A stretch of 64,000 nucleotides of DNA from contig JBEKXL010000002.1 in the NCBI GenBank assembly GCA_049512075.1, positions 1 through 64,000 on the forward strand, given 5' to 3'. Positions 1-64,000 of the stretch are shown here, one piece after another. Origin of the DNA: Candidatus Bathyarchaeia archaeon (GTDB taxonomy: Archaea > Thermoproteota > Bathyarchaeia > Bathyarchaeales > Bathycorpusculaceae). A model generated the notes under the pieces. It was not told where the DNA came from, did not search any database, and saw nothing but the letters and a program-made list of their open reading frames with translations. A program made the position numbers and the translations under genes. Each line of letters opens with the position of its first letter. The first letter of the stretch is position 1.

Positions 1-329
1 TTTCGTAACACACGCTCAGTATAAAGGCTTAAGTGGGGGAATTCACCGCCCGGGGCAAGCCCCGGGGTTCTCTTCCCCCACACCCTTGAAATAGAAAAGA
101 AAAGTGAAGAAGAAAACACGGACTGAAGCACGCGCTTTTATTGTGGTCTTAAAGGTGTCTTGACACACAGTTTTTGAAGATTCGTCGGACCTGACCACAT
201 TGAGCAGTGTCCTTACTGCCGAAAATTCATGACCGCTGAACAAGCCCAAGTGCATAATTGTGAAGCAGCCCCATTTTCAGGTATAAGAGAAATTCCCATG
301 CTCTATTGTTATGAAGTTCCAGTGAAACT

Positions 330-1243
330 AGCGCGCTGCTTTGTCCCTAAATTACAGACGGCAAGGTCTAGGCTTTTTTTAACTTAACGGTTTTTTGATG
401 TTCAAAACGTTTCGCAAGGCCAAAAGAATTGGAACGCCAACGATGAGGGTGATTAACACAACAAGGGCATCTTCAATGAAAGAGTCAATTCCACCGCCCA
501 CGAACACAACTGCGGTAGCCGCTGGAGATAAGCCCAGAACACTGCTGTAGAGCCCGGCTGGTATGAACAGAAAAACTCGGGTTAGACCGTCCGTGGCGAC
601 TGTTGTGAAAGACACGATGACTAGGGATACGGGGAGAAGGTTCACGTTCTCGCTGAACAGGTTTTTACTCAACTTACCTGCAGGATACACTAAACAAACA
701 GCAGCAATGGTGTCCAGCATAGGCCAAAGCGGAAGCGACTGGCCCAAGGGACTGATGAAGTATGCGGCAAGCATGACGGCGTAAAGAGCTACGACCGGCT
801 GCCACTTGCCTCTTGTCAAGAAACCTGCAGTCATTACACTCAACGGCTCTGCAATTATCCCGAACATCCACAAGGGACTGGGAAGCACCACTCTGCCTAT
901 GGTACTGCCGATCAAAGCGGCCATGAACCCCGTCCAAGGACCCAGAACCATCCCCTCGATAGGCGATAAATAGATAGCCCAATTTCGCCATAAAAACGCG
1001 GGCGAAATCAAATACAACGTGGCATGAAAAGCCGCAAAAACCCCAGTGAACGCCACAGCTTTCGCCGACAAGCGCTTCATATTTCAATCGAACGTAATTT
1101 TCTACATCAGCTAATATGCATTATGGGTTGCAATAGCTTAGCGCCAGACGAACCCACCTCCTAGGCTTGGACGTAAGCCACAAAATACGAGACCCCACGT
1201 ACCAAAATAAGCATTAACTAATTTAGGGACAAGCCAGCGCGCC
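330..1243. mobile_element. Putative non-autonomous TIR cassette carrying a membrane-protein gene
   Basis: 17-bp imperfect inverted repeats at 338-354 (GCTTTGTCCCTAAATTA) and 1219-1235 (TAATTTAGGGACAAGCC), flanked by AGCGCGCT (330-337) and AGCGCGCC (1236-1243); no transposase inside. Confidence 0.6.
379..1080 (-). CDS. Multi-pass membrane protein, ECF S-component-like
   Basis: 233 aa, about 6-7 hydrophobic helices; 'GMVLGPWTGFMAALIGS' resembles the ECF S-component motif. Confidence 0.6.
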   Translation of the reverse strand: MKRLSAKAVAFTGVFAAFHATLYLISPAFLWRNWAIYLSPIEGMVLGPWTGFMAALIGSTIGRVVLPSPLWMFGIIAEPLSVMTAGFLTRGKWQPVVALYAVMLAAYFISPLGQSLPLWPMLDTIAAVCLVYPAGKLSKNLFSENVNLLPVSLVIVSFTTVATDGLTRVFLFIPAGLYSSVLGLSPAATAVVFVGGGIDSFIEDALVVLITLIVGVPILLALRNVLNIKKPLS

Positions 1244-1698
1244 AATTCAGGGTTCTGGTTTATCATCGGGTAGCGCGCGCAAACGTGCTTACCAAAAGAA
1301 AAATCATTATTCAGCGCACGCGCTAAATATATTAATCAGCGAGTATTCATAGTTAAATGAGAGGTGTCACAAGTGGTAACCAAAAAGGTCGCGCTATCCA
1401 TAATCTATATCGCCGCGTGGCTCTGCATATTATTCACATTCATACTTCCATTGGCGGTTGGCGTCGCTTCCCTTCCATTTATCCCCATTGAACCAGGAGG
1501 CTTTACAGGCCTCACCCAGTGGCAATATGTTGGCGTTATACTATTCTTTGCCCCTGGTGGTTTTCCGACATTGATAATCGCCGTGTTTTTTGCAATTGCC
1601 AACTTCGGAGATTAGCCTTTCCTAGAGCGCGCTAAGTTCATCACCCGACTTGTAACAGGGAGACCAGTCACCCGATAATGAACCAGAACCCAATTCAG
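1243..1698. mobile_element. Non-autonomous mini-transposon (TIRs 1251-1271 and 1670-1690; 8-bp TSD CAATTCAG)
   Basis: GGTTCTGGTTTATCATCGGGT vs ACCCGATAATGAACCAGAACC (19/21 inverted match); exact CAATTCAG direct repeats at 1243-1250 and 1691-1698. Confidence 0.75.
1364..1615 (+). CDS. Small two-TM hypothetical protein (passenger of the mini-element)
   Basis: 83 aa, two hydrophobic segments, AT-rich promoter-like sequence upstream. Confidence 0.55.
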   Translation: MSQVVTKKVALSIIYIAAWLCILFTFILPLAVGVASLPFIPIEPGGFTGLTQWQYVGVILFFAPGGFPTLIIAVFFAIANFGD

Positions 1699-1754
1699 CA
1701 ATTCTTAATAGATAGATGCCCAACTTTCATAACACTCCGGAGAGTTTAGCGATA

Positions 1755-2228
1755 ATGGCAAAGTTCAAAGTAATCGTTTCAGATCCTGAAGCTGGAACGT
1801 CCAAAGCGGTGGAGCTTGAAGAGGCACGTGCTGCTCCGCTCATCGGAAGGAGAATAGGCGAAGTGATAGACGGTTCAATAATCGAACTGCCAGGGCACAA
1901 AGCCCAAATCATGGGAGGCTCAGACAAGGACGGATTCCCCATGAGACCTAGCGTCCACGGCGGCGTCCGCCGAAGAATCGTCCTAAGCGGAGGAGTTGGG
2001 TTCAACCCGACCAATGAGGGAGCCAGACAACGCAAAACAATCCGTGGCAACGTTATAACGGAAGAAATCGTTCAGATAAACATGAAAATCACGGAAAAAC
2101 CAAAACAGACTAAGGAAACCAAGAAACCAAAAGAAAAGAAAGAAGAAAAAGCAGCGCCTCAGAAAGAAGACCAGCCCACAAAGCCAGCCACAGCCCAGCA
2201 GCAACCCGGCGCCACCCCAAAAAGTTAA
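1755..2228 (+). CDS. rps6e: 30S ribosomal protein S6e with K/E/Q-rich C-terminal tail
   Basis: MAKFKVIVSDP...GGSDKDGFPMRP...RKTIRGN motifs; start moved to ATG 1755. Confidence 0.95.
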   Translation: MAKFKVIVSDPEAGTSKAVELEEARAAPLIGRRIGEVIDGSIIELPGHKAQIMGGSDKDGFPMRPSVHGGVRRRIVLSGGVGFNPTNEGARQRKTIRGNVITEEIVQINMKITEKPKQTKETKKPKEKKEEKAAPQKEDQPTKPATAQQQPGATPKS

Positions 2229-2648
2229 CATCTGGACGCAATAATTATCATTCGAAAAGCTTTTTTCACACGGTTCAACATTTATGATAAAAAGACAAGA
2301 AGAGATTAAGCTCAAGATTAAAATAAAAGTTTGCATTTAATAACTATTTGTAGAATGAGTCCAAGAGCGTAGGGCTTTCAATTTCCTTTCTCCTCTACGC
2401 TCTTGGTTTCATTCTCTCCAATGTTTGCACGCGCTTTTCACCTTGGAATCACGAAGATTTATCTGCGCCACTCGGGGAGGTTTCCATGCAATCTTGATGA
2501 TTGCGCCTTGTTTTACACTTTCTGGCGTAAAGCTGCTTCCTACTGTTTGAACAAACTCTCTATCCCCATGTTTATGTTGTGTAACATTTATTAACTCGCA
2601 CATTTTATTCCTTCAACAATTCATAAACATTTATGGGAAAAACAGACA

Positions 2649-3893
2649 ATGAGCAGCGAAAAATCCACGGTCCTACTGCGCCAACCCGAAATCAACATCG
2701 GAACCATGGGCCACGTTGACCATGGCAAAACAACACTAGTGCAAGCTCTAACAGGCATCTGGGCCTCAAGACACAGCGAGGAACTCAAAAGAGGCATAAC
2801 AATCAAGCTGGGCTACGCCGACATGCCAGTATACAAATGCCCAAAGTGCGAACCGCCCAAAAACTACACGACAAAACCGGTCTGCCCCGCCTGCAGCTCC
2901 AAAGCAGTTTTCGAAAGAGCAGTCAGCTTCGTCGACGCGCCAGGACACGAAGCCCTCATGGCTACCATGCTTTCGGGAGCAGCAATCATGGACGGAGCCA
3001 TACTCGTCATAGCCGCAGACGAACCATGCCCCCAACCGCAAACAAGAGAACACCTAGCCGCGGCCAACGTAATCGGCATAAAAAACATCATCATCGTCCA
3101 GAACAAAATCGACATCGTCGACGAGAAAAGAGCACACCAAAGCTACACTGAAATCAAAAACTTCGTCAAAGGAACAGTCGCCGAAAACGCCCCGATAATA
3201 CCAATCTCAGCACAGAGAGGAATAAACATAGACATCCTCCTCCAAGCCATGGAAGAACTCATGCCAACACCCAAAAGAGACGAGACAAAACCTCCATTCA
3301 TGTACGTCGTCCGCTCATTCGACATAAACAAGCCAGGCACCACCATCGACAAACTCGAAGGCGGAATTGTCGGAGGCACGATACTCGAAGGCAAACTCAA
3401 AATAGGAGACGAACTCGAAATCCGCCCCGGCATAGCAGCCGAAGGAAAAAACACGTACACGCCGCTACACAGCGAAATCGTCAGTCTACAAGCCGGAGGA
3501 AAAAAAGTCGAAGAAGCCCACTGCGGAGGCCTAGTAGGCATAGGCACGCTCCTAGACCCTTCATACTCAAAAGCAGACGGACTAACAGGAAACATCGCAG
3601 GAAAAACAGACATGCTCCCACCGAACCTCACAGAACTGACCCTAGAAACACAAATCCTCGACCGCGCCGTCGGAACAAAAGAACTCATGAAAATAGAAGA
3701 AGTAACCATGAACGAAACCCTACTCCTGCACGTAGGCGCAGCCATAACCGTTGGAAAAGTAGCCTCAATAAGAAAAGACACCGTACTAATCAAACTCACC
3801 CGCCCAGTCTGCGCACAAACCGCCTCAAGAGTCGCACTGAGCAGAAAAATCGCAGGCAGATGGAGACTCATAGGCTACGGAACGATACACTAG
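2649..3893 (+). CDS. eif2g: Translation initiation factor 2 gamma subunit
   Basis: GHVDHGKTT, RGITIKLGY, DAPGHE, QNKID, Zn knuckle, WRLIGYG. Confidence 0.97.
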   Translation: MSSEKSTVLLRQPEINIGTMGHVDHGKTTLVQALTGIWASRHSEELKRGITIKLGYADMPVYKCPKCEPPKNYTTKPVCPACSSKAVFERAVSFVDAPGHEALMATMLSGAAIMDGAILVIAADEPCPQPQTREHLAAANVIGIKNIIIVQNKIDIVDEKRAHQSYTEIKNFVKGTVAENAPIIPISAQRGINIDILLQAMEELMPTPKRDETKPPFMYVVRSFDINKPGTTIDKLEGGIVGGTILEGKLKIGDELEIRPGIAAEGKNTYTPLHSEIVSLQAGGKKVEEAHCGGLVGIGTLLDPSYSKADGLTGNIAGKTDMLPPNLTELTLETQILDRAVGTKELMKIEEVTMNETLLLHVGAAITVGKVASIRKDTVLIKLTRPVCAQTASRVALSRKIAGRWRLIGYGTIH

Positions 3894-3894
3894 C

Positions 3895-4317
3895 ATGACA
3901 ATGAAATCCGAACCAGCCAGAAAAACCATAAGAGTAATTCTAGACTCAAACGCACTGTTCGTTCCAATCCAGCTTAAGATAGACATTTTCCAAGAGTTGA
4001 AAACACTGCTTAACAGAAACTTTGAGCTTGTACTTCTCAAACCGATTCAACAAGAGTTAGAAAGACTCGTGAAGGAAGGCTCTCCGCAAACGCGGAAGAA
4101 AGCGTTATATGCTCTGAAGCTTGCTGAAAAATGTAGGATAGTCGACGTGAAAGAAGACGCAGCTTCTCCGGACGACATAATCTTTCAAACTGCCAGCAGA
4201 TGGAGCTGTCCAGTTTTCACCAACGACAGCGAGCTCAGAGAGAAGCTAAGAAATATAAATGTGCCAGTCATTTATGTGAGGCAAAAGTCACGTCTAGAAA
4301 TTGACGGGAGGCTATAA
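3895..4317 (+). CDS. PIN-domain protein (Fcf1/Utp24-like)
   Basis: VILDSNAL...DD...TND..L...VPVIYVRQ; conserved position after eIF2-gamma. Confidence 0.88.
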   Translation: MTMKSEPARKTIRVILDSNALFVPIQLKIDIFQELKTLLNRNFELVLLKPIQQELERLVKEGSPQTRKKALYALKLAEKCRIVDVKEDAASPDDIIFQTASRWSCPVFTNDSELREKLRNINVPVIYVRQKSRLEIDGRL

Positions 4318-4320
4318 CCC

Positions 4321-4938
4321 CTGTTTAAACTTATAACCTTAGAAGATACAATTCGAATTCCGCCTGAAACATTCGGCAACCCGCTTGAAGCGGTTGGCCA
4401 TCAACAAGTCAAAGCAAAATACGAAGGAAACGTCGACGAAGAACTGGGCTACGTCATCGCTGTAATCGACGTAAAAGTCAGCCCCATAGGAAAAATAATC
4501 CCAGGCGACGGCGCCACTTTTCACAAAGTCAACTTTTCACTGTTAACATTCTACCCCAAGATTCAAGAAGTCGTGGAAGGCGAAGTCGTGGAAATCGCTG
4601 ATTTCGGCGCTTTCGTCCGCATCGGGCCCATCGACGCCCTGCTTCACGTTTCCCAGCTAATGGATGACTTCATCTCATACGACGAGAAACAAGGCGTCCT
4701 ACTGGGCAAAGAGTCACGACGAAAACTCATGAGCGGCGACCAAGTTCGAGTCCGCATTACGGCAGTTTCACTCGGCAAAGCAGGAAGCTCCGGAAAAATA
4801 GGCGTAACAGCCAGACAGCCCTTCCTAGGCAAACTGGATTGGATAGAATACGAACTGCAGAAAATCAAAGAGGCAACGGAGAAGAAGCCCGCACAGAAGC
4901 AGGAAGCAACAGCCCCGAAGAAAGGTGAAACCAAATGA
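4321..4938 (+). CDS. rpoE1: DNA-directed RNA polymerase subunit E' (Rpo7), CTG start
   Basis: Frame open from CTG 4321 giving the conserved N-terminus (M)FKLITLEDTIRIPPE; S1 domain FGAFVRIGPIDALLHVSQ; GGAGG upstream. Confidence 0.92.
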   Translation: MFKLITLEDTIRIPPETFGNPLEAVGHQQVKAKYEGNVDEELGYVIAVIDVKVSPIGKIIPGDGATFHKVNFSLLTFYPKIQEVVEGEVVEIADFGAFVRIGPIDALLHVSQLMDDFISYDEKQGVLLGKESRRKLMSGDQVRVRITAVSLGKAGSSGKIGVTARQPFLGKLDWIEYELQKIKEATEKKPAQKQEATAPKKGETK

Positions 4939-5120
4939 GCGAAAAAGCCTGTGCCACCTGCCACTCTCTCACGAAAGAAAACATTTGCCCAAAATGTAGA
5001 ACAGCAACCCTAAGCGACGATTACGGTGGGCTGGTGATAGTTTTCGACCCGGGGAACTCGGCAATTGCAAAAGCCATGGGGATCAAAGATAAAGGACGCT
5101 ACGCGTTAAAGGTTAGATAA
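4935..5120 (+). CDS. spt4: Transcription elongation factor Spt4 (RpoE'')
   Basis: CxxC...CPxC...GLVIVFDP..S.IA...G.YALKVR. Confidence 0.93.
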   Translation: MSEKACATCHSLTKENICPKCRTATLSDDYGGLVIVFDPGNSAIAKAMGIKDKGRYALKVR

Positions 5121-5121
5121 G

Positions 5122-5652
5122 ATGCCCATTAAATACAACTTGACGCCGGGACTGCGCGTAAAACTCAAGCAACCGCTGGGCACACTCATTCGAGGCTCAT
5201 TCACTGAAACAACAAAGAGATTCAGTGAGATGGTGAACAAGGAGCAGCCATCCAGCATAATCGCCGTCGGAGACACTGTCTCAAAAAACCTCGCCAAGAA
5301 CCATATTCTTGCGAAATTGTCAATAATAGACAACAAATGTATGAGAAAGAACGTATCACCGACACCGCTTGCGACTGAAAAAACCTTCCACGTCAAAAAC
5401 CCGCAAGGAACGATAACGGAAGAAGCGATCGCAGCAGTTCAGGAAGCTTTGCAGAGCAGTCAGCATACCAAGATAGTTGTTGAAGGCGAAGAAGACTTGC
5501 TGACGCTAATCGCCATCATGAATGCACCGCAAGACTCGTTCGTCCTGTACGGTCAACCGCACGAAGGAATCGTCGTCGTCAAAGTCACACAGGGCAAGAA
5601 GACAGAGATATCAGAACTCCTCAAAGCCATGGAAAAAGGTTCGAAAAACTAA
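5122..5652 (+). CDS. GTP-dependent dephospho-CoA kinase (DUF359)
   Basis: LKQPLG, VGD, NPQGTIT, GEEDL, YGQPHEG motifs; conserved synteny. Confidence 0.88.
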   Translation: MPIKYNLTPGLRVKLKQPLGTLIRGSFTETTKRFSEMVNKEQPSSIIAVGDTVSKNLAKNHILAKLSIIDNKCMRKNVSPTPLATEKTFHVKNPQGTITEEAIAAVQEALQSSQHTKIVVEGEEDLLTLIAIMNAPQDSFVLYGQPHEGIVVVKVTQGKKTEISELLKAMEKGSKN

Positions 5653-5696
5653 ATAAGAAGGCATCGCATCAAGTCAACACCGCACGAGGAAAACTC

Positions 5697-6011
5697 ATGG
5701 AAATCAAGATAATATCACAGAAGGAAAACCCGCTGCTGAAAAGGAAGGAAGTGCAATTTGATGTGGAACACGACACGGGAAGCACGCCGCCCAGACTGGA
5801 AGTGAGAAGAGCAGTGGCCACTGCCCTGAAATCGAATGTTGATTTGGTTTTCATAAAAAAATTCGAGACAAAGACGGGCACACACACGGCGGCAGGAACC
5901 GCAAACCTTTACGAATCCGTTGAACAAGCAAAACTCATTGAACCTGAATACATCGTGAAAAGGAACATACCGCCTGAAAAGCCCAAAGAAGAAGCAAAGG
6001 AGCAGAAGTAA
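5697..6011 (+). CDS. rps24e: 30S ribosomal protein S24e
   Basis: ENPLLKRKEV, TPPR, EPEYIVKRN. Confidence 0.95.
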   Translation: MEIKIISQKENPLLKRKEVQFDVEHDTGSTPPRLEVRRAVATALKSNVDLVFIKKFETKTGTHTAAGTANLYESVEQAKLIEPEYIVKRNIPPEKPKEEAKEQK

Positions 6012-6014
6012 ACC

Positions 6015-6371
6015 ATGTCCAAGAAAGCCGAAAAGAAAGAAGCGCCAAAGAAAGAGGAACCGAAGAAGGGAGAAGAGTCCAAGAAAGGAGAAGCGCCAAA
6101 GAAGGAGACTAAGAAGGCAGCAGTAGAAGCGCCCGTGCAAGCGCCGAAAGAAGAGGCAAAGCCGGCGAAGGCTGAAAAGGCACCGAAATCCGAGAAAAAG
6201 AAGAAAGAAGAGAAGGGTGTTTTCAAGCTGTACAAGGTTGAGAACGACAAGGTTACGAGGCTTCGTCCCACATGCGAACGCTGTGGACCGGGCTACTTCA
6301 TGGCGGATCATGGCAACAGGTACACGTGTGGACACTGTGGGTTTACAAAGTACAAGCCTGCCAAGGAATGA
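6015..6371 (+). CDS. rps27ae: 30S ribosomal protein S27ae with long K/E/A/P N-terminal extension
   Basis: C-terminal CERCGPGYFMADH..RYTCGHCG zinc finger. Confidence 0.93.
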   Translation: MSKKAEKKEAPKKEEPKKGEESKKGEAPKKETKKAAVEAPVQAPKEEAKPAKAEKAPKSEKKKKEEKGVFKLYKVENDKVTRLRPTCERCGPGYFMADHGNRYTCGHCGFTKYKPAKE

Positions 6372-6411
6372 ACAGCTTTAAATCAACCGACGGCTTGAAT
6401 GTTTTCCGCTG

Positions 6412-6843
6412 ATGAATAAGATGATCCGCGTAAACGTTTCCATATCGAATGTTTCTGCAGAACGTTTTCTGGACTTTAGAAAACCCATGCCTCCCGTACA
6501 GATAAACACCAACCTTAACCTGACAGGCATGGAGAAGAAGCCAGACGATTCACTTGAAGTCCCCTTCGTGCTCACAATTAACTACAACCCTTCAGTGGCA
6601 CAGATAAACCTGAAAGGAAAGGCCTACGTGATAGGCGACAAGGGCGAAGTTGACAAAATATACAAGGAGTACGAAGACAAGAAACCTCCTCCGCCAATCA
6701 TAGTACAATCGGTGTCAAACGTCGCGTTCATCGAATCCGTGTTAATTTCCAGAACGCTAAACATTCCGCCGCCTATCCCACTGCCACAGATACCTGAAAC
6801 CAAACCAACCGAAAAACCGTCTGGCAGAGACTACAGCGCTTGA
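6412..6843 (+). CDS. Conserved archaeal hypothetical protein
   Basis: 143 aa, coding-like composition, LNIPPPIPLP motif. Confidence 0.7.
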   Translation: MNKMIRVNVSISNVSAERFLDFRKPMPPVQINTNLNLTGMEKKPDDSLEVPFVLTINYNPSVAQINLKGKAYVIGDKGEVDKIYKEYEDKKPPPPIIVQSVSNVAFIESVLISRTLNIPPPIPLPQIPETKPTEKPSGRDYSA

Positions 6844-6868
6844 TCGAACAGAAGGATAAGAGATTAGG

Positions 6869-7273
6869 TTATTTCAGCGGCACGTACATTGAAGAACGCG
6901 AGGCTCCGATGCCCGGGGTTCCATGCCTGACAGGCTTGTTCGTGACCGCGAACTCCCCCAAGCAGTGTCCAATCATGTCCGGCTTTATCTCCACCTGAAC
7001 GAATTCCTTTCCGTTATGCACGTGTATCGCCATGCCCACCATTTCAGGGAGGATAATCATGTTTCTAACGTGTGTCTTGACGGTTGGGCTACCTCCCTTT
7101 CTGAGTTCTTCCACCGACCTCCTCACTTTTTCAAGAAGTATTCGCTGTTCCGGCTGCAGGCCGCGATGCAGGCTTCTCCTCTGCCTTGAAGGGAGCAGAT
7201 TGATGAACTCGTCCATTGACATACTTTGCAACTGATTGAGCGTCAACCCGCGATACATGAATTCTTTCGGCAT
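6869..7273 (-). CDS. rps19p: 30S ribosomal protein S19
   Basis: [33 protein letters not shown]. Confidence 0.97.
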
Positions 7274-7303
7274 TCTTCTTCGCCTGATCCGTAGTTCTTA
7301 ATG

Positions 7304-8080
7304 CTATAAACCTTCTGCTTGTCTACTCATCTTTTCTTTATCACGTGCACTCTTTGCTTTCCTTCCCGTTCCTCTAGCCGCAATCAGCCCGACCTTCTGG
7401 CCTGGTGGAGCACCGTGAGAGGTTGTGGTCACTTTCCGCGCGCTTCTCTTGCTACTGCCGTAAGGATGCACAGCAGCAACCATTTTTCTACCGCTCGTCC
7501 TCGGATACTTGCGCCCTCGTGCCCTCATTAAATGGAATTTTGCACCAGCCTTCAGAAAAGGTTTATCTGTCCTGCCAGACGCCGAAACTATGCCAATTGT
7601 CGCTCTACAGTGGTCAGCAATGTATTTTGCTCTTCCAGACGGAAGCTTCACCATAGTTCCCTTCGGAGTATGGTTCACCACCGTTGCGTATGCTCCTGAA
7701 GATCGCGAGAGTTTGCCACCGTCTCCCGGGCGCAGTTCAATGTTGCATATCATGGTGCCCTCCGGCACTTTTCCAACCGGAAGGATGTTGCCAACGTCAA
7801 CAGGGGCTCTTCCGCCAATCTGGATTTGTAAGCCTGTGTAAACCCCTTCAGGAACGACGGTGTAACATGTTTCGCCGTTCTCGAACCTTATTAGAGCAAG
7901 AGGTGCGCCCCTTCCCGGATCATGCACAAGCTCTTCAATCACGCCTTTGATTGCTACTTCAAAGTTTTCCTTCGGCCCGATTTTTGAAGGATATCTCGCC
8001 GGAGCAACTCTCTTGTGAGTTGAAGCGCGGAACGTGGGACCGCCGCGCCCGCGTCTTTGAACACGAATTCTCTTTCCCAT
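7304..8080 (-). CDS. rpl2p: 50S ribosomal protein L2
   Basis: MGKRIRVQRRGRG, HDPGRGAP, PPGQKVGLIAAR. Confidence 0.97.
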   Translation of the reverse strand: MGKRIRVQRRGRGGPTFRASTHKRVAPARYPSKIGPKENFEVAIKGVIEELVHDPGRGAPLALIRFENGETCYTVVPEGVYTGLQIQIGGRAPVDVGNILPVGKVPEGTMICNIELRPGDGGKLSRSSGAYATVVNHTPKGTMVKLPSGRAKYIADHCRATIGIVSASGRTDKPFLKAGAKFHLMRARGRKYPRTSGRKMVAAVHPYGSSKRSARKVTTTSHGAPPGQKVGLIAARGTGRKAKSARDKEKMSRQAEGL

Positions 8081-8101
8081 CAGTCAACCCGCCATGCAAG
8101 G

Positions 8102-8362
8102 TTAGAGTATTCCAAGCTTAATCGCCACGTCAGCCGCTCGGTAGTCTGGGTGAAGCTTAACGAAGGCCTTCTTTTCTCCAGTTGGAGTTACCTGAGTATT
8201 GACGCTTTCAACCTTCACTTCGTACAGTTCTTCAACAGCCCTTTTGACATCGGCTTTATTCGCTTTCAAATTGACTGCGAAGGTCAGCTTGTTCTCTTTC
8301 TCAACCATCAGACTCGCCGACTCAGTCATCAATGGGTAGAGCACAACTTCATACGGATCCAT
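8102..8362 (-). CDS. rpl23p: 50S ribosomal protein L23
   Basis: PLMTE, ENKLTF.V, GEKKAFVKL. Confidence 0.97.
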   Translation of the reverse strand: MDPYEVVLYPLMTESASLMVEKENKLTFAVNLKANKADVKRAVEELYEVKVESVNTQVTPTGEKKAFVKLHPDYRAADVAIKLGIL

Positions 8363-9153
8363 TATTTCTGTTCTCCTTTACCGTAAAGCTCGCCCAATCT
8401 TTCAATCGCACTGCTCGTCCACACTGTTAACCTTCCAGGATGCGTGCCCGGGGCAAGCAGTTCAACGTTCAGATCAGCAACCGTCACAACGTCCACACCA
8501 GGGACGTTCCTTGCGGCCTCAACTATCCCCTTGTTCTCAGCCACCACCACGAGAGGTCCGACAGTTCTCTTCATTTTCCTCCCTCTGCTCTTGCCTCTTC
8601 CAGCACGGACTCTCGTGCCCTCCCTTGCCCTGAAGATATCGGACAAGATGCCTAAGTGTATCAGAGCTTCCTCTGCTTCCTTGGTCTTGGTGAGACTCTC
8701 AAAATCGCTGGTCACCACCAACGGGATCTCTGCGACATCCTCAACGTGGTGACCCCGTGAAGCAACAACCTCTTTCGACGCTGTTGCAGCTATCGCCGAA
8801 AACAAAGCCAACCGCTTTTCCTTTTTCGGGATCTTCTTGATAATGTTCTTCTCTGAGAGCGGCGGATGACCTTGCCTCCCGCCGACGGTTCCCGGAGCGA
8901 AAGCTGCCTCTCCCCCTGGCCCTTTGCGTCGTGGAAGGCGAGCGATGCCCCCACCCGTGCCGCGTGATTCTGCCGAGGTTCTTTTCCCAGCCATAGGGTC
9001 CCTGCCCTGCCGTTGGATCCTGTTCGACTGCAAAGCCAGAACGGCTCGTTTTATGACGTCAGGCCTCAACGGCGTTGCAAAAACCGGCGGAAGCTCAACT
9101 TTTCCGGCTGCTTTTCCTTCGAGATTCAGAACCTTCGCCACTCTTTTCACCAT
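8362..9153 (-). CDS. rpl4p: 50S ribosomal protein L4
   Basis: RPDVIKRAV, AGKRTSAES, LAPGTHPGRLTVWT. Confidence 0.97.
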   Translation of the reverse strand: MVKRVAKVLNLEGKAAGKVELPPVFATPLRPDVIKRAVLALQSNRIQRQGRDPMAGKRTSAESRGTGGGIARLPRRKGPGGEAAFAPGTVGGRQGHPPLSEKNIIKKIPKKEKRLALFSAIAATASKEVVASRGHHVEDVAEIPLVVTSDFESLTKTKEAEEALIHLGILSDIFRAREGTRVRAGRGKSRGRKMKRTVGPLVVVAENKGIVEAARNVPGVDVVTVADLNVELLAPGTHPGRLTVWTSSAIERLGELYGKGEQK

Positions 9154-9166
9154 CAGCTCTCACCGT

Positions 9167-10180
9167 TCATCTTCCTTGTGGCGACTCGAGTGAAACGTGA
9201 GTGATTTGCGGCGGTTCTTCAGCGACGTTTCTCGGTGGGCGAGCCGGAAAGCGCAGTCGTATCGGACGTTTCTCAGTGCCCGCTATGCTTCCCGCAAGTA
9301 TAATGTACGATCCGCGCACAAAGCCGTACCTTAGAAAACCGCCCTTCGGCGTTACCTCTTTTCCGTCCTTGCCAATCTTGAGGATGCGCTTGTTGTACTC
9401 CGTTCTCTGGTGATAACCCATCTGTCCAGCTCTTGCGACACTGTACATCACGTGGTGCGGGTTCCATGGGCCAAGCGTTGCAACGCCTCTTTTGGTTTTT
9501 CTTCCCTTTGCCTGAAGTATCGTGACGCCCCAACGCTTCACCGGACCCTGCCAGCCTTTCCCAGTGGACACTGAAGCCACGTCCACGTATTGGCCTTCCT
9601 TGAAGATCTCCGCAGTGGTAACAGTCTTGCCCATAAGGTTCTTCGCAAACTCGAACTGCTGCTGAACCGTTCCTCCGCACAACTCGATCTCCGCGATGTC
9701 AGGTTTCTTCCTTGAAAGACTAGTCTCCTGTGGCTGAGTGACGGCGACAACGCGGATCTTCGCCACTTTGGCCAAGTTTTGTTCAATCCTCTTCAACCCT
9801 TCCTCAGCCTTGAAGTTCTCCGGCAACGTGAACACCCGTTCGAGACTTTCAGGCGGATCTTTAATCCATGCTTCGGTGAGAGTGCGCAAACCGTCAACGT
9901 TTCGGGTGTACGCTCTTATGGCGCATATGAGGATTGGCGGCGTTTCCAGAACCGTGGCCGCGCGAATGACTTCCTTTCCAAAGTCGGGTGAACGCTTCCT
10001 GTCCTCTATCGCGAACACATGAGTCATTCCGGCCTTGTAGGCCATGAAACCCAGAAGTCTCGGCGTCTCCGCCTCTATCACCGGCCAAAAGTTTATTCTA
10101 GCCAATAAATGCTCAGCGCGTTTCCTAGGCAAATAGGCAAGCGAACCATGTCTTGGAGCGTGCGTTTTCCTGTGGCCCAT
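9167..10180 (-). CDS. rpl3p: 50S ribosomal protein L3
   Basis: PRHGSLAYLPRKRA, KAGMTH, GKGWQGPVKRWG, AGQMGYHQRTEYNK. Confidence 0.97.
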   Translation of the reverse strand: MGHRKTHAPRHGSLAYLPRKRAEHLLARINFWPVIEAETPRLLGFMAYKAGMTHVFAIEDRKRSPDFGKEVIRAATVLETPPILICAIRAYTRNVDGLRTLTEAWIKDPPESLERVFTLPENFKAEEGLKRIEQNLAKVAKIRVVAVTQPQETSLSRKKPDIAEIELCGGTVQQQFEFAKNLMGKTVTTAEIFKEGQYVDVASVSTGKGWQGPVKRWGVTILQAKGRKTKRGVATLGPWNPHHVMYSVARAGQMGYHQRTEYNKRILKIGKDGKEVTPKGGFLRYGFVRGSYIILAGSIAGTEKRPIRLRFPARPPRNVAEEPPQITHVSLESPQGR

Positions 10181-10372
10181 TGGTTTCCCGGCTTCGTGTC
10201 TTCTGGGAATGAGAACAACAAATCATTAATGCTACCTCAAAAGGCAGCATTTAGCTTGATGTTTCACCCGTTTTTTTATGTGCTTTAACACAGAAGACGG
10301 GAAAGTATTTATGTCTTTTTCGGTCTTCGTCTGCTCTTCTCTTGGCGAAAGCTGTTTCTCATGTTAGCAGGC

Positions 10373-10641
10373 CTATGGCACATTTTGTCCGAAGTGAACT
10401 GCAATAGTGACCAAATCTGTGAGACCTATGTTGTCCCAAGGTGCAGCCAAGTTTGCGTTGTCATTCCACCGAGGTTCATCAGGGTGCGACCCATAAGCAG
10501 ACACCACAAGCACAAGGTCTTGAACTCCGACTTTGCCATCACAATCGACATCGCCAGGCAGGGCAGAGACTCTCACAATGACGCTCCCTCAAATGGCGCA
10601 TTTGCTTCTCCGTCATTGAGCTGGCCTGAAACAGTCAGCAT
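10373..10641 (-). pseudogene. Frameshifted C-terminal remnant of a dockerin-bearing secreted protein
   Basis: GDVDCDGKVGVQDL...AYGS...WNDNANL dockerin-type repeat; upstream LTVSGQLNDG..FEG linker lies in another frame. Confidence 0.6.
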
Positions 10642-10716
10642 CTACGCCACAAACTGTCAATCCCAAGAAAAAGAAATACTGCCTCTTTGCTCTTCCTCAT
10701 ACTATATTACAGAAAA

Positions 10717-11316
10717 TCAGTCAGCATGTCGTTTCTTTGAAATGTCGGCTTTGAAGGCTGAAACACGGTCTTCTTGTTCTTCACGTTCAATCTGCTCAAG
10801 AGCAGCCTGCATGAGCCGCCTCATTCTGCGGTTCTCGATTCGTTTCAGGATTTCCTCGCGAGTCAGGTATCGAGATTGTGAGTGAGTGCCTGAAACGCCG
10901 TCGAACCATTCTCCGCCCAAGTCCAGTTTTCGCTCTGCAATCATCACCCGCGAATCAGCGTTCTCTCGACTTGTCTTTTCGTGATAGTCATCAACATTTT
11001 TCACACCAACCAGAATGCCTCGCGTATCATAAACTTCAATCGAACGCAAACTCCTCTTGGGGCGTATTATATGGAACGAAGTTTCGAAGCCACATTCTGG
11101 ACAATAGAACCGTATGTTCTCAAACTTCTTGTCGTGTCTGAGTCTGAAAGTTTTTTCACTGCATCGTGGGCAGCCAGAATGTGCACATTCAGCCAATGCT
11201 GGATTGTTAACACTTGCCCATCTCAAGTATTGAGCTTCAGGCGAGTTGTCATTCTCAATGTTCTGGAATTCAATCCAGCTGTGTTTCCGACTCCTCCCTC
11301 GCTTATGCGCAGTCAC
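10717..11316 (-). CDS. Hypothetical Zn-ribbon protein
   Basis: 199 aa; CxxxxCPRC...CPECG; charged helical C-terminus. Confidence 0.6.
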   Translation of the reverse strand: MTAHKRGRSRKHSWIEFQNIENDNSPEAQYLRWASVNNPALAECAHSGCPRCSEKTFRLRHDKKFENIRFYCPECGFETSFHIIRPKRSLRSIEVYDTRGILVGVKNVDDYHEKTSRENADSRVMIAERKLDLGGEWFDGVSGTHSQSRYLTREEILKRIENRRMRRLMQAALEQIEREEQEDRVSAFKADISKKRHAD

Positions 11317-11549
11317 CTATGCTCACCAACCTTTACTCAACATTTCAGACGCCGAGATTCTACCCCGCACACTTTCTATTAGCCAACATCAACTTGAACA
11401 TGAGCTAATTCAGGATATAAACTCTATTCGAATTCACATAGTACGCTAGCACAATTCCTACTTCAACTGAGCAAGATTGCCGCGCTCCATTATGGGGGGA
11501 CTCGGATAATTGTTAAATTCTGGCATGCCTACGCTTCTCAGGGTCTGGC

Positions 11550-12167
11550 ATGTGTGACAATGCGTCTGAAGTTGGAAACGCTCTGTACAGTTCGGGCTGC
11601 TTGAAGTTTGGCAGTTTTCGCATCAAGTCCGGGGCTCTCAGTCCCTACTACATTGACCTGGCATGTCTGCTTTCCTCTCCTGAAGATCTTTGCACCGTCA
11701 TGGACATCGCCGCGAACAGCATAAAGCGAGTTGCAGCTTCAACCAGAATAGACAAGCTTGCCTCGATTGAGCTGAAAGGCGCCCTGTTATTGGCGAGCAT
11801 CGGCTGCCGGACAGGTTTACCGTGCACCGTGGTCAGGAAAGATGAGAAGACGTATGGAGCAACTGGAAGAATTGCAGGGGCAGAAGTCGCAAAAGACGAG
11901 CACGTACTATTCTTTGACGATGTAGTTAGCGAGGGACTGTCCAAACTGGAGGGAATCAAGCCTCTCGAACAGTTGGGGGCCAAAGTCGAAAACATCATGG
12001 TTGTCGTCGACAGAGAACAAGGCGGGAGAGAAAACCTTGAAAACGCAGGCTACAAAGTCCATGCTCTTGCAAGGATATCCGAAATCGTCAACTCTCTTCT
12101 CAAGAGCAAGCACATTTCAAAGGAACAGGCGGACGCCGTTTTATACTATGTCAAAAACCGTGACTAG
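11550..12167 (+). CDS. pyrE: Orotate phosphoribosyltransferase
   Basis: FG.F.IKSG..SPYYIDL, VRKDEKTYG, PRPP loop FDDVVSEG.S, VVDREQGG. Confidence 0.88.
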   Translation: MCDNASEVGNALYSSGCLKFGSFRIKSGALSPYYIDLACLLSSPEDLCTVMDIAANSIKRVAASTRIDKLASIELKGALLLASIGCRTGLPCTVVRKDEKTYGATGRIAGAEVAKDEHVLFFDDVVSEGLSKLEGIKPLEQLGAKVENIMVVVDREQGGRENLENAGYKVHALARISEIVNSLLKSKHISKEQADAVLYYVKNRD

Positions 12168-12188
12168 ACCCTGCCCTTCCCGCTAGCC

Positions 12189-13148
12189 TTAGCCACGCGG
12201 TATTCTCTCCAACACTTTCTGGGCGGATTCCATAGGCGAATACTTCGTCGTGTCCAATGCTATTTCAGGATTTGAAGGCGGCTCGTACGGTTGCCCCACT
12301 CCTGGCACGGTCGGCGCCTTGCCCTCTCCAGCCCGCTCATAAATCCGCCTCGGCGCGTGGTAGGTTCCAGCCCTCCCGGCTTCGCGTTGCATGCAGGCCT
12401 CTAATGGACAGTCCAGATAGACCTCAATGAACGATGAGATTCTCTTCCTAGAGTTCTCGCGGTAACGCCTCAGATTGCCAGTCGCGTCGATCACCACGTT
12501 GACACCGTTCTGCGTCAGAAGCTCAGCGATGTACACCAGCGTCGCATAGACCGAGTCCCGCTCTTCAAGCGAATACGACGGCTTCGGAGTTAGAACCCTG
12601 CGCAGAGCGTCTGAAGACAACAGCTGAGCGTGCACGCCATCTTTCTCTAGAAGCTCAAGCAAGGCCCTTGAAACAGTGGATTTGCCGCTACCAGGCAGGC
12701 CGGTAATCCAGACACACCAACCAGTCTTCGTCCTTGGGACCATCCTGCTGAAAGGCTTTAACCCTACTTTACTCGCGAATTCATTTAAATAATCGTGGGT
12801 TTCGATTCCGAAAAGATGGCCTTTGCACGCACAGTCTGATGAGCCGAAGCCGCTTATCGGAGTGGCCACTTCACAAAGTCTCTCTGCAACTCTGCACTCT
12901 TCAAGCTTCCCAGCTTCTTTGCAGAAAACTCTAACGACTTTTGCGTGGCGGTTGCTTAGTAGATAGTCGATGTGCCAATACTTTCGCCTCGTCTTTCTGA
13001 GGTGCCGCTTCACTCTTTTTTCCAGGTTGTTCTGGGCTGAACCAACATAAACGTAGAGGCCTTCCTGAAAATCCCTGCCGCCCAGGGCGCCGACGCTTAT
13101 GCTGATGTCTTTGGCGATCGATATCAGGAGAACGTAGATTCCTTTCAT
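12189..13148 (-). CDS. DUF123 (GIY-YIG) nuclease fused to an APS-kinase-like P-loop domain
   Basis: KGIYVL...YVYVGSAQ...WHIDYLL...GFGSSDC.C.GHL, then WITGLPGSGKST...YEPP. Confidence 0.8.
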   Translation of the reverse strand: MKGIYVLLISIAKDISISVGALGGRDFQEGLYVYVGSAQNNLEKRVKRHLRKTRRKYWHIDYLLSNRHAKVVRVFCKEAGKLEECRVAERLCEVATPISGFGSSDCACKGHLFGIETHDYLNEFASKVGLKPFSRMVPRTKTGWCVWITGLPGSGKSTVSRALLELLEKDGVHAQLLSSDALRRVLTPKPSYSLEERDSVYATLVYIAELLTQNGVNVVIDATGNLRRYRENSRKRISSFIEVYLDCPLEACMQREAGRAGTYHAPRRIYERAGEGKAPTVPGVGQPYEPPSNPEIALDTTKYSPMESAQKVLERIPRG

Positions 13149-13261
13149 GTCTTTCTATCGTTGTTCTTCTTGTACCATTTTAGAATTTCCTTAACTGCAC
13201 CGTCAGAGTAGCCTACCTGTCTGAGCTCTTTTTCGAGATCATCAGAAGCTTCAACCTTCAA
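13145..13261 (-). CDS. 38-aa small protein missing from the ORF track
   Basis: TTG start after GGTG; MKVEASDDLEKELRQVGYSDGAVKEILKWYKKNNDRKT; stop overlaps the next ATG (ATGA). Confidence 0.55.
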   Translation of the reverse strand: MKVEASDDLEKELRQVGYSDGAVKEILKWYKKNNDRKT

Positions 13262-13363
13262 GCTGGGGCACCATCAAACAAAGAGGTTAGGTGGCAAAGA
13301 ATATTTATCCTTTAGTACGGCTGCCGATATATCCCCGCCGTCTTGTAAAGCCGTGTGCATCAG

Positions 13364-14456
13364 CTATGTCAGATAGAACTCCACGTTTTCAAAGTCGAAG
13401 CTCTCGGCGTCGAGCACTCTGGCTGCGAACCGTAAAATCTGTTTGCGCACTTTTGTCGGCAATTGCGGATACCAGAGGGGCGACGCTAGAACGAGACTGC
13501 GCCAAGCGTAGAAGGGCTGGACCACTTTCAAGATTTCTTTGTCGCCTGTCTTGTCCAGATAGCTCCGCCAGAAGAGCAGGAACAGCCTCTTGAATGGTCC
13601 GGTCATCTCCCCGAGGGACTGCGGGGAGTAGAAGAGGTAGTTTATTGTCATAGTGCTCACGTCGTCCGCGGGTTCACCCCACTCGCCCCTGCTACGGTCT
13701 AGCACAGTGAAGTCTGAGCCCTGCCGGAACATGACGTTCCATGGGTGAAAGCCTCCATGCACCTGCGACAGCCTGTGAGTCACGTGTTTGAGTCGCCAGC
13801 GCCACTCCACGCACGTCTTCTCGAACTTCACAAAGAATCTTTCATCGGCGTACGCTAACCCGCCCGGATAGCTATCCGCCAAACCAAAGATTTCCTCACC
13901 GTGCCCCAGCAGATCCCGGACACGCCTAACATAAAGTCCGGGCGAATCCCTCTTCTTAACCGAGTGAATCCCAACAAGATAGTCCGACAAAGCCAAACAG
14001 CGCTCCTCGTCTAAGCTGCGAAGGTCGTTAGCGACCCTAATCCTGTCCAAATCAGAGTAGTAGAGCACTCCATCGATGAACTCGGTTACGATGAAGAACT
14101 CACAACAATCACCCAACGACCTGAGCGTCTCACAATCACTGGCGAACGAGCCCACATCAACCGAACGCACGTGCAGGGGCAGCCTGTTAAACGTTGAATG
14201 TTGCATCAGGAGAACCGCTGCGCGGTCAGCGAAATGGTCATGCCTAAATCCCCCAGGCTGCATCGTCTCCAAAACCACTCGCCTAGCGTCTCCATTGACG
14301 GTGAACTCAATCAAGTGGGGGCACGCCATAGCCGAAACCCTTCAATTGCGCCGAGCCCTCAGTTCCACCTATTGGAGCGATTCGAGAAACCTCCACTGAC
14401 CCCTTGTAAACGTCCGAAAGGTACTGCCGCACACGTTCAACCTTCAACTCCAGCAA
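13364..14456 (-). pseudogene. APH/choline-kinase-like phosphotransferase, frameshifted
   Basis: N-terminus (TTG 14456 after GGTGAGG) MLELKVERV...LKGFGYGVP joins HLIEFTV only after removing 1 nt in the G5 run at 14317-14321; Brenner motif reads HGGFHPWN, lacking the catalytic Asp. Confidence 0.7.
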
Positions 14457-14842
14457 GAAACCTCACCAGAACCAAAAAGGTGCCAGACACTGGTTAAAAA
14501 CATAGCGACAAGTGCCACTGATCCATGAACAAGTCACCGAAGCACACCTGCCAGTTGGACATCAAAAGTCAGAGGCGAATGGGTTCTCCAGATGACGCTG
14601 AACATTTAACGAAGTAACATTCGCGTGTCTCGACTCCGGCGACAAACTCTCAAAAAAAAACACCATACGCGCAGCTTTTCACGCCTGCAAACACCTCGAC
14701 AGCCTTGTCAGACCTGGGCGCCAACCTACACGCCCACCTACTTCAACTTTGTCACACGCACAGCAACATCACAACCGATGTGTGCAAAAAGAAAGGGAAC
14801 CAACTCTGAAAAAAGGAACTTGCGTCCGTTTCTCCATAAATT

Positions 14843-15240
14843 GTTACCACGCAACATTACCACGGTTGTTACCAACAAAGACCGGGGGTCGCACAAAACG
14901 ACATTGCCACAGATTACAGCAATTGATTACATCTGCTGTTGCCGAGAAAGGAGGTGGACCTGGAAAATTACAATGCACATTACATCTGACATTACAAATA
15001 AACGGAACTCGTTGGCTCTGAAGGGCGGTCCAGGTCTGTTTTCTTCATGGTTTATTACAATCCACATTACATCGGACATTACAAGCAAAAAGAGGGGGGT
15101 CAAAAACACAACATCGCGATCTTGTAATCCAACATAATGTTAGACCTAAACAAACAAAGACGGGGGGCCGACAACACAATAGTGCAACACGTTAGAATTA
15201 CAGATTGCATCTGACCTCACAAAATAAAGGAGAGAGGTCA
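14843..15240 (+). repeat. Array A: about 6 degenerate units of (ATTACA-N6)x3 + A-rich + G-string
   Basis: e.g. ATTACAATCCACATTACATCGGACATTACAAGCAAAAAGAGGGGGGTC; 14967-15172 is the exact reverse complement of 27059-27264. Confidence 0.9.
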
Positions 15241-15323
15241 ACTCAGCGCGCGCTATGTTTTTATAGCGCATGTCAATCGAATGAAATGCCTTCATAATAC
15301 GCAAAAATCAGGAGTGAGTAAAC

Positions 15324-16352
15324 GTGTCTGCAACGCAAGCTGAAACTACAATGTCTTCGATTATTGTGACGGTCGAGAACCTCTCAAAGGCCTTCGGCAA
15401 GTTGAAGGCCGTAGATAACATAAGCTTTGAGGTCAAAATGGGGGAAATTTTCGGTTTCGTTGGCCCCAACGGAGCAGGCAAGACCACCACCATCAACATG
15501 CTTACGACCTTGATGAAGCCTTCATCGGGAAACGCGGTGGTCTGCGGCTATGACATATTCAAGGATCCGAACGAGGTGCGAAGAAATGTCGGAGTTGTAC
15601 CGCAGGAGTACACTGCTGACGAGGACATGACTGGAATTAACAATGTCCTTCTCTGCGCTGATCTCTACGGCATACCAAGAAGTGATTCAAAACCACACGC
15701 ACAAGAGTTGCTGAAGCTGGTAGAGCTTCAAGACGCTGCAAAGAGGAAGGTGAGCACCTACTCAGGAGGAATGCGCAGGAGACTGGAGCTCGCCTGTGGT
15801 TTGATCAATTATCCGAAATTGCTATTCTTGGATGAACCAACGCTCGGTCTCGACGTTCAAACACGCACCGTGGTCTGGAAATACATCAAAATGTTAAAAG
15901 ATGAATACCGCATGACCCTCTTTCTGACAACTCACTACCTCGAAGAAGCCGACTCACTCTGCGACAGAATAGCCATAATCGATCACGGTCACATCATAAG
16001 AATTGGCTCACCTGAAGAGTTGAAGGAAAGCATCGGCGGAGACGTCATCGTGGTCACCCTCAAGGAGACAGAGCCGGACATTTCATCCGATATTGCTAAC
16101 ATCAAATTGGTCAAGAACGTTCAGAAGAACGATAACAACTATCGCATAAAGGTGGAGCTCGGAGAGGAAGCCTCCCCACAAATCACGGATCTAATTCGAT
16201 CCAAAGGGCTTCACGTGACGAAAGTCTCTTTGACGAAGCCAACCTTGGACGAGGCATATCTGGAATTTACTGGCCGCAGCCTGAGGGAAGAAGAAGCTGA
16301 CAGGATGCAGATGTTTAGACAACGCGTAACGGTGAGAAGAGCAAGATCGTAA
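15324..16352 (+). CDS. ABC exporter ATP-binding protein (DrrA-like)
   Basis: GPNGAGKTT, YSGGMRRR, LFLDEPT, TTHY. Confidence 0.93.
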   Translation: MSATQAETTMSSIIVTVENLSKAFGKLKAVDNISFEVKMGEIFGFVGPNGAGKTTTINMLTTLMKPSSGNAVVCGYDIFKDPNEVRRNVGVVPQEYTADEDMTGINNVLLCADLYGIPRSDSKPHAQELLKLVELQDAAKRKVSTYSGGMRRRLELACGLINYPKLLFLDEPTLGLDVQTRTVVWKYIKMLKDEYRMTLFLTTHYLEEADSLCDRIAIIDHGHIIRIGSPEELKESIGGDVIVVTLKETEPDISSDIANIKLVKNVQKNDNNYRIKVELGEEASPQITDLIRSKGLHVTKVSLTKPTLDEAYLEFTGRSLREEEADRMQMFRQRVTVRRARS

Positions 16353-16361
16353 AATGAGGGG

Positions 16362-17294
16362 GTGAGTATGGAAAAAACCAAACCGATAACAAGCAAGGAA
16401 ACAGCAAAAGAAGAACAGCCTAAAGAGGTTTCCGCAGAGAAGCAGAGGGTAGTCAGGGCCGCTCCAAAACTGAGCAGGAGTCCCCTGCATGGGTTATGGG
16501 CGCTAACGAACAGAGATTTGAGAAAGTGGTACACGAACCCAATCCAGCTACTCACATCGCTAATCCAACCGGTGGTCTGGCTCGCCCTGTTCGGCAAAGC
16601 CCTGAACTTTGGAACATTCATTTCGGGATCAGGAGCCACGCTGATCCAGCAAAACGCAATCTTGCAGGGCTTTTTCGGTACAACCAGCTACTTTTCATTC
16701 CTAGCTTGCGGAATGCTTGCCTTTGTCGTCCTGTTCACTTCCGCGTTCAGCGGAATGTCGGTCGTGTTTGACCGCAGGTTTGGTTTCCTGAACAAGGCTC
16801 TAAGCACGCCTGTGGCGCGCGGAGCTATTGTGATGGGCAAAGTCCTCCAAAGTGTAGGTAGGTCGTTGATTCAATCGGCCATAGTTCTAGTTATCGCAAT
16901 AATACTCGGAATGGAAACAAGTCATTTCACCGTCGTCGGAATTGCGGGCACATTCGTCATCATTTTCCTGATGGCCACGGGGCTGTCAGCGTTATTCACT
17001 ATGCTCGCGTTGAGATCAAGTGATTGGCAGACACAAGTGGCTCTCATCAACCTTATCAACCTGCCCCTGCTGTTCGCAAGCAACGCACTCTTCCCAGTAA
17101 AGATAATGCCGACTTGGCTTCAAGACATCGTGAAGGTCAACCCGGTCAGTTACGCTAATGATGCGGTGAGACAAATGTTGATAGGCGCGACGGGCATGAG
17201 CAGCCTTTGGCTGGACTTTGCAGTCTTGATTGGATTCGCTTTTGTACTATCTGCAATCGGAATCGTCCTCTCTTGGAGACTCCTTTCCAAGTAA
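16362..17294 (+). CDS. ABC-2 type permease (DrrB-like)
   Basis: 6 TM; DRRFGFL, NPVSYA. Confidence 0.9.
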   Translation: MSMEKTKPITSKETAKEEQPKEVSAEKQRVVRAAPKLSRSPLHGLWALTNRDLRKWYTNPIQLLTSLIQPVVWLALFGKALNFGTFISGSGATLIQQNAILQGFFGTTSYFSFLACGMLAFVVLFTSAFSGMSVVFDRRFGFLNKALSTPVARGAIVMGKVLQSVGRSLIQSAIVLVIAIILGMETSHFTVVGIAGTFVIIFLMATGLSALFTMLALRSSDWQTQVALINLINLPLLFASNALFPVKIMPTWLQDIVKVNPVSYANDAVRQMLIGATGMSSLWLDFAVLIGFAFVLSAIGIVLSWRLLSK

Positions 17295-17319
17295 CCCCAG
17301 ACCAGGAGCGCACGCTTAA

Positions 17320-19284
17320 CTAGTTTTTGATTTTGACTCTAATTGAGTTAAACCGAGGACCCGAACCCAGAGTCTGTGGATTACTCGACGCCAAACTGTT
17401 TAATGGAACACCGTTCTTCCCAGTCAAAGGTCTCGGCGACCACAAGACTCCCTTGGAAACGTTTTCGGTGACAACCGCTTCGACAGTTATCGCTCCCAAC
17501 TCGTTGAAAAGAGTGACATCATCTCCATTCTTTATCCCAAGCCTGCCCGCATCAACAGGACTGATCCACACAATCTCCGGAATCGGACCATAAACGTCTC
17601 TGAACTGGCTGTGGGTCCAACTCGGAAGGGAGCTGTTCAACAGCGTAAACCAGCCATCACTCTCGTCAAGTGGCAGCTGCACCGGTAAGGGACTCGCACC
17701 GATTTCAAGGGCTTTTGAAGAGTACAACTCAATCTTCCCCGAGGGCGTCTGATACTCGTTAGCGGGTCGTTTCTTCAGTTTCAGGATCGCCCCCTTGAGT
17801 AGGTCATCGAAGCATCCGTTTTCAAAAGCCTCCACCGTGGCCTTTTCAAGGGCTTGCCAAGGATCCTCAAACAGCCAAGACTCCGCGCAACCTAATCTCT
17901 CAGCCAGCTGCTGCATGACCCAGATTTCGTGCTTGCACTCTTCAAGCGGCTCAATCGCTTTCATGGATAATCGAGTGTACGAGTGATGGTCTGAGAAGTT
18001 CAGATCGGTTTTCTCCAGATAGGTGGCGGCAGGTAGAACAACATCAGCAAGTTTCGCAGTCTCGGTCCAATGCGTTTCATGAACGACTACAAACACGTCT
18101 TCCCTTGAAAGACCTGCTCTTACCGCGTTCTGGTTTGGAAGCATTAGAGCAGGGTTGGAGCCTTTGATGAAAACGAACTTGAACTCCCCAGAGTCTAATC
18201 TCGAGCCCAAGGAAACCTGCTCAACGACTCTTGACTTTTCACCGCACATCTTGCTTCCGTTGATATAATCCCAATCTACAAATCGACCTTTAGAGTCGCT
18301 GTAATGGAAACCACGGTGCTGTCCAAGCAACGCCGGCAGAAGACTCACAGCCCTAGTTGCCTCTGCACCATGGCTCGACTTGTTTAACCCCAACCCAATC
18401 TCGAAGGCGACAGGAGGTTTCTCAACGAGCATCTCACATAGCTCCTCAACTCTTTTCCATGTGAGGTTTGTCGCTTCTTCTATGCGCTTCGTCGTCCAGT
18501 TCTCTGCTTCTCCCACGAATTCTTGATATCCAGTGGTCCATTTTTCGATGAACTTCTTAGCTATTCTATCGTGTTCAATGAGATATCGGGCTATTCCGTA
18601 AGACAGTGCCACATCGCTGCCCGGGCGAGGGTTGATCCAGAGGTCGCAGCTCTCGGAGGTCTCGCTCTTTCTAGGGTCAATAGATACCAACGATGTACCT
18701 TTCTCTTTTCTTGCCCTCAGCGCAAGGGCCCAGAGGTGAGGAGAACTGACTCTTGCATTGTTCCCCCAAAACAGGATGGCTCTGCAGTCAAGAACCTCCT
18801 CAAATCCGAGACCATATGTAAGCCCGTAGTGGAGTCCGATTCCAGTATGCCCTGATGTGCTGCAGAGAGCGCCGTCCGAAACCGTCACGCCTAATGCGCG
18901 CCACAGTCTTTGGGAGTACTGCCAGCTGAGGCATCCTTGGTTCCCAGGATAATCATACAGCAAAACGGATTCATTGCCACAATTCTCTAAAACACTGGCT
19001 AGTCTATTGCCAACTAGTTCTAGAGCTTGTGACCAAGAAACTCTCCTAAACTTGTTTCCATCCTTGACGTATGGATAAAGAATACGTTCCTCACTGTACA
19101 CCCGATAGGGGTCTCCCACCCCTCGCGGACATAGAAATCCCTGAGTTATCAGGCTTTCTCTACTGCCCGTAGCGGATATGATCCGACAGTCCTCAACAAG
19201 GGCGTCGACAAAACATGTATCCGGACAATCCCGGTGGCACACAGTCTTTACAACGTTGGTTGTTTTCTTTGGCTTGGTTGACAA
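17320..19284 (-). CDS. Molybdopterin oxidoreductase (DMSO reductase superfamily)
   Basis: CHRDCPDTC...C Fe-S motif, TETAKLADVVLPAATYLE, TPSGKIE. Confidence 0.9.
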   Translation of the reverse strand: MSTKPKKTTNVVKTVCHRDCPDTCFVDALVEDCRIISATGSRESLITQGFLCPRGVGDPYRVYSEERILYPYVKDGNKFRRVSWSQALELVGNRLASVLENCGNESVLLYDYPGNQGCLSWQYSQRLWRALGVTVSDGALCSTSGHTGIGLHYGLTYGLGFEEVLDCRAILFWGNNARVSSPHLWALALRARKEKGTSLVSIDPRKSETSESCDLWINPRPGSDVALSYGIARYLIEHDRIAKKFIEKWTTGYQEFVGEAENWTTKRIEEATNLTWKRVEELCEMLVEKPPVAFEIGLGLNKSSHGAEATRAVSLLPALLGQHRGFHYSDSKGRFVDWDYINGSKMCGEKSRVVEQVSLGSRLDSGEFKFVFIKGSNPALMLPNQNAVRAGLSREDVFVVVHETHWTETAKLADVVLPAATYLEKTDLNFSDHHSYTRLSMKAIEPLEECKHEIWVMQQLAERLGCAESWLFEDPWQALEKATVEAFENGCFDDLLKGAILKLKKRPANEYQTPSGKIELYSSKALEIGASPLPVQLPLDESDGWFTLLNSSLPSWTHSQFRDVYGPIPEIVWISPVDAGRLGIKNGDDVTLFNELGAITVEAVVTENVSKGVLWSPRPLTGKNGVPLNSLASSNPQTLGSGPRFNSIRVKIKN

Positions 19285-19556
19285 ATCTGTCTCCTTCTTG
19301 AATGGTCACGTTCCCACAGGCAGATAATGGAGATTCATATTAAACTTTGTTGGATCGTCGAAACTTTCGCGCACCAGACAACTTCTGGCGTGTCCCAGGA
19401 CGAGCGCTACAAGTATGCTGAGCTTGCCAAGAATTCCCAAAAAATCGTTCATATTGAAAAGTGCGACTTAATCTTCACCACAATGAAAGAGCCATCTTTT
19501 ACCAGCTATCAATAACTCGAAACCCAAATTAGATTGAACCCTGCCAAGAGTGTTGC

Positions 19557-20474
19557 ATGAAGCATACCGGCCAGCAAAGCGACCGACACGAAATACTGTT
19601 CGATTGTTCAGCGATAGAACCGGCTATTGGCTACTTGCGGAATGGGACTGATGAGAACCTTGAGCGTCTGGTTTCTATGCAAGGCAGTAAGGTCGCATAC
19701 AATCATTATCTATGGTCCTCATTCGGTTCAAAATTAACATTCAGAGAGTTCTGGAAGAGAAACTTGGAACGAACCATTTGGAGTAAGCAGCTCGAAACCT
19801 CCATAGACGCTGTCAAAGAATACTTGGCCAGTCGGCAAGAAAGTCAATGGCTCAGCGCGGTGTTGGGGTATCTTCCTGAAGGGCATGTTTTCAGGACAAC
19901 GGTCTATCTTATCACAGGTTACGACAATATCGTTTATGGTGAAGATGTCGCTCTGAACTTGAACTTTAGGCTGTTTCACATTGACCATCGTGAAGTCGTC
20001 TACTACTTGGTTCATGAGCTGGCGCACGCAGGTTATTTCAGATACCGCCAAATGCCAGAACTGGCGAAGATGAGGACTCTGGGTGATCTCTTAGATGTCG
20101 TTAAATTATTGACACATCTTGAGGGCATGGGCGTCATTAGTCCCATGAAAATGAGGCTCGAAGAGGGTGGTATGCTAGACAATGACTACAAGGTTCTCTT
20201 GAATGATGAAGAAAGAAACAGAAGGGTTCGTGAATACTTCAGTGTCCTGTCAAGACTTGAGAGTAGGAGAAGTCAAGAGTTGCGCCAAAAGGATTTTCAG
20301 GTGTTTGAGCAAATGAGCGGGAAGACGACGCGACTATGGTACGTAACGGGTTGCCATATGGCACAAAAAATCGAGCAAGAACGCGGAGTAAAAATGTTGC
20401 GAAACCTCGTGAAGACAGGTTGGCAAGAATTCTTCGAAACATACAGAAACCTTGAAAATCCGCGGACAATCTAA
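19557..20474 (+). CDS. Putative Zn-dependent protease
   Basis: HELAH motif and downstream EG motif. Confidence 0.65.
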   Translation: MKHTGQQSDRHEILFDCSAIEPAIGYLRNGTDENLERLVSMQGSKVAYNHYLWSSFGSKLTFREFWKRNLERTIWSKQLETSIDAVKEYLASRQESQWLSAVLGYLPEGHVFRTTVYLITGYDNIVYGEDVALNLNFRLFHIDHREVVYYLVHELAHAGYFRYRQMPELAKMRTLGDLLDVVKLLTHLEGMGVISPMKMRLEEGGMLDNDYKVLLNDEERNRRVREYFSVLSRLESRRSQELRQKDFQVFEQMSGKTTRLWYVTGCHMAQKIEQERGVKMLRNLVKTGWQEFFETYRNLENPRTI

Positions 20475-20663
20475 TCACGCCTCCGAGTTTGCTGATATTT
20501 GCATCCTTACCACAGCAAAACCGCATTTCAAGAAAAGAAGAAGCACCCGTAAGACACTACTCTGGTGAAAAAGGTTTGCAAGAGAATAGTGCGAGCTCAC
20601 TAGATTCCGCCCCGAAACAATTCGATGACTTTCTGGTTCCAGCAGGTGTGGCTTGTTGTACTC

Positions 20664-21182
20664 CTAGCGCGCGGACCACGGGGTTTGCCACTCTTCCTTG
20701 AAGAAGATTTCTGAAAGCTCTCTCCTTGGTCTAGGAGCTGGTGTTTCGTTAGGTACGCCGATGGGTAGCAAGGCGACAACCCGCATTCTTGCAGGAATCT
20801 TGAGCAGACGCTTCACTGCGTCTTCGTCGAAGGCACCTATCCAGCAAGTGCCGTAGCCCAGGGCGGCGGCTGCTAAGGCCATGTGTTCAAGGGCTATCAT
20901 CGGGTCTCTTTCATGCCACCTTGCCGACACGTCAGGATCACCCACTGCGGCCACGACGGCAGCAGCGTCACTCAGGAAAGTCTGGTTATTTGCCGCTCCT
21001 GCCAGAGTCTTCTTGCGATTTGCATCTCGAACTACTATGAAGCGCCAAGGCTGGCGGTTAGCGGCCGAAGGCGCCAGACGCGCGGCCTCGAAAATCATTT
21101 CCAGTCTATCGTCAGGAATTGGTTCCTGCAGGTATTTTCTGATGCTTCTGCGGGTTTTTATGGCTTCAAAAACATCCATCAT
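20664..21182 (-). CDS. Nitroreductase family protein
   Basis: RRSIRKY, APSAANRQPW, GYGTCWIG. Confidence 0.92.
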   Translation of the reverse strand: MMDVFEAIKTRRSIRKYLQEPIPDDRLEMIFEAARLAPSAANRQPWRFIVVRDANRKKTLAGAANNQTFLSDAAAVVAAVGDPDVSARWHERDPMIALEHMALAAAALGYGTCWIGAFDEDAVKRLLKIPARMRVVALLPIGVPNETPAPRPRRELSEIFFKEEWQTPWSAR

Positions 21183-21439
21183 CTTTTTTCTCCTCCGATG
21201 AAATGAACTTTGCACTGGAACTTGTTAGCCTTCGAATACCATGCTTATATGTATTTCTAAAGCAGCCGCGTGATCTGGCACGCCCGCGCTAGCAGGGTCC
21301 TATCTCCTGTCTAGTCTACTAGCAGCACTTTCTACAAAAAGAAAAACCAGTGGATGAACGAACGTGCATCTTTCATCAGAAAGGATCATTTTGAAACTCA
21401 GGTACAATGCCCGCAAAGCTTGATTCTAGGAGGCAATTC

Positions 21440-21652
21440 TTATCGTCTTATCGCCGCCATTGCTTTCAGTTGTTTCCTATTCTCCGATATTGCTACTATC
21501 TTGACCTGGGTTCTGTATAAACAGTTCTTTGCTGCTTCCTTCGCGTCCTTTCGAGTCTCATAAGTCCCTTTAAGCTCGATCCACGGCAGCGATTCATCAA
21601 TCCTTATCCATGCGGCGTGCAAGTACTCCACCACTTGACAGAGAAAGAGCAT
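21440..21652 (-). CDS. Small hypothetical protein (start uncertain)
   Basis: About 60-70 aa ORF in an otherwise empty gap; WIRIDESLPWIELKGTY. Confidence 0.5.
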   Translation of the reverse strand: MLFLCQVVEYLHAAWIRIDESLPWIELKGTYETRKDAKEAAKNCLYRTQVKIVAISENRKQLKAMAAIRR

Positions 21653-22002
21653 TAGATTCTTAACGATTAAAACTGTTATGAATTTTGGATAATTATCTGA
21701 GGTTAAGCTCCGTTTCGGAAACTTATTTAAGTGATGCTGTCCCCCGTCTTAGAGTTTAGGAGAGAGACGAGGGCAGAGCCTAGCTGGGGCCACGTAAGAG
21801 TGGTCGGTTGAAGCGGTGCCTATGGATGGACAGGAAAAAAAGAATCCAAGAAGGTGTGCAACGTGAAGCAACTGAACAGTGTGCATGGTTCCACCAGCAA
21901 CGCTTCACGGCCAGAGGAAATTCTTGAAACGCATCGTAGGTCTGTTGGCAAGTTTTCCATTTTGCACGTTGATTATGGATGCTTTTCAGGGGAGGCTGAC
22001 GC

Positions 22003-23244
22003 TTGATGGTTTACCAGACAAATCCGAGCCTGTCCTTCACGTCGTTCAAGGAGACACTGGCTGGACATTTCGCTGGCGTTGGAGGCCTAATTGCAGGTCT
22101 CATAGTTGCTTGGCAGCTTGGTGTGTTCCACAGTGTTCCGTGGGCTATCGCCCTCTATCCGACTGTGTTGACGGCTAAAGCCGTGATAAGCGGCACGTTC
22201 AGCGGGCGCTTGAACACTGCATTGCACATCGGAACTCTTTCCCCGAGATTCTCTGGAAACATGGGATTTGTAGGTCGAATGTTTCAGCGTATACTGGCCT
22301 TGACCTTGGTGACAAGTGTTGTAATGAGCATCGTTTCGACCATCTTAGGGAGCCTGTTCTGGGGGATTACCCCTGCAAACTTTTCAGACGTCTTGACAGT
22401 TGTTGTTGCGACGATGAGTCTAGGATTGACTCTCCACTTTTTCACGTTATCTGTCACGTTCACTGCCTTCAAGAAGGGTTTTGACTTGGACAGTGTTGCA
22501 TATCCAATTGTTGCTACGATTGCAGATGTTTTCATAACAATCTGCTATGCCGTTGCAGTCAATCTCTACTTCAAATTCGGCTACACAGGAAAATACGTCG
22601 TTCTCTTAATCGCGATTATTCCCGCAGTCTTGATTCTCTATTCTTTGTCCCGAGGCGTCCATGAGACAGGGTTCTCCAAAACCATTAAGACCTCTATCTT
22701 GGCTCTGATGCTTGTGGCGGTAATTGCCAGTGTCACGGGGACGATTTTGCAAGAAATTAACGTTGGTGCAACTCTTTGGACCGGGAGCGGCGCTCTTCAT
22801 CCCGCTTCGCTTTTTGCTGCTTACCCCGCTCTGATTGAACTGGTGGGCGATGCTGCTCTGGTGATAGGGTCTACTGCTACAACGAGGCTTGTACTCGGAT
22901 TGCTTGAACCCCACTTTTCTGCCATGAAGAACCACGCCATGCAGATTCTTGGTGCTTGGGCGGCTTCGGCGGTTGCGTTTATCCCCCTTTCGGCGGTATC
23001 TCTGTTCCTAACCGGTACATTTGGGCTTCCCGCTTTCTACGTTCTGACTTCCGCGTTGCTTGCGACAAACGCGTTCGCACTTGTCGCCATGACGCTAATA
23101 TCTTATGCCTTTGCAATATTGACTTTCAAGAAAGGTTTGGACCCTGACCATCTGGTCATTCCGATAGAAAGTGCACTTGCCGGCACCATAACGTCAACGG
23201 CTTTGCTTACCGCATTGTTCCTGCTAACCCACTTGGGAGGATAG
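22003..23244 (+). CDS. MgtE/SLC41-like divalent cation transporter
   Basis: Two MgtE membrane repeats (KKGFDLDSVAYPIVATIADV; KKGLDPDHLVIP). Confidence 0.85.
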   Translation: MMVYQTNPSLSFTSFKETLAGHFAGVGGLIAGLIVAWQLGVFHSVPWAIALYPTVLTAKAVISGTFSGRLNTALHIGTLSPRFSGNMGFVGRMFQRILALTLVTSVVMSIVSTILGSLFWGITPANFSDVLTVVVATMSLGLTLHFFTLSVTFTAFKKGFDLDSVAYPIVATIADVFITICYAVAVNLYFKFGYTGKYVVLLIAIIPAVLILYSLSRGVHETGFSKTIKTSILALMLVAVIASVTGTILQEINVGATLWTGSGALHPASLFAAYPALIELVGDAALVIGSTATTRLVLGLLEPHFSAMKNHAMQILGAWAASAVAFIPLSAVSLFLTGTFGLPAFYVLTSALLATNAFALVAMTLISYAFAILTFKKGLDPDHLVIPIESALAGTITSTALLTALFLLTHLGG

Positions 23245-23296
23245 AATTAAAATATTCCCTACGCTCTAATCTCCTACTCGGAGCGACATTAAGCAC

Positions 23297-23905
23297 ATGC
23301 CCGCCTTAGAAAAGGTAAGATACAGGCCTGTACCTGTTCGTGATCTCTTCTTAGAAATGAAAAACTTGTCCGAGCTGATGATTGACCTGGCTTATTCAGC
23401 GGCCCTTTTCAATGATCGGGAACTCGCTGAAGACATCTTGGAGCTTGAGAACCGCGTTGACACGCTGGATTATCTGCTGGAGATGACGCTCATGATCGCG
23501 GCAAGAGACGCCCACGATGCGGAAGCACTAGCCGGAGTGTCGGCAGTGGCTTCGGCGGCGGACAAGATTTCGGACGCTGCAGCAGACATAGCCGCGATAG
23601 TCACGCAGAACATAGGTGTGCATCCGATAGTTAGCCAGGTTTTTGAGAAGGTCGAGGAGCGTTTGATGCAGGCAAAGGTGAGTGCTGACTCATCATTTGT
23701 GGGCAAACGGGTGGGTGAGCTTGATTTGGCGGCGAGAATGGGAGTTGACATCATCGCCCTTCGACGGGACAAGGACTGGATCATAAATCCGCAGAAGACT
23801 GAACACATCAGAAGCGGGGATGTCTTGATAGTCCGCGGCGTTCACTCAGGCATCAAAGAATTCAAGGAGCTCGCAGAACAGAAATCGCGGAGGAGAGGAG
23901 ACTGA
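23297..23905 (+). CDS. PhoU + TrkA-C domain protein
   Basis: SELMIDLAYSA...DKISDAA; C-terminal RCK-C domain. Confidence 0.85.
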   Translation: MPALEKVRYRPVPVRDLFLEMKNLSELMIDLAYSAALFNDRELAEDILELENRVDTLDYLLEMTLMIAARDAHDAEALAGVSAVASAADKISDAAADIAAIVTQNIGVHPIVSQVFEKVEERLMQAKVSADSSFVGKRVGELDLAARMGVDIIALRRDKDWIINPQKTEHIRSGDVLIVRGVHSGIKEFKELAEQKSRRRGD

Positions 23906-23906
23906 A

Positions 23907-24485
23907 ATGTCACAGCAGAACCAGGCAAGGTTCAAGGAAATCGTAGAACGGTTGGTTGAGCTTAAGGACACCTCTGAACTCATGATTGACTTGGCCTACT
24001 CCTCATTGCTTCTGAAGAGCCGGGAGCTGGCTGAAGAAGTGCAGAGGCTTGAAGAACACGTGGACAAGCTGCACACAGATTTTGAACTGCTCGTCCTTCA
24101 AAGCGAGTTCAAAAAAGAGGAAGCAAAGGGCTTTCTGGGACTCATACGGCTGGGAGTGGCAACCGAAAAAATAGCAGACGCGGCTGCCCAGATATCCGAG
24201 GTCGTTTTAAGAGGCATTGAACCGCACCCAGTGTTGCAGCTCAGCATAAGAGAAGCTGAAGAAACAGTTGCTTACGTGCCTGTAGCCAAAGACTCTCCAT
24301 TAGCGAACAAGACTCTCGTGGAAGCACGGATTCCTGAGGAAACTGGCATGTGGATACTGGCTATAAGAAGAGGCAACAAGTCCATCAGACCCAAGCCTGA
24401 CTCCAAAATCGAGGTGGGAGACGTTCTAATCGCCTCAGGCTACGCCGAGGGAGTGGAAGACCTAAAAAAACTGTCAAAGCGATGA
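23907..24485 (+). CDS. PhoU + TrkA-C domain protein (paralog)
   Basis: SELMIDLAYSS...EKIADAA; C-terminal RCK-C domain. Confidence 0.85.
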   Translation: MSQQNQARFKEIVERLVELKDTSELMIDLAYSSLLLKSRELAEEVQRLEEHVDKLHTDFELLVLQSEFKKEEAKGFLGLIRLGVATEKIADAAAQISEVVLRGIEPHPVLQLSIREAEETVAYVPVAKDSPLANKTLVEARIPEETGMWILAIRRGNKSIRPKPDSKIEVGDVLIASGYAEGVEDLKKLSKR

Positions 24486-24581
24486 CCAACGTTTTCGTTC
24501 CGGTCCGTACACAGACTACTTATTTTGAATGCACTAACACTATAAACACGGCTCGCCTTCATATTTAACGAGGGATTCATC

Positions 24582-24983
24582 ATCACCAAGCGGAAAGAGA
24601 AAGCAGCCGATATCCAGAGTTACACGTGTTCAAACCCTTCCTGCAGCAAATCGTTCGCAAAACCATTGAAAGCAGTAAACCTGTCCTTGGAGAACCCTGA
24701 ACCATACTTTGCATGTCCACATTGCCTCACAGAAATCACCACTCAAGAAAACCCGTCGGCGGCAGAAACAAAGCCAGGCTTGGACGGCGAAACCGTGAAA
24801 ACCGCAAAAGACGGTCTCGAAGAAGAAAAAACTTCACTACAGCCGGCAAAGACACTGTGCACCCACCACTTCGGCTACCTGAGCGAACGCTCAAGCAAGG
24901 AAAAAATATCTGAAGAGTGCATGGCCTGCGCGGAAATAGTCAATTGCATGCTGAAGGCCGTAAAAAGCTGCACAGACAACTAG
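24582..24983 (+). CDS. Zn-finger hypothetical protein, probable ATC start
   Basis: Frame upstream of TTG 24666 encodes CSNPSC, which would pair with CPHC; C-terminal C.HHFGYL...EC..C...C. Confidence 0.6.
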   Translation: MTKRKEKAADIQSYTCSNPSCSKSFAKPLKAVNLSLENPEPYFACPHCLTEITTQENPSAAETKPGLDGETVKTAKDGLEEEKTSLQPAKTLCTHHFGYLSERSSKEKISEECMACAEIVNCMLKAVKSCTDN

Positions 24984-25217
24984 TGCAAAAAGAAAATGTC
25001 CGGTTAAAGCCTCAAAGAATCTCGAATTGAGCAGACGGGGACTCCGATTTTCATGCACAGGTCTTCTAATAGAGGATTCTCCGCTGACCGTGGACGGACT
25101 TCAAAAGGACGTGGTGGCTGGTGAGCAAAATGTTGACTTGGCGTCGGTTAGTTTCCGATATAATGTGTGAACTGAAAAAGGTTTCTGGATAAATGGAAGG
25201 TTGAGAAGCAGTTGTTG

Positions 25218-25622
25218 CTAGGGTTTCCGTTTCCTTTCGGGTTTCTTCTCTTCGGGCATCTTGGGTGGTTCCGGAGGCTTCTCTTCAACGGTTGGTTTCT
25301 CCTCTGCCGTCGGCTTCACTTCCTCTGGCGTTGGCTTCTCTTCAACGGTTGTCTTCTGCTCTGTTTCCATTTCGCTCGTGATGTCTTCAATTGGTTTTGG
25401 AGGAGGTGTCGTAGCCATCGTCCAACCTATCCACGCGCCTATTGCCAGTATGGCGATGAACGCTATGAAGACTGGAAGCGCAACGAGCGCGAACGAGAGA
25501 GGCCAATTGTGTCCTTCCTGCAACCAGTATCCCCAGTAGAACAGTCCTAGAGTGTAGAGCACGCCTACAACCACGCAAACTAGGCAGATTAATCCGCCGA
25601 TACCTTGATCTTTGCTAACCAT
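25218..25622 (-). CDS. Two-TM membrane protein with E/K/P-rich tail
   Basis: WIGWTMATTPPPKPIE followed by EEKPT repeats. Confidence 0.75.
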   Translation of the reverse strand: MVSKDQGIGGLICLVCVVVGVLYTLGLFYWGYWLQEGHNWPLSFALVALPVFIAFIAILAIGAWIGWTMATTPPPKPIEDITSEMETEQKTTVEEKPTPEEVKPTAEEKPTVEEKPPEPPKMPEEKKPERKRKP

Positions 25623-25697
25623 TTTTACATCTCACCACATATTAGCCCTTTTTACGCCTTTAAACCTTTTAAAGTTTACCGTACTGTTTGACGATTG

Positions 25698-26954
25698 TTA
25701 GGTGGTTCCGGTCTCCCATGTTGCTAGGTACCGTTTCTGTTCCTCTGTCAACTCGTCTATCTTGATTCCCATCGCGTCGAGCTTCAGCTTCGCCACTTTC
25801 TCGTCGATTTCCTTGGGCACCGTGTAAACTCGCGGTTCCATCCTTTCTGTCTTGGCCAAGTGCTCGGCGCAGAGAGCTTGGTTGGCGAACGACATGTCCA
25901 TTACCTCCGACGGGTGGCCCTCCGCGGCGGCCAGGTTCACAAGTCTGCCCTCTGCTAGGAGGTAAAGTCTTCTTCCGTTCTTGAGGGTGTACTCGTCTAG
26001 GTTGGGCCTTATGTTCCTCTTCGACGTTGCGAGTTCTTCAAGATACTTGGGGTTAACCTCGACGTTGAAGTGTCCGCTGTTGGCCAGCAGTGCCCCGTCC
26101 TTCATCCTCTGCATGTGTTCCTTCCTTATTACGCTCGTGTCGCCCGTCGCGGTTACGAATATGTCGCCCACTGCAGCGGCGTCGGTTAGTGGCATTACGC
26201 GCAGGCCGTTCATGGCTGCTTCGAGCGCCCTTGTGGGGTTCACCTCGGTGACTATGACGTTTGCGCCCATTCCCTGCGCTCTTAGAGCTATTCCTTTTCC
26301 GCACCAGCCGTAGCCGCAGACGACGAAGTTTTTGCCCGCGAAGAGAATGTTGGTGGCCCTGAGAATGCCGTCCAGGGTGCTTTGGCCGGTTCCGTAACGG
26401 TTGTCGAACAGGTACTTCGTGTAAGCATCGTTAACCGCGATTATGGGGTACTTTAGGGCTCCGTCTTTCTCCATGGCCCTCAGCCTCAGTACGCCGGTTG
26501 TGGTTTCTTCGGTGCCGCCTTTGACGCCTTTCAACAGTTCTGACCTCTTGCTGTGCAGGGTGCCCACGAGGTCGGCGCCGTCGTCGAGTGTGATGAAGGG
26601 CTTGGAGTCTAGCACTCTTTCGACGCACCAGTAATATTCTTCAGTGGTTTGGACGCGCCAGGCGAAGACCTTGGCTCCTTCTTGGGCCAGTGCGGCGGCG
26701 ACGTCGTCCTGTGTTGAGAGGGGGTTGGACCCGCAAAGTGCAACGTTTGCTCCAGCTGAGAGGAAGGTTTCAACGAGGAACCCGGTTTCTTTGGTTACAT
26801 GCAGGCAGGCGGCCAGGGAGAGATCCTTGAGCGGTTTCTCCTTGGCGAACCTGTTCTTGATTTGGGCGAGGACGGGCATGTGCTTCGACGCCCATTCAAT
26901 TTGTAAACGTCCTTGTGGCGCCAGACTCGTGTCTTTGACCTTGAACTCTTGCAT
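25698..26954 (-). CDS. ahcY: Adenosylhomocysteinase
   Basis: [36 protein letters not shown]. Confidence 0.97.
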
Positions 26955-27058
26955 GAATGTTTCACTCTCTCTATGTCCATCTGCCGTATGCTATATAAAA
27001 CTAAGCGTCACAACATGTGGAGCCTAGGGTTGTCTCTGTGGCCGCAGGAAGTTTCAAA

Positions 27059-27320
27059 GTCGGCCCCCCGTCTTTGTTTGTTTAGGTCTAACATTATGTT
27101 GGATTACAAGATCGCGATGTTGTGTTTTTGACCCCCCTCTTTTTGCTTGTAATGTCCGATGTAATGTGGATTGTAATAAACCATGAAGAAAACAGACCTG
27201 GACCGCCCTTCAGAGCCAACGAGTTCCGTTTATTTGTAATGTCAGATGTAATGTGCATTGTAATGTTCTGTTGTTGACCCCTCCCCAGTCGGTAATTTCA
27301 GAGGTAATGCTATACTGATA
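27059..27320 (-). repeat. Array B: inverted copy of the array A core plus one extra unit
   Basis: 206-bp exact inverted repeat of 14967-15172; extra unit ATTACCTCTGAAATTACCGACTGGGGAGGGGTC on the - strand. Confidence 0.9.
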
Positions 27321-27441
27321 GGCGCGCGCTTGGACTTTTTCTATTTGAATTTTGCTCACAAAATGGCACAGGGAAAGGGATTTCAGCGCCAATTTACTAG
27401 TAAAAAGAGTAATAGCGCTCGATAGCGCTGCCTCCGAGGTT

Positions 27442-27846
27442 TTAGTTATTCTTACTCTCTTGCGCTATTAGCTTCTGGACTCGTCGCTCAATGTCATCTC
27501 TGATCTCTCTCACTTTCTCGATTGGCTTTCCCTTCGGGTCTTCAAGTTTCCAATCAATTGTTGGTTTGAAGAATGGCCCGGGGCAGATTCCATTGCCATT
27601 GCAGCCCATGGTAACAATCAGATCAGCGTCTTGGGCCATCTGGAAAGTGAGCAGCTTTGGTTCATTCATTGATATGTCGATGCCCTTCTCTTTCAAGGCC
27701 TCCACTACTATGGGGTTGACCTTGTCTGCTGGCTTGTTGCCCGCGCTGGAAACGATAAATTTGTCCTTTCCGTATTTGTTGGCGAAGGCCTCTGCCATCT
27801 GGCTTCTGCCAGCATTCTCAACACAGACAAAAAGTATTCGCTTCAA
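27442..27846 (-). CDS. arsC: Arsenate reductase (LMW-PTP family)
   Basis: FVCVENAGRSQMAE, VTMGC...CP, W.LEDP. Confidence 0.9.
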   Translation of the reverse strand: MKRILFVCVENAGRSQMAEAFANKYGKDKFIVSSAGNKPADKVNPIVVEALKEKGIDISMNEPKLLTFQMAQDADLIVTMGCNGNGICPGPFFKPTIDWKLEDPKGKPIEKVREIRDDIERRVQKLIAQESKNN

Positions 27847-27913
27847 CTTGGTCCCTTAACAAGGGAACAAAAACATATTTAAATACGTTGCTATTATTGG
27901 TTATTTGAAAGAT

Positions 27914-28300
27914 ATGACTGCATCAAAAATACGTGAGAGATTACAACGGTTAGCAGAATCAGGAACTTGCTCTTACGAAACTGCCTCAGAATACGCTGAC
28001 GAATTAAAGGAACTAGCCAATAAAGGCATAAGTTCGGGAAACAGTAAAGCTAAGAGCAAAGTCTTCAAAGCTCTTGCAGACTCCACTAGACTTAGAATTT
28101 TAGGCTTGCTATCATCCCGCGAGATGTGTGTCTGTGAAGTCATGGTTGCGCTTGATTTAACTCAGCCCACCGCTTCTCACCATCTGAGGATTCTGGAAAA
28201 TGTTGGGTTGGTCAAGGACAGGAAAGAAGGAAAATGGGTTTTCTATAGCATAGCCAATCCAGAACTTTTCGAAGACATGCGCAAACTAAATATCCTATGA
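27914..28300 (+). CDS. ArsR/SmtB family regulator
   Basis: FKALADSTRLRIL...EMCVCE...QPTASHHL. Confidence 0.92.
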   Translation: MTASKIRERLQRLAESGTCSYETASEYADELKELANKGISSGNSKAKSKVFKALADSTRLRILGLLSSREMCVCEVMVALDLTQPTASHHLRILENVGLVKDRKEGKWVFYSIANPELFEDMRKLNIL

Positions 28301-28388
28301 TTTTTTTGAAGACATACTTATGCGAAACACAGGCATTATAACAATACATTTAAATTCTTAAATATAACTACCTGCTTTTGGTGAGCCA

Positions 28389-28649
28389 ATGAATATTGAG
28401 AAAGTTATCCTGAACGCCTCAAAAACAGATTGTACTGGATGCCGCACATGTGCAACTGATTATGAAGCAGATAATCTCAGACATGCAATAGCCAGGCTAA
28501 ACGGAATCTCAAAAGTCAAAGTTGACGAGATAACAGGCAAGGTCACAATAGAATACGACACACAAAGAATTAGTCTCTCCAAGATCACTGAACGCATTGA
28601 AAAGCTCGGCTACCAAGTTGAGATATTATCAAGAGAGGAAATCCAATGA
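28389..28649 (+). CDS. Heavy-metal-associated domain protein (CopZ-like)
   Basis: CTGCRTC; IEYD...IEKLGY. Confidence 0.8.
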   Translation: MNIEKVILNASKTDCTGCRTCATDYEADNLRHAIARLNGISKVKVDEITGKVTIEYDTQRISLSKITERIEKLGYQVEILSREEIQ

Positions 28650-30571
28650 GAGAACACGTCAAAGGCCTAATTCCAGTAATTTCACTTGGGCTATTCGCTT
28701 TAGCAGGCGCCCTAATATCTGGAACTCAAGTAACTTATGCGCATGAAATTAGCATTGCTTTGACTTTGATCGCCGTTGCCATAGGCTACCGCATCTATTT
28801 GCACGGCATTCGATCCCTGCGACATGGGAATGTCACTGCCCAATTGTTTGCGACTATCGCCATCTTTATTTCAGTAGTAGCTGGTCTCGTCTTACCTTCA
28901 GCATCAGCCACTGGCACAGCAGAAGCAGTTGGTTACCTCACAGCAGCAGCAATAGTGGCATTCATAATACTCGCAGGTATGACGCTTGAAGACTACATCA
29001 TACATAGAACAAGAGGTGCACTCGAGAAGCTCATAAACATGAGCCCCACCACAGCTCGCATACGTCGAGACGGCGTAGAAGTTGAAATGCCCATAGACGA
29101 GGTCAAGATAGGCGAAATCGTCTTAGTCAAACCAGGCGACAAAATTCCCGTTGACGGAACAGTAATTTCCGGACACAGCACCGTTAACCAGGCAACCATA
29201 ACTGGCGAATCAATTCCAACTGAAAAGATAGTAGGGGACCACACATTTGCTGGCACACTCAATGAACATGGAGCATTGGAAATTGAAGTTGAAAAAATCG
29301 CTGAGGACACTACGCTTGCCCACCTCATTCAACTAGTCGAAGAAGCTCAAGAGAAAAAAGCACCTATACAGAACGTTGCAGACCGATTTACCACTTACTT
29401 CTTGCCAATCATGACAGTTTTGGCATCTGTTGTATTTGCGGCCAGCTATTTCACATTTGATTTTGAGGTGGCACTGGCAAGAACCGTAACTGTTCTCTTA
29501 GTCGCATGTCCTTGCGCGCTTTCAATAGCTGTTCCTGTCGCTGTAGCTGCAACCATCGGTAATGCCAGCATGAACGGCATAATAATCAAGGGTGGCACGC
29601 ACATCGAAAAGCTAAAGGACGTTAAGCTGGTCGCCTTCGACAAAACTGGCACGTTAACCGTTGGCGAACCTAGGGTTGTTGAGATAAAAACCTTCGGTAA
29701 TTACTCTGAAGCGGACACAATCAAGTATGCAGCAATTGCTGAGAAATTCTCAGAACACCCCCTGTCCAAAGCCATCATCGCTAAAGCAACGGGGATGAGC
29801 ATGAAAATTCCTGACCCCACAGACTTCAAAACCATTCCAGGGCATGGCGTGGACGCCCATTACGGAAACAAGCATATCCTAATTGGAACCAAGATGATAG
29901 AAACGGAGATTTCAGAAGAAGCGAATCAATTGATGAGCATGGTTGAAAGCGAGGGGAAAACAGCTATTCCCATAGCACTAGACGAACATGTTATCGGCAT
30001 AGTCGTTGTGGCTGACACAGTCAGAGAGAATTCTTTGGAAGCTATACAGAGGCTTAAGCGCTTAGGAATCAAGACCGCCATGATAACTGGCGATAACATG
30101 CGGACTGCCAAATCTATCGCTGAGCAGATCGGGATTGATGAGTACCATGCTGAGCTTTTACCTGAACAGAAAGTTGCGATCATTGGGGAAATGAAAAAAG
30201 GCAATGTTGTTGCGATGGTTGGTGACGGCGTGAATGATGCTCCTGCTTTGGCTAATGCGGACGTTGGGTTTGCGATGGGTGCGGCTGGCAGCGATGTGGC
30301 TGTTGAAACTGCTGACGTGGCTCTGCTTGGAGACGACTTGACAAAGGTTGAATATGCGATTAGCCTGAGTCGGAAGGCGTTTAACAGAATGAAGGGGAAC
30401 ATAGTTTACGCCTTTATCTGGAACGTAGTCGCATTGAGTTTAGCCGCTTTTGGCATCTTAAATCCAGTCCTAGCCGTTGTTCTTGCAGAAGCCGGATGCA
30501 TATCGGTGGTAATCAATTCCGCTTTACTGTTGCTGAGTAAGCCAAAGCCTCTAGCCAAGATTAAGGGATAA
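28646..30571 (+). CDS. Heavy-metal translocating P1B-type ATPase
   Basis: TGES, CPC, DKTGT, SEHP, GDGVNDAP. Confidence 0.95.
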   Translation: MREHVKGLIPVISLGLFALAGALISGTQVTYAHEISIALTLIAVAIGYRIYLHGIRSLRHGNVTAQLFATIAIFISVVAGLVLPSASATGTAEAVGYLTAAAIVAFIILAGMTLEDYIIHRTRGALEKLINMSPTTARIRRDGVEVEMPIDEVKIGEIVLVKPGDKIPVDGTVISGHSTVNQATITGESIPTEKIVGDHTFAGTLNEHGALEIEVEKIAEDTTLAHLIQLVEEAQEKKAPIQNVADRFTTYFLPIMTVLASVVFAASYFTFDFEVALARTVTVLLVACPCALSIAVPVAVAATIGNASMNGIIIKGGTHIEKLKDVKLVAFDKTGTLTVGEPRVVEIKTFGNYSEADTIKYAAIAEKFSEHPLSKAIIAKATGMSMKIPDPTDFKTIPGHGVDAHYGNKHILIGTKMIETEISEEANQLMSMVESEGKTAIPIALDEHVIGIVVVADTVRENSLEAIQRLKRLGIKTAMITGDNMRTAKSIAEQIGIDEYHAELLPEQKVAIIGEMKKGNVVAMVGDGVNDAPALANADVGFAMGAAGSDVAVETADVALLGDDLTKVEYAISLSRKAFNRMKGNIVYAFIWNVVALSLAAFGILNPVLAVVLAEAGCISVVINSALLLLSKPKPLAKIKG

Positions 30572-30727
30572 GCATCGCGTGCATAGTAGGACCAACTATA
30601 GATACGCTTGTAGCACGCGCATCTATTTTCATTTTCTGAATAACACGGATTAGTTCTTTGGGCGGGCGCGCGCTAGAGTGAGCTTGTTTATCCAAAATAC
30701 CCTAGAAATAAGCTCTAACTAGTAAAA

Positions 30728-30856
30728 TGGCGCCGGGGAAGGGACTCGAACCCCTGCGAGCCAAAGGCCCACTGGCTTGCTTGTCCTTCGATCTAGGCCC
30801 TCTTTTTTCAGAGTATGATCTCGAGGCCAGCGCGATAACCACTCCGCCACCCCGGC
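30728..30856 (-). tRNA. tRNA-Ser(CGA) with 42-nt intron at 37/38 (30778-30819), encoded CCA
   Basis: GCCGGGG acceptor stem, CTGGC/GCCAG anticodon stem, CT-CGA-G loop, long variable arm, GGTTCGAGTCC T arm. Confidence 0.9.
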
Positions 30857-30974
30857 ACTGTCTAAAGATTCTAAGCAGAGGCTTTTAGCTTTATCCAATA
30901 AAGAAATATTGATGCTGCGTTTGTTCGTTAAACGAGCATTGATTGTTCTGCGTACGTGAAAGGGCCAATCCCAT

Positions 30975-31814
30975 TCATGGCCTAACTATTTTCGGTTTCG
31001 GCGTGCGTATTAACGAGGGAAACAACCATTGCCTATTTCTCCTCCTCTTTACAGCGTCCCATTCGTCGAGTATTTTCACAGCTTCGTTCGCGATTCTTAT
31101 GGCATTTTTTTCGCCCTCGCCTGGTTTGAACTCGCTTGTACGGCGGTTGGCGTAAACCGCGCAGATTGAGCCCGCCCTTAGCCCGTAAAGGCCTGCCAAA
31201 GTGTACAACGTTGCCGTTTCCATATCAAAACTGAGCACCCCGGCCTTCTGTAATGTCGGAAGCAGGTTTTCCATATTGGATGAGCAGGTTTTGGCGATTG
31301 TCCGGTTTTGTCCAGCGTAAAAGTCTGAGGTTGTCGCCGCTACGCCCACATGATATTTGCGGATGTTCAAGCTTTCAGAAGCTTCGACCAAGGCCAACAA
31401 GACCTCGTAACTTGCTGCTGCAGGATACTCGGGCATAACGTAACAGTTGCTTGTGCCGTCAAGGCGTACAGCAGCACTGGAAATGATGAGGTCGCCACAA
31501 GCAATGCCTTTTTGAATTGCTCCGGTGCTTCCGACGCGGATGAAAGTGTTCACCCCTATGTTTGAAGATTCGTTGACTGCGATAGCCATGCAAGCTGGAC
31601 CGATGCCGCTTGAGAGGGCGGAGATGGGCACGCCTTTGTACTTGCCCGTGTAGCTGCGGAATTCACGGTGACTGGACACTTCTCTGGCCGAATCCCACGA
31701 TTTCGCGATTCTTGGAACACGGTCTGGGTCGCCTGGCACTAGCAAGTATTCAGTCAGATCACCGGGCCCACAGGCGATGTGGTATTGCTTGTGACTCGAA
31801 ACTGTTGAGTGCAC
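30975..31814 (-). CDS. udp: Uridine phosphorylase-like nucleoside phosphorylase
   Basis: PGDPDRV, HREF, IRVGSTG, DMETA. Confidence 0.85.
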   Translation of the reverse strand: MHSTVSSHKQYHIACGPGDLTEYLLVPGDPDRVPRIAKSWDSAREVSSHREFRSYTGKYKGVPISALSSGIGPACMAIAVNESSNIGVNTFIRVGSTGAIQKGIACGDLIISSAAVRLDGTSNCYVMPEYPAAASYEVLLALVEASESLNIRKYHVGVAATTSDFYAGQNRTIAKTCSSNMENLLPTLQKAGVLSFDMETATLYTLAGLYGLRAGSICAVYANRRTSEFKPGEGEKNAIRIANEAVKILDEWDAVKRRRNRQWLFPSLIRTPKPKIVRP

Positions 31815-31882
31815 CTTGTCTCACCGCAATTAAGATTAAATGTGCAACATTTAATAATAGTGGAACTTGGAGACACTGTTTC

Positions 31883-32158
31883 TTGTCGAGCGAACAGAGA
31901 AGAACCAAGTACGACATCTACGCGGACATAGTGGAAATAGTCGCCAAGAAAGGGCTCTGCTCTTTGACAAGGGTGTCTTATGGAGCCAACATGCCTGTAG
32001 ACCGAACGAAGAAAGAGCTGAATTTTCTGATTGCACACGGCTTCATAAACGAAGTCAACTTCGAAAACTCGAAGAAGTTCAGAGCAACAAAGTGGGGACT
32101 AGAATACCTCGAAACATTCAAGCGCATGCGAAAGTTCTTCGCCGCACTAGAAAAATAG
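31883..32158 (+). CDS. Winged-helix DNA-binding protein
   Basis: TTG start; RRTKYDIYADI...TRVSYGAN...T.WGLEYL. Confidence 0.8.
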   Translation: MSSEQRRTKYDIYADIVEIVAKKGLCSLTRVSYGANMPVDRTKKELNFLIAHGFINEVNFENSKKFRATKWGLEYLETFKRMRKFFAALEK

Positions 32159-32710
32159 AAGACACTGGCACCTTTGGCTGCCGAACGTCCTTGATATTCA
32201 ATGTTCACGCCCAGATTTGTCTACCATCGATCTGCGGCACCTTTCCTACAACACTAAATCCCAACATAAAGAGCAATAATAGGCAGGTGTGATTCGCCGT
32301 CAGACCAGACAGTTTGAGACTACTAGATGTGTTCTCCTCATGTGCGTCGCCTTTTAAGGGATCCGTTGGCTTACCAATTCTCAACAAGAGAATGAGGTGG
32401 TAAGAATGGCAAGACAAGTTAGAAGGAAAATGGGTTGGGACGAAGGATGCGACAATAAAATCGCTAACAGGACTGGACTCTCAGGTATCATCCACAACAT
32501 CTTAGGACTCGATCATCGTGTACACGAACCTACATCTTCCATAACATATGGATGTATTGAGGGTTTTCGGGCACCCCTTAGCTTTGCATCGGCGAAAGAA
32601 ACGGAAGCCCTGCTCAGAAGAGCCCGAATGCTTCAATGAGTGGGTACTAGTCACGAAATGTGAGTGCCCCTTTTAAAGTGGTGCAGCATGTTCAATGTGG
32701 AGGGTGTGAA

Positions 32711-33931
32711 ATGAGCGGTAGAACATCAGTTCCTTCGAGGAGCACGATTACACTTGACAACGTGAACGGAGACCTAGAGATCGGTCGGCATGTGACCGTG
32801 AAAGGATCTTCGTCACCGCCCAAGGTGACGGTTTCTGGCACCGTTCATTGCGAAGGCGACGATACCTTTGAATGCAGCCTTTCTGCGGAAAGCTTTGAAG
32901 CTGAAGACAGTGTGACAGTTCACGGAGACCTAGAAATAAGAGACGAGGTTGAAGTTGAAGACGGCAGCTTGGAAGTCAAAGGAAACATGACCGCAGCGAA
33001 AGTTGACGTTGACGAGAGGTTGTGCGTGAGCAAGAACCTCACTGTTGAGGAAGTTGAGGTGGGAGGAAGCTTGAGGGTTGATGGAAACGTGAAGGCTGAA
33101 GACGTGGATATTGGCGGCACGTTTGAAGCCCAAGGCGAAGCTGTTGCAGACCGCATAGAGGCGGGGGGAAGCCTCAGGATAAGATCCAGGAGTGATATCA
33201 GGAGCTTGGAAGTAGGCGGCACTGCAAGCGTCGCGGGAGGAAGAATCCGCGAAATAGACGTGGGAGGGACTTTCGAGTCGGTGAGTCCTCTGGAATTTGA
33301 AGAAATCGACGTAGGCGGCACAGTGAGACTTGCGGGAAAGAGCAAGGGAGGCGTAATAGACGTCGGAGGTTCATTCAGGGTTGAAGGTGACTTGGAATTT
33401 GAAGAAATCGATGTGGGCGGCACGGTTGAGATAGCAGGCTTGACTCAAGGTTGCCACATGGAAGTCGGGGGCAAAGTTGACATCTCAGGCTCTCTGAAAC
33501 TCTCGGGAAGGCTGGAGGTGGGAGGAAGAGTGAATGTAAGTGAAGAAATCGCAACGAGAGACATAGAGATCGGTGGAACAGTGCGCGCACGCAAAATAGT
33601 AGCTGAAGAACGCGTGGAAGTCGGCGGTTCAATCACAACGAATGAAGGTGTAACTGCCCGCATCGTTGAAATAGGAAGAAGAGGCGAAGTGCACGGGCCC
33701 ATAAGGGCAGACAAGGTCATTATCGATAGGGATGCCCGCGCAGAAAATGTCTACGGAAGGGAAATCCTTCTGCGAACTGGCGCAAGCGCGGACAACATCT
33801 ACGGCCAGACAATTACAATCGAATCCTACTGTGACGTGCACGGCGAAGTGCAATATACTGACGAGTTGAGGGTAGGGGAAAAAGCTTCGCTTTCAAAACA
33901 GCCACAAAAAGTGGACAAGCTTCCATTTTAG
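32711..33931 (+). CDS. Beta-helix repeat protein (bactofilin/polymer-forming-like)
   Basis: Many ~17-aa [ED]VGG repeats, acidic. Confidence 0.75.
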   Translation: MSGRTSVPSRSTITLDNVNGDLEIGRHVTVKGSSSPPKVTVSGTVHCEGDDTFECSLSAESFEAEDSVTVHGDLEIRDEVEVEDGSLEVKGNMTAAKVDVDERLCVSKNLTVEEVEVGGSLRVDGNVKAEDVDIGGTFEAQGEAVADRIEAGGSLRIRSRSDIRSLEVGGTASVAGGRIREIDVGGTFESVSPLEFEEIDVGGTVRLAGKSKGGVIDVGGSFRVEGDLEFEEIDVGGTVEIAGLTQGCHMEVGGKVDISGSLKLSGRLEVGGRVNVSEEIATRDIEIGGTVRARKIVAEERVEVGGSITTNEGVTARIVEIGRRGEVHGPIRADKVIIDRDARAENVYGREILLRTGASADNIYGQTITIESYCDVHGEVQYTDELRVGEKASLSKQPQKVDKLPF

Positions 33932-33942
33932 GGATAGAACCC

Positions 33943-34926
33943 TCAGGGTTTTTTGGGAACCGCTAGGTCGGCTATGTCCACGCTGTGTTCGTAGATTTGT
34001 CTCAGGAATGAGGCTGCTGAGAGGATTTGAGCAACGATGTCGAGTGACTGTGCTCTGGCAACTTCCTCGATTTTGGCAAACTCTTTCTCAACCTTATCCC
34101 GCATCCCCCGAACCTTCTCCGCCACGTCTATGGCGCCTGCCAAGAAAGCCGTCAGGGCGTCTTCGTGAGCTTCAAAGCAAATCGCGTGAAGAGCCAAAAA
34201 CTGTTTTCTCAGGTCTTCATCTAATTTTTCACCATCTAATTCAACCGTCTTCATGGATATGCGCACGCACTCGTCGCCAATGGCTTCCACGAGGCTTGCG
34301 GCCAAACGATAATCTAAACATTCAATCGGCCCAACACCCAGCTTTTCACTCAGACCCGGATTCTGAATTATCGTCCGAAGAATGCGAACAAGAAGGAAGT
34401 AGAGCCTGTTCCCCTCATCGTCCCTTGCCATCACACTCCTCGCCAACGCAACATCGCCATCCACGAAAGCCTTGGCAACGTCGCGGTGCATACTAGCAGC
34501 GATGGTGTACCCACGGCGCAGAATCTTTTCAGGCGGAAAACCCGATGGTTCCAACAAACACTGTAAAACAATGCTGGCATAATCCTCCTCAACTATCTCC
34601 AGCCCGACTAGATGACTAACCGTGTTTTTGACGGTATCTCGCATCTCAAAGCTAATGCGATCTCTTCCTTCAACGCGGATGGCATCAAAACCAAGTAGGT
34701 ACGTTCCAATGATTTCACGGCCCAAATAAGGCCCAGGTTTCAAGGTGGCAACACGCGGCGAAGGCTCAACACCGTGTTTCGCGTCTATGACCAGTTTGCC
34801 CTCACCCGTCTCGCTCAGAGCGAGAATCGATCCTTTCCTTAAGCCGTACTGTTCAGCCCAAGGCTTTGGCAGGCACACAAAAAAGGTACCGCCCGGAGTG
34901 CGTTGCACCTTGCGTAGTTCACTCAT
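33943..34926 (-). CDS. phoU: AbrB-PhoU phosphate uptake regulator
   Basis: RKVQ.TPGGTFFVCLPK.W followed by PhoU helical repeats. Confidence 0.88.
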   Translation of the reverse strand: MSELRKVQRTPGGTFFVCLPKPWAEQYGLRKGSILALSETGEGKLVIDAKHGVEPSPRVATLKPGPYLGREIIGTYLLGFDAIRVEGRDRISFEMRDTVKNTVSHLVGLEIVEEDYASIVLQCLLEPSGFPPEKILRRGYTIAASMHRDVAKAFVDGDVALARSVMARDDEGNRLYFLLVRILRTIIQNPGLSEKLGVGPIECLDYRLAASLVEAIGDECVRISMKTVELDGEKLDEDLRKQFLALHAICFEAHEDALTAFLAGAIDVAEKVRGMRDKVEKEFAKIEEVARAQSLDIVAQILSAASFLRQIYEHSVDIADLAVPKKP

Positions 34927-35362
34927 TGCATCACCAAGCATGTGACTATCGATTACTGCCATCTAACAAGAAACATCCCGTATAGATTAGCGTATTGTTG
35001 TTAGAACCAAAGAGTCGAAGTATGATCAACATACATGCTGCTGAGAAACCAGAAACGAGAACGGGTTTGAGGAAACAGAGAAGCGGAGGCGTGAAATCAG
35101 CGTTAGTAGGCTGCATGCCATTGCGGCACTCAACAATTGAAGTTTGCAAAGCCCGCTGCAGACTAAACACGTTAATAGAAGAAGAAGGATACAGAACAAT
35201 AGAAGTGCGTTCCGCCCCAGCAAGAGCACGTTATCTCCGATCAGAGAGACTTCGGAACAGTTGCGTTGAGGGGGATGTCTTCCACAGCCAAACCAAACAG
35301 AGGCGATGTGGGACGAGGAAGGAGCCTTCGTAGTCGCCCAGGACATGAATGGAGAACTCGGG

Positions 35363-36928
35363 ATGAGTGATGGAGAAAAACTGCAAAAAGCTGTAGAATT
35401 AACCCTTGCGGCAGGGTATCAGATGAATAAGGAAGCCTTCGAATTCTTAAACATAATAATGGCGACGGAAGACCCAGCCGAAGTCATGAGCAAAGCAATC
35501 AAACAGCTAGAAGAACTCGGACAAAGACCGTTCTTCATTGAAAGAAACTTTTTGGAACGAATGGTAGAAGTGGAGAAACCCGCAGAAGAAATTGCCGGCG
35601 AACCCCTTGAGGACCGGCCAGAGCCATTGATAGAACCACAAACGCCACAGATTACAGAGAGCAAGACGCCCTTCCACCCCTACGCAAAAGACGTTGACGC
35701 AAGCATCACCATAATCGACGACCCAAGCACCAAGCTTAGCTCAAGCGGAACAATCGAGGATTACCTAGAGTATTTCCAAGACCGATTCAAACAGACAGAG
35801 AAACTGCTCAGACAAAGAATGGATGTGAAAAGCGCAGCGTCAGTTATGGACGCCTTGAGGTCCCAGTCAGGGACGAGGCTCAAAATAATCGGCATGATAA
35901 CCGAGAAGAGAGAGTCGAAACAGAAGACGATACTCACGGTCGAGGATTTGACAGCGAACATGACCGTGCTTGTGCCCCAGAATGCCTCATCTGACCTTCA
36001 GAAAAAGGCACGGTTCCTCATGCTCGATCAGATTGTCTGTCTAGACGTGGTGAAAACAAGAAGCAATCTGCTAATCGCAGAAGACATTGTCCTACCAGAC
36101 GTACCTCAAAAAACACCTCACAAAGCTCCAGTGCCAGTCTATGCGGCACTTACCTCAGACATGCACGTTGGCAGCACAAAATTCACGCGAGAAGCCTTCG
36201 ACCGCTTCATATTGTGGCTCAACGGCAAATACGGCAATGAAAGGTCACGGGAAATTGCAAGCCACGTCAAGTATGTCCTAGTGGCAGGCGACATAGTCGA
36301 CGGTGTAGGAGTCTACCCTAACCAAGTGAAAGAGCTAGCCATCAAAGACGTGCACAAACAGTACAGGCTCGCCTCAAAGTACCTTGAACAAATCCCAGAC
36401 TACATAGAAGTAATAGTAACACCTGGAAACCACGATGCTCCCAGAAAAGCCTTGCCGCAGCCAGCAATAGCAGACACTTTCCTCGAGACCCTGCAGGACT
36501 CAAGAAAAGTCCGTTCCCTAGGCAACCCATGCACCCTCAGTCTGCACGGTGTTGAGATACTAGTTTTCCATGGACGCAGCTTGGACGATGTGATTTCAAC
36601 AGTGCCGGACATGAGCCACAACCATCCCGAAAAAGCGATGAGACTCCTGATGCAGAGCCGGCACTTGGCACCAGTATACGGTGGAAAAACACCCCTGTCT
36701 CCCGAAAACAGAGACCCGCTCGTCATCCAGCGAGTCCCAGACATTTTCCACGCCGGACACGTGCATGCATTAGAATACGCAAACTACCGCGGGGTGCTGA
36801 TCGTGAACTCAGGATGCTGGCAAGAACAAACAGACTACATGCGGAGAAACGGCTTCATGCCAACACCTGCCAAAGTTCCCGTTGTGAACCTTCAGTCCAT
36901 GGAAGTCACAGTTATTCCGTTCGCATGA
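35363..36928 (+). CDS. polB: DNA polymerase D small subunit DP1
   Basis: SDMHVGS, AGDIVDGVGVYP, PGNHD, HGRS, HAGHVH. Confidence 0.96.
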   Translation: MSDGEKLQKAVELTLAAGYQMNKEAFEFLNIIMATEDPAEVMSKAIKQLEELGQRPFFIERNFLERMVEVEKPAEEIAGEPLEDRPEPLIEPQTPQITESKTPFHPYAKDVDASITIIDDPSTKLSSSGTIEDYLEYFQDRFKQTEKLLRQRMDVKSAASVMDALRSQSGTRLKIIGMITEKRESKQKTILTVEDLTANMTVLVPQNASSDLQKKARFLMLDQIVCLDVVKTRSNLLIAEDIVLPDVPQKTPHKAPVPVYAALTSDMHVGSTKFTREAFDRFILWLNGKYGNERSREIASHVKYVLVAGDIVDGVGVYPNQVKELAIKDVHKQYRLASKYLEQIPDYIEVIVTPGNHDAPRKALPQPAIADTFLETLQDSRKVRSLGNPCTLSLHGVEILVFHGRSLDDVISTVPDMSHNHPEKAMRLLMQSRHLAPVYGGKTPLSPENRDPLVIQRVPDIFHAGHVHALEYANYRGVLIVNSGCWQEQTDYMRRNGFMPTPAKVPVVNLQSMEVTVIPFA

Positions 36929-37050
36929 TAAGCCAGACTCTTCGGCTCCTGCCTTGCCGATATATGGCAAGACCAAGTTCGAAAAAAGCCTGCGTTCTAG
37001 TCGAAAGATTTTAGTCCTCAGCCATTCCAGAAGGAACCAGAGGTGACATC

Positions 37051-37239
37051 ATGCCAGTAGTAATCGTGGAGATGTGGCAAGGAAGAAGCGAGGAACAGAA
37101 GGCAAAGCTCATCAAAGGTATCACAAAGGCGTTTGAGGACATGGACGTTCCAGCCGATCGCCTGCACATAATAATCCACGACGTGCCAAAATGCAACTGG
37201 GGCACATGCGGAGAACCAGCATCCAAGGCAAACCCATAG
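37051..37239 (+). CDS. 4-oxalocrotonate tautomerase family protein
   Basis: N-terminal Pro; GRSEEQK..LI..IT; NWG..G. Confidence 0.88.
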   Translation: MPVVIVEMWQGRSEEQKAKLIKGITKAFEDMDVPADRLHIIIHDVPKCNWGTCGEPASKANP

Positions 37240-37310
37240 ACGCGCGCCAATATCCTCAGTCCCCCAGACGTGAACACCCGTCCACACGCCAGCCTGTTTC
37301 AGCACAGTTT

Positions 37311-37440
37311 GTTATAACACAACATTACATCTGAACAAATAGAGGAAGGGGTCGATTCTGAAGGATATACCGTCCGTTTTCTTCATGGTTTATTACAATG
37401 ACAGATTGCATCTTCTTACAAACGAAATGAGGGGGTCGAC
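37311..37440 (+). repeat. Array C: two diverged units of the ATTACA/G-string family
   Basis: Shares the exact 24-mer GTTTTCTTCATGGTTTATTACAAT (37376-37399) with 15038-15061; units end in GGGGTC. Confidence 0.85.
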
Positions 37441-37645
37441 GACAAGCGTTACAAAGCAACAACTTTGAAGGATATGACACGTTTCTGCTGAAGCACAGCT
37501 TCAACTCCCAGACACCACCGTTTTCGGGTGCCAGAGCCCAGACGAGACGCTAATCGCTGGTTGCATGAGAAGAGAGACAAAGTATGACTCTGCTTGCGAT
37601 TCGAATCGCGCGAGCTATATTTCCCTTTCACTTCGGTTTCATGCT

Positions 37646-38887
37646 TCAGTTGGGGTGTTTCATGAGGCATCTCGGGCTGTAATCGGTTAGACGACCGAGC
37701 CTACTGTCGCCAGCAAACACGTCCTTGATGGTGCTGCGTTGGATCTCCAACCGTATCTTCTTTGTACGACCATACCTTCCCATGCTCACAACCTTCGCGT
37801 TAACCAGCCCCATAGCGTCAAGCTCGTTCACCAACGTGCTCAACCGACGTTGCGTGAGAGGCGTGACACCCACTTCAGCACACAGTTCGTCATAGATTTC
37901 AGAAATCTCACCAGTGATCGCGCCGTTAGCGTTTGTCCTAGTCAAGTGGTAAACGCTCAAAACGACGAGCTTGGAATGCAGAGTCAGGTTCTGAAGACCC
38001 TCGAAAACACGGTTATGCTCAATATGTTTCTCAGCGTCACGCACGTGCTCTTCAACAACGACACCCGCCCCCTTCCGTTCCGCAACTTCGCCAGCCACAC
38101 GCAACAGATCCAGGGCTCGCCTTGCATCTCCGTGTTCAGCAGCGGCCAACGCGGCGCAGAGACCGAGAGCAGCATCAGACAGCGCGTTGTCGCAGAAAGC
38201 CGTCCTCGCACGTTCCGAAAGGATATTCCTCAGTTCGCTCGCATCGTAAGGCTTGAAGACAATCTCCTCTTCACTGAGTGAGCTGAGCACTCGTGGGTCA
38301 AGAAACTCTTTGAACCGAAGGTCGTTTGAGATGCCAATAAGTGTTACTTTGCTCTTGTTCAGGGTCTCATTTATCCTCGTTAACTCGTAGAGAAGGCGAT
38401 CGCCGCGTGATTTCACGAGCGCATCGGCCTCGTCTAGCACGATGATGAAGATTACCCTTGAAACGTCGAGCCCGGCCCTGAGTCTGTCAAAGACCTCACC
38501 TACAGACAACCCAGTGAAAGGGATAGACACGCCCATGCTTTGACACAGACTGGCGAAGACACGGTACTCGGACCCAGCCATGCGACAATTGACGTAGCAG
38601 AACTTTACAGGAGCGTTGAACTCCTTAGCCCTGAACTCAAGGTGGCTAAGCACATACCTTGTCACGGCTGTCTTGCCCGTGCCGGTTTTTCCATAAATAA
38701 ACAGGTTAGAACTTCTAGCGCCTTTGAGCACGGGAGCTACAGTTTCGCCAAGTCGTTTAATCTGTTCGCCCCTGTGAGGCAGCTTATCAGGAATATAGTC
38801 GTGGCGCAACACTTCCCGGTCCTTGAATATCCGCACGTTACTTACAAATCTCTCGAAAACATCGTCAAGAACATCGATGTCACTCAT
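37646..38887 (-). CDS. cdc6: Orc1/Cdc6 replication initiator
   Basis: LPHR, GKTGTGKT, LDEAD, GDARRALDLL, wHTH with GRYGRT. Confidence 0.97.
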   Translation of the reverse strand: MSDIDVLDDVFERFVSNVRIFKDREVLRHDYIPDKLPHRGEQIKRLGETVAPVLKGARSSNLFIYGKTGTGKTAVTRYVLSHLEFRAKEFNAPVKFCYVNCRMAGSEYRVFASLCQSMGVSIPFTGLSVGEVFDRLRAGLDVSRVIFIIVLDEADALVKSRGDRLLYELTRINETLNKSKVTLIGISNDLRFKEFLDPRVLSSLSEEEIVFKPYDASELRNILSERARTAFCDNALSDAALGLCAALAAAEHGDARRALDLLRVAGEVAERKGAGVVVEEHVRDAEKHIEHNRVFEGLQNLTLHSKLVVLSVYHLTRTNANGAITGEISEIYDELCAEVGVTPLTQRRLSTLVNELDAMGLVNAKVVSMGRYGRTKKIRLEIQRSTIKDVFAGDSRLGRLTDYSPRCLMKHPN

Positions 38888-38917
38888 CCTAACCCATCCC
38901 GAAATTTCAAAGGCAAC

Positions 38918-39498
38918 ACCCCCCTTTCCTGTGCAGAGGGATAAGCTATGCCGTACAGAAAACTAAATGCACAACACCACAATCCTAAAAGAAGAGTAGG
39001 CTCACCGTGACGTTACCCGTTTCAAACATACACAGGCCCCACAATTTCCGCTGGAACTCTGTATTAATTCTTGAAATAATGCTGATCCCTTCCTCTTTAA
39101 AGAATATACTCTGAACGGTAAGTATGCACAAGCTATTATAATGATCACTGTTAAACATTTTAGATGGACACACGAAAAAGTTGCTGAACAAAGCACCTGT
39201 TAAACTTGATACCACATTCCAATGGAAACCAAGGGGTGGCCGTCGCCAGAAACTCAATATGATTCATGATTGTCCAAAACAAACCTAGTGTGGACTTTAA
39301 AATATTCACTAGCCTTTTTCAGCAAGACATGATGAAGCAGTAGTAACGAACACTCTGTTACACTCCTTTTCGTTCACTTTTTGTGAAGGCATTGTGAAGT
39401 TGATTTAGCAATGTCTGTTTTTCAGCCTTATTGATCAATTTATTGATTTATTTGTGGCTCTTTCTTGTGAAGGCACCACCCCACGGTTTCTACTGCAG
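38918..39498. other. Probable replication origin (oriC) with ORB elements
   Basis: TTCCAATGGAAACCAAGGGGT (+, 39217-39237), GTTCCAGCGGAAATTGTGGGG (-, 39037-39057), CTGCAGTAGAAACCGTGGGGT (-, 39478-39498), weaker copy at 38918-38937; AT-rich spacers; directly upstream of cdc6. Confidence 0.88.
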
Positions 39499-39697
39499 AA
39501 CCACATCCGCGTCAGGCTCAGCCAGTTCTAGTCCTTCTGCAACCGTGTGAAGGCTGTAACACCAAAGAAACTGCAAATCAGACTTTATTTCAATTTTCCT
39601 CTCCTTTGATTGATTCTCGATATTATGCGCTTCACCGTAACACCTATAACTTGTGAACTGTAAAGTTGTGAACACCACCTTTAGGTGCATACTGTTC

Positions 39698-40126
39698 ATG
39701 CCGGCGAGAAAAGTACGCGTGGATCTGTTCGACACTGAGGGGAATCGCTACTCGATAAGCTTCGAGGGGCAAGTGACCAGAGACAAGGCTTTGCGCCTCT
39801 TGGACCTTGTGGAATTGCTCGGGGGAATGCCTGCGGGTGGCAATCCGGGGAGTGGGTATATGGCACCCGGTAACGAGCTATCGAAGTACGACAAGGTGCG
39901 GGTCATCGTCCAGAGACACTTTCCGGCTGTCTGGTTTTCTTCGTTGGAGGTTCAATCCGTGTATGAGCAAGAGCTAAAAGAACCCATAAGCCTCAGCACA
40001 GTGTCCACATACTTGTCCAGATTGGCAGCGAAAGGGATAGTCCTGAGAACGGGGTCATCCAACAATTTGAGGTATAAAGCGGCTCAAGGTGTTCCGCAAG
40101 CAACTATAAAACAAAAGGTTACCTGA
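39698..40126 (+). CDS. Origin-adjacent protein with C-terminal winged helix
   Basis: WFSS.EV...YE......SLSTVSTYLSRL..KG wHTH. Confidence 0.82.
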   Translation: MPARKVRVDLFDTEGNRYSISFEGQVTRDKALRLLDLVELLGGMPAGGNPGSGYMAPGNELSKYDKVRVIVQRHFPAVWFSSLEVQSVYEQELKEPISLSTVSTYLSRLAAKGIVLRTGSSNNLRYKAAQGVPQATIKQKVT

Positions 40127-40226
40127 TGCAGCTCGAGTGAACTCATTTGCAAGCACGCGTGCTCGCAACGAATCAGCAAGCGCCACTTGTTTTACTTGCA
40201 GCATTTCATTCTGGGACCAGTACCGA

Positions 40227-40934
40227 TTATGTTGCTTCGCTTTTCTTCAGAAGCTTCTCCATCTCTTTCTTGACACTGTACTTAAATGGAATCTTCTGAG
40301 TCTCCCTTTCCAAATATCCTCCTTCGTAAAGCTTTTTCATCAGTCTGGCCGTATGTTCCCGACTGAGTTTGACTCTTTCCTTGATTTCAGGCGCAGTCTT
40401 GGCACCCTCAGAAACTAGCAATTCCAGCACCGCTACTTCGGTGTCGGTCAACTGAGCCATGGCTTTTTCCCTCTTTAATGGTATTACACCTTCAAAATGC
40501 GTTTCAGGCGCTATCTTGAACTGGTTAGCCTGTTCCTCTAGAGTGGAGATCTTGGAGGTAATCGCCTCTTGTGATGCAACAAAATCAGATGTTCTCTTTT
40601 CAACCTCGATCAGGCGCGTGGAAATGCCTTTTCTGTCCTCTGAATCGGCGGCAACTTTGCTTTCGAGAGCCCTCATCATTCCGTCAAGTTCCTCTGATTT
40701 TCTCGTAGCACCCTCAGTCCTCGACGCGGCAGCTTCAATTTTGTATCCGAGAGCTTCCAGCTTGCTGGCTTCATGTTTGAGTTGCCTGTTAAAGCTCAAG
40801 ACTATGTCCTCAACGGCGCCTCTGGCCTTCTCATACTCTCTTTGCGCCCTGTGAAGCTGCCTATAGTATTCGACTGCCGCAACAATGGTCGTACCGAGTA
40901 GTATGCTCAGAAGGACAAGCAATGGATCCGGCAA
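40227..40934 (-). CDS. N-terminal TM anchor + coiled coil + C-terminal wHTH protein
   Basis: LLVLLSILLGTTIVAAV; heptad-rich middle; LTDTEVAVL...TAPEI...LSREHTARLMKKLYEGGYL. Confidence 0.82.
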   Translation of the reverse strand: MPDPLLVLLSILLGTTIVAAVEYYRQLHRAQREYEKARGAVEDIVLSFNRQLKHEASKLEALGYKIEAAASRTEGATRKSEELDGMMRALESKVAADSEDRKGISTRLIEVEKRTSDFVASQEAITSKISTLEEQANQFKIAPETHFEGVIPLKREKAMAQLTDTEVAVLELLVSEGAKTAPEIKERVKLSREHTARLMKKLYEGGYLERETQKIPFKYSVKKEMEKLLKKSEAT

Positions 40935-40946
40935 CTAGCACGCCTC

Positions 40947-41231
40947 TGTGATTGTTCTGTGATTGTTTGTGATTCACACATGTTGCGTCACACATCACAA
41001 GTTTACCATTCAGAATTTAAGGATTATGGTGATCACCATCAGACAGGGCCCTCATGACGTCACACGTCACAGTTTGGATGGTAAATGTTGGAGGATGTTG
41101 TGCTCTGCGTAGGTTGCTGTATAACTCGAATTTGCGGTCCTTTTCAGATTTGCGGCCTCGTATTGTGTCCTGTCTTATTAGATGTTGTATGACCTGCACA
41201 ACCGCGTTTGAAGGTGTGATTTGTGACGTCA
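40947..41231. promoter_or_regulatory. Cluster of TGTGA/TCACA motifs, including a phased ATCACA triad
   Basis: TGTGATT at 40947, 40958, 40968; TCACA at 40974, 40988, 40995, 41060, 41067; TGTGA at 41215, 41222. Confidence 0.65.
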
Positions 41232-41708
41232 CGAAACGGTTTCTGATGGACTTGAGAGCTGTTTTAGGCTTGATTCGAGCTGTTCTCTTATCATTTCTAT
41301 GACTTTTAGATGGTCGCCTAGCTCCTCGCCCTTGTTCGGGATGTCCTTGTAAGCCTCGAGGTACTCGTGAAGTTTGTTCGCGATTTCGAGGTAGGGGTCG
41401 AGAGTTGTGCTTTCGAAGACTCCTAAGTACCCTAGTAGTAGTACCGTGTAGATAGACTTTATGACGTTTTCTTTAGCCTGTCGTAGAGTCCTGTTAAAGG
41501 CGCCGCGGCTTATTTTAGCCTTCGTTAGTCTCAAGCTGGCCTTTTCGTCGTATTTTAGCGGTTTGCCCGCGATATTTTCGGATAGGATGTCTATTAGCAG
41601 TGTTTCAAGCTGGGTTTTTGTTAAATGGCTGTTCCTAGCGATGATTTTGACAATGGGGTCGTTTATGGAGCCTGTTAGCCAGGATTGTACGCTGTCTTTT
41701 AGCTTCAA
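41229..41708 (-). CDS. Origin-adjacent hypothetical protein, HTH-like
   Basis: LTKTQLETL...ISRGAFNRTLRQAK. Confidence 0.75.
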   Translation of the reverse strand: MKLKDSVQSWLTGSINDPIVKIIARNSHLTKTQLETLLIDILSENIAGKPLKYDEKASLRLTKAKISRGAFNRTLRQAKENVIKSIYTVLLLGYLGVFESTTLDPYLEIANKLHEYLEAYKDIPNKGEELGDHLKVIEMIREQLESSLKQLSSPSETVS

Positions 41709-41819
41709 AGTCTTACCTCTGGAACATTGCTAAATGGATACGCTTTTGTATACTGGGTGCGCTTTTAAAGGTGCCGCTTCCGACGAGTCTAAGGGTTCTT
41801 TTGGAGATGCAAGATTCTT

Positions 41820-43028
41820 ATGTTGGTCGACACAATGAGCATTGAGGAATGTGGATTGGTTTCGCATTGGGAGCCCGTGGAGCGCTTGAAATTGATAAAA
41901 ACCTCTGGAATACGGCGTTTCTCCGCTTTGGCTCAAGAAATGCCCGTATGCTTCAATTTGAGCGTAGGCGAGCCCGATTTTTGCGTTCCCACACACGCAT
42001 TGGATGGCGGTTGGCGAGCCGTCAAGGAAGGCAGAACGCACTATGCGCCGACAAATGGCGTTCCTGAATTGCGGGATGCGTTAGCGCAAAAGGCAAACCG
42101 CGATTATGGGCTCAATTATGACCCAAATTGTGAGGTTCTGGTTACGGTGGGTGGGACACAGGCCATTTCCACAGCTCTGATGGGATTGTTGAACCCGGGC
42201 GACGAAGTGTTAATTCCTGATCCTGGGTTTGTCGTATATGAACCTGGTGTTTTGTTGGCGGGAGGGGTTCCTATTCATGTCCCCTTGCGTGAAGACAACG
42301 ATTTCAGGCCTTCTATGAATGATGTGACGTCACTCATCACGGACAGGTCACGTGTGATGATACTGAATTACCCGAATAATCCTACGGGCTCGGTTCTTTC
42401 CTATGATGAAGTCGCTGCGCTGTCGAAAATTGCTGTCGACTGTGACTTGGTTGTGATATCAGATGAAGTGTACGAAAAAATGGTTTACGACGGGGTGAAG
42501 CACTACTGCCTCGCAACGTTTCCTGGGATGCGTGAACGCACCTTGGTTATCAACTCTTTTTCGAAGACGTATGCCATGACTGGTCTTCGAGTTGGATGCG
42601 TGTACGGTCCGAGAGACCTTGTTTCGCCCCTTTGGCTGGTGAATCAATATACCGTTGCGTGTGTAGACACTTTTTCGCAATACGTTGCTTTGGCCGCGTT
42701 GAAAGGGCCGCAGGAGTGCGTCGAAGAAATGGTGAGGGAATTCGATAGAAGGCGTCACCTTGTCCATAAGAGGCTCAATGAAATCGAAGGTTTCAGGTGC
42801 CAGCTTCCTAAAGGTGCTTTCTACGCTTTTCCAAACATTAGAGGTTCAGGTCTCTCTTCGGAGCAGCTTGCAGAATTGCTCGTGAAAGAAGCTAGTGTTC
42901 TAACGGTTCCGGGCTCCTCTTTCGGTGCCTGCGGTGAAGGCTATCTCAGGTTGTCTTACGCCTCTGCCTATAAAGACCTGGAAGAGGCATTGGACAGGAT
43001 GGAAATGGCCCTTAGAAAACTTGGATAA
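41820..43028 (+). CDS. Class I PLP aminotransferase (AspC-like)
   Basis: GEPDF, NYPNNPTG, SDEVY, SFSKTYAMTGLRVG. Confidence 0.93.
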   Translation: MLVDTMSIEECGLVSHWEPVERLKLIKTSGIRRFSALAQEMPVCFNLSVGEPDFCVPTHALDGGWRAVKEGRTHYAPTNGVPELRDALAQKANRDYGLNYDPNCEVLVTVGGTQAISTALMGLLNPGDEVLIPDPGFVVYEPGVLLAGGVPIHVPLREDNDFRPSMNDVTSLITDRSRVMILNYPNNPTGSVLSYDEVAALSKIAVDCDLVVISDEVYEKMVYDGVKHYCLATFPGMRERTLVINSFSKTYAMTGLRVGCVYGPRDLVSPLWLVNQYTVACVDTFSQYVALAALKGPQECVEEMVREFDRRRHLVHKRLNEIEGFRCQLPKGAFYAFPNIRGSGLSSEQLAELLVKEASVLTVPGSSFGACGEGYLRLSYASAYKDLEEALDRMEMALRKLG

Positions 43029-43035
43029 GCTTTTG

Positions 43036-43869
43036 CTAGAGTTCTTCTGCGCTTTTCTTCAATTGTTCAAACAGCTCTGGCCTAAGGTCTCTTAGTGTGG
43101 GGACGAAGGCTTCGATGGCCCTTATGTCAGGATAGTTAACCTCACCCATGACAAAGTCATCCTCGTCGTACTTGGCTTGAACAAGAATTCTGCCGCTGGG
43201 CCCCACAAGCCTGCTGCCTCCCCAGAACTGCAGTCCGTCTTGAATTCCAGCTAGGTTCACGAATGCTAGGAAAGCCGTGTTTTCAATTGCCCTGGCCACC
43301 GTGAGCACTTCGAAGAACGATCGCCTGACTCCTGGTGAAGCAGAAATGCAGACGATCAACTCGGCCCCCTTGAGACGCGTTAGTCGAGTTACTTCCGGGA
43401 AATATATGTCATAGCATATGATGAGGCCCAGTTTTCCAAGCTCAGTGTCAAACACTGCCGTTTGATAGCCGGGGCGGAAGTATCTTTTCTCTTCAAAAAT
43501 GCTGTGTGTTGGAAGGTACATCTTGTGATATTTTCCGATAAAGCCTTCTGGGCCTATGAGAACGGCACTATTGTGGAGCGTGGCTTCTGTCTTGTCGCTT
43601 ATCTCTGGCATGCCAAAAACAAGGTGAATTTGGTTCTTCTTCGCCACATCTTCCATTATTTTTGTTGATGGGCCGGGTATTCTCTCTGCCAACTCGTAAA
43701 TCTCATCTCTGACAACATAGCCCGTAAGTGAAAGCTCCGGGAAAATAACCAGTTCTGCTCCCTGCTTCTTGGCCCTTGCCACGGTTTTCCTGATTTTCGT
43801 CAGGTTTTCTGCTTTGTCTGCTTGCTGGCAGCTTATCTGGGCGAGTGCGATCTTGAATACTTCCTTCAT
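43036..43869 (-). CDS. Carbon-nitrogen hydrolase (nitrilase superfamily)
   Basis: FPEL, YHKMYL, ICYDIYFPE (E-K-C triad). Confidence 0.92.
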   Translation of the reverse strand: MKEVFKIALAQISCQQADKAENLTKIRKTVARAKKQGAELVIFPELSLTGYVVRDEIYELAERIPGPSTKIMEDVAKKNQIHLVFGMPEISDKTEATLHNSAVLIGPEGFIGKYHKMYLPTHSIFEEKRYFRPGYQTAVFDTELGKLGLIICYDIYFPEVTRLTRLKGAELIVCISASPGVRRSFFEVLTVARAIENTAFLAFVNLAGIQDGLQFWGGSRLVGPSGRILVQAKYDEDDFVMGEVNYPDIRAIEAFVPTLRDLRPELFEQLKKSAEEL

Positions 43870-43884
43870 ATGTTATCCTCTCGT

Positions 43885-44727
43885 CTAAGGCGGATTTCGC
43901 TGGAGCCTAAAATCGGCTCCAACCGTTCGATATTGAAGCTTTGCCGTTAATAACATTCGCCTCTTATGTTCTGCGGATAGCCATTTACACTTGATCTCGT
44001 CGATTAAATGCTTCTCCATATGCAGCTGAGCTGCTATCTCCTCAGGTCTCATGAAACGTTCTAGTCCGAAAAGAATGAGGTCGAGTTGCTCGTATTTTAT
44101 GCCGAGCTCATTCTCTGCAAGTTGACCTGGCCATAAGGCTGGAGAAGACGGTTTCTCAACTATCGCCTCGGGAACCCCGATGTATTGAGCCAGTTTTCGG
44201 ACCTGTGTCTTGTACAAATCCATTATCGGCGAAATGTCGGCTGCAACATCTCCCCACTTGGTGAAGTAGCCCATCATCGTTTCCGACTTATCCGAGCTTC
44301 CACAGACGATTAAATGTAACCTGTTGGCGTAGTAGTATACGTAAATCATGCGCGTTCTCGCTTTTGCGTTGCCTTTGTTCAGCTTGTCGGTCCGGTCGAA
44401 GATAGGCGTTGAACGGTAGAAGGCTTCTAACGTAGGTGTGATGTCAACCGTTTCTGTTTTGAACCCAAACTCTTTAGCGACAAGCTCCGCATGTCTGACA
44501 TCTTCGGTTCTACGCGTCTCCTTCTCGAACAGCAAGAGCCCCAGAACGTTGTGGCCGCCCAGAGCTCGTGTCGAGAGGGCCGCTATGGTGCAACTGTCAA
44601 TGCCGCCTGAGAGTCCTAAAACCACGCCTTTGGCTTTGGATCTTTCAACATAATCTTTGATGAAACGGCAAACCCTTCTATCCACTTCTGGCCAGTCTAG
44701 GTTTAGAGCCTGAGCCGTCAGCTTCAA
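43885..44727 (-). CDS. nadE: NAD+ synthetase
   Basis: GLSGGIDS, NAKARTRM, GYFTKWGD, PSSPALW; TTG start at 44727. Confidence 0.93.
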   Translation of the reverse strand: MKLTAQALNLDWPEVDRRVCRFIKDYVERSKAKGVVLGLSGGIDSCTIAALSTRALGGHNVLGLLLFEKETRRTEDVRHAELVAKEFGFKTETVDITPTLEAFYRSTPIFDRTDKLNKGNAKARTRMIYVYYYANRLHLIVCGSSDKSETMMGYFTKWGDVAADISPIMDLYKTQVRKLAQYIGVPEAIVEKPSSPALWPGQLAENELGIKYEQLDLILFGLERFMRPEEIAAQLHMEKHLIDEIKCKWLSAEHKRRMLLTAKLQYRTVGADFRLQRNPP

Positions 44728-44823
44728 GCGGTGCACCTTCAACGTGTATGGTTGTAGGCAACTATTTAAGGACAAACGTAAATATGGGAGTAATAATATC
44801 GGGCTGAGCAGAAGGATCTGATG

Positions 44824-45090
44824 ATGGGAAGAAGAAGGAAAAAGGTCGTTCGCATTCCCAAGAAGCATTTGCCGAAACTCTTTTCTTGTCCCCGATGCGG
44901 GAAGGAATCTATCAGAGTCGAGATAATTCGGGACCAGGGACGTGCAATCGTGGCTTGTGGCAGTTGTGGTCTCAAGGATGAGTTTCCGGTCAAACCCGCG
45001 CAGGGCGAGATTGACGTTTACTGCATGTTTACTGACAAGGTTTACGGGGGTTCACGAACACCCTCTGCACCGGCGATTAAAGGTGCTTGA
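44824..45090 (+). CDS. elf1: Transcription elongation factor Elf1
   Basis: MGRRRKK...F.CPRCG...CGSCG...IDVYC.F.D. Confidence 0.88.
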   Translation: MGRRRKKVVRIPKKHLPKLFSCPRCGKESIRVEIIRDQGRAIVACGSCGLKDEFPVKPAQGEIDVYCMFTDKVYGGSRTPSAPAIKGA

Positions 45091-45857
45091 TGAGGCCTGC
45101 TGATATGTTGGGAAATGTTGAGAAATACCTCCTTGACAAAATCGAGTCCGAAGGCTCAATACACATAACCCTCATAGATCCTGAAGAGGTAACTCCTCCT
45201 CAGGCTTCCAGAATCGTGAACAAGGCAAAACTGAGCGACACGTCGGCAATAATGATTGGCGGTTCAACGTTCGTTTCCTCAGCGCATCTTGATGACGTGG
45301 TCAAGGCTGTAAAACGCACCGTAAAGATACCGATAATCCTCTTTCCGAACAACGTGACGGGCATAAGCCGTTACGCCGATGCCATATGGTTCATGTCTCT
45401 CTTAAACTCTGTCGATCCATATTTCCTGATGGGAGCCCAAATTCTGGGTGCACCACTCGTCAAAAAGTTCGGTATAGAACCCATTCCCCTCGGATACCTG
45501 ATCGCCGGCGAAGGCGGTACGGCAGGCGTCGTGGGCAAGGCAATTCCAATCCCTTACAACAAGCCTGAACTCGCCGCGGCACATGCACTGGCTGGGCAGT
45601 ACCTCGGAATGCGCTTCATCTACTTGGAAGCTGGATCAGGAGCGAAGAACCCTGTTCCCCCCGACATGATTCGAGTTGTAAGACATTACGTTGACATTCC
45701 GACGATTGTGGGCGGAGGCATCAGATCGCGAGAACAAGCGCTAGCCGCCGCCTCGGCAGGCGCGGATATCATAGTCACGGGAAACGTCGTAGAAGAATCC
45801 GGCATGAGACGCCGAGTTTCAGAGATTATCGAGGGCATAAAACGCGGCAGAGCGTGA
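45087..45857 (+). CDS. Geranylgeranylglyceryl phosphate synthase
   Basis: LIDPE, IMIGGS, YLEAGSGA, VGGGIR. Confidence 0.93.
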   Translation: MMRPADMLGNVEKYLLDKIESEGSIHITLIDPEEVTPPQASRIVNKAKLSDTSAIMIGGSTFVSSAHLDDVVKAVKRTVKIPIILFPNNVTGISRYADAIWFMSLLNSVDPYFLMGAQILGAPLVKKFGIEPIPLGYLIAGEGGTAGVVGKAIPIPYNKPELAAAHALAGQYLGMRFIYLEAGSGAKNPVPPDMIRVVRHYVDIPTIVGGGIRSREQALAAASAGADIIVTGNVVEESGMRRRVSEIIEGIKRGRA

Positions 45858-46174
45858 AAAGCCCTTTGACGGCTTTTGAAAACTACTTTAACGCTTTGAA
45901 AAAGCTTTGCGACGATCCGATATATGAAATATGGCCGGATTTTGAACCGCAGTACGATGAGCATGAATACTCATGGACAACGTTGCGAGGCTTAGGCGAG
46001 GTTTTGCTGTTGAATTGCGGTGTGTGCGACGGTCCGTCTGATATGAGGCATGCTCTGTGCAAAGATTGTGCCGAGACGAGAGGCAAACTCGCGAAAGAGG
46101 CATACCAAGAAGCCACTGGGCGTCCGAAGGAAAAATGGGTCACACTGTTTTTGTGTAGAATCCACACGGAATAG
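45854..46174 (+). CDS. Hypothetical Cys-rich protein
   Basis: Overlaps the upstream stop; CGVCDGP...CKDC. Confidence 0.65.
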   Translation: MKSPLTAFENYFNALKKLCDDPIYEIWPDFEPQYDEHEYSWTTLRGLGEVLLLNCGVCDGPSDMRHALCKDCAETRGKLAKEAYQEATGRPKEKWVTLFLCRIHTE

Positions 46175-46263
46175 ACCTCTCTAGACAGTTGCTTTTTGAC
46201 TTTTTTCTGTAGGAAAACAGAAATAGGCTTCTTTCAAACAGAAAGGTCTGCGAGGGGGAGAAC

Positions 46264-49200
46264 GTGGACGGGCAGATGAGCGAAGGTTACAAACAGTACG
46301 TAGAGTCATTGGAAGCCAAGCTTGAGCAGCTTTATGCAATCAGCAATGAGGCAAGACGAAAAGGACTCGATCCCTCGTTGAAGACCGAGTGCATAATTGC
46401 CAAGGACTTGGCCGATCTCGTGGAGGGACTTGTAGGGCCAAAAGGCGTTGCCCAGAGCATTCGGGATCTAAGCTCCAAGCTTCCTCGAGAGGAACTTGCC
46501 TTCAAAGTTACTGAAGAGATAATTTACGGCAAGTTTGGGCATTTGGAAGCCGAAGCCGCCGCTGAACAAGCCATACGAACGGCTCTGGCAATCTTCACGG
46601 AGGGACTGACCGCTGCTCCAATCCAGGGTGTAGCAAAAGTAAGCATCAAGACGAACAGCGATCATACGCGTTATCTTGCCATTTACTTCGCCGGGCCCAT
46701 ACGGTCAGCCGGCGGGACTGATCAGGCCTTGACGCTGGTCGTGGGAGACTTCGTTCGAAAGCAGCTGGGACTTGACCGTTACAAGCCGACTGAAGAGGAG
46801 ATATCAAGGTTCATTGAGGAACTGAGAGTCTACGAGCGGTCCGTGGCAGGTTTCCAATATCACATTCCAGACGATGAGCTGCGGAAAGCGCTGCAGTGGA
46901 TTCCCGTGGAAGTAACCGGCACCGAATCTGACCCTATTGAAGTTTCTTCTTACAGAAATCTTCCGCGCATAGAGACGAATCGTGTCAGGGGGGGAGCTCT
47001 CAGAGTCGTGAACGACGGCATTGTCGGAAGGGCTCAGAAGGTTCTGAACATTATTGGAAAGCTTGGTTTCCAAGGATGGGATTGGCTCCAAGAGCTTCAC
47101 GTCAAATCCGAAAAAAAATCTGCAGGTTTCATGGATGATGTTATCGCAGGCAGACCAGTATTCTCATTCCCATCTAGACGCGGCGGTTTCCGTTTGAGGT
47201 ATGGCAGGTCACGAAACACTGGGCTAACTGCCGTTGGTATAAGCCCGACAACAATGCTTGTGCTGCAAGGGTTTCTGGCGGCAGGAACCCAATTGAGGAT
47301 GGAGCTTCCTGGAAAAGGAGGAATCGCCATTCCAGTCGATGTATTGGAGGGCCCAGTGGTTCGTCTGAACGATGGATCTGTTTACCGAGTCACCAATGAA
47401 AGCTTCGGCGGGGTGAAAGACAAGATTGAGAAGATACTGTTCTTGGGCGACATCCTCATCAGTGTTGGAGATTTCCTATACAGTAGCAGACTGCTGGAGC
47501 CCTCGGGGTATGTTGAAGAATGGTGGGCTGAAGATGTCCAAAAAGCGATTATGGAAAAATACAGTGGAAACCTGGAAGACGCAGGCAAAGCCGCGAAAAT
47601 CCCTGCGGAGAAACTGAAGACTTTCCTAGAGGATCCGTTCACCAACAAGCCTGACATCGCAGAGGCCGTAGCCCTTGCATTCACTTTGAACGTGCCTCTG
47701 CATCCGGCTTTCACCTTCTTTTGGTCGAACCTCACCTCGGTTGACGACATCACATTGTTAAGAAAGTGGCTTCTCAGCTCCGAAGTCCAGACTGAAGATG
47801 GCGTTGTCTGCAGGATAACTGGAGACACAGACCCGACCGTCAAACATGCTTTAGAATTGATATACCTGCCCCACAGAGTGTCCGCCGGCAAGATCACCCT
47901 CGCTGATGAAGATGCACAAGCGCTTGCGCTTTGCTTAGGTTACACGTCTTCGTGCAGCATAGACCTGTCCTCGGCCAAATCCGTTCTGCAAGCGATTTGC
48001 ACGCTTTCAAGCGTCAAAATACGGGATAAGGCTCCAACCTTCGTAGGGGCTAGAATGGGAAGGCCGGAGAAAGCAAAGAGAAGGGAGATGAAACCGCTCG
48101 TTCATGTTCTCTTTCCGGTGGGTCTAGCGGGAGGCTCACAGCGAGACCTGGTTGAAGCTGCAAAACGGGCGCCAACGTTCGTGGAAGTCGTCAGGCGTAA
48201 GTGTCCCAACTGCAAGACCTTCGCCTTTCGCATCAAGTGCCCTGTCTGCGGAACAGAGACTATCCCCGAGAAAAGTTGCCCCAGATGCGGAAAGAGTCTG
48301 AGGGAAAATGAATGTCCAGTGTGCAAGGTTCCTGCCAAGCAGTTTCAGAAGCAGGTTATTAACTTCAAGGAATCGCTTGAAAGTACGTGTGGCTGCTTAG
48401 GCGTTTCGATGCCGAAGATCCTTAAGGGCGTCAAGGGTCTTACGAATGAGACGAAGACACCAGAGATACTTGAGAAGGGAGTACTGCGAGCAAAACACGA
48501 TCTGTCGGTCTACAAGGATGGGACAATCAGGTTCGATGCCACCAATGCACCGCTAACGCATTTCAAGCCTGGCGAAATCGGAGTTCCTGTTGAGAAGCTC
48601 AGGCAGATGGGATACACTTGCGACATTTTTGGCGCAAACTTGACGGATGAGAATCAAGTTTGCGAGTTGAAAATTCAGGACGTGGTTATTCCAATGACAG
48701 GTGCAGAATACTTTCTAGGAATAGCAAGCTTCATGGACGAACTCTTAACAAAGGTCTACGGACTCCCACATTACTACAACGTCAAACGTGAAGAGGACCT
48801 TGTGGGGCACGTCATCGTCGGTCTGGCCCCTCACACCTGCGTCGGCATCCTGGGACGTATCGTGGGCTTCACAAACCTAAGCGTCTGCTATGCTCATCCG
48901 GTTTGGCATTCTGCCAAGCGTAGGGACTGTGACGGCGACGAAGACACTCTGATGCTCGCGATGGACACTCTGCTCAACTTTTCACGCGAGTACCTGCCTG
49001 CCCAAATAGGCGGCATAATGGATGCTCCGTTGCTCCTGATTCCGGTTGTTAACACGAAAGAGGTGCAGAGACAGGCACACGACTTTGATGTTGCCCGCGC
49101 TTATCCACTCGAGTTCTACGAAAAAACATGGGAGAGAGTTGAGGCCAAACAGGTCAGTTCTCTCGTAGACCTTATCGGACATCGCCTCGGCACCGAGGCA

Positions 49201-49680
49201 CAGTTTGAGGGTTTCAACTACACAACTCCCGTGTCAAACATCAGCATGGGAAACCCCAGAAGCGCCTACAAACAGTTCAAAACGATGGTTGAAAAACTGA
49301 ACGGTCAACTTGAACTAGCAGATAAAATTGAGGCTGTAGACGCGAAGAAAGTGGCCTTGAAAGTCCTGACTAAACACTTCATGCGAGACATCGCTGGAAA
49401 CCTGCGGGCCTTCTCAACGCAAGGGTTCAGGTGCAAAGCGTGCAACAGGCACTTCCGACGCCTGCCGCTACGCGGCAAATGCCCCTCGTGCGGGGGACAA
49501 CTGAGTCTGACCGTCTACCGTGGCGGAATCGAGAAATACTTGGAAGCGGCTCAAAGCCTAGTTGATAGATACGATCTGCCCAAGTATTACACACAGAGAA
49601 TCGATCTCATTAAAGAAGAGATCAGAGCCCTGTTTGATAGCAAGAAACAAAAACAGATTTGTCTGACAGACTTTGCCTAA
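46264..49680 (+). CDS. polC: DNA polymerase D large subunit DP2
   Basis: AGPIRSAGGT, RMGRPEKA, KRRDCDGDED, C-terminal Zn finger and PIP-like KQICLTDFA. Confidence 0.97.
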   Translation: MDGQMSEGYKQYVESLEAKLEQLYAISNEARRKGLDPSLKTECIIAKDLADLVEGLVGPKGVAQSIRDLSSKLPREELAFKVTEEIIYGKFGHLEAEAAAEQAIRTALAIFTEGLTAAPIQGVAKVSIKTNSDHTRYLAIYFAGPIRSAGGTDQALTLVVGDFVRKQLGLDRYKPTEEEISRFIEELRVYERSVAGFQYHIPDDELRKALQWIPVEVTGTESDPIEVSSYRNLPRIETNRVRGGALRVVNDGIVGRAQKVLNIIGKLGFQGWDWLQELHVKSEKKSAGFMDDVIAGRPVFSFPSRRGGFRLRYGRSRNTGLTAVGISPTTMLVLQGFLAAGTQLRMELPGKGGIAIPVDVLEGPVVRLNDGSVYRVTNESFGGVKDKIEKILFLGDILISVGDFLYSSRLLEPSGYVEEWWAEDVQKAIMEKYSGNLEDAGKAAKIPAEKLKTFLEDPFTNKPDIAEAVALAFTLNVPLHPAFTFFWSNLTSVDDITLLRKWLLSSEVQTEDGVVCRITGDTDPTVKHALELIYLPHRVSAGKITLADEDAQALALCLGYTSSCSIDLSSAKSVLQAICTLSSVKIRDKAPTFVGARMGRPEKAKRREMKPLVHVLFPVGLAGGSQRDLVEAAKRAPTFVEVVRRKCPNCKTFAFRIKCPVCGTETIPEKSCPRCGKSLRENECPVCKVPAKQFQKQVINFKESLESTCGCLGVSMPKILKGVKGLTNETKTPEILEKGVLRAKHDLSVYKDGTIRFDATNAPLTHFKPGEIGVPVEKLRQMGYTCDIFGANLTDENQVCELKIQDVVIPMTGAEYFLGIASFMDELLTKVYGLPHYYNVKREEDLVGHVIVGLAPHTCVGILGRIVGFTNLSVCYAHPVWHSAKRRDCDGDEDTLMLAMDTLLNFSREYLPAQIGGIMDAPLLLIPVVNTKEVQRQAHDFDVARAYPLEFYEKTWERVEAKQVSSLVDLIGHRLGTEAQFEGFNYTTPVSNISMGNPRSAYKQFKTMVEKLNGQLELADKIEAVDAKKVALKVLTKHFMRDIAGNLRAFSTQGFRCKACNRHFRRLPLRGKCPSCGGQLSLTVYRGGIEKYLEAAQSLVDRYDLPKYYTQRIDLIKEEIRALFDSKKQKQICLTDFA

Positions 49681-49723
49681 CAAGACTTTTCTACGCAGAG
49701 GGATACATTATCTGTGAACAGGC

Positions 49724-49996
49724 ATGTTGAAGGAGATTTACCATCCGAACGCTTACTTGACGAACCTAAGGAACGTACGCCTCGGGCTTAGGGCTCGAAC
49801 CAAGATAATTAACGCTCTGGAAAGAGGTTCAGGCGATGCGAAAACGATTGCAAAAGAAACTGCGATGCACTATGGCGTCGCCATGCACCATTTGAAGCTT
49901 CTTCAATCAGAGGGGATTGTACGGCGCGTAGGCGGAAAAAACGCTGTTTGGACGCTTACGGGAGCGGGACAGAAACGCCTCGTGAACACGGGCTAG
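49724..49996 (+). CDS. Small winged-helix protein
   Basis: IAKET.MHY....HHLKLL..EGIV. Confidence 0.75.
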   Translation: MLKEIYHPNAYLTNLRNVRLGLRARTKIINALERGSGDAKTIAKETAMHYGVAMHHLKLLQSEGIVRRVGGKNAVWTLTGAGQKRLVNTG

Positions 49997-50280
49997 AATG
50001 TGCACGCGCATGGTGAACATCCGCACTTTGGACATTTATGGTTGTATTTTGCAACAGTGGCCCTCTCAAGATCCACCCCGGTAATGTTTGCAAGAGAAGC
50101 CAACCATGCGATAACATCAGCAAACTCTTTCTGCAACTCTTCTTTGTCGGTTCCGTTCAACGCTTCACCGAGTTCCTTAACTTCATCCACAAGCCAATCA
50201 TAGGTTCCGGCTACTCCACGCTCTGAGTCTCTGTGGAGGTACAGATTTCTCATCATCTCCTGAAACTCCCTAATGTGCAA
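49993..50280 (-). CDS. MazG-like nucleotide pyrophosphohydrolase
   Basis: EVKEL...EFADVIAWLASLAN; CPKC tail. Confidence 0.88.
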   Translation of the reverse strand: MHIREFQEMMRNLYLHRDSERGVAGTYDWLVDEVKELGEALNGTDKEELQKEFADVIAWLASLANITGVDLERATVAKYNHKCPKCGCSPCACTF

Positions 50281-50391
50281 GTCTCCACCTCCCCTCTCTA
50301 TCTAGGAAAAGACGGGCAAAACCAAAGATGATCGCTTCGGTTGGCAAACGGGGGAATGGCTGCGTGTGCACATTTGAAAGCGCCGCGACAC

Positions 50392-51708
50392 TTAGCGAAT
50401 TCTTATGTACTTGTAGGCTTCTGTGGCGTCCTCGAAGCAGTAGTGCACTTTCTGGTATTCTTTTCTGAAAAGAGCAACGTCCGCACGCACCTTCTCCAAG
50501 GGTTCCTTGTCGATAATCACACGTTTGACGAACTCTGCAATCTCCACCATCTCACTCTCTTTCATTCCAAGCCTTGTAACTTCTGAAACGCCCATTCTTA
50601 TGCCGCCGGGGTGCATAAAGTGCCTTCCTTCTTTGATGTCGTATGGCAACAGGTTTCTGTTTATGATTATATTCGCCTTTTCCAGAGTCTCTTCGATCGT
50701 GCCACCCTCACCGAGTTTCACTATGTCTATGAGAATCACGTGTGACTGTGTGAACCCTTTGTGCTCGGCCAAAACGTTGAAGCCTCTCTCGTAAAGCGCC
50801 TGTGCCAAGGCCTTGGCGTTCTTGACTACCTGAGCCGCGTATTCATTTCCGAATTCAAGCATTTCAGCACATGCAACGGTCAGCCCTGCCACCGCGTGCA
50901 GATGATGATTGCTCACCATGCCTGGAAACGTTGCTCTTTTTATCTTCTCGGCGTTCTTCTCCCAAGACAGGATTCCACCATGCTGGGGTCCGAAGAATGT
51001 CTTGTGCGTGCTTAGACTCACAACGTCTGCGCCTTCTCTTAGAGGGTCTTGGAATTTGCCGCCGGCAATCAGTCCTGCCACGTGTGCTGCGTCGTAGCCT
51101 GCCGTGGCGCCTACGGAGTGGACGGTCTCAACCAGCTCCTTGACTGGGTGCGGAAATGGAAAGACGCTTGCCCCGAACATGACGAACTTCGGCGGCTTGC
51201 CCTTTGCAGTGAGTTCCTTAATTTTCTCCTTGGCCTTGTCCACATCTATGTTCAACTCCTTATAGTCCAACGGCAGATACTCCACGATTAAGCCTTTAAC
51301 AGCGCCCGCTGTGCCTCCCAGCTCCTTCTTGCCGGACGTTATGTGCCCGCCGCTTGGAATGGACAAGGCCAGCAGCGTGTCTCCCGGTTCAGTGAAGGCC
51401 GTGTAGACAGCCAGGTTTGCTACGACGCCTGAGATAGGCCTGACGTCCACAAATTCAGCGTTGAAAAGCTTCTTCATGAGTTCGATGCACTTAAACTCCA
51501 CTTGGTCAATGAAGCGGCAGCCTGCGTAAACCCTTTCTCCAGGCCAGCCTTCCGCGTAACGGTTCCCAAAATCCGTCATCAAAGTCTCCCGCACGGCTGG
51601 ACTCGGGATGTTCTCGCTTGCTATCAGTGGAATGCATTCTTGAAACCACTTGTGGTGCTGCTGAAGTAGGTCGAAAACGTGATTATACTCATCTCTAGGA
51701 GACGACAT
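50392..51708 (-). CDS. glyA: Serine hydroxymethyltransferase
   Basis: LIASEN, RYAEG, DAAHVAGLIAG, STHKT. Confidence 0.96.
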   Translation of the reverse strand: MSSPRDEYNHVFDLLQQHHKWFQECIPLIASENIPSPAVRETLMTDFGNRYAEGWPGERVYAGCRFIDQVEFKCIELMKKLFNAEFVDVRPISGVVANLAVYTAFTEPGDTLLALSIPSGGHITSGKKELGGTAGAVKGLIVEYLPLDYKELNIDVDKAKEKIKELTAKGKPPKFVMFGASVFPFPHPVKELVETVHSVGATAGYDAAHVAGLIAGGKFQDPLREGADVVSLSTHKTFFGPQHGGILSWEKNAEKIKRATFPGMVSNHHLHAVAGLTVACAEMLEFGNEYAAQVVKNAKALAQALYERGFNVLAEHKGFTQSHVILIDIVKLGEGGTIEETLEKANIIINRNLLPYDIKEGRHFMHPGGIRMGVSEVTRLGMKESEMVEIAEFVKRVIIDKEPLEKVRADVALFRKEYQKVHYCFEDATEAYKYIRIR

Positions 51709-51826
51709 CTCGACACCTTGTTGCGCATGATTATCCACTCCTCAGAAATAAAAACTCTTTGAACCGACACAACATTAATAATGGAGAAACAACACAAATT
51801 AGACGGCAAACATAAGAGGATTGCTC

Positions 51827-52000
51827 ATGAGCAGCAAGAAGAAGAAGAAGAAAGACAAAAAGTCACCGATGCCCGCTGCAAGCGCAGGGCTGCTCAGGTT
51901 CTTTGAAGAGGAAACGGAGGGCATCAAGGTTAGACCAGAACTCTTGGTCGTTCTAGCAATCGTATTGATAGTTGTCGTAGCCTTAATGCATGCGGTCTAG
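51827..52000 (+). CDS. secG: Preprotein translocase Sec61-beta (not in ORF track)
   Basis: SAGLLRFFEEE..GIKVRPE followed by a C-terminal TM helix. Confidence 0.9.
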   Translation: MSSKKKKKKDKKSPMPAASAGLLRFFEEETEGIKVRPELLVVLAIVLIVVVALMHAV

Positions 52001-52009
52001 ACGTGCTTC

Positions 52010-52297
52010 TCAGCGGTGAGAAGGCCCGTGTATTACTTCTATCCGTTGCACTGAATTAAGGTGCACGAATATCTCGCTTCTCTCCTCTCGGCTTGCGACC
52101 TGTGGTATAGGCTGAGCGATGGTTGCGCGCAGGATGACCGCCTCCGCGTCTGATAGCCATATCCCAGCGGGTTCACGTGTGACGGCGGCCAAGGTGCCCT
52201 CAAAACCGTAGGATGGATCCAGTATCACGCGTATCTGGTTCCCTACGTTCTTCTCGAGCATATGAAATATCGTTAAGGGCAGATCTTGCTCTGGCAT
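52010..52297 (-). CDS. Sm/LSm-like fold protein
   Basis: VGNQIRVIL...FEGTL...LSDAE...IFVHLNSVQRIE. Confidence 0.6.
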   Translation of the reverse strand: MPEQDLPLTIFHMLEKNVGNQIRVILDPSYGFEGTLAAVTREPAGIWLSDAEAVILRATIAQPIPQVASREERSEIFVHLNSVQRIEVIHGPSHR

Positions 52298-52548
52298 TGT
52301 TTTCGCAAAACCCTGTAATAGACACTTACACAATAAAACAGTTCCTCTATAAATATGCGCTGTTCAGATAGCACTGCCAATTGCCCCAGACCCTCCGTGC
52401 TCCTGCCAAGTTCAAGTCGAAGCCAGCACTTAACACTGTCAACGATTTTTTGAGCGGTGCTTTCCCGTTATTATTTGGAGGCGCGGTTTCGCGACAGTTT
52501 AATATGCTTGGGCTTTTCTCTTAGGAAGGTCTCCGTAGGGGAATTTGA

Positions 52549-54381
52549 GTGGAAGCTGGGGACTCGCTGAAACAGTCGATGGACGTTGCTGTTAAACGTT
52601 ATTCATCACTGTTCAGACTGCCCTCAGCGCGCAAAGTGCCCCTGCTGCTCTCACTCTTCTGCGTCGGAGGCGGCGTGCTTTCAACAATAATTCTTTTTCC
52701 AACTTTCTTAGGAATAGAGAAGGGCCTGCTCTTGGGCCTGGGTATTCTCTTCTCAAGTCTGTTTGCTGATTATGTCATCAGCGCACTGTTCCTGAAGAAA
52801 GATGCAGTCTTTGATTTGAGGAGAACTATGGCGCTTTCGATTTTTTGCTGGGGTGTGTGGCTGTTCTTCTTGTTCGTAGGCGCGGTCGTGGGTGCAGCAA
52901 CGTCTGATTTGAAATGGTGGATACGACTCAGTCTCCTAGGGTTCTCGGCAACACTGATTCTTCGTTTCACAGTTTTCAACGCAGTTTCCTCAACGACACG
53001 CAAGAGGCTGTTCGTGGCTTCTCTTCTTCAACCCTTTCTGAGCGTAGTTCCCTTTCTTGTTTTCTGGACAAGAATAGGTTATCCCTTTACTGTCACGGTC
53101 AGCATGCTTGCGTTTCTGTTTTCTTCGGTCGTCATCGGTTTTGCCGCGAGTTTCAGCTTTCTCTTTCTACTGAATCGGATGGGTAAGCAAGCGGTTGGAC
53201 TTCAATCTGTAACGCTTTTCAGAGCCTTCATGCTTAGCTGGGTGTCGAACTTGAACGCACCGTTCGAAGAACTTCTTGAGAAGTTGGGTGAAGAACGAGA
53301 AGTCGAGGTTTCCTTGATGAAGTTCGGTTCTCCCGATACGAAGGCGCTTTTGGTCGTTCCTTCCGTACACCCTGGGCCCTTCAAGAACATCGGGAGCAGC
53401 CTCCTGCCCGCCATGCTCAAGGCTGACTTGGAGAAGGAGTTCGGCTGCGTGGCATGCGTCCCTCACGGCCTCTTTGGTCACGAATACGATTTGGCCTCTC
53501 AGTTTCAGAACAAGAAGGTCATCGCCGATGTTATGGCATGCGTGAGAAGCTTGGAAACTCGAGACCAGAATGCCTCTCCGTTTGTGACGGTCAGTAACGG
53601 TCTGGCTACTGCTTGCTGTCAGCTGTTCGGAAAATCTGCTTTCATATCTTTCACACTTGCCCCGAAGACCATCGAGGATTTGCCGGAGGAGTTAGGTATA
53701 TTTGTGCGTGAACAAGCAGAGAAACGCGGTCTGGATCTCTGCGCGGTCGTGAACGCGCACAACAGCATCGACGCAACGGCGGAAATGCCGGACTCCTTGG
53801 CTTCATTGAAAGACGTTGCAACCAAGTGCCTAGACAAGGCGCTGTCGCTCAAGCAGTCGCCGTTCGAAGTCGGTGTTGCCTCTGTGTTGCCCGAGGAGTT
53901 CAGTCTTGAAGACGGGATGGGATCCGGCGGCATCACGGTCGTCGTGATCAAGGCTGGTCAGCAGAAGGCTGCCTACGTGGTCATCGATGGTAACAACATG
54001 GTTTCTGGACTGCGTGAACGAATCCTTTCGTCACTGCTTTCCATAGGCATGGACGCGGGCGAGATCTTCACGACCGACACACACGCGGTGAACGCTTTGA
54101 TATTGACCGAACATGGCTACCACTCTGTCGGCGAGGCTATCGAAAACGAAAAGCTCATCAGCTACATCAAAGATGCGACGCACTCCGCATTAGCCAAGCT
54201 GGTGAGTGTGGGGGTTTCATGTCGCAACATGACGGTTCCCAGCGTGAAGGTCATCGGAGCAAAGCAGCTTGAAGCGTTGTGCCTTTTGATAGACAAAGTG
54301 ATTCAAAGAGCTAAAAGAGCGGTTGTCCCAGTCTTCGGAGTCAGTGGACTGCTTCTTATGTTGCTTTTATTGCTTGTTTGA
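52549..54381 (+). CDS. DUF2070 family membrane protein
   Basis: HPGPF..IGSS.LP, HG..GH, AHN, DGNNM, TTDTH. Confidence 0.88.
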   Translation: MEAGDSLKQSMDVAVKRYSSLFRLPSARKVPLLLSLFCVGGGVLSTIILFPTFLGIEKGLLLGLGILFSSLFADYVISALFLKKDAVFDLRRTMALSIFCWGVWLFFLFVGAVVGAATSDLKWWIRLSLLGFSATLILRFTVFNAVSSTTRKRLFVASLLQPFLSVVPFLVFWTRIGYPFTVTVSMLAFLFSSVVIGFAASFSFLFLLNRMGKQAVGLQSVTLFRAFMLSWVSNLNAPFEELLEKLGEEREVEVSLMKFGSPDTKALLVVPSVHPGPFKNIGSSLLPAMLKADLEKEFGCVACVPHGLFGHEYDLASQFQNKKVIADVMACVRSLETRDQNASPFVTVSNGLATACCQLFGKSAFISFTLAPKTIEDLPEELGIFVREQAEKRGLDLCAVVNAHNSIDATAEMPDSLASLKDVATKCLDKALSLKQSPFEVGVASVLPEEFSLEDGMGSGGITVVVIKAGQQKAAYVVIDGNNMVSGLRERILSSLLSIGMDAGEIFTTDTHAVNALILTEHGYHSVGEAIENEKLISYIKDATHSALAKLVSVGVSCRNMTVPSVKVIGAKQLEALCLLIDKVIQRAKRAVVPVFGVSGLLLMLLLLLV

Positions 54382-54440
54382 GCTAACCCTAATAAGGTTG
54401 AAGTTTTTCATGTTTAATTCCCAACTGGAGGGGTGAAGCA

Positions 54441-55010
54441 GTGATTAAAGAAATAAGGATCCACGGTCGTGGTGGACAGGGAAGCGTCACTGCCGCTGAG
54501 GTTCTGGCCCACGCTGCTTTTTTCGAAGGTAAATGCGTCCAAGCTTTCCCTTACTTCGGAGCAGAGCGACGAGGAGCCCCTGTTAAAGCCTTTGCGCGGA
54601 TAAGCGATGAACCGATGCTTGTGCACAGTCAGGTCTACACTCCTGACTATGTCATAGTGCTTGACCCTTACATCTACAAGGTTGTAGACGTTACAGAAGG
54701 CTTGAAGAAGAATGGAGTTATCGTCATCAACACCAAGAAGAAGCCTGAAGAAATCGGGTTGAAAGGTTGGCGGGTGGCGACGGTCGACGCGACTGGCATC
54801 GCCTTGGAGCTAGGCCTGCTCGTGGCCGGCTCTCCTGTGGTTAACACTTCGATTCTTGGGGCTTTCGCCAAAGCCACTGACGAGGTAAAACTTGAGAGTG
54901 TTTTGAAAGCCGTGAGAGAAACTTGGTCAGGTGTTGCCGGGGAGAAGAACTCGAAAGCAACGGAACTGGCCTATGAACGGCTGACCAAGTGGTGGGATGG
55001 TGAGGCCTGA
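54441..55010 (+). CDS. porC: 2-oxoacid:ferredoxin oxidoreductase gamma subunit
   Basis: IHGRGGQG, FGAERRGAPV. Confidence 0.93.
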   Translation: MIKEIRIHGRGGQGSVTAAEVLAHAAFFEGKCVQAFPYFGAERRGAPVKAFARISDEPMLVHSQVYTPDYVIVLDPYIYKVVDVTEGLKKNGVIVINTKKKPEEIGLKGWRVATVDATGIALELGLLVAGSPVVNTSILGAFAKATDEVKLESVLKAVRETWSGVAGEKNSKATELAYERLTKWWDGEA

Positions 55011-55294
55011 TGACTGCGGTTCCGATGAAACGTAAAGACCTTCCGATAACCCCGCTTTCTTGCCCAACTGTCGGAAGCATGGGAAAAACAGGGTCCTGGA
55101 GAACCTTCCGCCCTGAAATTAACTACTCTAAATGCACAAGGTGCACTCTGTGTTGGGTCTACTGCCCAGACGCGGCTATAACGAGGGAGGAAGATGACTC
55201 TCCAAAGATCGATTACGACTACTGCAAGGGCTGTGGAATATGCGCCAACGAGTGTCCGACCAAGGCGATAATGATGAAGAGGGAGGAAGAATAG
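55010..55294 (+). CDS. porD: 2-oxoacid:ferredoxin oxidoreductase delta subunit
   Basis: TGSWRTFRP; two CxxCxxCxxxCP motifs. Confidence 0.93.
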   Translation: MTAVPMKRKDLPITPLSCPTVGSMGKTGSWRTFRPEINYSKCTRCTLCWVYCPDAAITREEDDSPKIDYDYCKGCGICANECPTKAIMMKREEE

Positions 55295-56473
55295 ATGGGG
55301 CAAACGATCATCGACACGGCGAACCACATTGCCGGTTACGCGGCAAGAGCAGCTCGGGTCAAAGTTGTTGCAGCATACCCGATTACTCCTCAGACAACCA
55401 TTGTCGAGAAAATCGCGGAGTTTGTTGAAAACCATGAGATGGACGCAGAGTTCATCCGTGTGGAATCGGAACACAGCGCGATGGTGGCTTGTATAGGCGC
55501 CGCTGCAACTGGGGTCAGAACGTTCACAGCGACGTCTGCGCACGGTTTGGCTCTTATGCACGAGGCTTTGCACTGGGCGTCTGGCTCACGCCTGCCGATA
55601 GTGATGCCCGTTGTCAACCGCGCCATGGGGGCGCCTTGGAGCATATGGCCCGACTTGAGCGACTCGCTTTCTCAGCGGGACACGGGGTGGATCCAGTTCT
55701 ACTGCGCTGACAACCAAGAAGTATTCGACACGATAATTCAAGCCTACAAACTCTGTGAGGATGAGCGCGTGTTTCTCCCCGCCATGGTGTGCCTTGAAGG
55801 CTTCATCTTATCACACACTTACACCCCTGCAAAGATTCCGGATCAAGAAGAAATCGATGCTTACCTGCCGCCTTACAAGGCCGGCTGGGCTCTAGACGTT
55901 GACCATCCCTGCTCCCACGCAAACCTGGTCTCGCCTGAATGGTACATGGAGTTCCGCTACATGATTCAGGAAGCGATGGACAACGCGAAGAAACTCATTC
56001 CACAAATCGACAAAGAGTATGGAAAACGCTTCGGCTCCGAGTACGGAGGTCTCGTTGAGAAATACAAGTGCGAGGATGCAGACCTGATAATGCTCACGAT
56101 GGGAACCATCGGAAGTGAAGCCAAACTGGCCGTGGACAAGCTGCGCAAGGACGGACTAAAGGTCGGGTCAGCAAGAGTCCGCGTGTACCGCCCGTTCCCG
56201 GTGGAAGAAATAATGAAGCTTGCAGAAAACACCCACCTGCTTGCAACGATAGACCGCCACATCTCCTTCGGCATGGAAGGGTTTCTAGCCTCAGAAACCA
56301 AAGCCTCCCTGTTCAACCAGAAAGACCGTCCTCTGGTCGCAGGCTTCATCGCTGGGCTGGGAGGAAGAGACGTAACCTCTGAAACGATTGAAAAGATAGC
56401 CAAGAAATCGCTGAAGTCGATGAAGGACGGCAAGGTGGAAAAAGAAACCGAATGGGTCGACCTAAGAGAGTGA
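55295..56473 (+). CDS. porA: 2-oxoacid:ferredoxin oxidoreductase alpha subunit
   Basis: YPITPQT, ESEHSA, GLGGRD. Confidence 0.93.
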   Translation: MGQTIIDTANHIAGYAARAARVKVVAAYPITPQTTIVEKIAEFVENHEMDAEFIRVESEHSAMVACIGAAATGVRTFTATSAHGLALMHEALHWASGSRLPIVMPVVNRAMGAPWSIWPDLSDSLSQRDTGWIQFYCADNQEVFDTIIQAYKLCEDERVFLPAMVCLEGFILSHTYTPAKIPDQEEIDAYLPPYKAGWALDVDHPCSHANLVSPEWYMEFRYMIQEAMDNAKKLIPQIDKEYGKRFGSEYGGLVEKYKCEDADLIMLTMGTIGSEAKLAVDKLRKDGLKVGSARVRVYRPFPVEEIMKLAENTHLLATIDRHISFGMEGFLASETKASLFNQKDRPLVAGFIAGLGGRDVTSETIEKIAKKSLKSMKDGKVEKETEWVDLRE

Positions 56474-56478
56474 ACAAG

Positions 56479-57405
56479 ATGGTGACCGTGAAAGAGCTTC
56501 CGAGGGAAGAATACTTGCTCAAGGGGCACGCTGCCTGCGCAGGCTGCGGTCCGGCCATTTCCCTTCGACTGCTTTTCAAGGCGTTGGGGAACAAGATAAT
56601 CCTGGTCGTACCCGCGTGCTGCACAACTGTGATACAGGGGCCATATCCCTACACTTCGTTCGCTGTTCCCCTTCAGAACATCCTGTTCGAAGCCACAGGC
56701 GCCGCGGCATCCGGAATCACTGCAGCCCTCCGCATGAGAAAACTTGAGGATATAACAGTCGTCGGCTGGGCAGGAGACGGCGGTACAGCCGACATAGGAA
56801 TTCAAGCACTATCCGGAGCGGCTGAAAGAGAAACCAACTTCATATACATCTGCTACGACAACGAAGCTTACGGCAACACCGGGATGCAGCGTAGCGGAGC
56901 AACACCGTACGGCGCATGGACAACCACGACACCATTTGGCAAGAAGGAACGAAAGAAAGACATGCCCTTAATCATGGCCGCACACAGAATACCCTACGTG
57001 GCCACGGCCTGCACATCCTACCCGATGGACTTTGTAAGCAAGCTGAGAAAGGCCAGGGACATCAAGGGCACGAAGTACATTCATCTTCTGACGCCTTGTC
57101 CAACTGGATGGCGGTACGACACGAGCAAAACCGTTGAAATAGGCCGACTTGCGGTGCAGACTGGCATGTGGGTTCTTTACGAGATTGAAGACGGGAAGTT
57201 CAGGCTCAACTCTCCAAGCGACCGCCTCGTCGACAAGTCCAAGCGCAAGCCCATCAAGGAATACTTTGCCACGCAGGGCCGCTTCCGCGGTCTGGCCGAG
57301 GATGACTTCGGAAAGATCCAGAAGTGGGTTGACGAAGACTGGGAGAACTACCGTAAGCTCGCCTCAACCTGTGTGTCTGATCCGGCTCTGTACGGAAAAA
57401 TATAA
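56479..57405 (+). CDS. porB: 2-oxoacid:ferredoxin oxidoreductase beta subunit
   Basis: ACAGCG, GDGGTADIG, YDNEAYGNTG, PCPTGW. Confidence 0.93.
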   Translation: MVTVKELPREEYLLKGHAACAGCGPAISLRLLFKALGNKIILVVPACCTTVIQGPYPYTSFAVPLQNILFEATGAAASGITAALRMRKLEDITVVGWAGDGGTADIGIQALSGAAERETNFIYICYDNEAYGNTGMQRSGATPYGAWTTTTPFGKKERKKDMPLIMAAHRIPYVATACTSYPMDFVSKLRKARDIKGTKYIHLLTPCPTGWRYDTSKTVEIGRLAVQTGMWVLYEIEDGKFRLNSPSDRLVDKSKRKPIKEYFATQGRFRGLAEDDFGKIQKWVDEDWENYRKLASTCVSDPALYGKI

Positions 57406-57476
57406 GGCAAGGTCCATGAAATAGACTGCCTTACGATGCAAACCACTGATAATCAACTGAAGAAGAGTGATTGAAA

Positions 57477-57836
57477 ATGACGGAACAAGAGCCCAACAAT
57501 ACCGAGAGAAAAGAGAAAGCGAAAAGAGCCCCGCGAACTACCCCACAGAGCAACCCGCAGGGCGCCGCCGGAAGCGTCGTGTTCGTCGGAAACAAGCCAG
57601 TGATGAACTACGTGCTTGCCTGCATGATGCACCTCAACTCTGGTTCAAACAAGATCGTTGTCAAAGCCAGGGGGCGCGCAATTCCGAGAGCCGTGGACAC
57701 CGTTGAAGTGCTGAGACGCTCGTTTGCAAAAGGCGTCGAACTGGAAGGCATAAACCTGTCCACTGAGGAAGTCGACAGGGAGCAGGGCCAGAAGGCAAAG
57801 GTTTCAGCTATTGAAATATCGATAATCAAACAGTAG
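57477..57836 (+). CDS. albA: Alba DNA/RNA-binding protein with N-terminal extension
   Basis: VGNKPVMNYV, KARGRAI..AVD. Confidence 0.92.
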   Translation: MTEQEPNNTERKEKAKRAPRTTPQSNPQGAAGSVVFVGNKPVMNYVLACMMHLNSGSNKIVVKARGRAIPRAVDTVEVLRRSFAKGVELEGINLSTEEVDREQGQKAKVSAIEISIIKQ

Positions 57837-57981
57837 CCAGCTTCTCTTTCCCGCAGAGCTAACGGACTGTCTGAAAATCAGTTTTGACTGTTGACCCCTA
57901 ACGTTTCTTTTCATAGCGGGAGTATCGATAGCTATATAAAACCTCTTTTCTAATCGTTTAGCTCCAAGCTGGTGGCGTGCA

Positions 57982-59319
57982 ATGGCCGATTACCCCAAGA
58001 TAGTTGTTACTCCCCCCGGTCCGAAGGCGAGAGAACTCGTCAAGAAAGACGAGGAGTTCATTTCACCTTCGTACGGCAGGTTTTATCCTCTTGTCGTTGA
58101 ATCTGGCAAGGGCTGTATCGTGAAAGATGTTGACGGAAACGAGTTCATAGACTTCAACTCGGGCTTGGTGTGCATGGCCGTAGGTCACAATCATCCCAAG
58201 GTCGTTGCGGCCATAAAGAACCAGTGTGACCGTTTCCTGCACTATTCGAACACGGACTTTTTCTACAGAGAAGTCGTTGACCTCGCGGAGAAACTTGCCC
58301 AGATTACGCCTGGGGGTCCTGAGAAGAAAGTTTACTTTGGCAACAGCGGCGCTGAGGCGATTGAAGCAGCCGTTAAGCTTGCGAAGTGGCACAGTCGAAG
58401 ACAATTGTTCATCGGGTTCACAGGCGCCTTTCACGGACGGACGATAGGAGCCTTGTCCTTAACGGCAAGCAAGCCAACTCAGAAGCGTTACTTTTTCCCG
58501 CTTATGCCAGGCGTAACTCACGTGCCCTACGCGTACTGTTACCGTTGCGCCTACAAACTAACCTATCCTGACTGTCACTATTGGTGCGTGGACTTCATCG
58601 ATGAGCAGGTCCTGCAGAAGTACGTACCTCCTGAAGACACTGCGGCCATAGTCTTCGAGTCCATTCAGGGTGAAGGCGGGTACGTCGTGCCTCCTCCAGA
58701 GTACTTCCAGCGAATAAAGAAGTTGGCCGACAAGTACGGTCTGCTGCTCATCGACGATGAAGTGCAATCAGGCATGGGCAGGACTGGAAAATGGTTTGCA
58801 ATCGAACACTGGGGAGTCGAGCCCGACATAGTGTGCGCCGCGAAGGCTTTAGCATCAGGCCTGCCCTTGGGAGCAACGATTGCCAAAGCAAAAATCATGG
58901 ACTGGGTTCCAGGTTCGCACGCGAGCACGTTCGGCGGTAACCCGCTGTCCTGTGTTGCCGCGAGTGCAGTCATTGACGTTGTGAAGGAGGAGAAGCTTCT
59001 TGAGAACGCGAACAAGCAGGGCGCATATATCCTGAAGAGGCTGGGGGAGCTGAAGGAGCAGTGCGAAATCGTGGGTGATGTGAGAGGTAAAGGCTTGATG
59101 ATAGGAATGGAAATCGTCGAGGACAAAGAGAGCAAGAAGGCAGCCCCTCAGAAAGTCACCGAGATCATGATGCGCTCATGGAAACGTGGTATCAACGTTA
59201 TCAGTTGCGGAGCTTCAACCATAAGAATTGCGCCGCCTCTAATCATCACAAGAGATCTTGTAGATTCCGCGTTGGACATAATTGGAGACGTAACGAAAGA
59301 AGTTGGAAAAGAAACGTAA
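57982..59319 (+). CDS. Class III PLP aminotransferase (GABA/ornithine-type)
   Basis: NSGAEA, FHGRT, QGEGG, DEVQSGMGRTG, STFGGNP. Confidence 0.92.
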   Translation: MADYPKIVVTPPGPKARELVKKDEEFISPSYGRFYPLVVESGKGCIVKDVDGNEFIDFNSGLVCMAVGHNHPKVVAAIKNQCDRFLHYSNTDFFYREVVDLAEKLAQITPGGPEKKVYFGNSGAEAIEAAVKLAKWHSRRQLFIGFTGAFHGRTIGALSLTASKPTQKRYFFPLMPGVTHVPYAYCYRCAYKLTYPDCHYWCVDFIDEQVLQKYVPPEDTAAIVFESIQGEGGYVVPPPEYFQRIKKLADKYGLLLIDDEVQSGMGRTGKWFAIEHWGVEPDIVCAAKALASGLPLGATIAKAKIMDWVPGSHASTFGGNPLSCVAASAVIDVVKEEKLLENANKQGAYILKRLGELKEQCEIVGDVRGKGLMIGMEIVEDKESKKAAPQKVTEIMMRSWKRGINVISCGASTIRIAPPLIITRDLVDSALDIIGDVTKEVGKET

Positions 59320-59333
59320 TTCCCGTGTCCTGA

Positions 59334-59762
59334 ATGGAAATTCGAAGGCTGACAATAGCTGACTACGAAGAAATCACCAGCCTCTGGTCTCGAGCAAATC
59401 TGCCCTTCAAGCCTGAAGGAAGAGACAGCAGACAGGCAATTGCAATTCAGATAAGTGCAAACCCCGATTTCTTTCTCGGAGCATTCGAAGGTCGTCACCT
59501 TGTCGGAACGGTAGTCCTCAGCAGTGACATGCGAAAGGGCTGGATAAACCGATTGGCTGTTGACCCTGACTACAGGCGTCGCGGTGTGGCAAAGACCTTG
59601 ATTGAAGAGTCTGAGAAAACATTTAGAAACCATGGCCTCAGAATATTCTGCAGCTTAATCGAGGGTCCCAACAAGGCGTCGAAAGCGCTGTTCGAGAAGT
59701 GCGGGTACAGCGAATACACAGATGTTTCCTACTTCACTAAACGCGACAGCGACGCAGTCTAA
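59334..59762 (+). CDS. GNAT family acetyltransferase
   Basis: LAVDPDYRRRGVA. Confidence 0.9.
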   Translation: MEIRRLTIADYEEITSLWSRANLPFKPEGRDSRQAIAIQISANPDFFLGAFEGRHLVGTVVLSSDMRKGWINRLAVDPDYRRRGVAKTLIEESEKTFRNHGLRIFCSLIEGPNKASKALFEKCGYSEYTDVSYFTKRDSDAV

Positions 59763-60598
59763 CCTTGTTTCTTGCCCACGAGGAGGAAGTGTTCAGCACT
59801 TCCCACGACTGACGGGTGCGTGCAGGTGTCAAGCAATATCTCAACCCACATCCTCCACTTTCCCTGATCCTTGTAAAGTCTGTTGGTTTCCTTCTTTTGA
59901 TGAGAGGACAGCCCTTCTAAACCCGCCATCTCCAGAACATCTGTGCCTCGCTGCTCGAAAAGCTCACGCAACTCTTCCGGCAAAAACCAGTGCGCTGCTG
60001 TGAAGCCTTCTCCCTGCAAACCTGGGACGTAATCACCGACTTCCAAGTGATGCTTCGCATACTGCATCTCTTGCGGAAAATTCACCATAATGGTTTTCAG
60101 TAGTCCAATGCGGCTTATGACTGAAACAAAAATCGGAGCCTTCTTCTTTGCAACACGTATAAGCTCATCTGCAGCCTTTTCCCTACGCTTAGGTTCGAGC
60201 AGATGGTTCAAGGGTCCACCCAAACACAGCACTGCGTCAAAAGATCCGTCGGAAAATGTTGACAGATCCTCCACGGAGCCCTGTACGAACTGTCTGGCTT
60301 TTCGCATGACTCCTGCCCGTTTCATTTTCTTTCTCGCCATTTCCAGCATTTCTGGAACAAGATCCAGGAGAACGATGCTGTAACCCTGCCTCGCCAATTC
60401 AATAGAATATCTGCCCGGTCCTCCACCTGCGTCCAAGACTGTACCGCGTCTTGGCAAGTATTTTTCAAGGAAACGCATGGTTACCATGAACTCTATCTGG
60501 TGATACGGATCCTGCTGCAGACGGCGCCATTCATGGCGGGCGTTACTTGCGTACCAATCTTTGACGATTCTGTCGACTTGCCTGTCAACGTCCTTCAT
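59759..60598 (-). CDS. Class I SAM-dependent methyltransferase
   Basis: VLDAGGGPGRY, FDAVLC. Confidence 0.9.
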   Translation of the reverse strand: MKDVDRQVDRIVKDWYASNARHEWRRLQQDPYHQIEFMVTMRFLEKYLPRRGTVLDAGGGPGRYSIELARQGYSIVLLDLVPEMLEMARKKMKRAGVMRKARQFVQGSVEDLSTFSDGSFDAVLCLGGPLNHLLEPKRREKAADELIRVAKKKAPIFVSVISRIGLLKTIMVNFPQEMQYAKHHLEVGDYVPGLQGEGFTAAHWFLPEELRELFEQRGTDVLEMAGLEGLSSHQKKETNRLYKDQGKWRMWVEILLDTCTHPSVVGSAEHFLLVGKKQG

Positions 60599-60628
60599 GA
60601 CGTTTTCTTCAGCCTCTGAACGTGTTTC

Positions 60629-61204
60629 CTAGAAGTCGGCGGGCTTTGCTATTATTTCCCTTATTTTCATGTCGAAGAATCTGGCGGCGTTTGCGGGGTG
60701 TATGCGAAGTGCGGTGTCTGCTCCTCTTCCCGTGCCGGCGATTGCGACAACGTCTTTGTCAGCTGGGATCAGGCCAGCGTCTGCGGCCATCATGGTGATT
60801 TCGATGCACACTTTGGTTCCTTCTCCCAAGCGTCTGAGAACGTTGGCCATTAGTTCCAAAGGTTGGATTGTGCCAAAATCCTTGCGCACCGCGCGTTCGG
60901 CACTGCTTAGCGCATGGATGCCTGTGAATATTTTTGCGCCTTCAGCTAGTATCTGTTTCTTGTGTTCTTCCTGCAATTCGTTCTTTCCAGGTTCTTGGAA
61001 GCCGAAATTGTGTGTGACGACGACAACGTTTCGGCCTTTAAAAGTATTGGCCGCTCTTGCTCCTGTCTTACCGGTTGTTGAGGCAACAATGATGTCTCTT
61101 ATGTCTTCTTTTTCCACGTACTCTTTTGCAGATTTCAACAGGATGTCAGTGTTCTGTTCTCCTGCTTTGTCGAAATAGATTGTCTTCTTCTCGAATGAGC
61201 TCAT
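60629..61204 (-). CDS. Pyruvate kinase alpha/beta-domain family protein
   Basis: IVASTTG.T, KVCIEI..MAADAG, GTGRGADTA. Confidence 0.85.
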   Translation of the reverse strand: MSSFEKKTIYFDKAGEQNTDILLKSAKEYVEKEDIRDIIVASTTGKTGARAANTFKGRNVVVVTHNFGFQEPGKNELQEEHKKQILAEGAKIFTGIHALSSAERAVRKDFGTIQPLELMANVLRRLGEGTKVCIEITMMAADAGLIPADKDVVAIAGTGRGADTALRIHPANAARFFDMKIREIIAKPADF

Positions 61205-61264
61205 GAGTTCGCCTCACTGTTTAGTTTGTAAGACTCTGGCTTTTGCTTTATAGTTTTGTGTTTT

Positions 61265-61813
61265 TTAATGGTTCAAACTGTTCTTTTTCAACGGTTTTCT
61301 CTTCAATTTTGTTCCGCAGACTTCGCATTTCTGTGACTCGTAGTTTGCTGGATATTTTTTGTGGCAGGCTGGGCAGTAGCGTATCCATTGTAGTCGGCGA
61401 CGAATTCCAAAGGTGGTTAAGGCGGCAAATTCGATGTTCATTTCGCTTGCAACGTTCTGTATCGAATAATCGTCTGTGGCAATCAGCGGAGTATAGCCGT
61501 CTGTCTTGAGTTCCAGAGCCAGTGCCAAGACTTGAAGGTCTGTCTCTGAAAGGAAAAAAGAGTCTCCCACAGCTGAGGCGAAGACTTTGGTCTTCTCTAA
61601 GAAGATTTTTTGCGGGTTTTTTACTGTGACTTTTCCGCTTTCCATGGCAGTTTTGAATCTAACCCCGGACATACTGTCTTCTGTTATCTCTTCTCTGACT
61701 TTTGGGGGAGTGTATTGTTCTTCGTTGATTGAGAACGGGTCAAAACCGGCAATGAGTGCGGACGTGTCTATGACTATTGCTCTTTTGCCTAGTTTGTCCG
61801 AGGGGCTTTTCAC
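61265..61813 (-). CDS. nob1: Nob1 endonuclease (PIN + Zn ribbon)
   Basis: VIDTSA, LSETD, TDDYSIQNVA, CPAC...CEVCG. Confidence 0.9.
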   Translation of the reverse strand: MKSPSDKLGKRAIVIDTSALIAGFDPFSINEEQYTPPKVREEITEDSMSGVRFKTAMESGKVTVKNPQKIFLEKTKVFASAVGDSFFLSETDLQVLALALELKTDGYTPLIATDDYSIQNVASEMNIEFAALTTFGIRRRLQWIRYCPACHKKYPANYESQKCEVCGTKLKRKPLKKNSLNH

Positions 61814-62649
61814 TTCATCCCTCGGAAGAGCAGCCTGCTCCTCAATCTGTGGTAGAAGTTCTCTCCAAATCGTATGAAGGATGTCTCGTTCTTGGAACGT
61901 GTGACGGTTAAACCCGGCTGTCTGCAGCTTACTAGCTGACGGCTGTGTCCATCGATGAGTATGTGAGTGTTCTTAGGTTTGTTGACTTCGATTGTGAGGA
62001 CTGAGTCCGCTGGAAAAACAATCGGGTGAAAAACGCTTAATGGACAAATGGGCGTCAGGACAAACGCGTCTACGCCAGGATCCAGCACAGGTCCTCCGGC
62101 TGAGAGAGAATATCCGGTGGAGCCGGTCTGTGTGGCCACCATCAGCCCGTCTGATTGACAGTTTATGATTGGATCTTTGTTTCTCAGGACACGTGTGTAA
62201 AGCAGTTTTGCGGGTTCATCGGCTGAGATGACAACTTCATTCAAAGCGTCTGGAAACTTGGCGCCGTCTGCAGTTACCGCGAGTTTCATGCACTTTTCAA
62301 TCTTGAATTCGCCGGCCAAACACTTGTCCACGGCGGAAAGAGCCTGTTTGGGATCAACTTCCGTGAGAAAGCCTCGAACACCCATGTTTATTGCAAGTAT
62401 AGGCGGCTCCGGCTTCGGAATCGAAAGGCACGTTCTGAGAATTGTTCCGTCGCCGCCAACGGTGATTATGAAATCGGGTTTCATCTTTTCTATCGGAATA
62501 GCTTCTAGTGTGCTGTTCATTTTTCCAGCTAATGTGTCTTCCGCGTATACTGCTAATCCGTTTGCTTTCAGATGTTCGGTTAGGTCGTCGGCGAGTTTCA
62601 GGGCGTTCTTTCTGTCGAAACGCACGACCAAGCCTACGCTTTTGAACAC
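61810..62649 (-). CDS. nadK: NAD kinase
   Basis: GGDGTIL, LNE, TGSTGYSLSAGGP. Confidence 0.95.
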   Translation of the reverse strand: MFKSVGLVVRFDRKNALKLADDLTEHLKANGLAVYAEDTLAGKMNSTLEAIPIEKMKPDFIITVGGDGTILRTCLSIPKPEPPILAINMGVRGFLTEVDPKQALSAVDKCLAGEFKIEKCMKLAVTADGAKFPDALNEVVISADEPAKLLYTRVLRNKDPIINCQSDGLMVATQTGSTGYSLSAGGPVLDPGVDAFVLTPICPLSVFHPIVFPADSVLTIEVNKPKNTHILIDGHSRQLVSCRQPGLTVTRSKNETSFIRFGENFYHRLRSRLLFRGMK

Positions 62650-62925
62650 GGGCGTTCCACCTTTAACCTACTACCGACACCTTAATCTATAATATAAAAG
62701 GCTTTTCGAAGAGTTCAGCTCGTTCATTAGCAAAAGTGCACAGGAGATTCAGGCAGATTATGAGGCTTTTGACGATGGAACATTCGGAAGGAAATATGCT
62801 CAATATATCATTGCTTGGATTGCGTAACTGACCCAAAAAAGGAATCTGACTGCGCGCGCGGACGCTTTGTTCTTCTGCAAAAACGCGCAGGTCGTGATGG
62901 TACCCAGCTTTGCTAGAGGCGTGGG

Positions 62926-63861
62926 TTATGGGTAGTGTTGTGCGTAGTGTTTTGCCAGGATGGATAGATCTGACAAGCTGACTTTGCCGTCGCCGTTTAT
63001 GTCCGCGTTGGCGTTCCAGTTTGGACTAGAAGGCGTGGTGCCATAAGCCTTTACGAGCACGGACAGGTCAGAGAGTCCGACTCTGAAGTCTCCGTTGACA
63101 TCGCCTGGAATCGTTAAGACTACTGAACTTTCGGCTGTTAGGTTGCCTGCTGTGACATTTAGGTTATAGTTACCGCATGGAAAATTAGTCGTATTCCAAG
63201 GGAACGAGAGAATTGAACTCCCAGAAACATTAACGCCTGTTTCGGTTCCTATGGTCGTCGCGTTACTGGACAGTGTGACGTCGAAAGCCCAAGGAGGATC
63301 ATCCAAATTTATGAGAGACACATTCAAAGGCAGGACGTATCCTTGTCCAACAACAGTCTTCGAGGGCACGAGACTTATCGGCTGATCTACGTTCACTTCA
63401 ATGGGCCCTGTTTCAAGCTCATACAAGCCATCTTGCGAGGAACCATAACCGTATATGTAGTAGGCTCCGGGCGAAACAGGAGTACCTTGGGAGAATAACG
63501 TGTCGTTACAGGTCTGTGGCCACGTCAAGACTCTAGTTATGTTCTCTCCAGGATCAAGGGACAAATCAACGATGACAAACGGGAAAATTCTGGATTTTGA
63601 CCATTGATAAATATAGCCTGTGTCATTGTGAACCAGAAGGTCAAAGGTTTTTGCCCAGTATTGGAAGGTTATTGTTTGATTGCTAATGTTCGTGACCGTG
63701 AGCGTTACGTTTATCGGTTCACCCACATAGTAGTCGGTCTTTTCAACGGTCATCGTGAGCTCAAGCTGTTCGTCCGCCTTCACAGGTTGAATCCTTAACG
63801 CTAATGCCGACACGCCTAGGCAAAGCATAACAATAATTATACCCGAAAATAACCGCTTCAA
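62926..63861 (-). CDS. Secreted protein with Ig-like domains and a C-terminal dockerin
   Basis: Signal peptide; GDVNGDFRVGLSDL...ADINGDGKVSLSDL. Confidence 0.82.
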   Translation of the reverse strand: MKRLFSGIIIVMLCLGVSALALRIQPVKADEQLELTMTVEKTDYYVGEPINVTLTVTNISNQTITFQYWAKTFDLLVHNDTGYIYQWSKSRIFPFVIVDLSLDPGENITRVLTWPQTCNDTLFSQGTPVSPGAYYIYGYGSSQDGLYELETGPIEVNVDQPISLVPSKTVVGQGYVLPLNVSLINLDDPPWAFDVTLSSNATTIGTETGVNVSGSSILSFPWNTTNFPCGNYNLNVTAGNLTAESSVVLTIPGDVNGDFRVGLSDLSVLVKAYGTTPSSPNWNANADINGDGKVSLSDLSILAKHYAQHYP

Positions 63862-64000
63862 CTCACCTTCCTCCTAACTCACTATTAGTTCAACTAGTAG
63901 ATAAGCCTTTAGACGCGTTCCAAAAATGTTTCCGCAACATCGCCTACATCAATTCCATACATAGTGAGCCTGCTCGTAGTAGCCCGCGCATAATGTTGAT

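Follow-up and report, generated by a model that had tools for sequence, protein, structure and literature searches.

A conserved gene trio beside the predicted replication origin of a Bathyarchaeia archaeon includes a candidate membrane-anchored winged-helix protein and locus-specific repeats

RacA of Bacillus subtilis is a soluble protein that is anchored through DivIVA and has about two dozen dispersed sites; Noc binds the membrane through an amphipathic helix and also has many sites. In the parC/ParR system of plasmid R1, phased direct repeats flank the par promoter and are cooperatively bound by the protein encoded downstream, and the same complex autoregulates transcription and marks the DNA for positioning. 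Among archaea, SegB of the Sulfolobus SegAB system works with the ParA-like ATPase SegA, and the mechanism of archaeal chromosome segregation is called not understood in a 2024 review (excerpt of PMC7617429). A single origin has been mapped in Nitrosopumilus (as cited in an excerpt of PMC4010727). Regulators with related features include Sulfolobus ArnR (ArnR/ArnR1), a membrane-bound transcription factor that regulates the archaellum and has its HTH at the N-terminus, two transmembrane (TM) helices at the C-terminus, and HAMP-like and sensor domains (excerpt of PMC6396743), and TrmBL1/Tgr of the TrmB family, whose TGM site is TATCAC-N5-GTGATA (excerpt of PMC4158304).

The locus described here bears on how origins are positioned and segregated in archaea without a clear ParABS system, and on which factors besides Orc1/Cdc6 act at archaeal origins. 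It lies in a window of 64,000 nucleotides, the whole stretch of DNA that was analysed, and comprises the following features:

37646..38887, minus strand: cdc6/orc1 initiator gene (Pfam Cdc6_C 94.7 bits, Cdc6_lid 83.9 bits, plus AAA domains)
38888..39697, no strand: oriC region, the 810-bp gap between cdc6 and gene A
39037-39055 (plus), 39218-39236 (minus) and 39479-39497 (plus): ORB-like elements in oriC, by pattern match
39382, 39393, 39466, 39546, 39652 and 39667 (range 39382..39672), all plus strand: six TGTGAA repeats, positions conserved in relatives
39698..40126, plus strand: gene A, 142 aa, winged helix-turn-helix (wHTH) protein
40147..40168, no strand: palindrome in the intergenic stretch on which A and B converge
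40227..40934, minus strand: gene B, 235 aa, TTG start; predicted N-terminal TM helix, coiled coil and C-terminal TrmB/MarR-type winged helix
41229..41708, minus strand: gene C, 159 aa, TTG start; all-helical protein of no described family
41736..41769, minus strand: putative C promoter, TATA-like TTTAAAAG (41762-41769) with the conserved palindrome GTATACAAAAGCGTATCC (41736-41753)

The gap between cdc6 and A is the predicted replication origin: as at archaeal origins, a Cdc6/Orc1 gene is adjacent and repeated ORBs surround an A+T-rich region. Three of the five matches to the ORB-like pattern in the genome fall in this gap, one of them inverted, and stretches of 65-72% A+T (39128-39167, 39248-39327 and 39368-39447) lie between the elements. 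Inverted 20-nt arms are present at 39220-39239 and 39476-39495, and a block, ACCCCT..TTTCTACTGGAGA, is conserved in relatives. The ORB/A+T-rich arrangement is likewise conserved in relatives and similar in Nitrosopumilaceae. The palindrome between A and B is possibly a two-way terminator of these genes. Rfam identified a single tRNA in the whole window and no RNA family within the B-C gap; a scan for bacterial promoters and terminators was uninformative for an archaeon.

As the original prediction had noted, the three genes adjoin oriC; they are also co-conserved with cdc6 and oriC. A cdc6 orthologue was present in all 41 genomes searched, and A, B and C, each a real, single-copy gene here, were found in 36, 35 and 37 of 41 related genomes, respectively. 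Of 34 same-order genomes, 30 carried the complete order cdc6(-), oriC, A(+), B(-), C(-) on a single contig; in the remaining four, contig ends interrupted the cluster. Among 20 distant loci fetched, this order recurred in 6/6 of those from Nitrosopumilaceae and in representatives of five other families. The chance that we are dealing with spurious open reading frames and accidental repeats is negligible: such a reading can draw on the shortness of the motifs and nothing else, whereas the open frames are conserved in 35 to 37 of the 41 genomes, every relative shows a 13-fold enrichment of the motifs, and nowhere else in the genome do they cluster as densely.

In some lineages the cluster is broken up. 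C or a C-B pair lies 5.8, 14.4, 21.5 or 31.5 kb from cdc6 in four of the five measurable genomes; C is 151 kb from cdc6 in G150, the two genes are on separate contigs in three other genomes, and A is about 500 kb from cdc6 in G065 (proteins named Caldarchaeum subterraneum in the sources). The larger displacements speak for an explanation in which A, B and C are ordinary local regulators, all of them autorepressors, with B a membrane-bound one of the one-component type. Their position at oriC would then reflect inherited synteny or an effect of dosage or timing, and the bound DNA would have no structural role. We regard this as a serious possibility, although the retained origin proximity in four of five dispersed cases argues against it.

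A HerA-type (DUF87) ATPase gene and a gene of about 350 aa are inserted between A and B in 13 of 34 related genomes; the genome under study has no orthologue of either. The second gene looks NurA-like by eye, but Pfam, NCBIfam and PADLOC returned nothing for it, and it is therefore not called NurA. These insertions bear on the earlier proposal of an ATPase-independent system in a window free of ParA/SegA. A profile search gave no CbiA or AAA_31 (ParA/MinD) match in positions 1-64000, in agreement with the second half of that proposal; CbiA/AAA_31 genes are present on other contigs of the genome. Independence from any ATPase is less secure, as the HerA-type gene joins the locus in these relatives.

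Protein A matches the Pfam Penicillinase_R wHTH (25.7 bits, cut-off 22.6), and in its AF2 model a disordered linker joins a beta-beta-alpha N-domain to a winged helix at the C-terminus (residues 63-128). Its best Foldseek matches were MecI, RosR and Fur (E about 3e-3), with BlaI also among the top fold matches. The TGTGAA cluster upstream of A is the densest in the genome (six copies; next best, four). Two copies precede and one follows the T-rich stretch of oriC, and two fall downstream of the TATA-like CTATAA of gene A. In relatives, the A motif was the top hexamer in the regions upstream of A (165 observed versus 12.4 expected, 31/31 regions), and Nitrosopumilaceae origins contained 47 copies of TGTTAA versus 3.0 expected (6/6). 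Each of the 35 A-bearing regions held three to eight TGTKAA copies, where the background is 0.69. Gene A is missing genome-wide from two family f13 genomes that are 98-100% complete; TGTKAA was absent from the origin of one and present only twice in that of the other, both copies far from the ORBs, a co-variation based on these two genomes of one family.

Protein A most likely binds the TGTKAA repeats at its own promoter and around the T-rich unwinding region of oriC. Since the repeats overlap the A promoter and bracket this region, A would be an accessory origin-binding factor, a kind for which we found no description in archaea. Autorepression by ordinary regulators does not readily accommodate the finding that, in two classes, TGTKAA repeats stand inside oriC, adjacent to ORBs and the T-rich stretch. 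Even on a modest reading, the conserved oriC iterons that co-occur with gene A suggest an accessory origin-binding factor.

The domain types that had been suggested for A (wHTH) and B (TM helix, coiled coil, wHTH) were both recovered by Pfam and hydropathy. The wHTH of B matched TrmB (31.7 bits, cut-off 25.6) and MarR (25.5 bits, cut-off 24.6), while PDB sequences gave only generic MarR-type matches (E>=0.006). The middle of the protein, about 100 residues, matches coiled coils; these are the only matches between the TM helix and the wHTH, where no sensor or HAMP domain was found. The protein ends about 15 residues past the wHTH and lacks the TrmB C-terminal sugar-binding effector domain. Its recognition helix, SREHTARLMKKL, is nearly invariant and conserved in Nitrosopumilaceae too, and a juxtamembrane segment (EYYRQLR..EYEKAK..DIVLSFNRQL) is conserved beside a variable coiled coil. 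In PADLOC, B had just weak wHTH-level matches, A and C had no match at all, and a defence role for the trio is unsupported.

The N-terminus of B had been proposed as a membrane anchor, and its hydropathy agrees. By a rule applied to a 19-residue window, in place of a dedicated TM predictor, the Kyte-Doolittle mean of the N-terminal window is 2.14, with five K/R within the next 15 residues. The anchor signature (mean of at least 1.6, then two to seven K/R) was present in 49 of 50 B homologues, and across homologues the residues of the segment vary while its hydrophobicity is kept. A Brockarchaeota homologue has no TM helix (Kyte-Doolittle 0.21) and no upstream TGTGAY cluster; the missing helix speaks for B as an ordinary regulator, and membrane-bound archaeal transcription factors have a precedent in ArnR/ArnR1 (excerpt of PMC6396743). 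The same explanation is weakened by the build of B, in which no sensor domain was found and just two to nine residues precede the TM helix.

The 294-bp gap between B and C (40935-41228) contains these elements:

40947..40973, minus strand: putative operator IV, three ATCACA spaced 10-11 bp apart (-39, -29 and -18 relative to the B start)
40986..40999, minus strand: putative operator III, double heptad TGTGATGTGTGACG, downstream of the B TATA box
41015..41030, minus strand: BRE/TATA-like element of B, ACCATAATCCTTAAAT, with the conserved block ACCATAAnCTTTAAAT
41058..41071, minus strand: putative operator II, double heptad TGTGACGTGTGACG, upstream of the B TATA box
41215..41228, plus strand: putative operator I, inverted double heptad TGTGATTTGTGACG, abutting the C stop codon about 155 bp from operator II

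The phased ATCACA triad reported earlier before B corresponds to operator IV, which reads TGTGAT at 40947, 40958 and 40968 in plus-strand letters and directly precedes a GAGG ribosome-binding-like site of B; ACCATAATCCTTAAAT is a candidate B promoter. Ten TGTGA/TCACA motifs occur in the gap versus about 0.5 expected (genome rate, 1.79 per kb), and it holds the densest 400-bp cluster of TGTGAY in the 2.73-Mb genome (nine; next best, five). ATCACA-N4/5-ATCACA is unique to the gap genome-wide, and three of the four genome matches to the strict double heptad TGTGAYNTGTGAYG and five of the nine close TGTGAY pairs are located in it. The motifs of A, B and C are essentially confined to the locus within the genome, and the B-type motif is absent from oriC and from the region before cdc6. 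The repeats had been called cognate, and by their conservation they look like a cognate operator: TGTGAT/ATCACA is the top hexamer before B in relatives (153 versus 11.5 expected, 30/30 intergenic regions), and the 294-bp cluster is conserved across an order of Bathyarchaeia. Operators I and II stand 152-158 bp apart in 16 of 22 loci; for II and III the distance is 61-75 bp in 22/22. In Nitrosopumilaceae, TGTGAT repeats precede B in 6/6 loci, with an inverted TCACR-N5-TCACR pair in 5/6. The repeat cluster beside B, conserved and locus-specific, is a candidate centromere-like site.

In favour of ordinary autorepression, the sites border TATA-like boxes or extend over them, in the manner of archaeal repressor sites. 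However, four clusters with about 10 half-sites over 290 bp, at spacings of about 155 and 72 bp, exceed what simple autorepression needs, and the strict motif pairs predict almost no further targets in 2.7 Mb. Protein-motif pairs were assigned purely by proximity and co-occurrence, and as TGTGA is the core of A-type and B-type sites alike, both types could be read by a single protein, or each protein could belong to the other motif. That a TrmB-type HTH can read a TATCAC half-site (excerpt of PMC4158304) was counted in favour of B binding ATCACA-type sites.

The original prediction went further and tied the origin region to the membrane, without an ATPase, through chromosome-wide ATYACA arrays comprising the ATCACA triad and the ATTACA triads of arrays A-C. 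In its favour, ATCACA and ATTACA are one base apart, B is membrane-anchored by hydropathy, and the window is free of a ParA gene. The genome-wide distribution of the ATTACA triads already contradicts the proposed link: 12 triads are dispersed over nine contigs and do not cluster at the origin. They have a 12-bp phase, not 10-11 bp, and are internal to a dispersed repeat of about 230 nt, two copies of which form an exact inverted duplication in the window. The conserved motif of relatives is TGTGAY/ATCACR, never ATTACA, and within this genome the ATCACA tandems are limited to the B-C gap and the TGTGAY double heptads nearly so. TCACA/ATCACA motifs are indeed present near array A, at 14751-14773, but two copies are what chance would give. 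Since an unrelated dispersed repeat accounts for the ATTACA triads, the ATYACA link was rejected, and the full array model is very improbable.

Less can be said of protein C, for which the label "HTH-like" is a weak lead resting on a distant ESM-Atlas cluster (score 0.78, Sigma70_r4 in 14% of members). Searches of Pfam, NCBIfam and, at E<=10, PDB sequences and profiles returned no match, and Foldseek against the PDB gave nothing at E<=1e-3. A VIA-wide fold search returned generic helical-hairpin matches (Z about 8) over residues 100-159, with residues 1-99 barely covered. When 33 C-family members were scanned (E<=1), Sigma70_r4 was not among the 25 families shown of the 29 matched; one member matched DUF134 (E 0.056). 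The segments SRGAFNRTL..Q and LLGYLG are invariant. In 41 of 46 loci from different classes, C is preceded by a relaxed palindrome, TAC[AG]-N4-7-[CT]GTA, and the 18-mer pattern occurs once in the genome. A C-like protein of 362 aa (P0302) was considered as a C-B fusion and rejected, its tail being an unrelated TM segment and coiled coil without the B wHTH. Complex prediction for B with C scored 0.00, which counts neither for nor against binding.

C and B overlap in an operon-like manner in four loci of families f26 and f31. This overlap, the conserved juxtamembrane segment of B beside its variable coiled coil and the position of all three genes next to cdc6 and oriC would suit a membrane-controlled replication switch, with B inactive at the membrane, possibly together with C, until proteolysis or a membrane or division cue released it to regulate A, C or origin firing and so couple envelope state to initiation. 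Such a switch seems improbable to us, given that the cluster has no conserved protease or sensor gene, that no cleavage motif was identified in B and that B-type sites are missing from oriC and before cdc6.

The reading that we prefer, and hold tentatively, is that three sequence-specific DNA-binding proteins make up a conserved module next to the origin, in which each protein autoregulates through its own motif, B holds origin-proximal DNA at the membrane and A acts on oriC. The N-terminal helix would insert B in the membrane, leaving the coiled-coil stalk and winged helix facing the cytoplasm. The most likely targets of B are the four TGTGAY/ATCACR operator clusters, which occupy about 290 bp around the B promoter, roughly 1.5 kb from the nearest ORB; as B could not leave the membrane, binding these sites would hold the adjacent DNA there. 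C most likely represses itself at its own palindrome and works with B. A broader form of this idea appears rather unlikely as a whole. It holds that Bathyarchaeia, ammonia-oxidizing Nitrososphaeria and their relatives have an undescribed chromosome-organizing system, in which B, with C as partner, clamps centromere-like, promoter-embedded repeats beside oriC to the membrane and A binds iterons around the unwinding element. The system would serve as origin-membrane tether and initiation accessory, with the HerA-type translocase joining in some lineages.

Because distant archaea, Nitrosopumilus among them, have the same trio next to their origins, it may represent an origin-organizing module not described before. 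No paper on the trio was found in the open literature, subscription papers (e.g., the original Nitrosopumilus origin-mapping study) and supplementary files lying outside the search, and the excerpts of reviews PMC7617429 and PMC4010727 do not mention it. Concrete candidates offered by the locus are its three small proteins, its three short motifs, each placed to the nucleotide, and the orthologues in cultured Nitrosopumilus species. If B does tether origin-side DNA, it would be a simple, motor-free solution across a large part of Thermoproteota, and the DNA-binding proteins of the inner nuclear membrane would have a counterpart in prokaryotes.

Compared with the known systems, A shares the Penicillinase_R wHTH of BlaI/MecI, which are among its top fold matches. 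However, its wHTH is C-terminal, behind the beta-beta-alpha domain, whereas that of BlaI/MecI is N-terminal, followed by a C-terminal dimerization/cleavage domain, with a BlaR1-type partner. No BlaR-type sensor-protease gene adjoins A, whose neighbours are cdc6 and B, and its presumed sites lie inside a replication origin. A has a single wHTH; origin-adjacent initiators of the WhiP/Cdt1 type have tandem winged-helix domains homologous to Cdt1. The model for B resembles RacA and Noc in combining a DNA-binding domain with a coiled coil or membrane element that brings origin-proximal DNA to the envelope; B differs in being a predicted integral membrane protein, in having one local cluster of strict sites within the 294-bp gap, and in showing no sequence relationship to either. 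Like parC/ParR, the B locus has phased direct repeats around the candidate core promoter of the gene downstream, but it is chromosomal and archaeal, the window encodes no actin-like or ParA motor, and ParR is a ribbon-helix-helix protein of unrelated fold. SegB, too, is an archaeal site-specific DNA-binding protein proposed as a chromosome organizer; as far as the excerpt of PMC7617429 goes, it is not membrane-anchored, and no ParA-like ATPase such as SegA accompanies B in the window. ArnR and ArnR1 are, like B, archaeal HTH proteins fixed in the membrane, and ArnR binds boxes in its target promoters. From what the excerpt of PMC6396743 describes, the topology of B is the opposite (a single TM helix at the N-terminus, then the coiled coil and, at the C-terminus, the wHTH), no sensor domain is present, and B is encoded beside oriC with a strict motif nearly confined to its own promoter, whereas ArnR regulates the archaellum. 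TrmBL1/Tgr share the TrmB-type wHTH with B, whose presumed half-site, ATCAC(A/G), resembles the TGM half-site. Relative to the excerpt of PMC4158304, B lacks the sugar-binding effector domain and a sugar-metabolism regulon and adds a TM helix and coiled coil, and where TGM is one palindrome, the presumed B sites form four clusters of directly repeated units (7-bp heptads and a 10-11-bp phase).

The 810-bp gap between cdc6 and gene A (38888-39697) has the anatomy of an archaeal replication origin. It holds three elements matching the origin recognition-type (ORB) pattern, out of only five such matches in the 2.73-Mb genome, and between them lie stretches of 65 to 72% A+T. The origin-side features are as follows.

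37646-38887, minus strand: Orc1/Cdc6 gene (Cdc6_C, 94.7 bits; Cdc6_lid, 83.9 bits)
39037, 39218 (inverted) and 39479: ORB-like elements (pattern match)
39382, 39393, 39466, 39546, 39652 and 39667, all plus strand: six TGTGAA hexamers
39698-40126, plus strand: gene A, ORF of 142 aa
40227-40934, minus strand: gene B, ORF of 235 aa
41229-41708, minus strand: gene C, ORF of 159 aa
41736-41753: palindrome before C, GTATACAAAAGCGTATCC, about 10 nt after a TATA-like TTTAAAAG

Some 700 bp separate the 3' end of cdc6 from a gene of the DNA polymerase small-subunit type (35306-36928, plus strand; DNA_pol_E_B, 77.4 bits); replication genes are thus clustered on the opposite flank of the origin too. Another contig carries a second, divergent Orc1/Cdc6 paralogue (G000:C20:36416-37510; 28% identity), and most relatives likewise have two to three copies. 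A, B and C are matched only once each in the genome, and none of them lies beside this second paralogue. Elsewhere in the window, a tRNA with a 126-nt span (30731-30856, minus strand; Rfam, 46.2 bits; no ARAGORN call) is probably an archaeal tRNA with an intron. Genes A and B converge on a 100-nt gap, in which a near-perfect palindrome, TTGCAAGCACGCGTGCTCGCAA, lies at 40147-40168.

The predicted co-conservation of the three genes with cdc6 was borne out. Among 41 genomes (the window's genome and 40 relatives), cdc6 was present in all, C in 37, A in 36, and B in 35. The four genomes in which the whole trio was missed are G015, which is 74% complete, and G033, G034, and G035, which are 92 to 98% complete; profile searches showed that other members of two of the families concerned, f10 and f11, do carry B and C. 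The order cdc6(−), A(+), B(−), C(−) was found on a single contig in 30 of 34 same-order genomes, while the cluster was interrupted by a contig end in the other four, and no genome contradicted the order. In 13 of the 34, a 2.5- to 2.8-kb insert on the strand of A separates A from B (L024:4054-6637; same position in L018, L022, L025, L026, L030, L033, L037, L040-L043, and L045). Its overlapping gene pair encodes a protein of ~350 aa with no family match and a HerA-type (HerA/FtsK-superfamily) ATPase of ~520 aa (DUF87, 44 bits), which scored far below the NCBIfam cut-offs for HerA and CedD. Neither has an orthologue in the window's genome, where the best ATPase match is a paralogue with 27% identity.

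Protein A matches Penicillinase_R at 25.7 bits (cut-off, 22.6). Its AlphaFold2 model, built on an alignment of 33 orthologues (pLDDT, 75.5), consists of a beta-beta-alpha N-terminal domain (residues 3 to 40), a disordered linker (45 to 59), and a winged helix (63 to 128); the closest solved folds are the DNA-binding domains of MecI, BlaI, RosR, and Fur, at weak Foldseek E values of ~3e-3. Residues 160 to 221 of B form a TrmB/MarR-type winged helix (31.7 and 25.5 bits), and the central part of the protein has matches to the coiled coils of tropomyosin and of chemoreceptors. As the B N-terminus is hydrophobic (Kyte-Doolittle, 2.14 over 19 residues) and is followed by 5 K/R in 15 residues, it is predicted to be a signal-anchor, with the remainder of the protein in the cytoplasm. 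Of 50 B homologues, all but the one from Brockarchaeota carry this signature, and the spacer from transmembrane (TM) helix to recognition helix ranges from 67 to 188 residues.

C is the most conserved of the three (70% mean column identity; invariant SRGAFNRTL..Q and LLGYLG), and it belongs to a small family, with 310 clusters at 50% identity in a set of 1.84 billion representatives. It had been described as HTH-like, of which a sigma-70 region 4-type HTH survives as a weak lead only: C had no match in Pfam, NCBIfam, PADLOC, or PDB sequences, and its all-helical model (pLDDT, 70.5) gave generic fold matches for the C-terminal hairpin only. Among 33 Bathyarchaeia orthologues, the C start codon, as picked by script, is TTG in 23, ATG in 7, and GTG in 3 (window start, 41706-41708); B also starts with TTG within the window's genus. 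These TTG starts hint at deliberately low translation.

The ATCACA triad noted before B is real (TGTGAT at 40947, 40958, and 40968) and belongs to a larger design in the 294-bp B-C gap (40935-41228), which reads as follows in the direction of B.

Operator I, abutting the C stop codon: CGTCACAAATCACA
A-rich spacer between operators I and II, poorly conserved
Operator II, after the spacer and before the TATA-like element: TGTGACGTGTGACG
BRE/TATA-like element of B, between operators II and III: ACCATAATCCTTAAAT
Operator III, after the BRE/TATA-like element: TGTGATGTGTGACG
Operator IV: three ATCACA at −39, −29, and −18 from the B start
GAGG, then the TTG start of B

In an alignment of the 25 of 34 gaps with lengths of 270 to 330 nt, the conserved columns coincide with the operator and TATA-like blocks. 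ATCACA/TGTGAT was the most enriched hexamer (153 observed versus 11.5 expected) and occurred in all 30 B-C gaps counted, four same-genus copies being excluded. In the 22 of 34 gaps where the patterns used recognised both site I and a pair of double heptads, the I-to-II spacing was 152 to 158 bp in 16 and the II-to-III spacing was 61 to 75 bp in all 22; these distances, about 15 and 7 helical turns, suggest binding on one helix face. Three of the four genomic copies of TGTGAYNTGTGAYG lie in the gap, ATCACA-N4-ATCACA and ATCACA-N5-ATCACA occur nowhere else in the genome, and five of its nine close TGTGAY pairs (~4.5 expected) are located here. The gap is also the densest TGTGAY cluster of the genome (9, versus 5 for the next best). 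In Nitrosopumilaceae, TGTGAT repeats precede B in 6/6 loci (a close pair in 3/6), an inverted TCACR-N5-TCACR pair stands right before the B start in 5/6, and the recognition helix SREHT(A/S)RLMKKL is retained. The chief reason to propose that B reads TGTGAY is that motif and helix are retained jointly in more than one class, at the promoter of B itself.

The original prediction of an ATPase-independent tether joined these repeats to ATTACA arrays as a common ATYACA signal. This link was rejected because phase, sequence, and distribution of the ATTACA triads all differ from those of the B operators. The pair at 14967 and 15054 is duplicated, exactly and in inverted orientation, at 27148 and 27235, and all 12 triads of the genome, on 9 contigs, lie inside a dispersed ~230-nt repeat with conserved flanks. 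This repeat contains two ATTACA-N6-ATTACA-N6-ATTACA triads ~87 nt apart, with a G-run after them, and is often GCGCGC-flanked; its two window copies (14900-15240 and 27040-27310) bracket ~12 kb, and others lie at C1:371016, C3:152618, C4:42236, C5:133527, C6:79345, C8:6570, C26:22586, and C29:6558 (contig:position). It could be a MITE, mobile-element ends, or a small-RNA gene family.

Upstream of A, TGTGAA was enriched (165 versus 12.4 expected; 31/31 regions), with the genome's densest cluster in the window. The alignment there contains, in order, a tandem TGTGAA pair, a T-rich stretch of ~65 nt, a copy abutting the ORB G-string, and two more after the TATA-like CTATAA of A. In Nitrosopumilaceae origins, TGTTAA/GTTAAC takes this place and alternates with ORBs (47 versus 3.0 expected; 6/6), one genus using TGTGAA instead. 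Regions having A contain 3 to 8 TGTKAA copies (35/35; background, 0.69 per 333 nt), whereas in two f13 genomes (98 to 100% complete) that lack A genome-wide, one origin, retaining a clear inverted ORB pair, has none and the other has two, both far from ORBs. TGTKAA therefore appears to go with A rather than with Orc1/Cdc6, on the basis of two related genomes. The relaxed C palindrome was present upstream of C in 41/46 loci, among them loci from Nitrosopumilaceae, from Caldarchaeum-type genomes, and from other families; its 18-mer pattern occurs once in the genome.

Profiles matched C in 136 and B in 175 of 301 sampled Thermoproteota genomes, where weak B matches may be generic winged helices. 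Profile scans of 20 distant loci gave these arrangements.

Identical four-gene arrangement: 6/6 Nitrosopumilaceae loci
Four genes with C inverted: L060-L063 (three families)
Four genes present: L065 (Brockarchaeota)
Four genes, C at 6.7 kb: L068
cdc6-B-C without A: L066 and L067 (f13)
Overlapping C-B operon alone: L056 and L057 (f31), L058 and L059 (Caldarchaeum-type)
A and C only: L064
C only: L069

One Nitrosopumilaceae locus encodes proteins identical to those named Nitrosopumilus zosterae in the sources, and every source name seen was "hypothetical protein," "winged helix DNA-binding protein," or "MarR family." Where the cluster is dispersed, C lies 5.8 kb (G240) or 151 kb (G150) from cdc6, C-B 14.4 kb (G065, with A ~500 kb off) or 31.5 kb (G058), and A and C 21.5 kb (G135); cdc6 and C are on separate contigs in G166, G140, and G200. 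Four of the five measurable cases remain within 2 to 3% of genome length, and one lies beyond.

The analysis establishes the genes and their domains, the anchor signature, a deep synteny that takes in cdc6 and oriC, and three motifs that are both conserved and specific to the locus. Tentatively, and at slightly less than even probability, we propose that A would bind TGTKAA, B TGTGAY/ATCACR, and C its own palindrome, that each would autoregulate, and that membrane-fixed B would place origin-side DNA at the membrane. Against this composite reading, the A and B motifs have the TGTGA core in common, binding and autoregulation are deduced from sequence, C is 151 kb from cdc6 in G150, A is distant from cdc6 in a Caldarchaeum-type genome, and the Brockarchaeota B homologue has no TM helix. 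That A, B, and C are local regulators only is somewhat less probable than the composite reading, and a membrane-controlled switch is improbable. The strong claim, a genuine origin tether or partition device, is rather unlikely.

No description of the A-B-C trio was found in the open-access article texts covered, reviews included. TrmB-family proteins are described as reading TATCAC half-sites (PMC4158304), a precedent for B. The trio is built from known kinds of component, a membrane-bound factor and winged-helix regulators. Apparently new are its conserved assembly beside the origin, family C, and the A-associated iterons of the origin.
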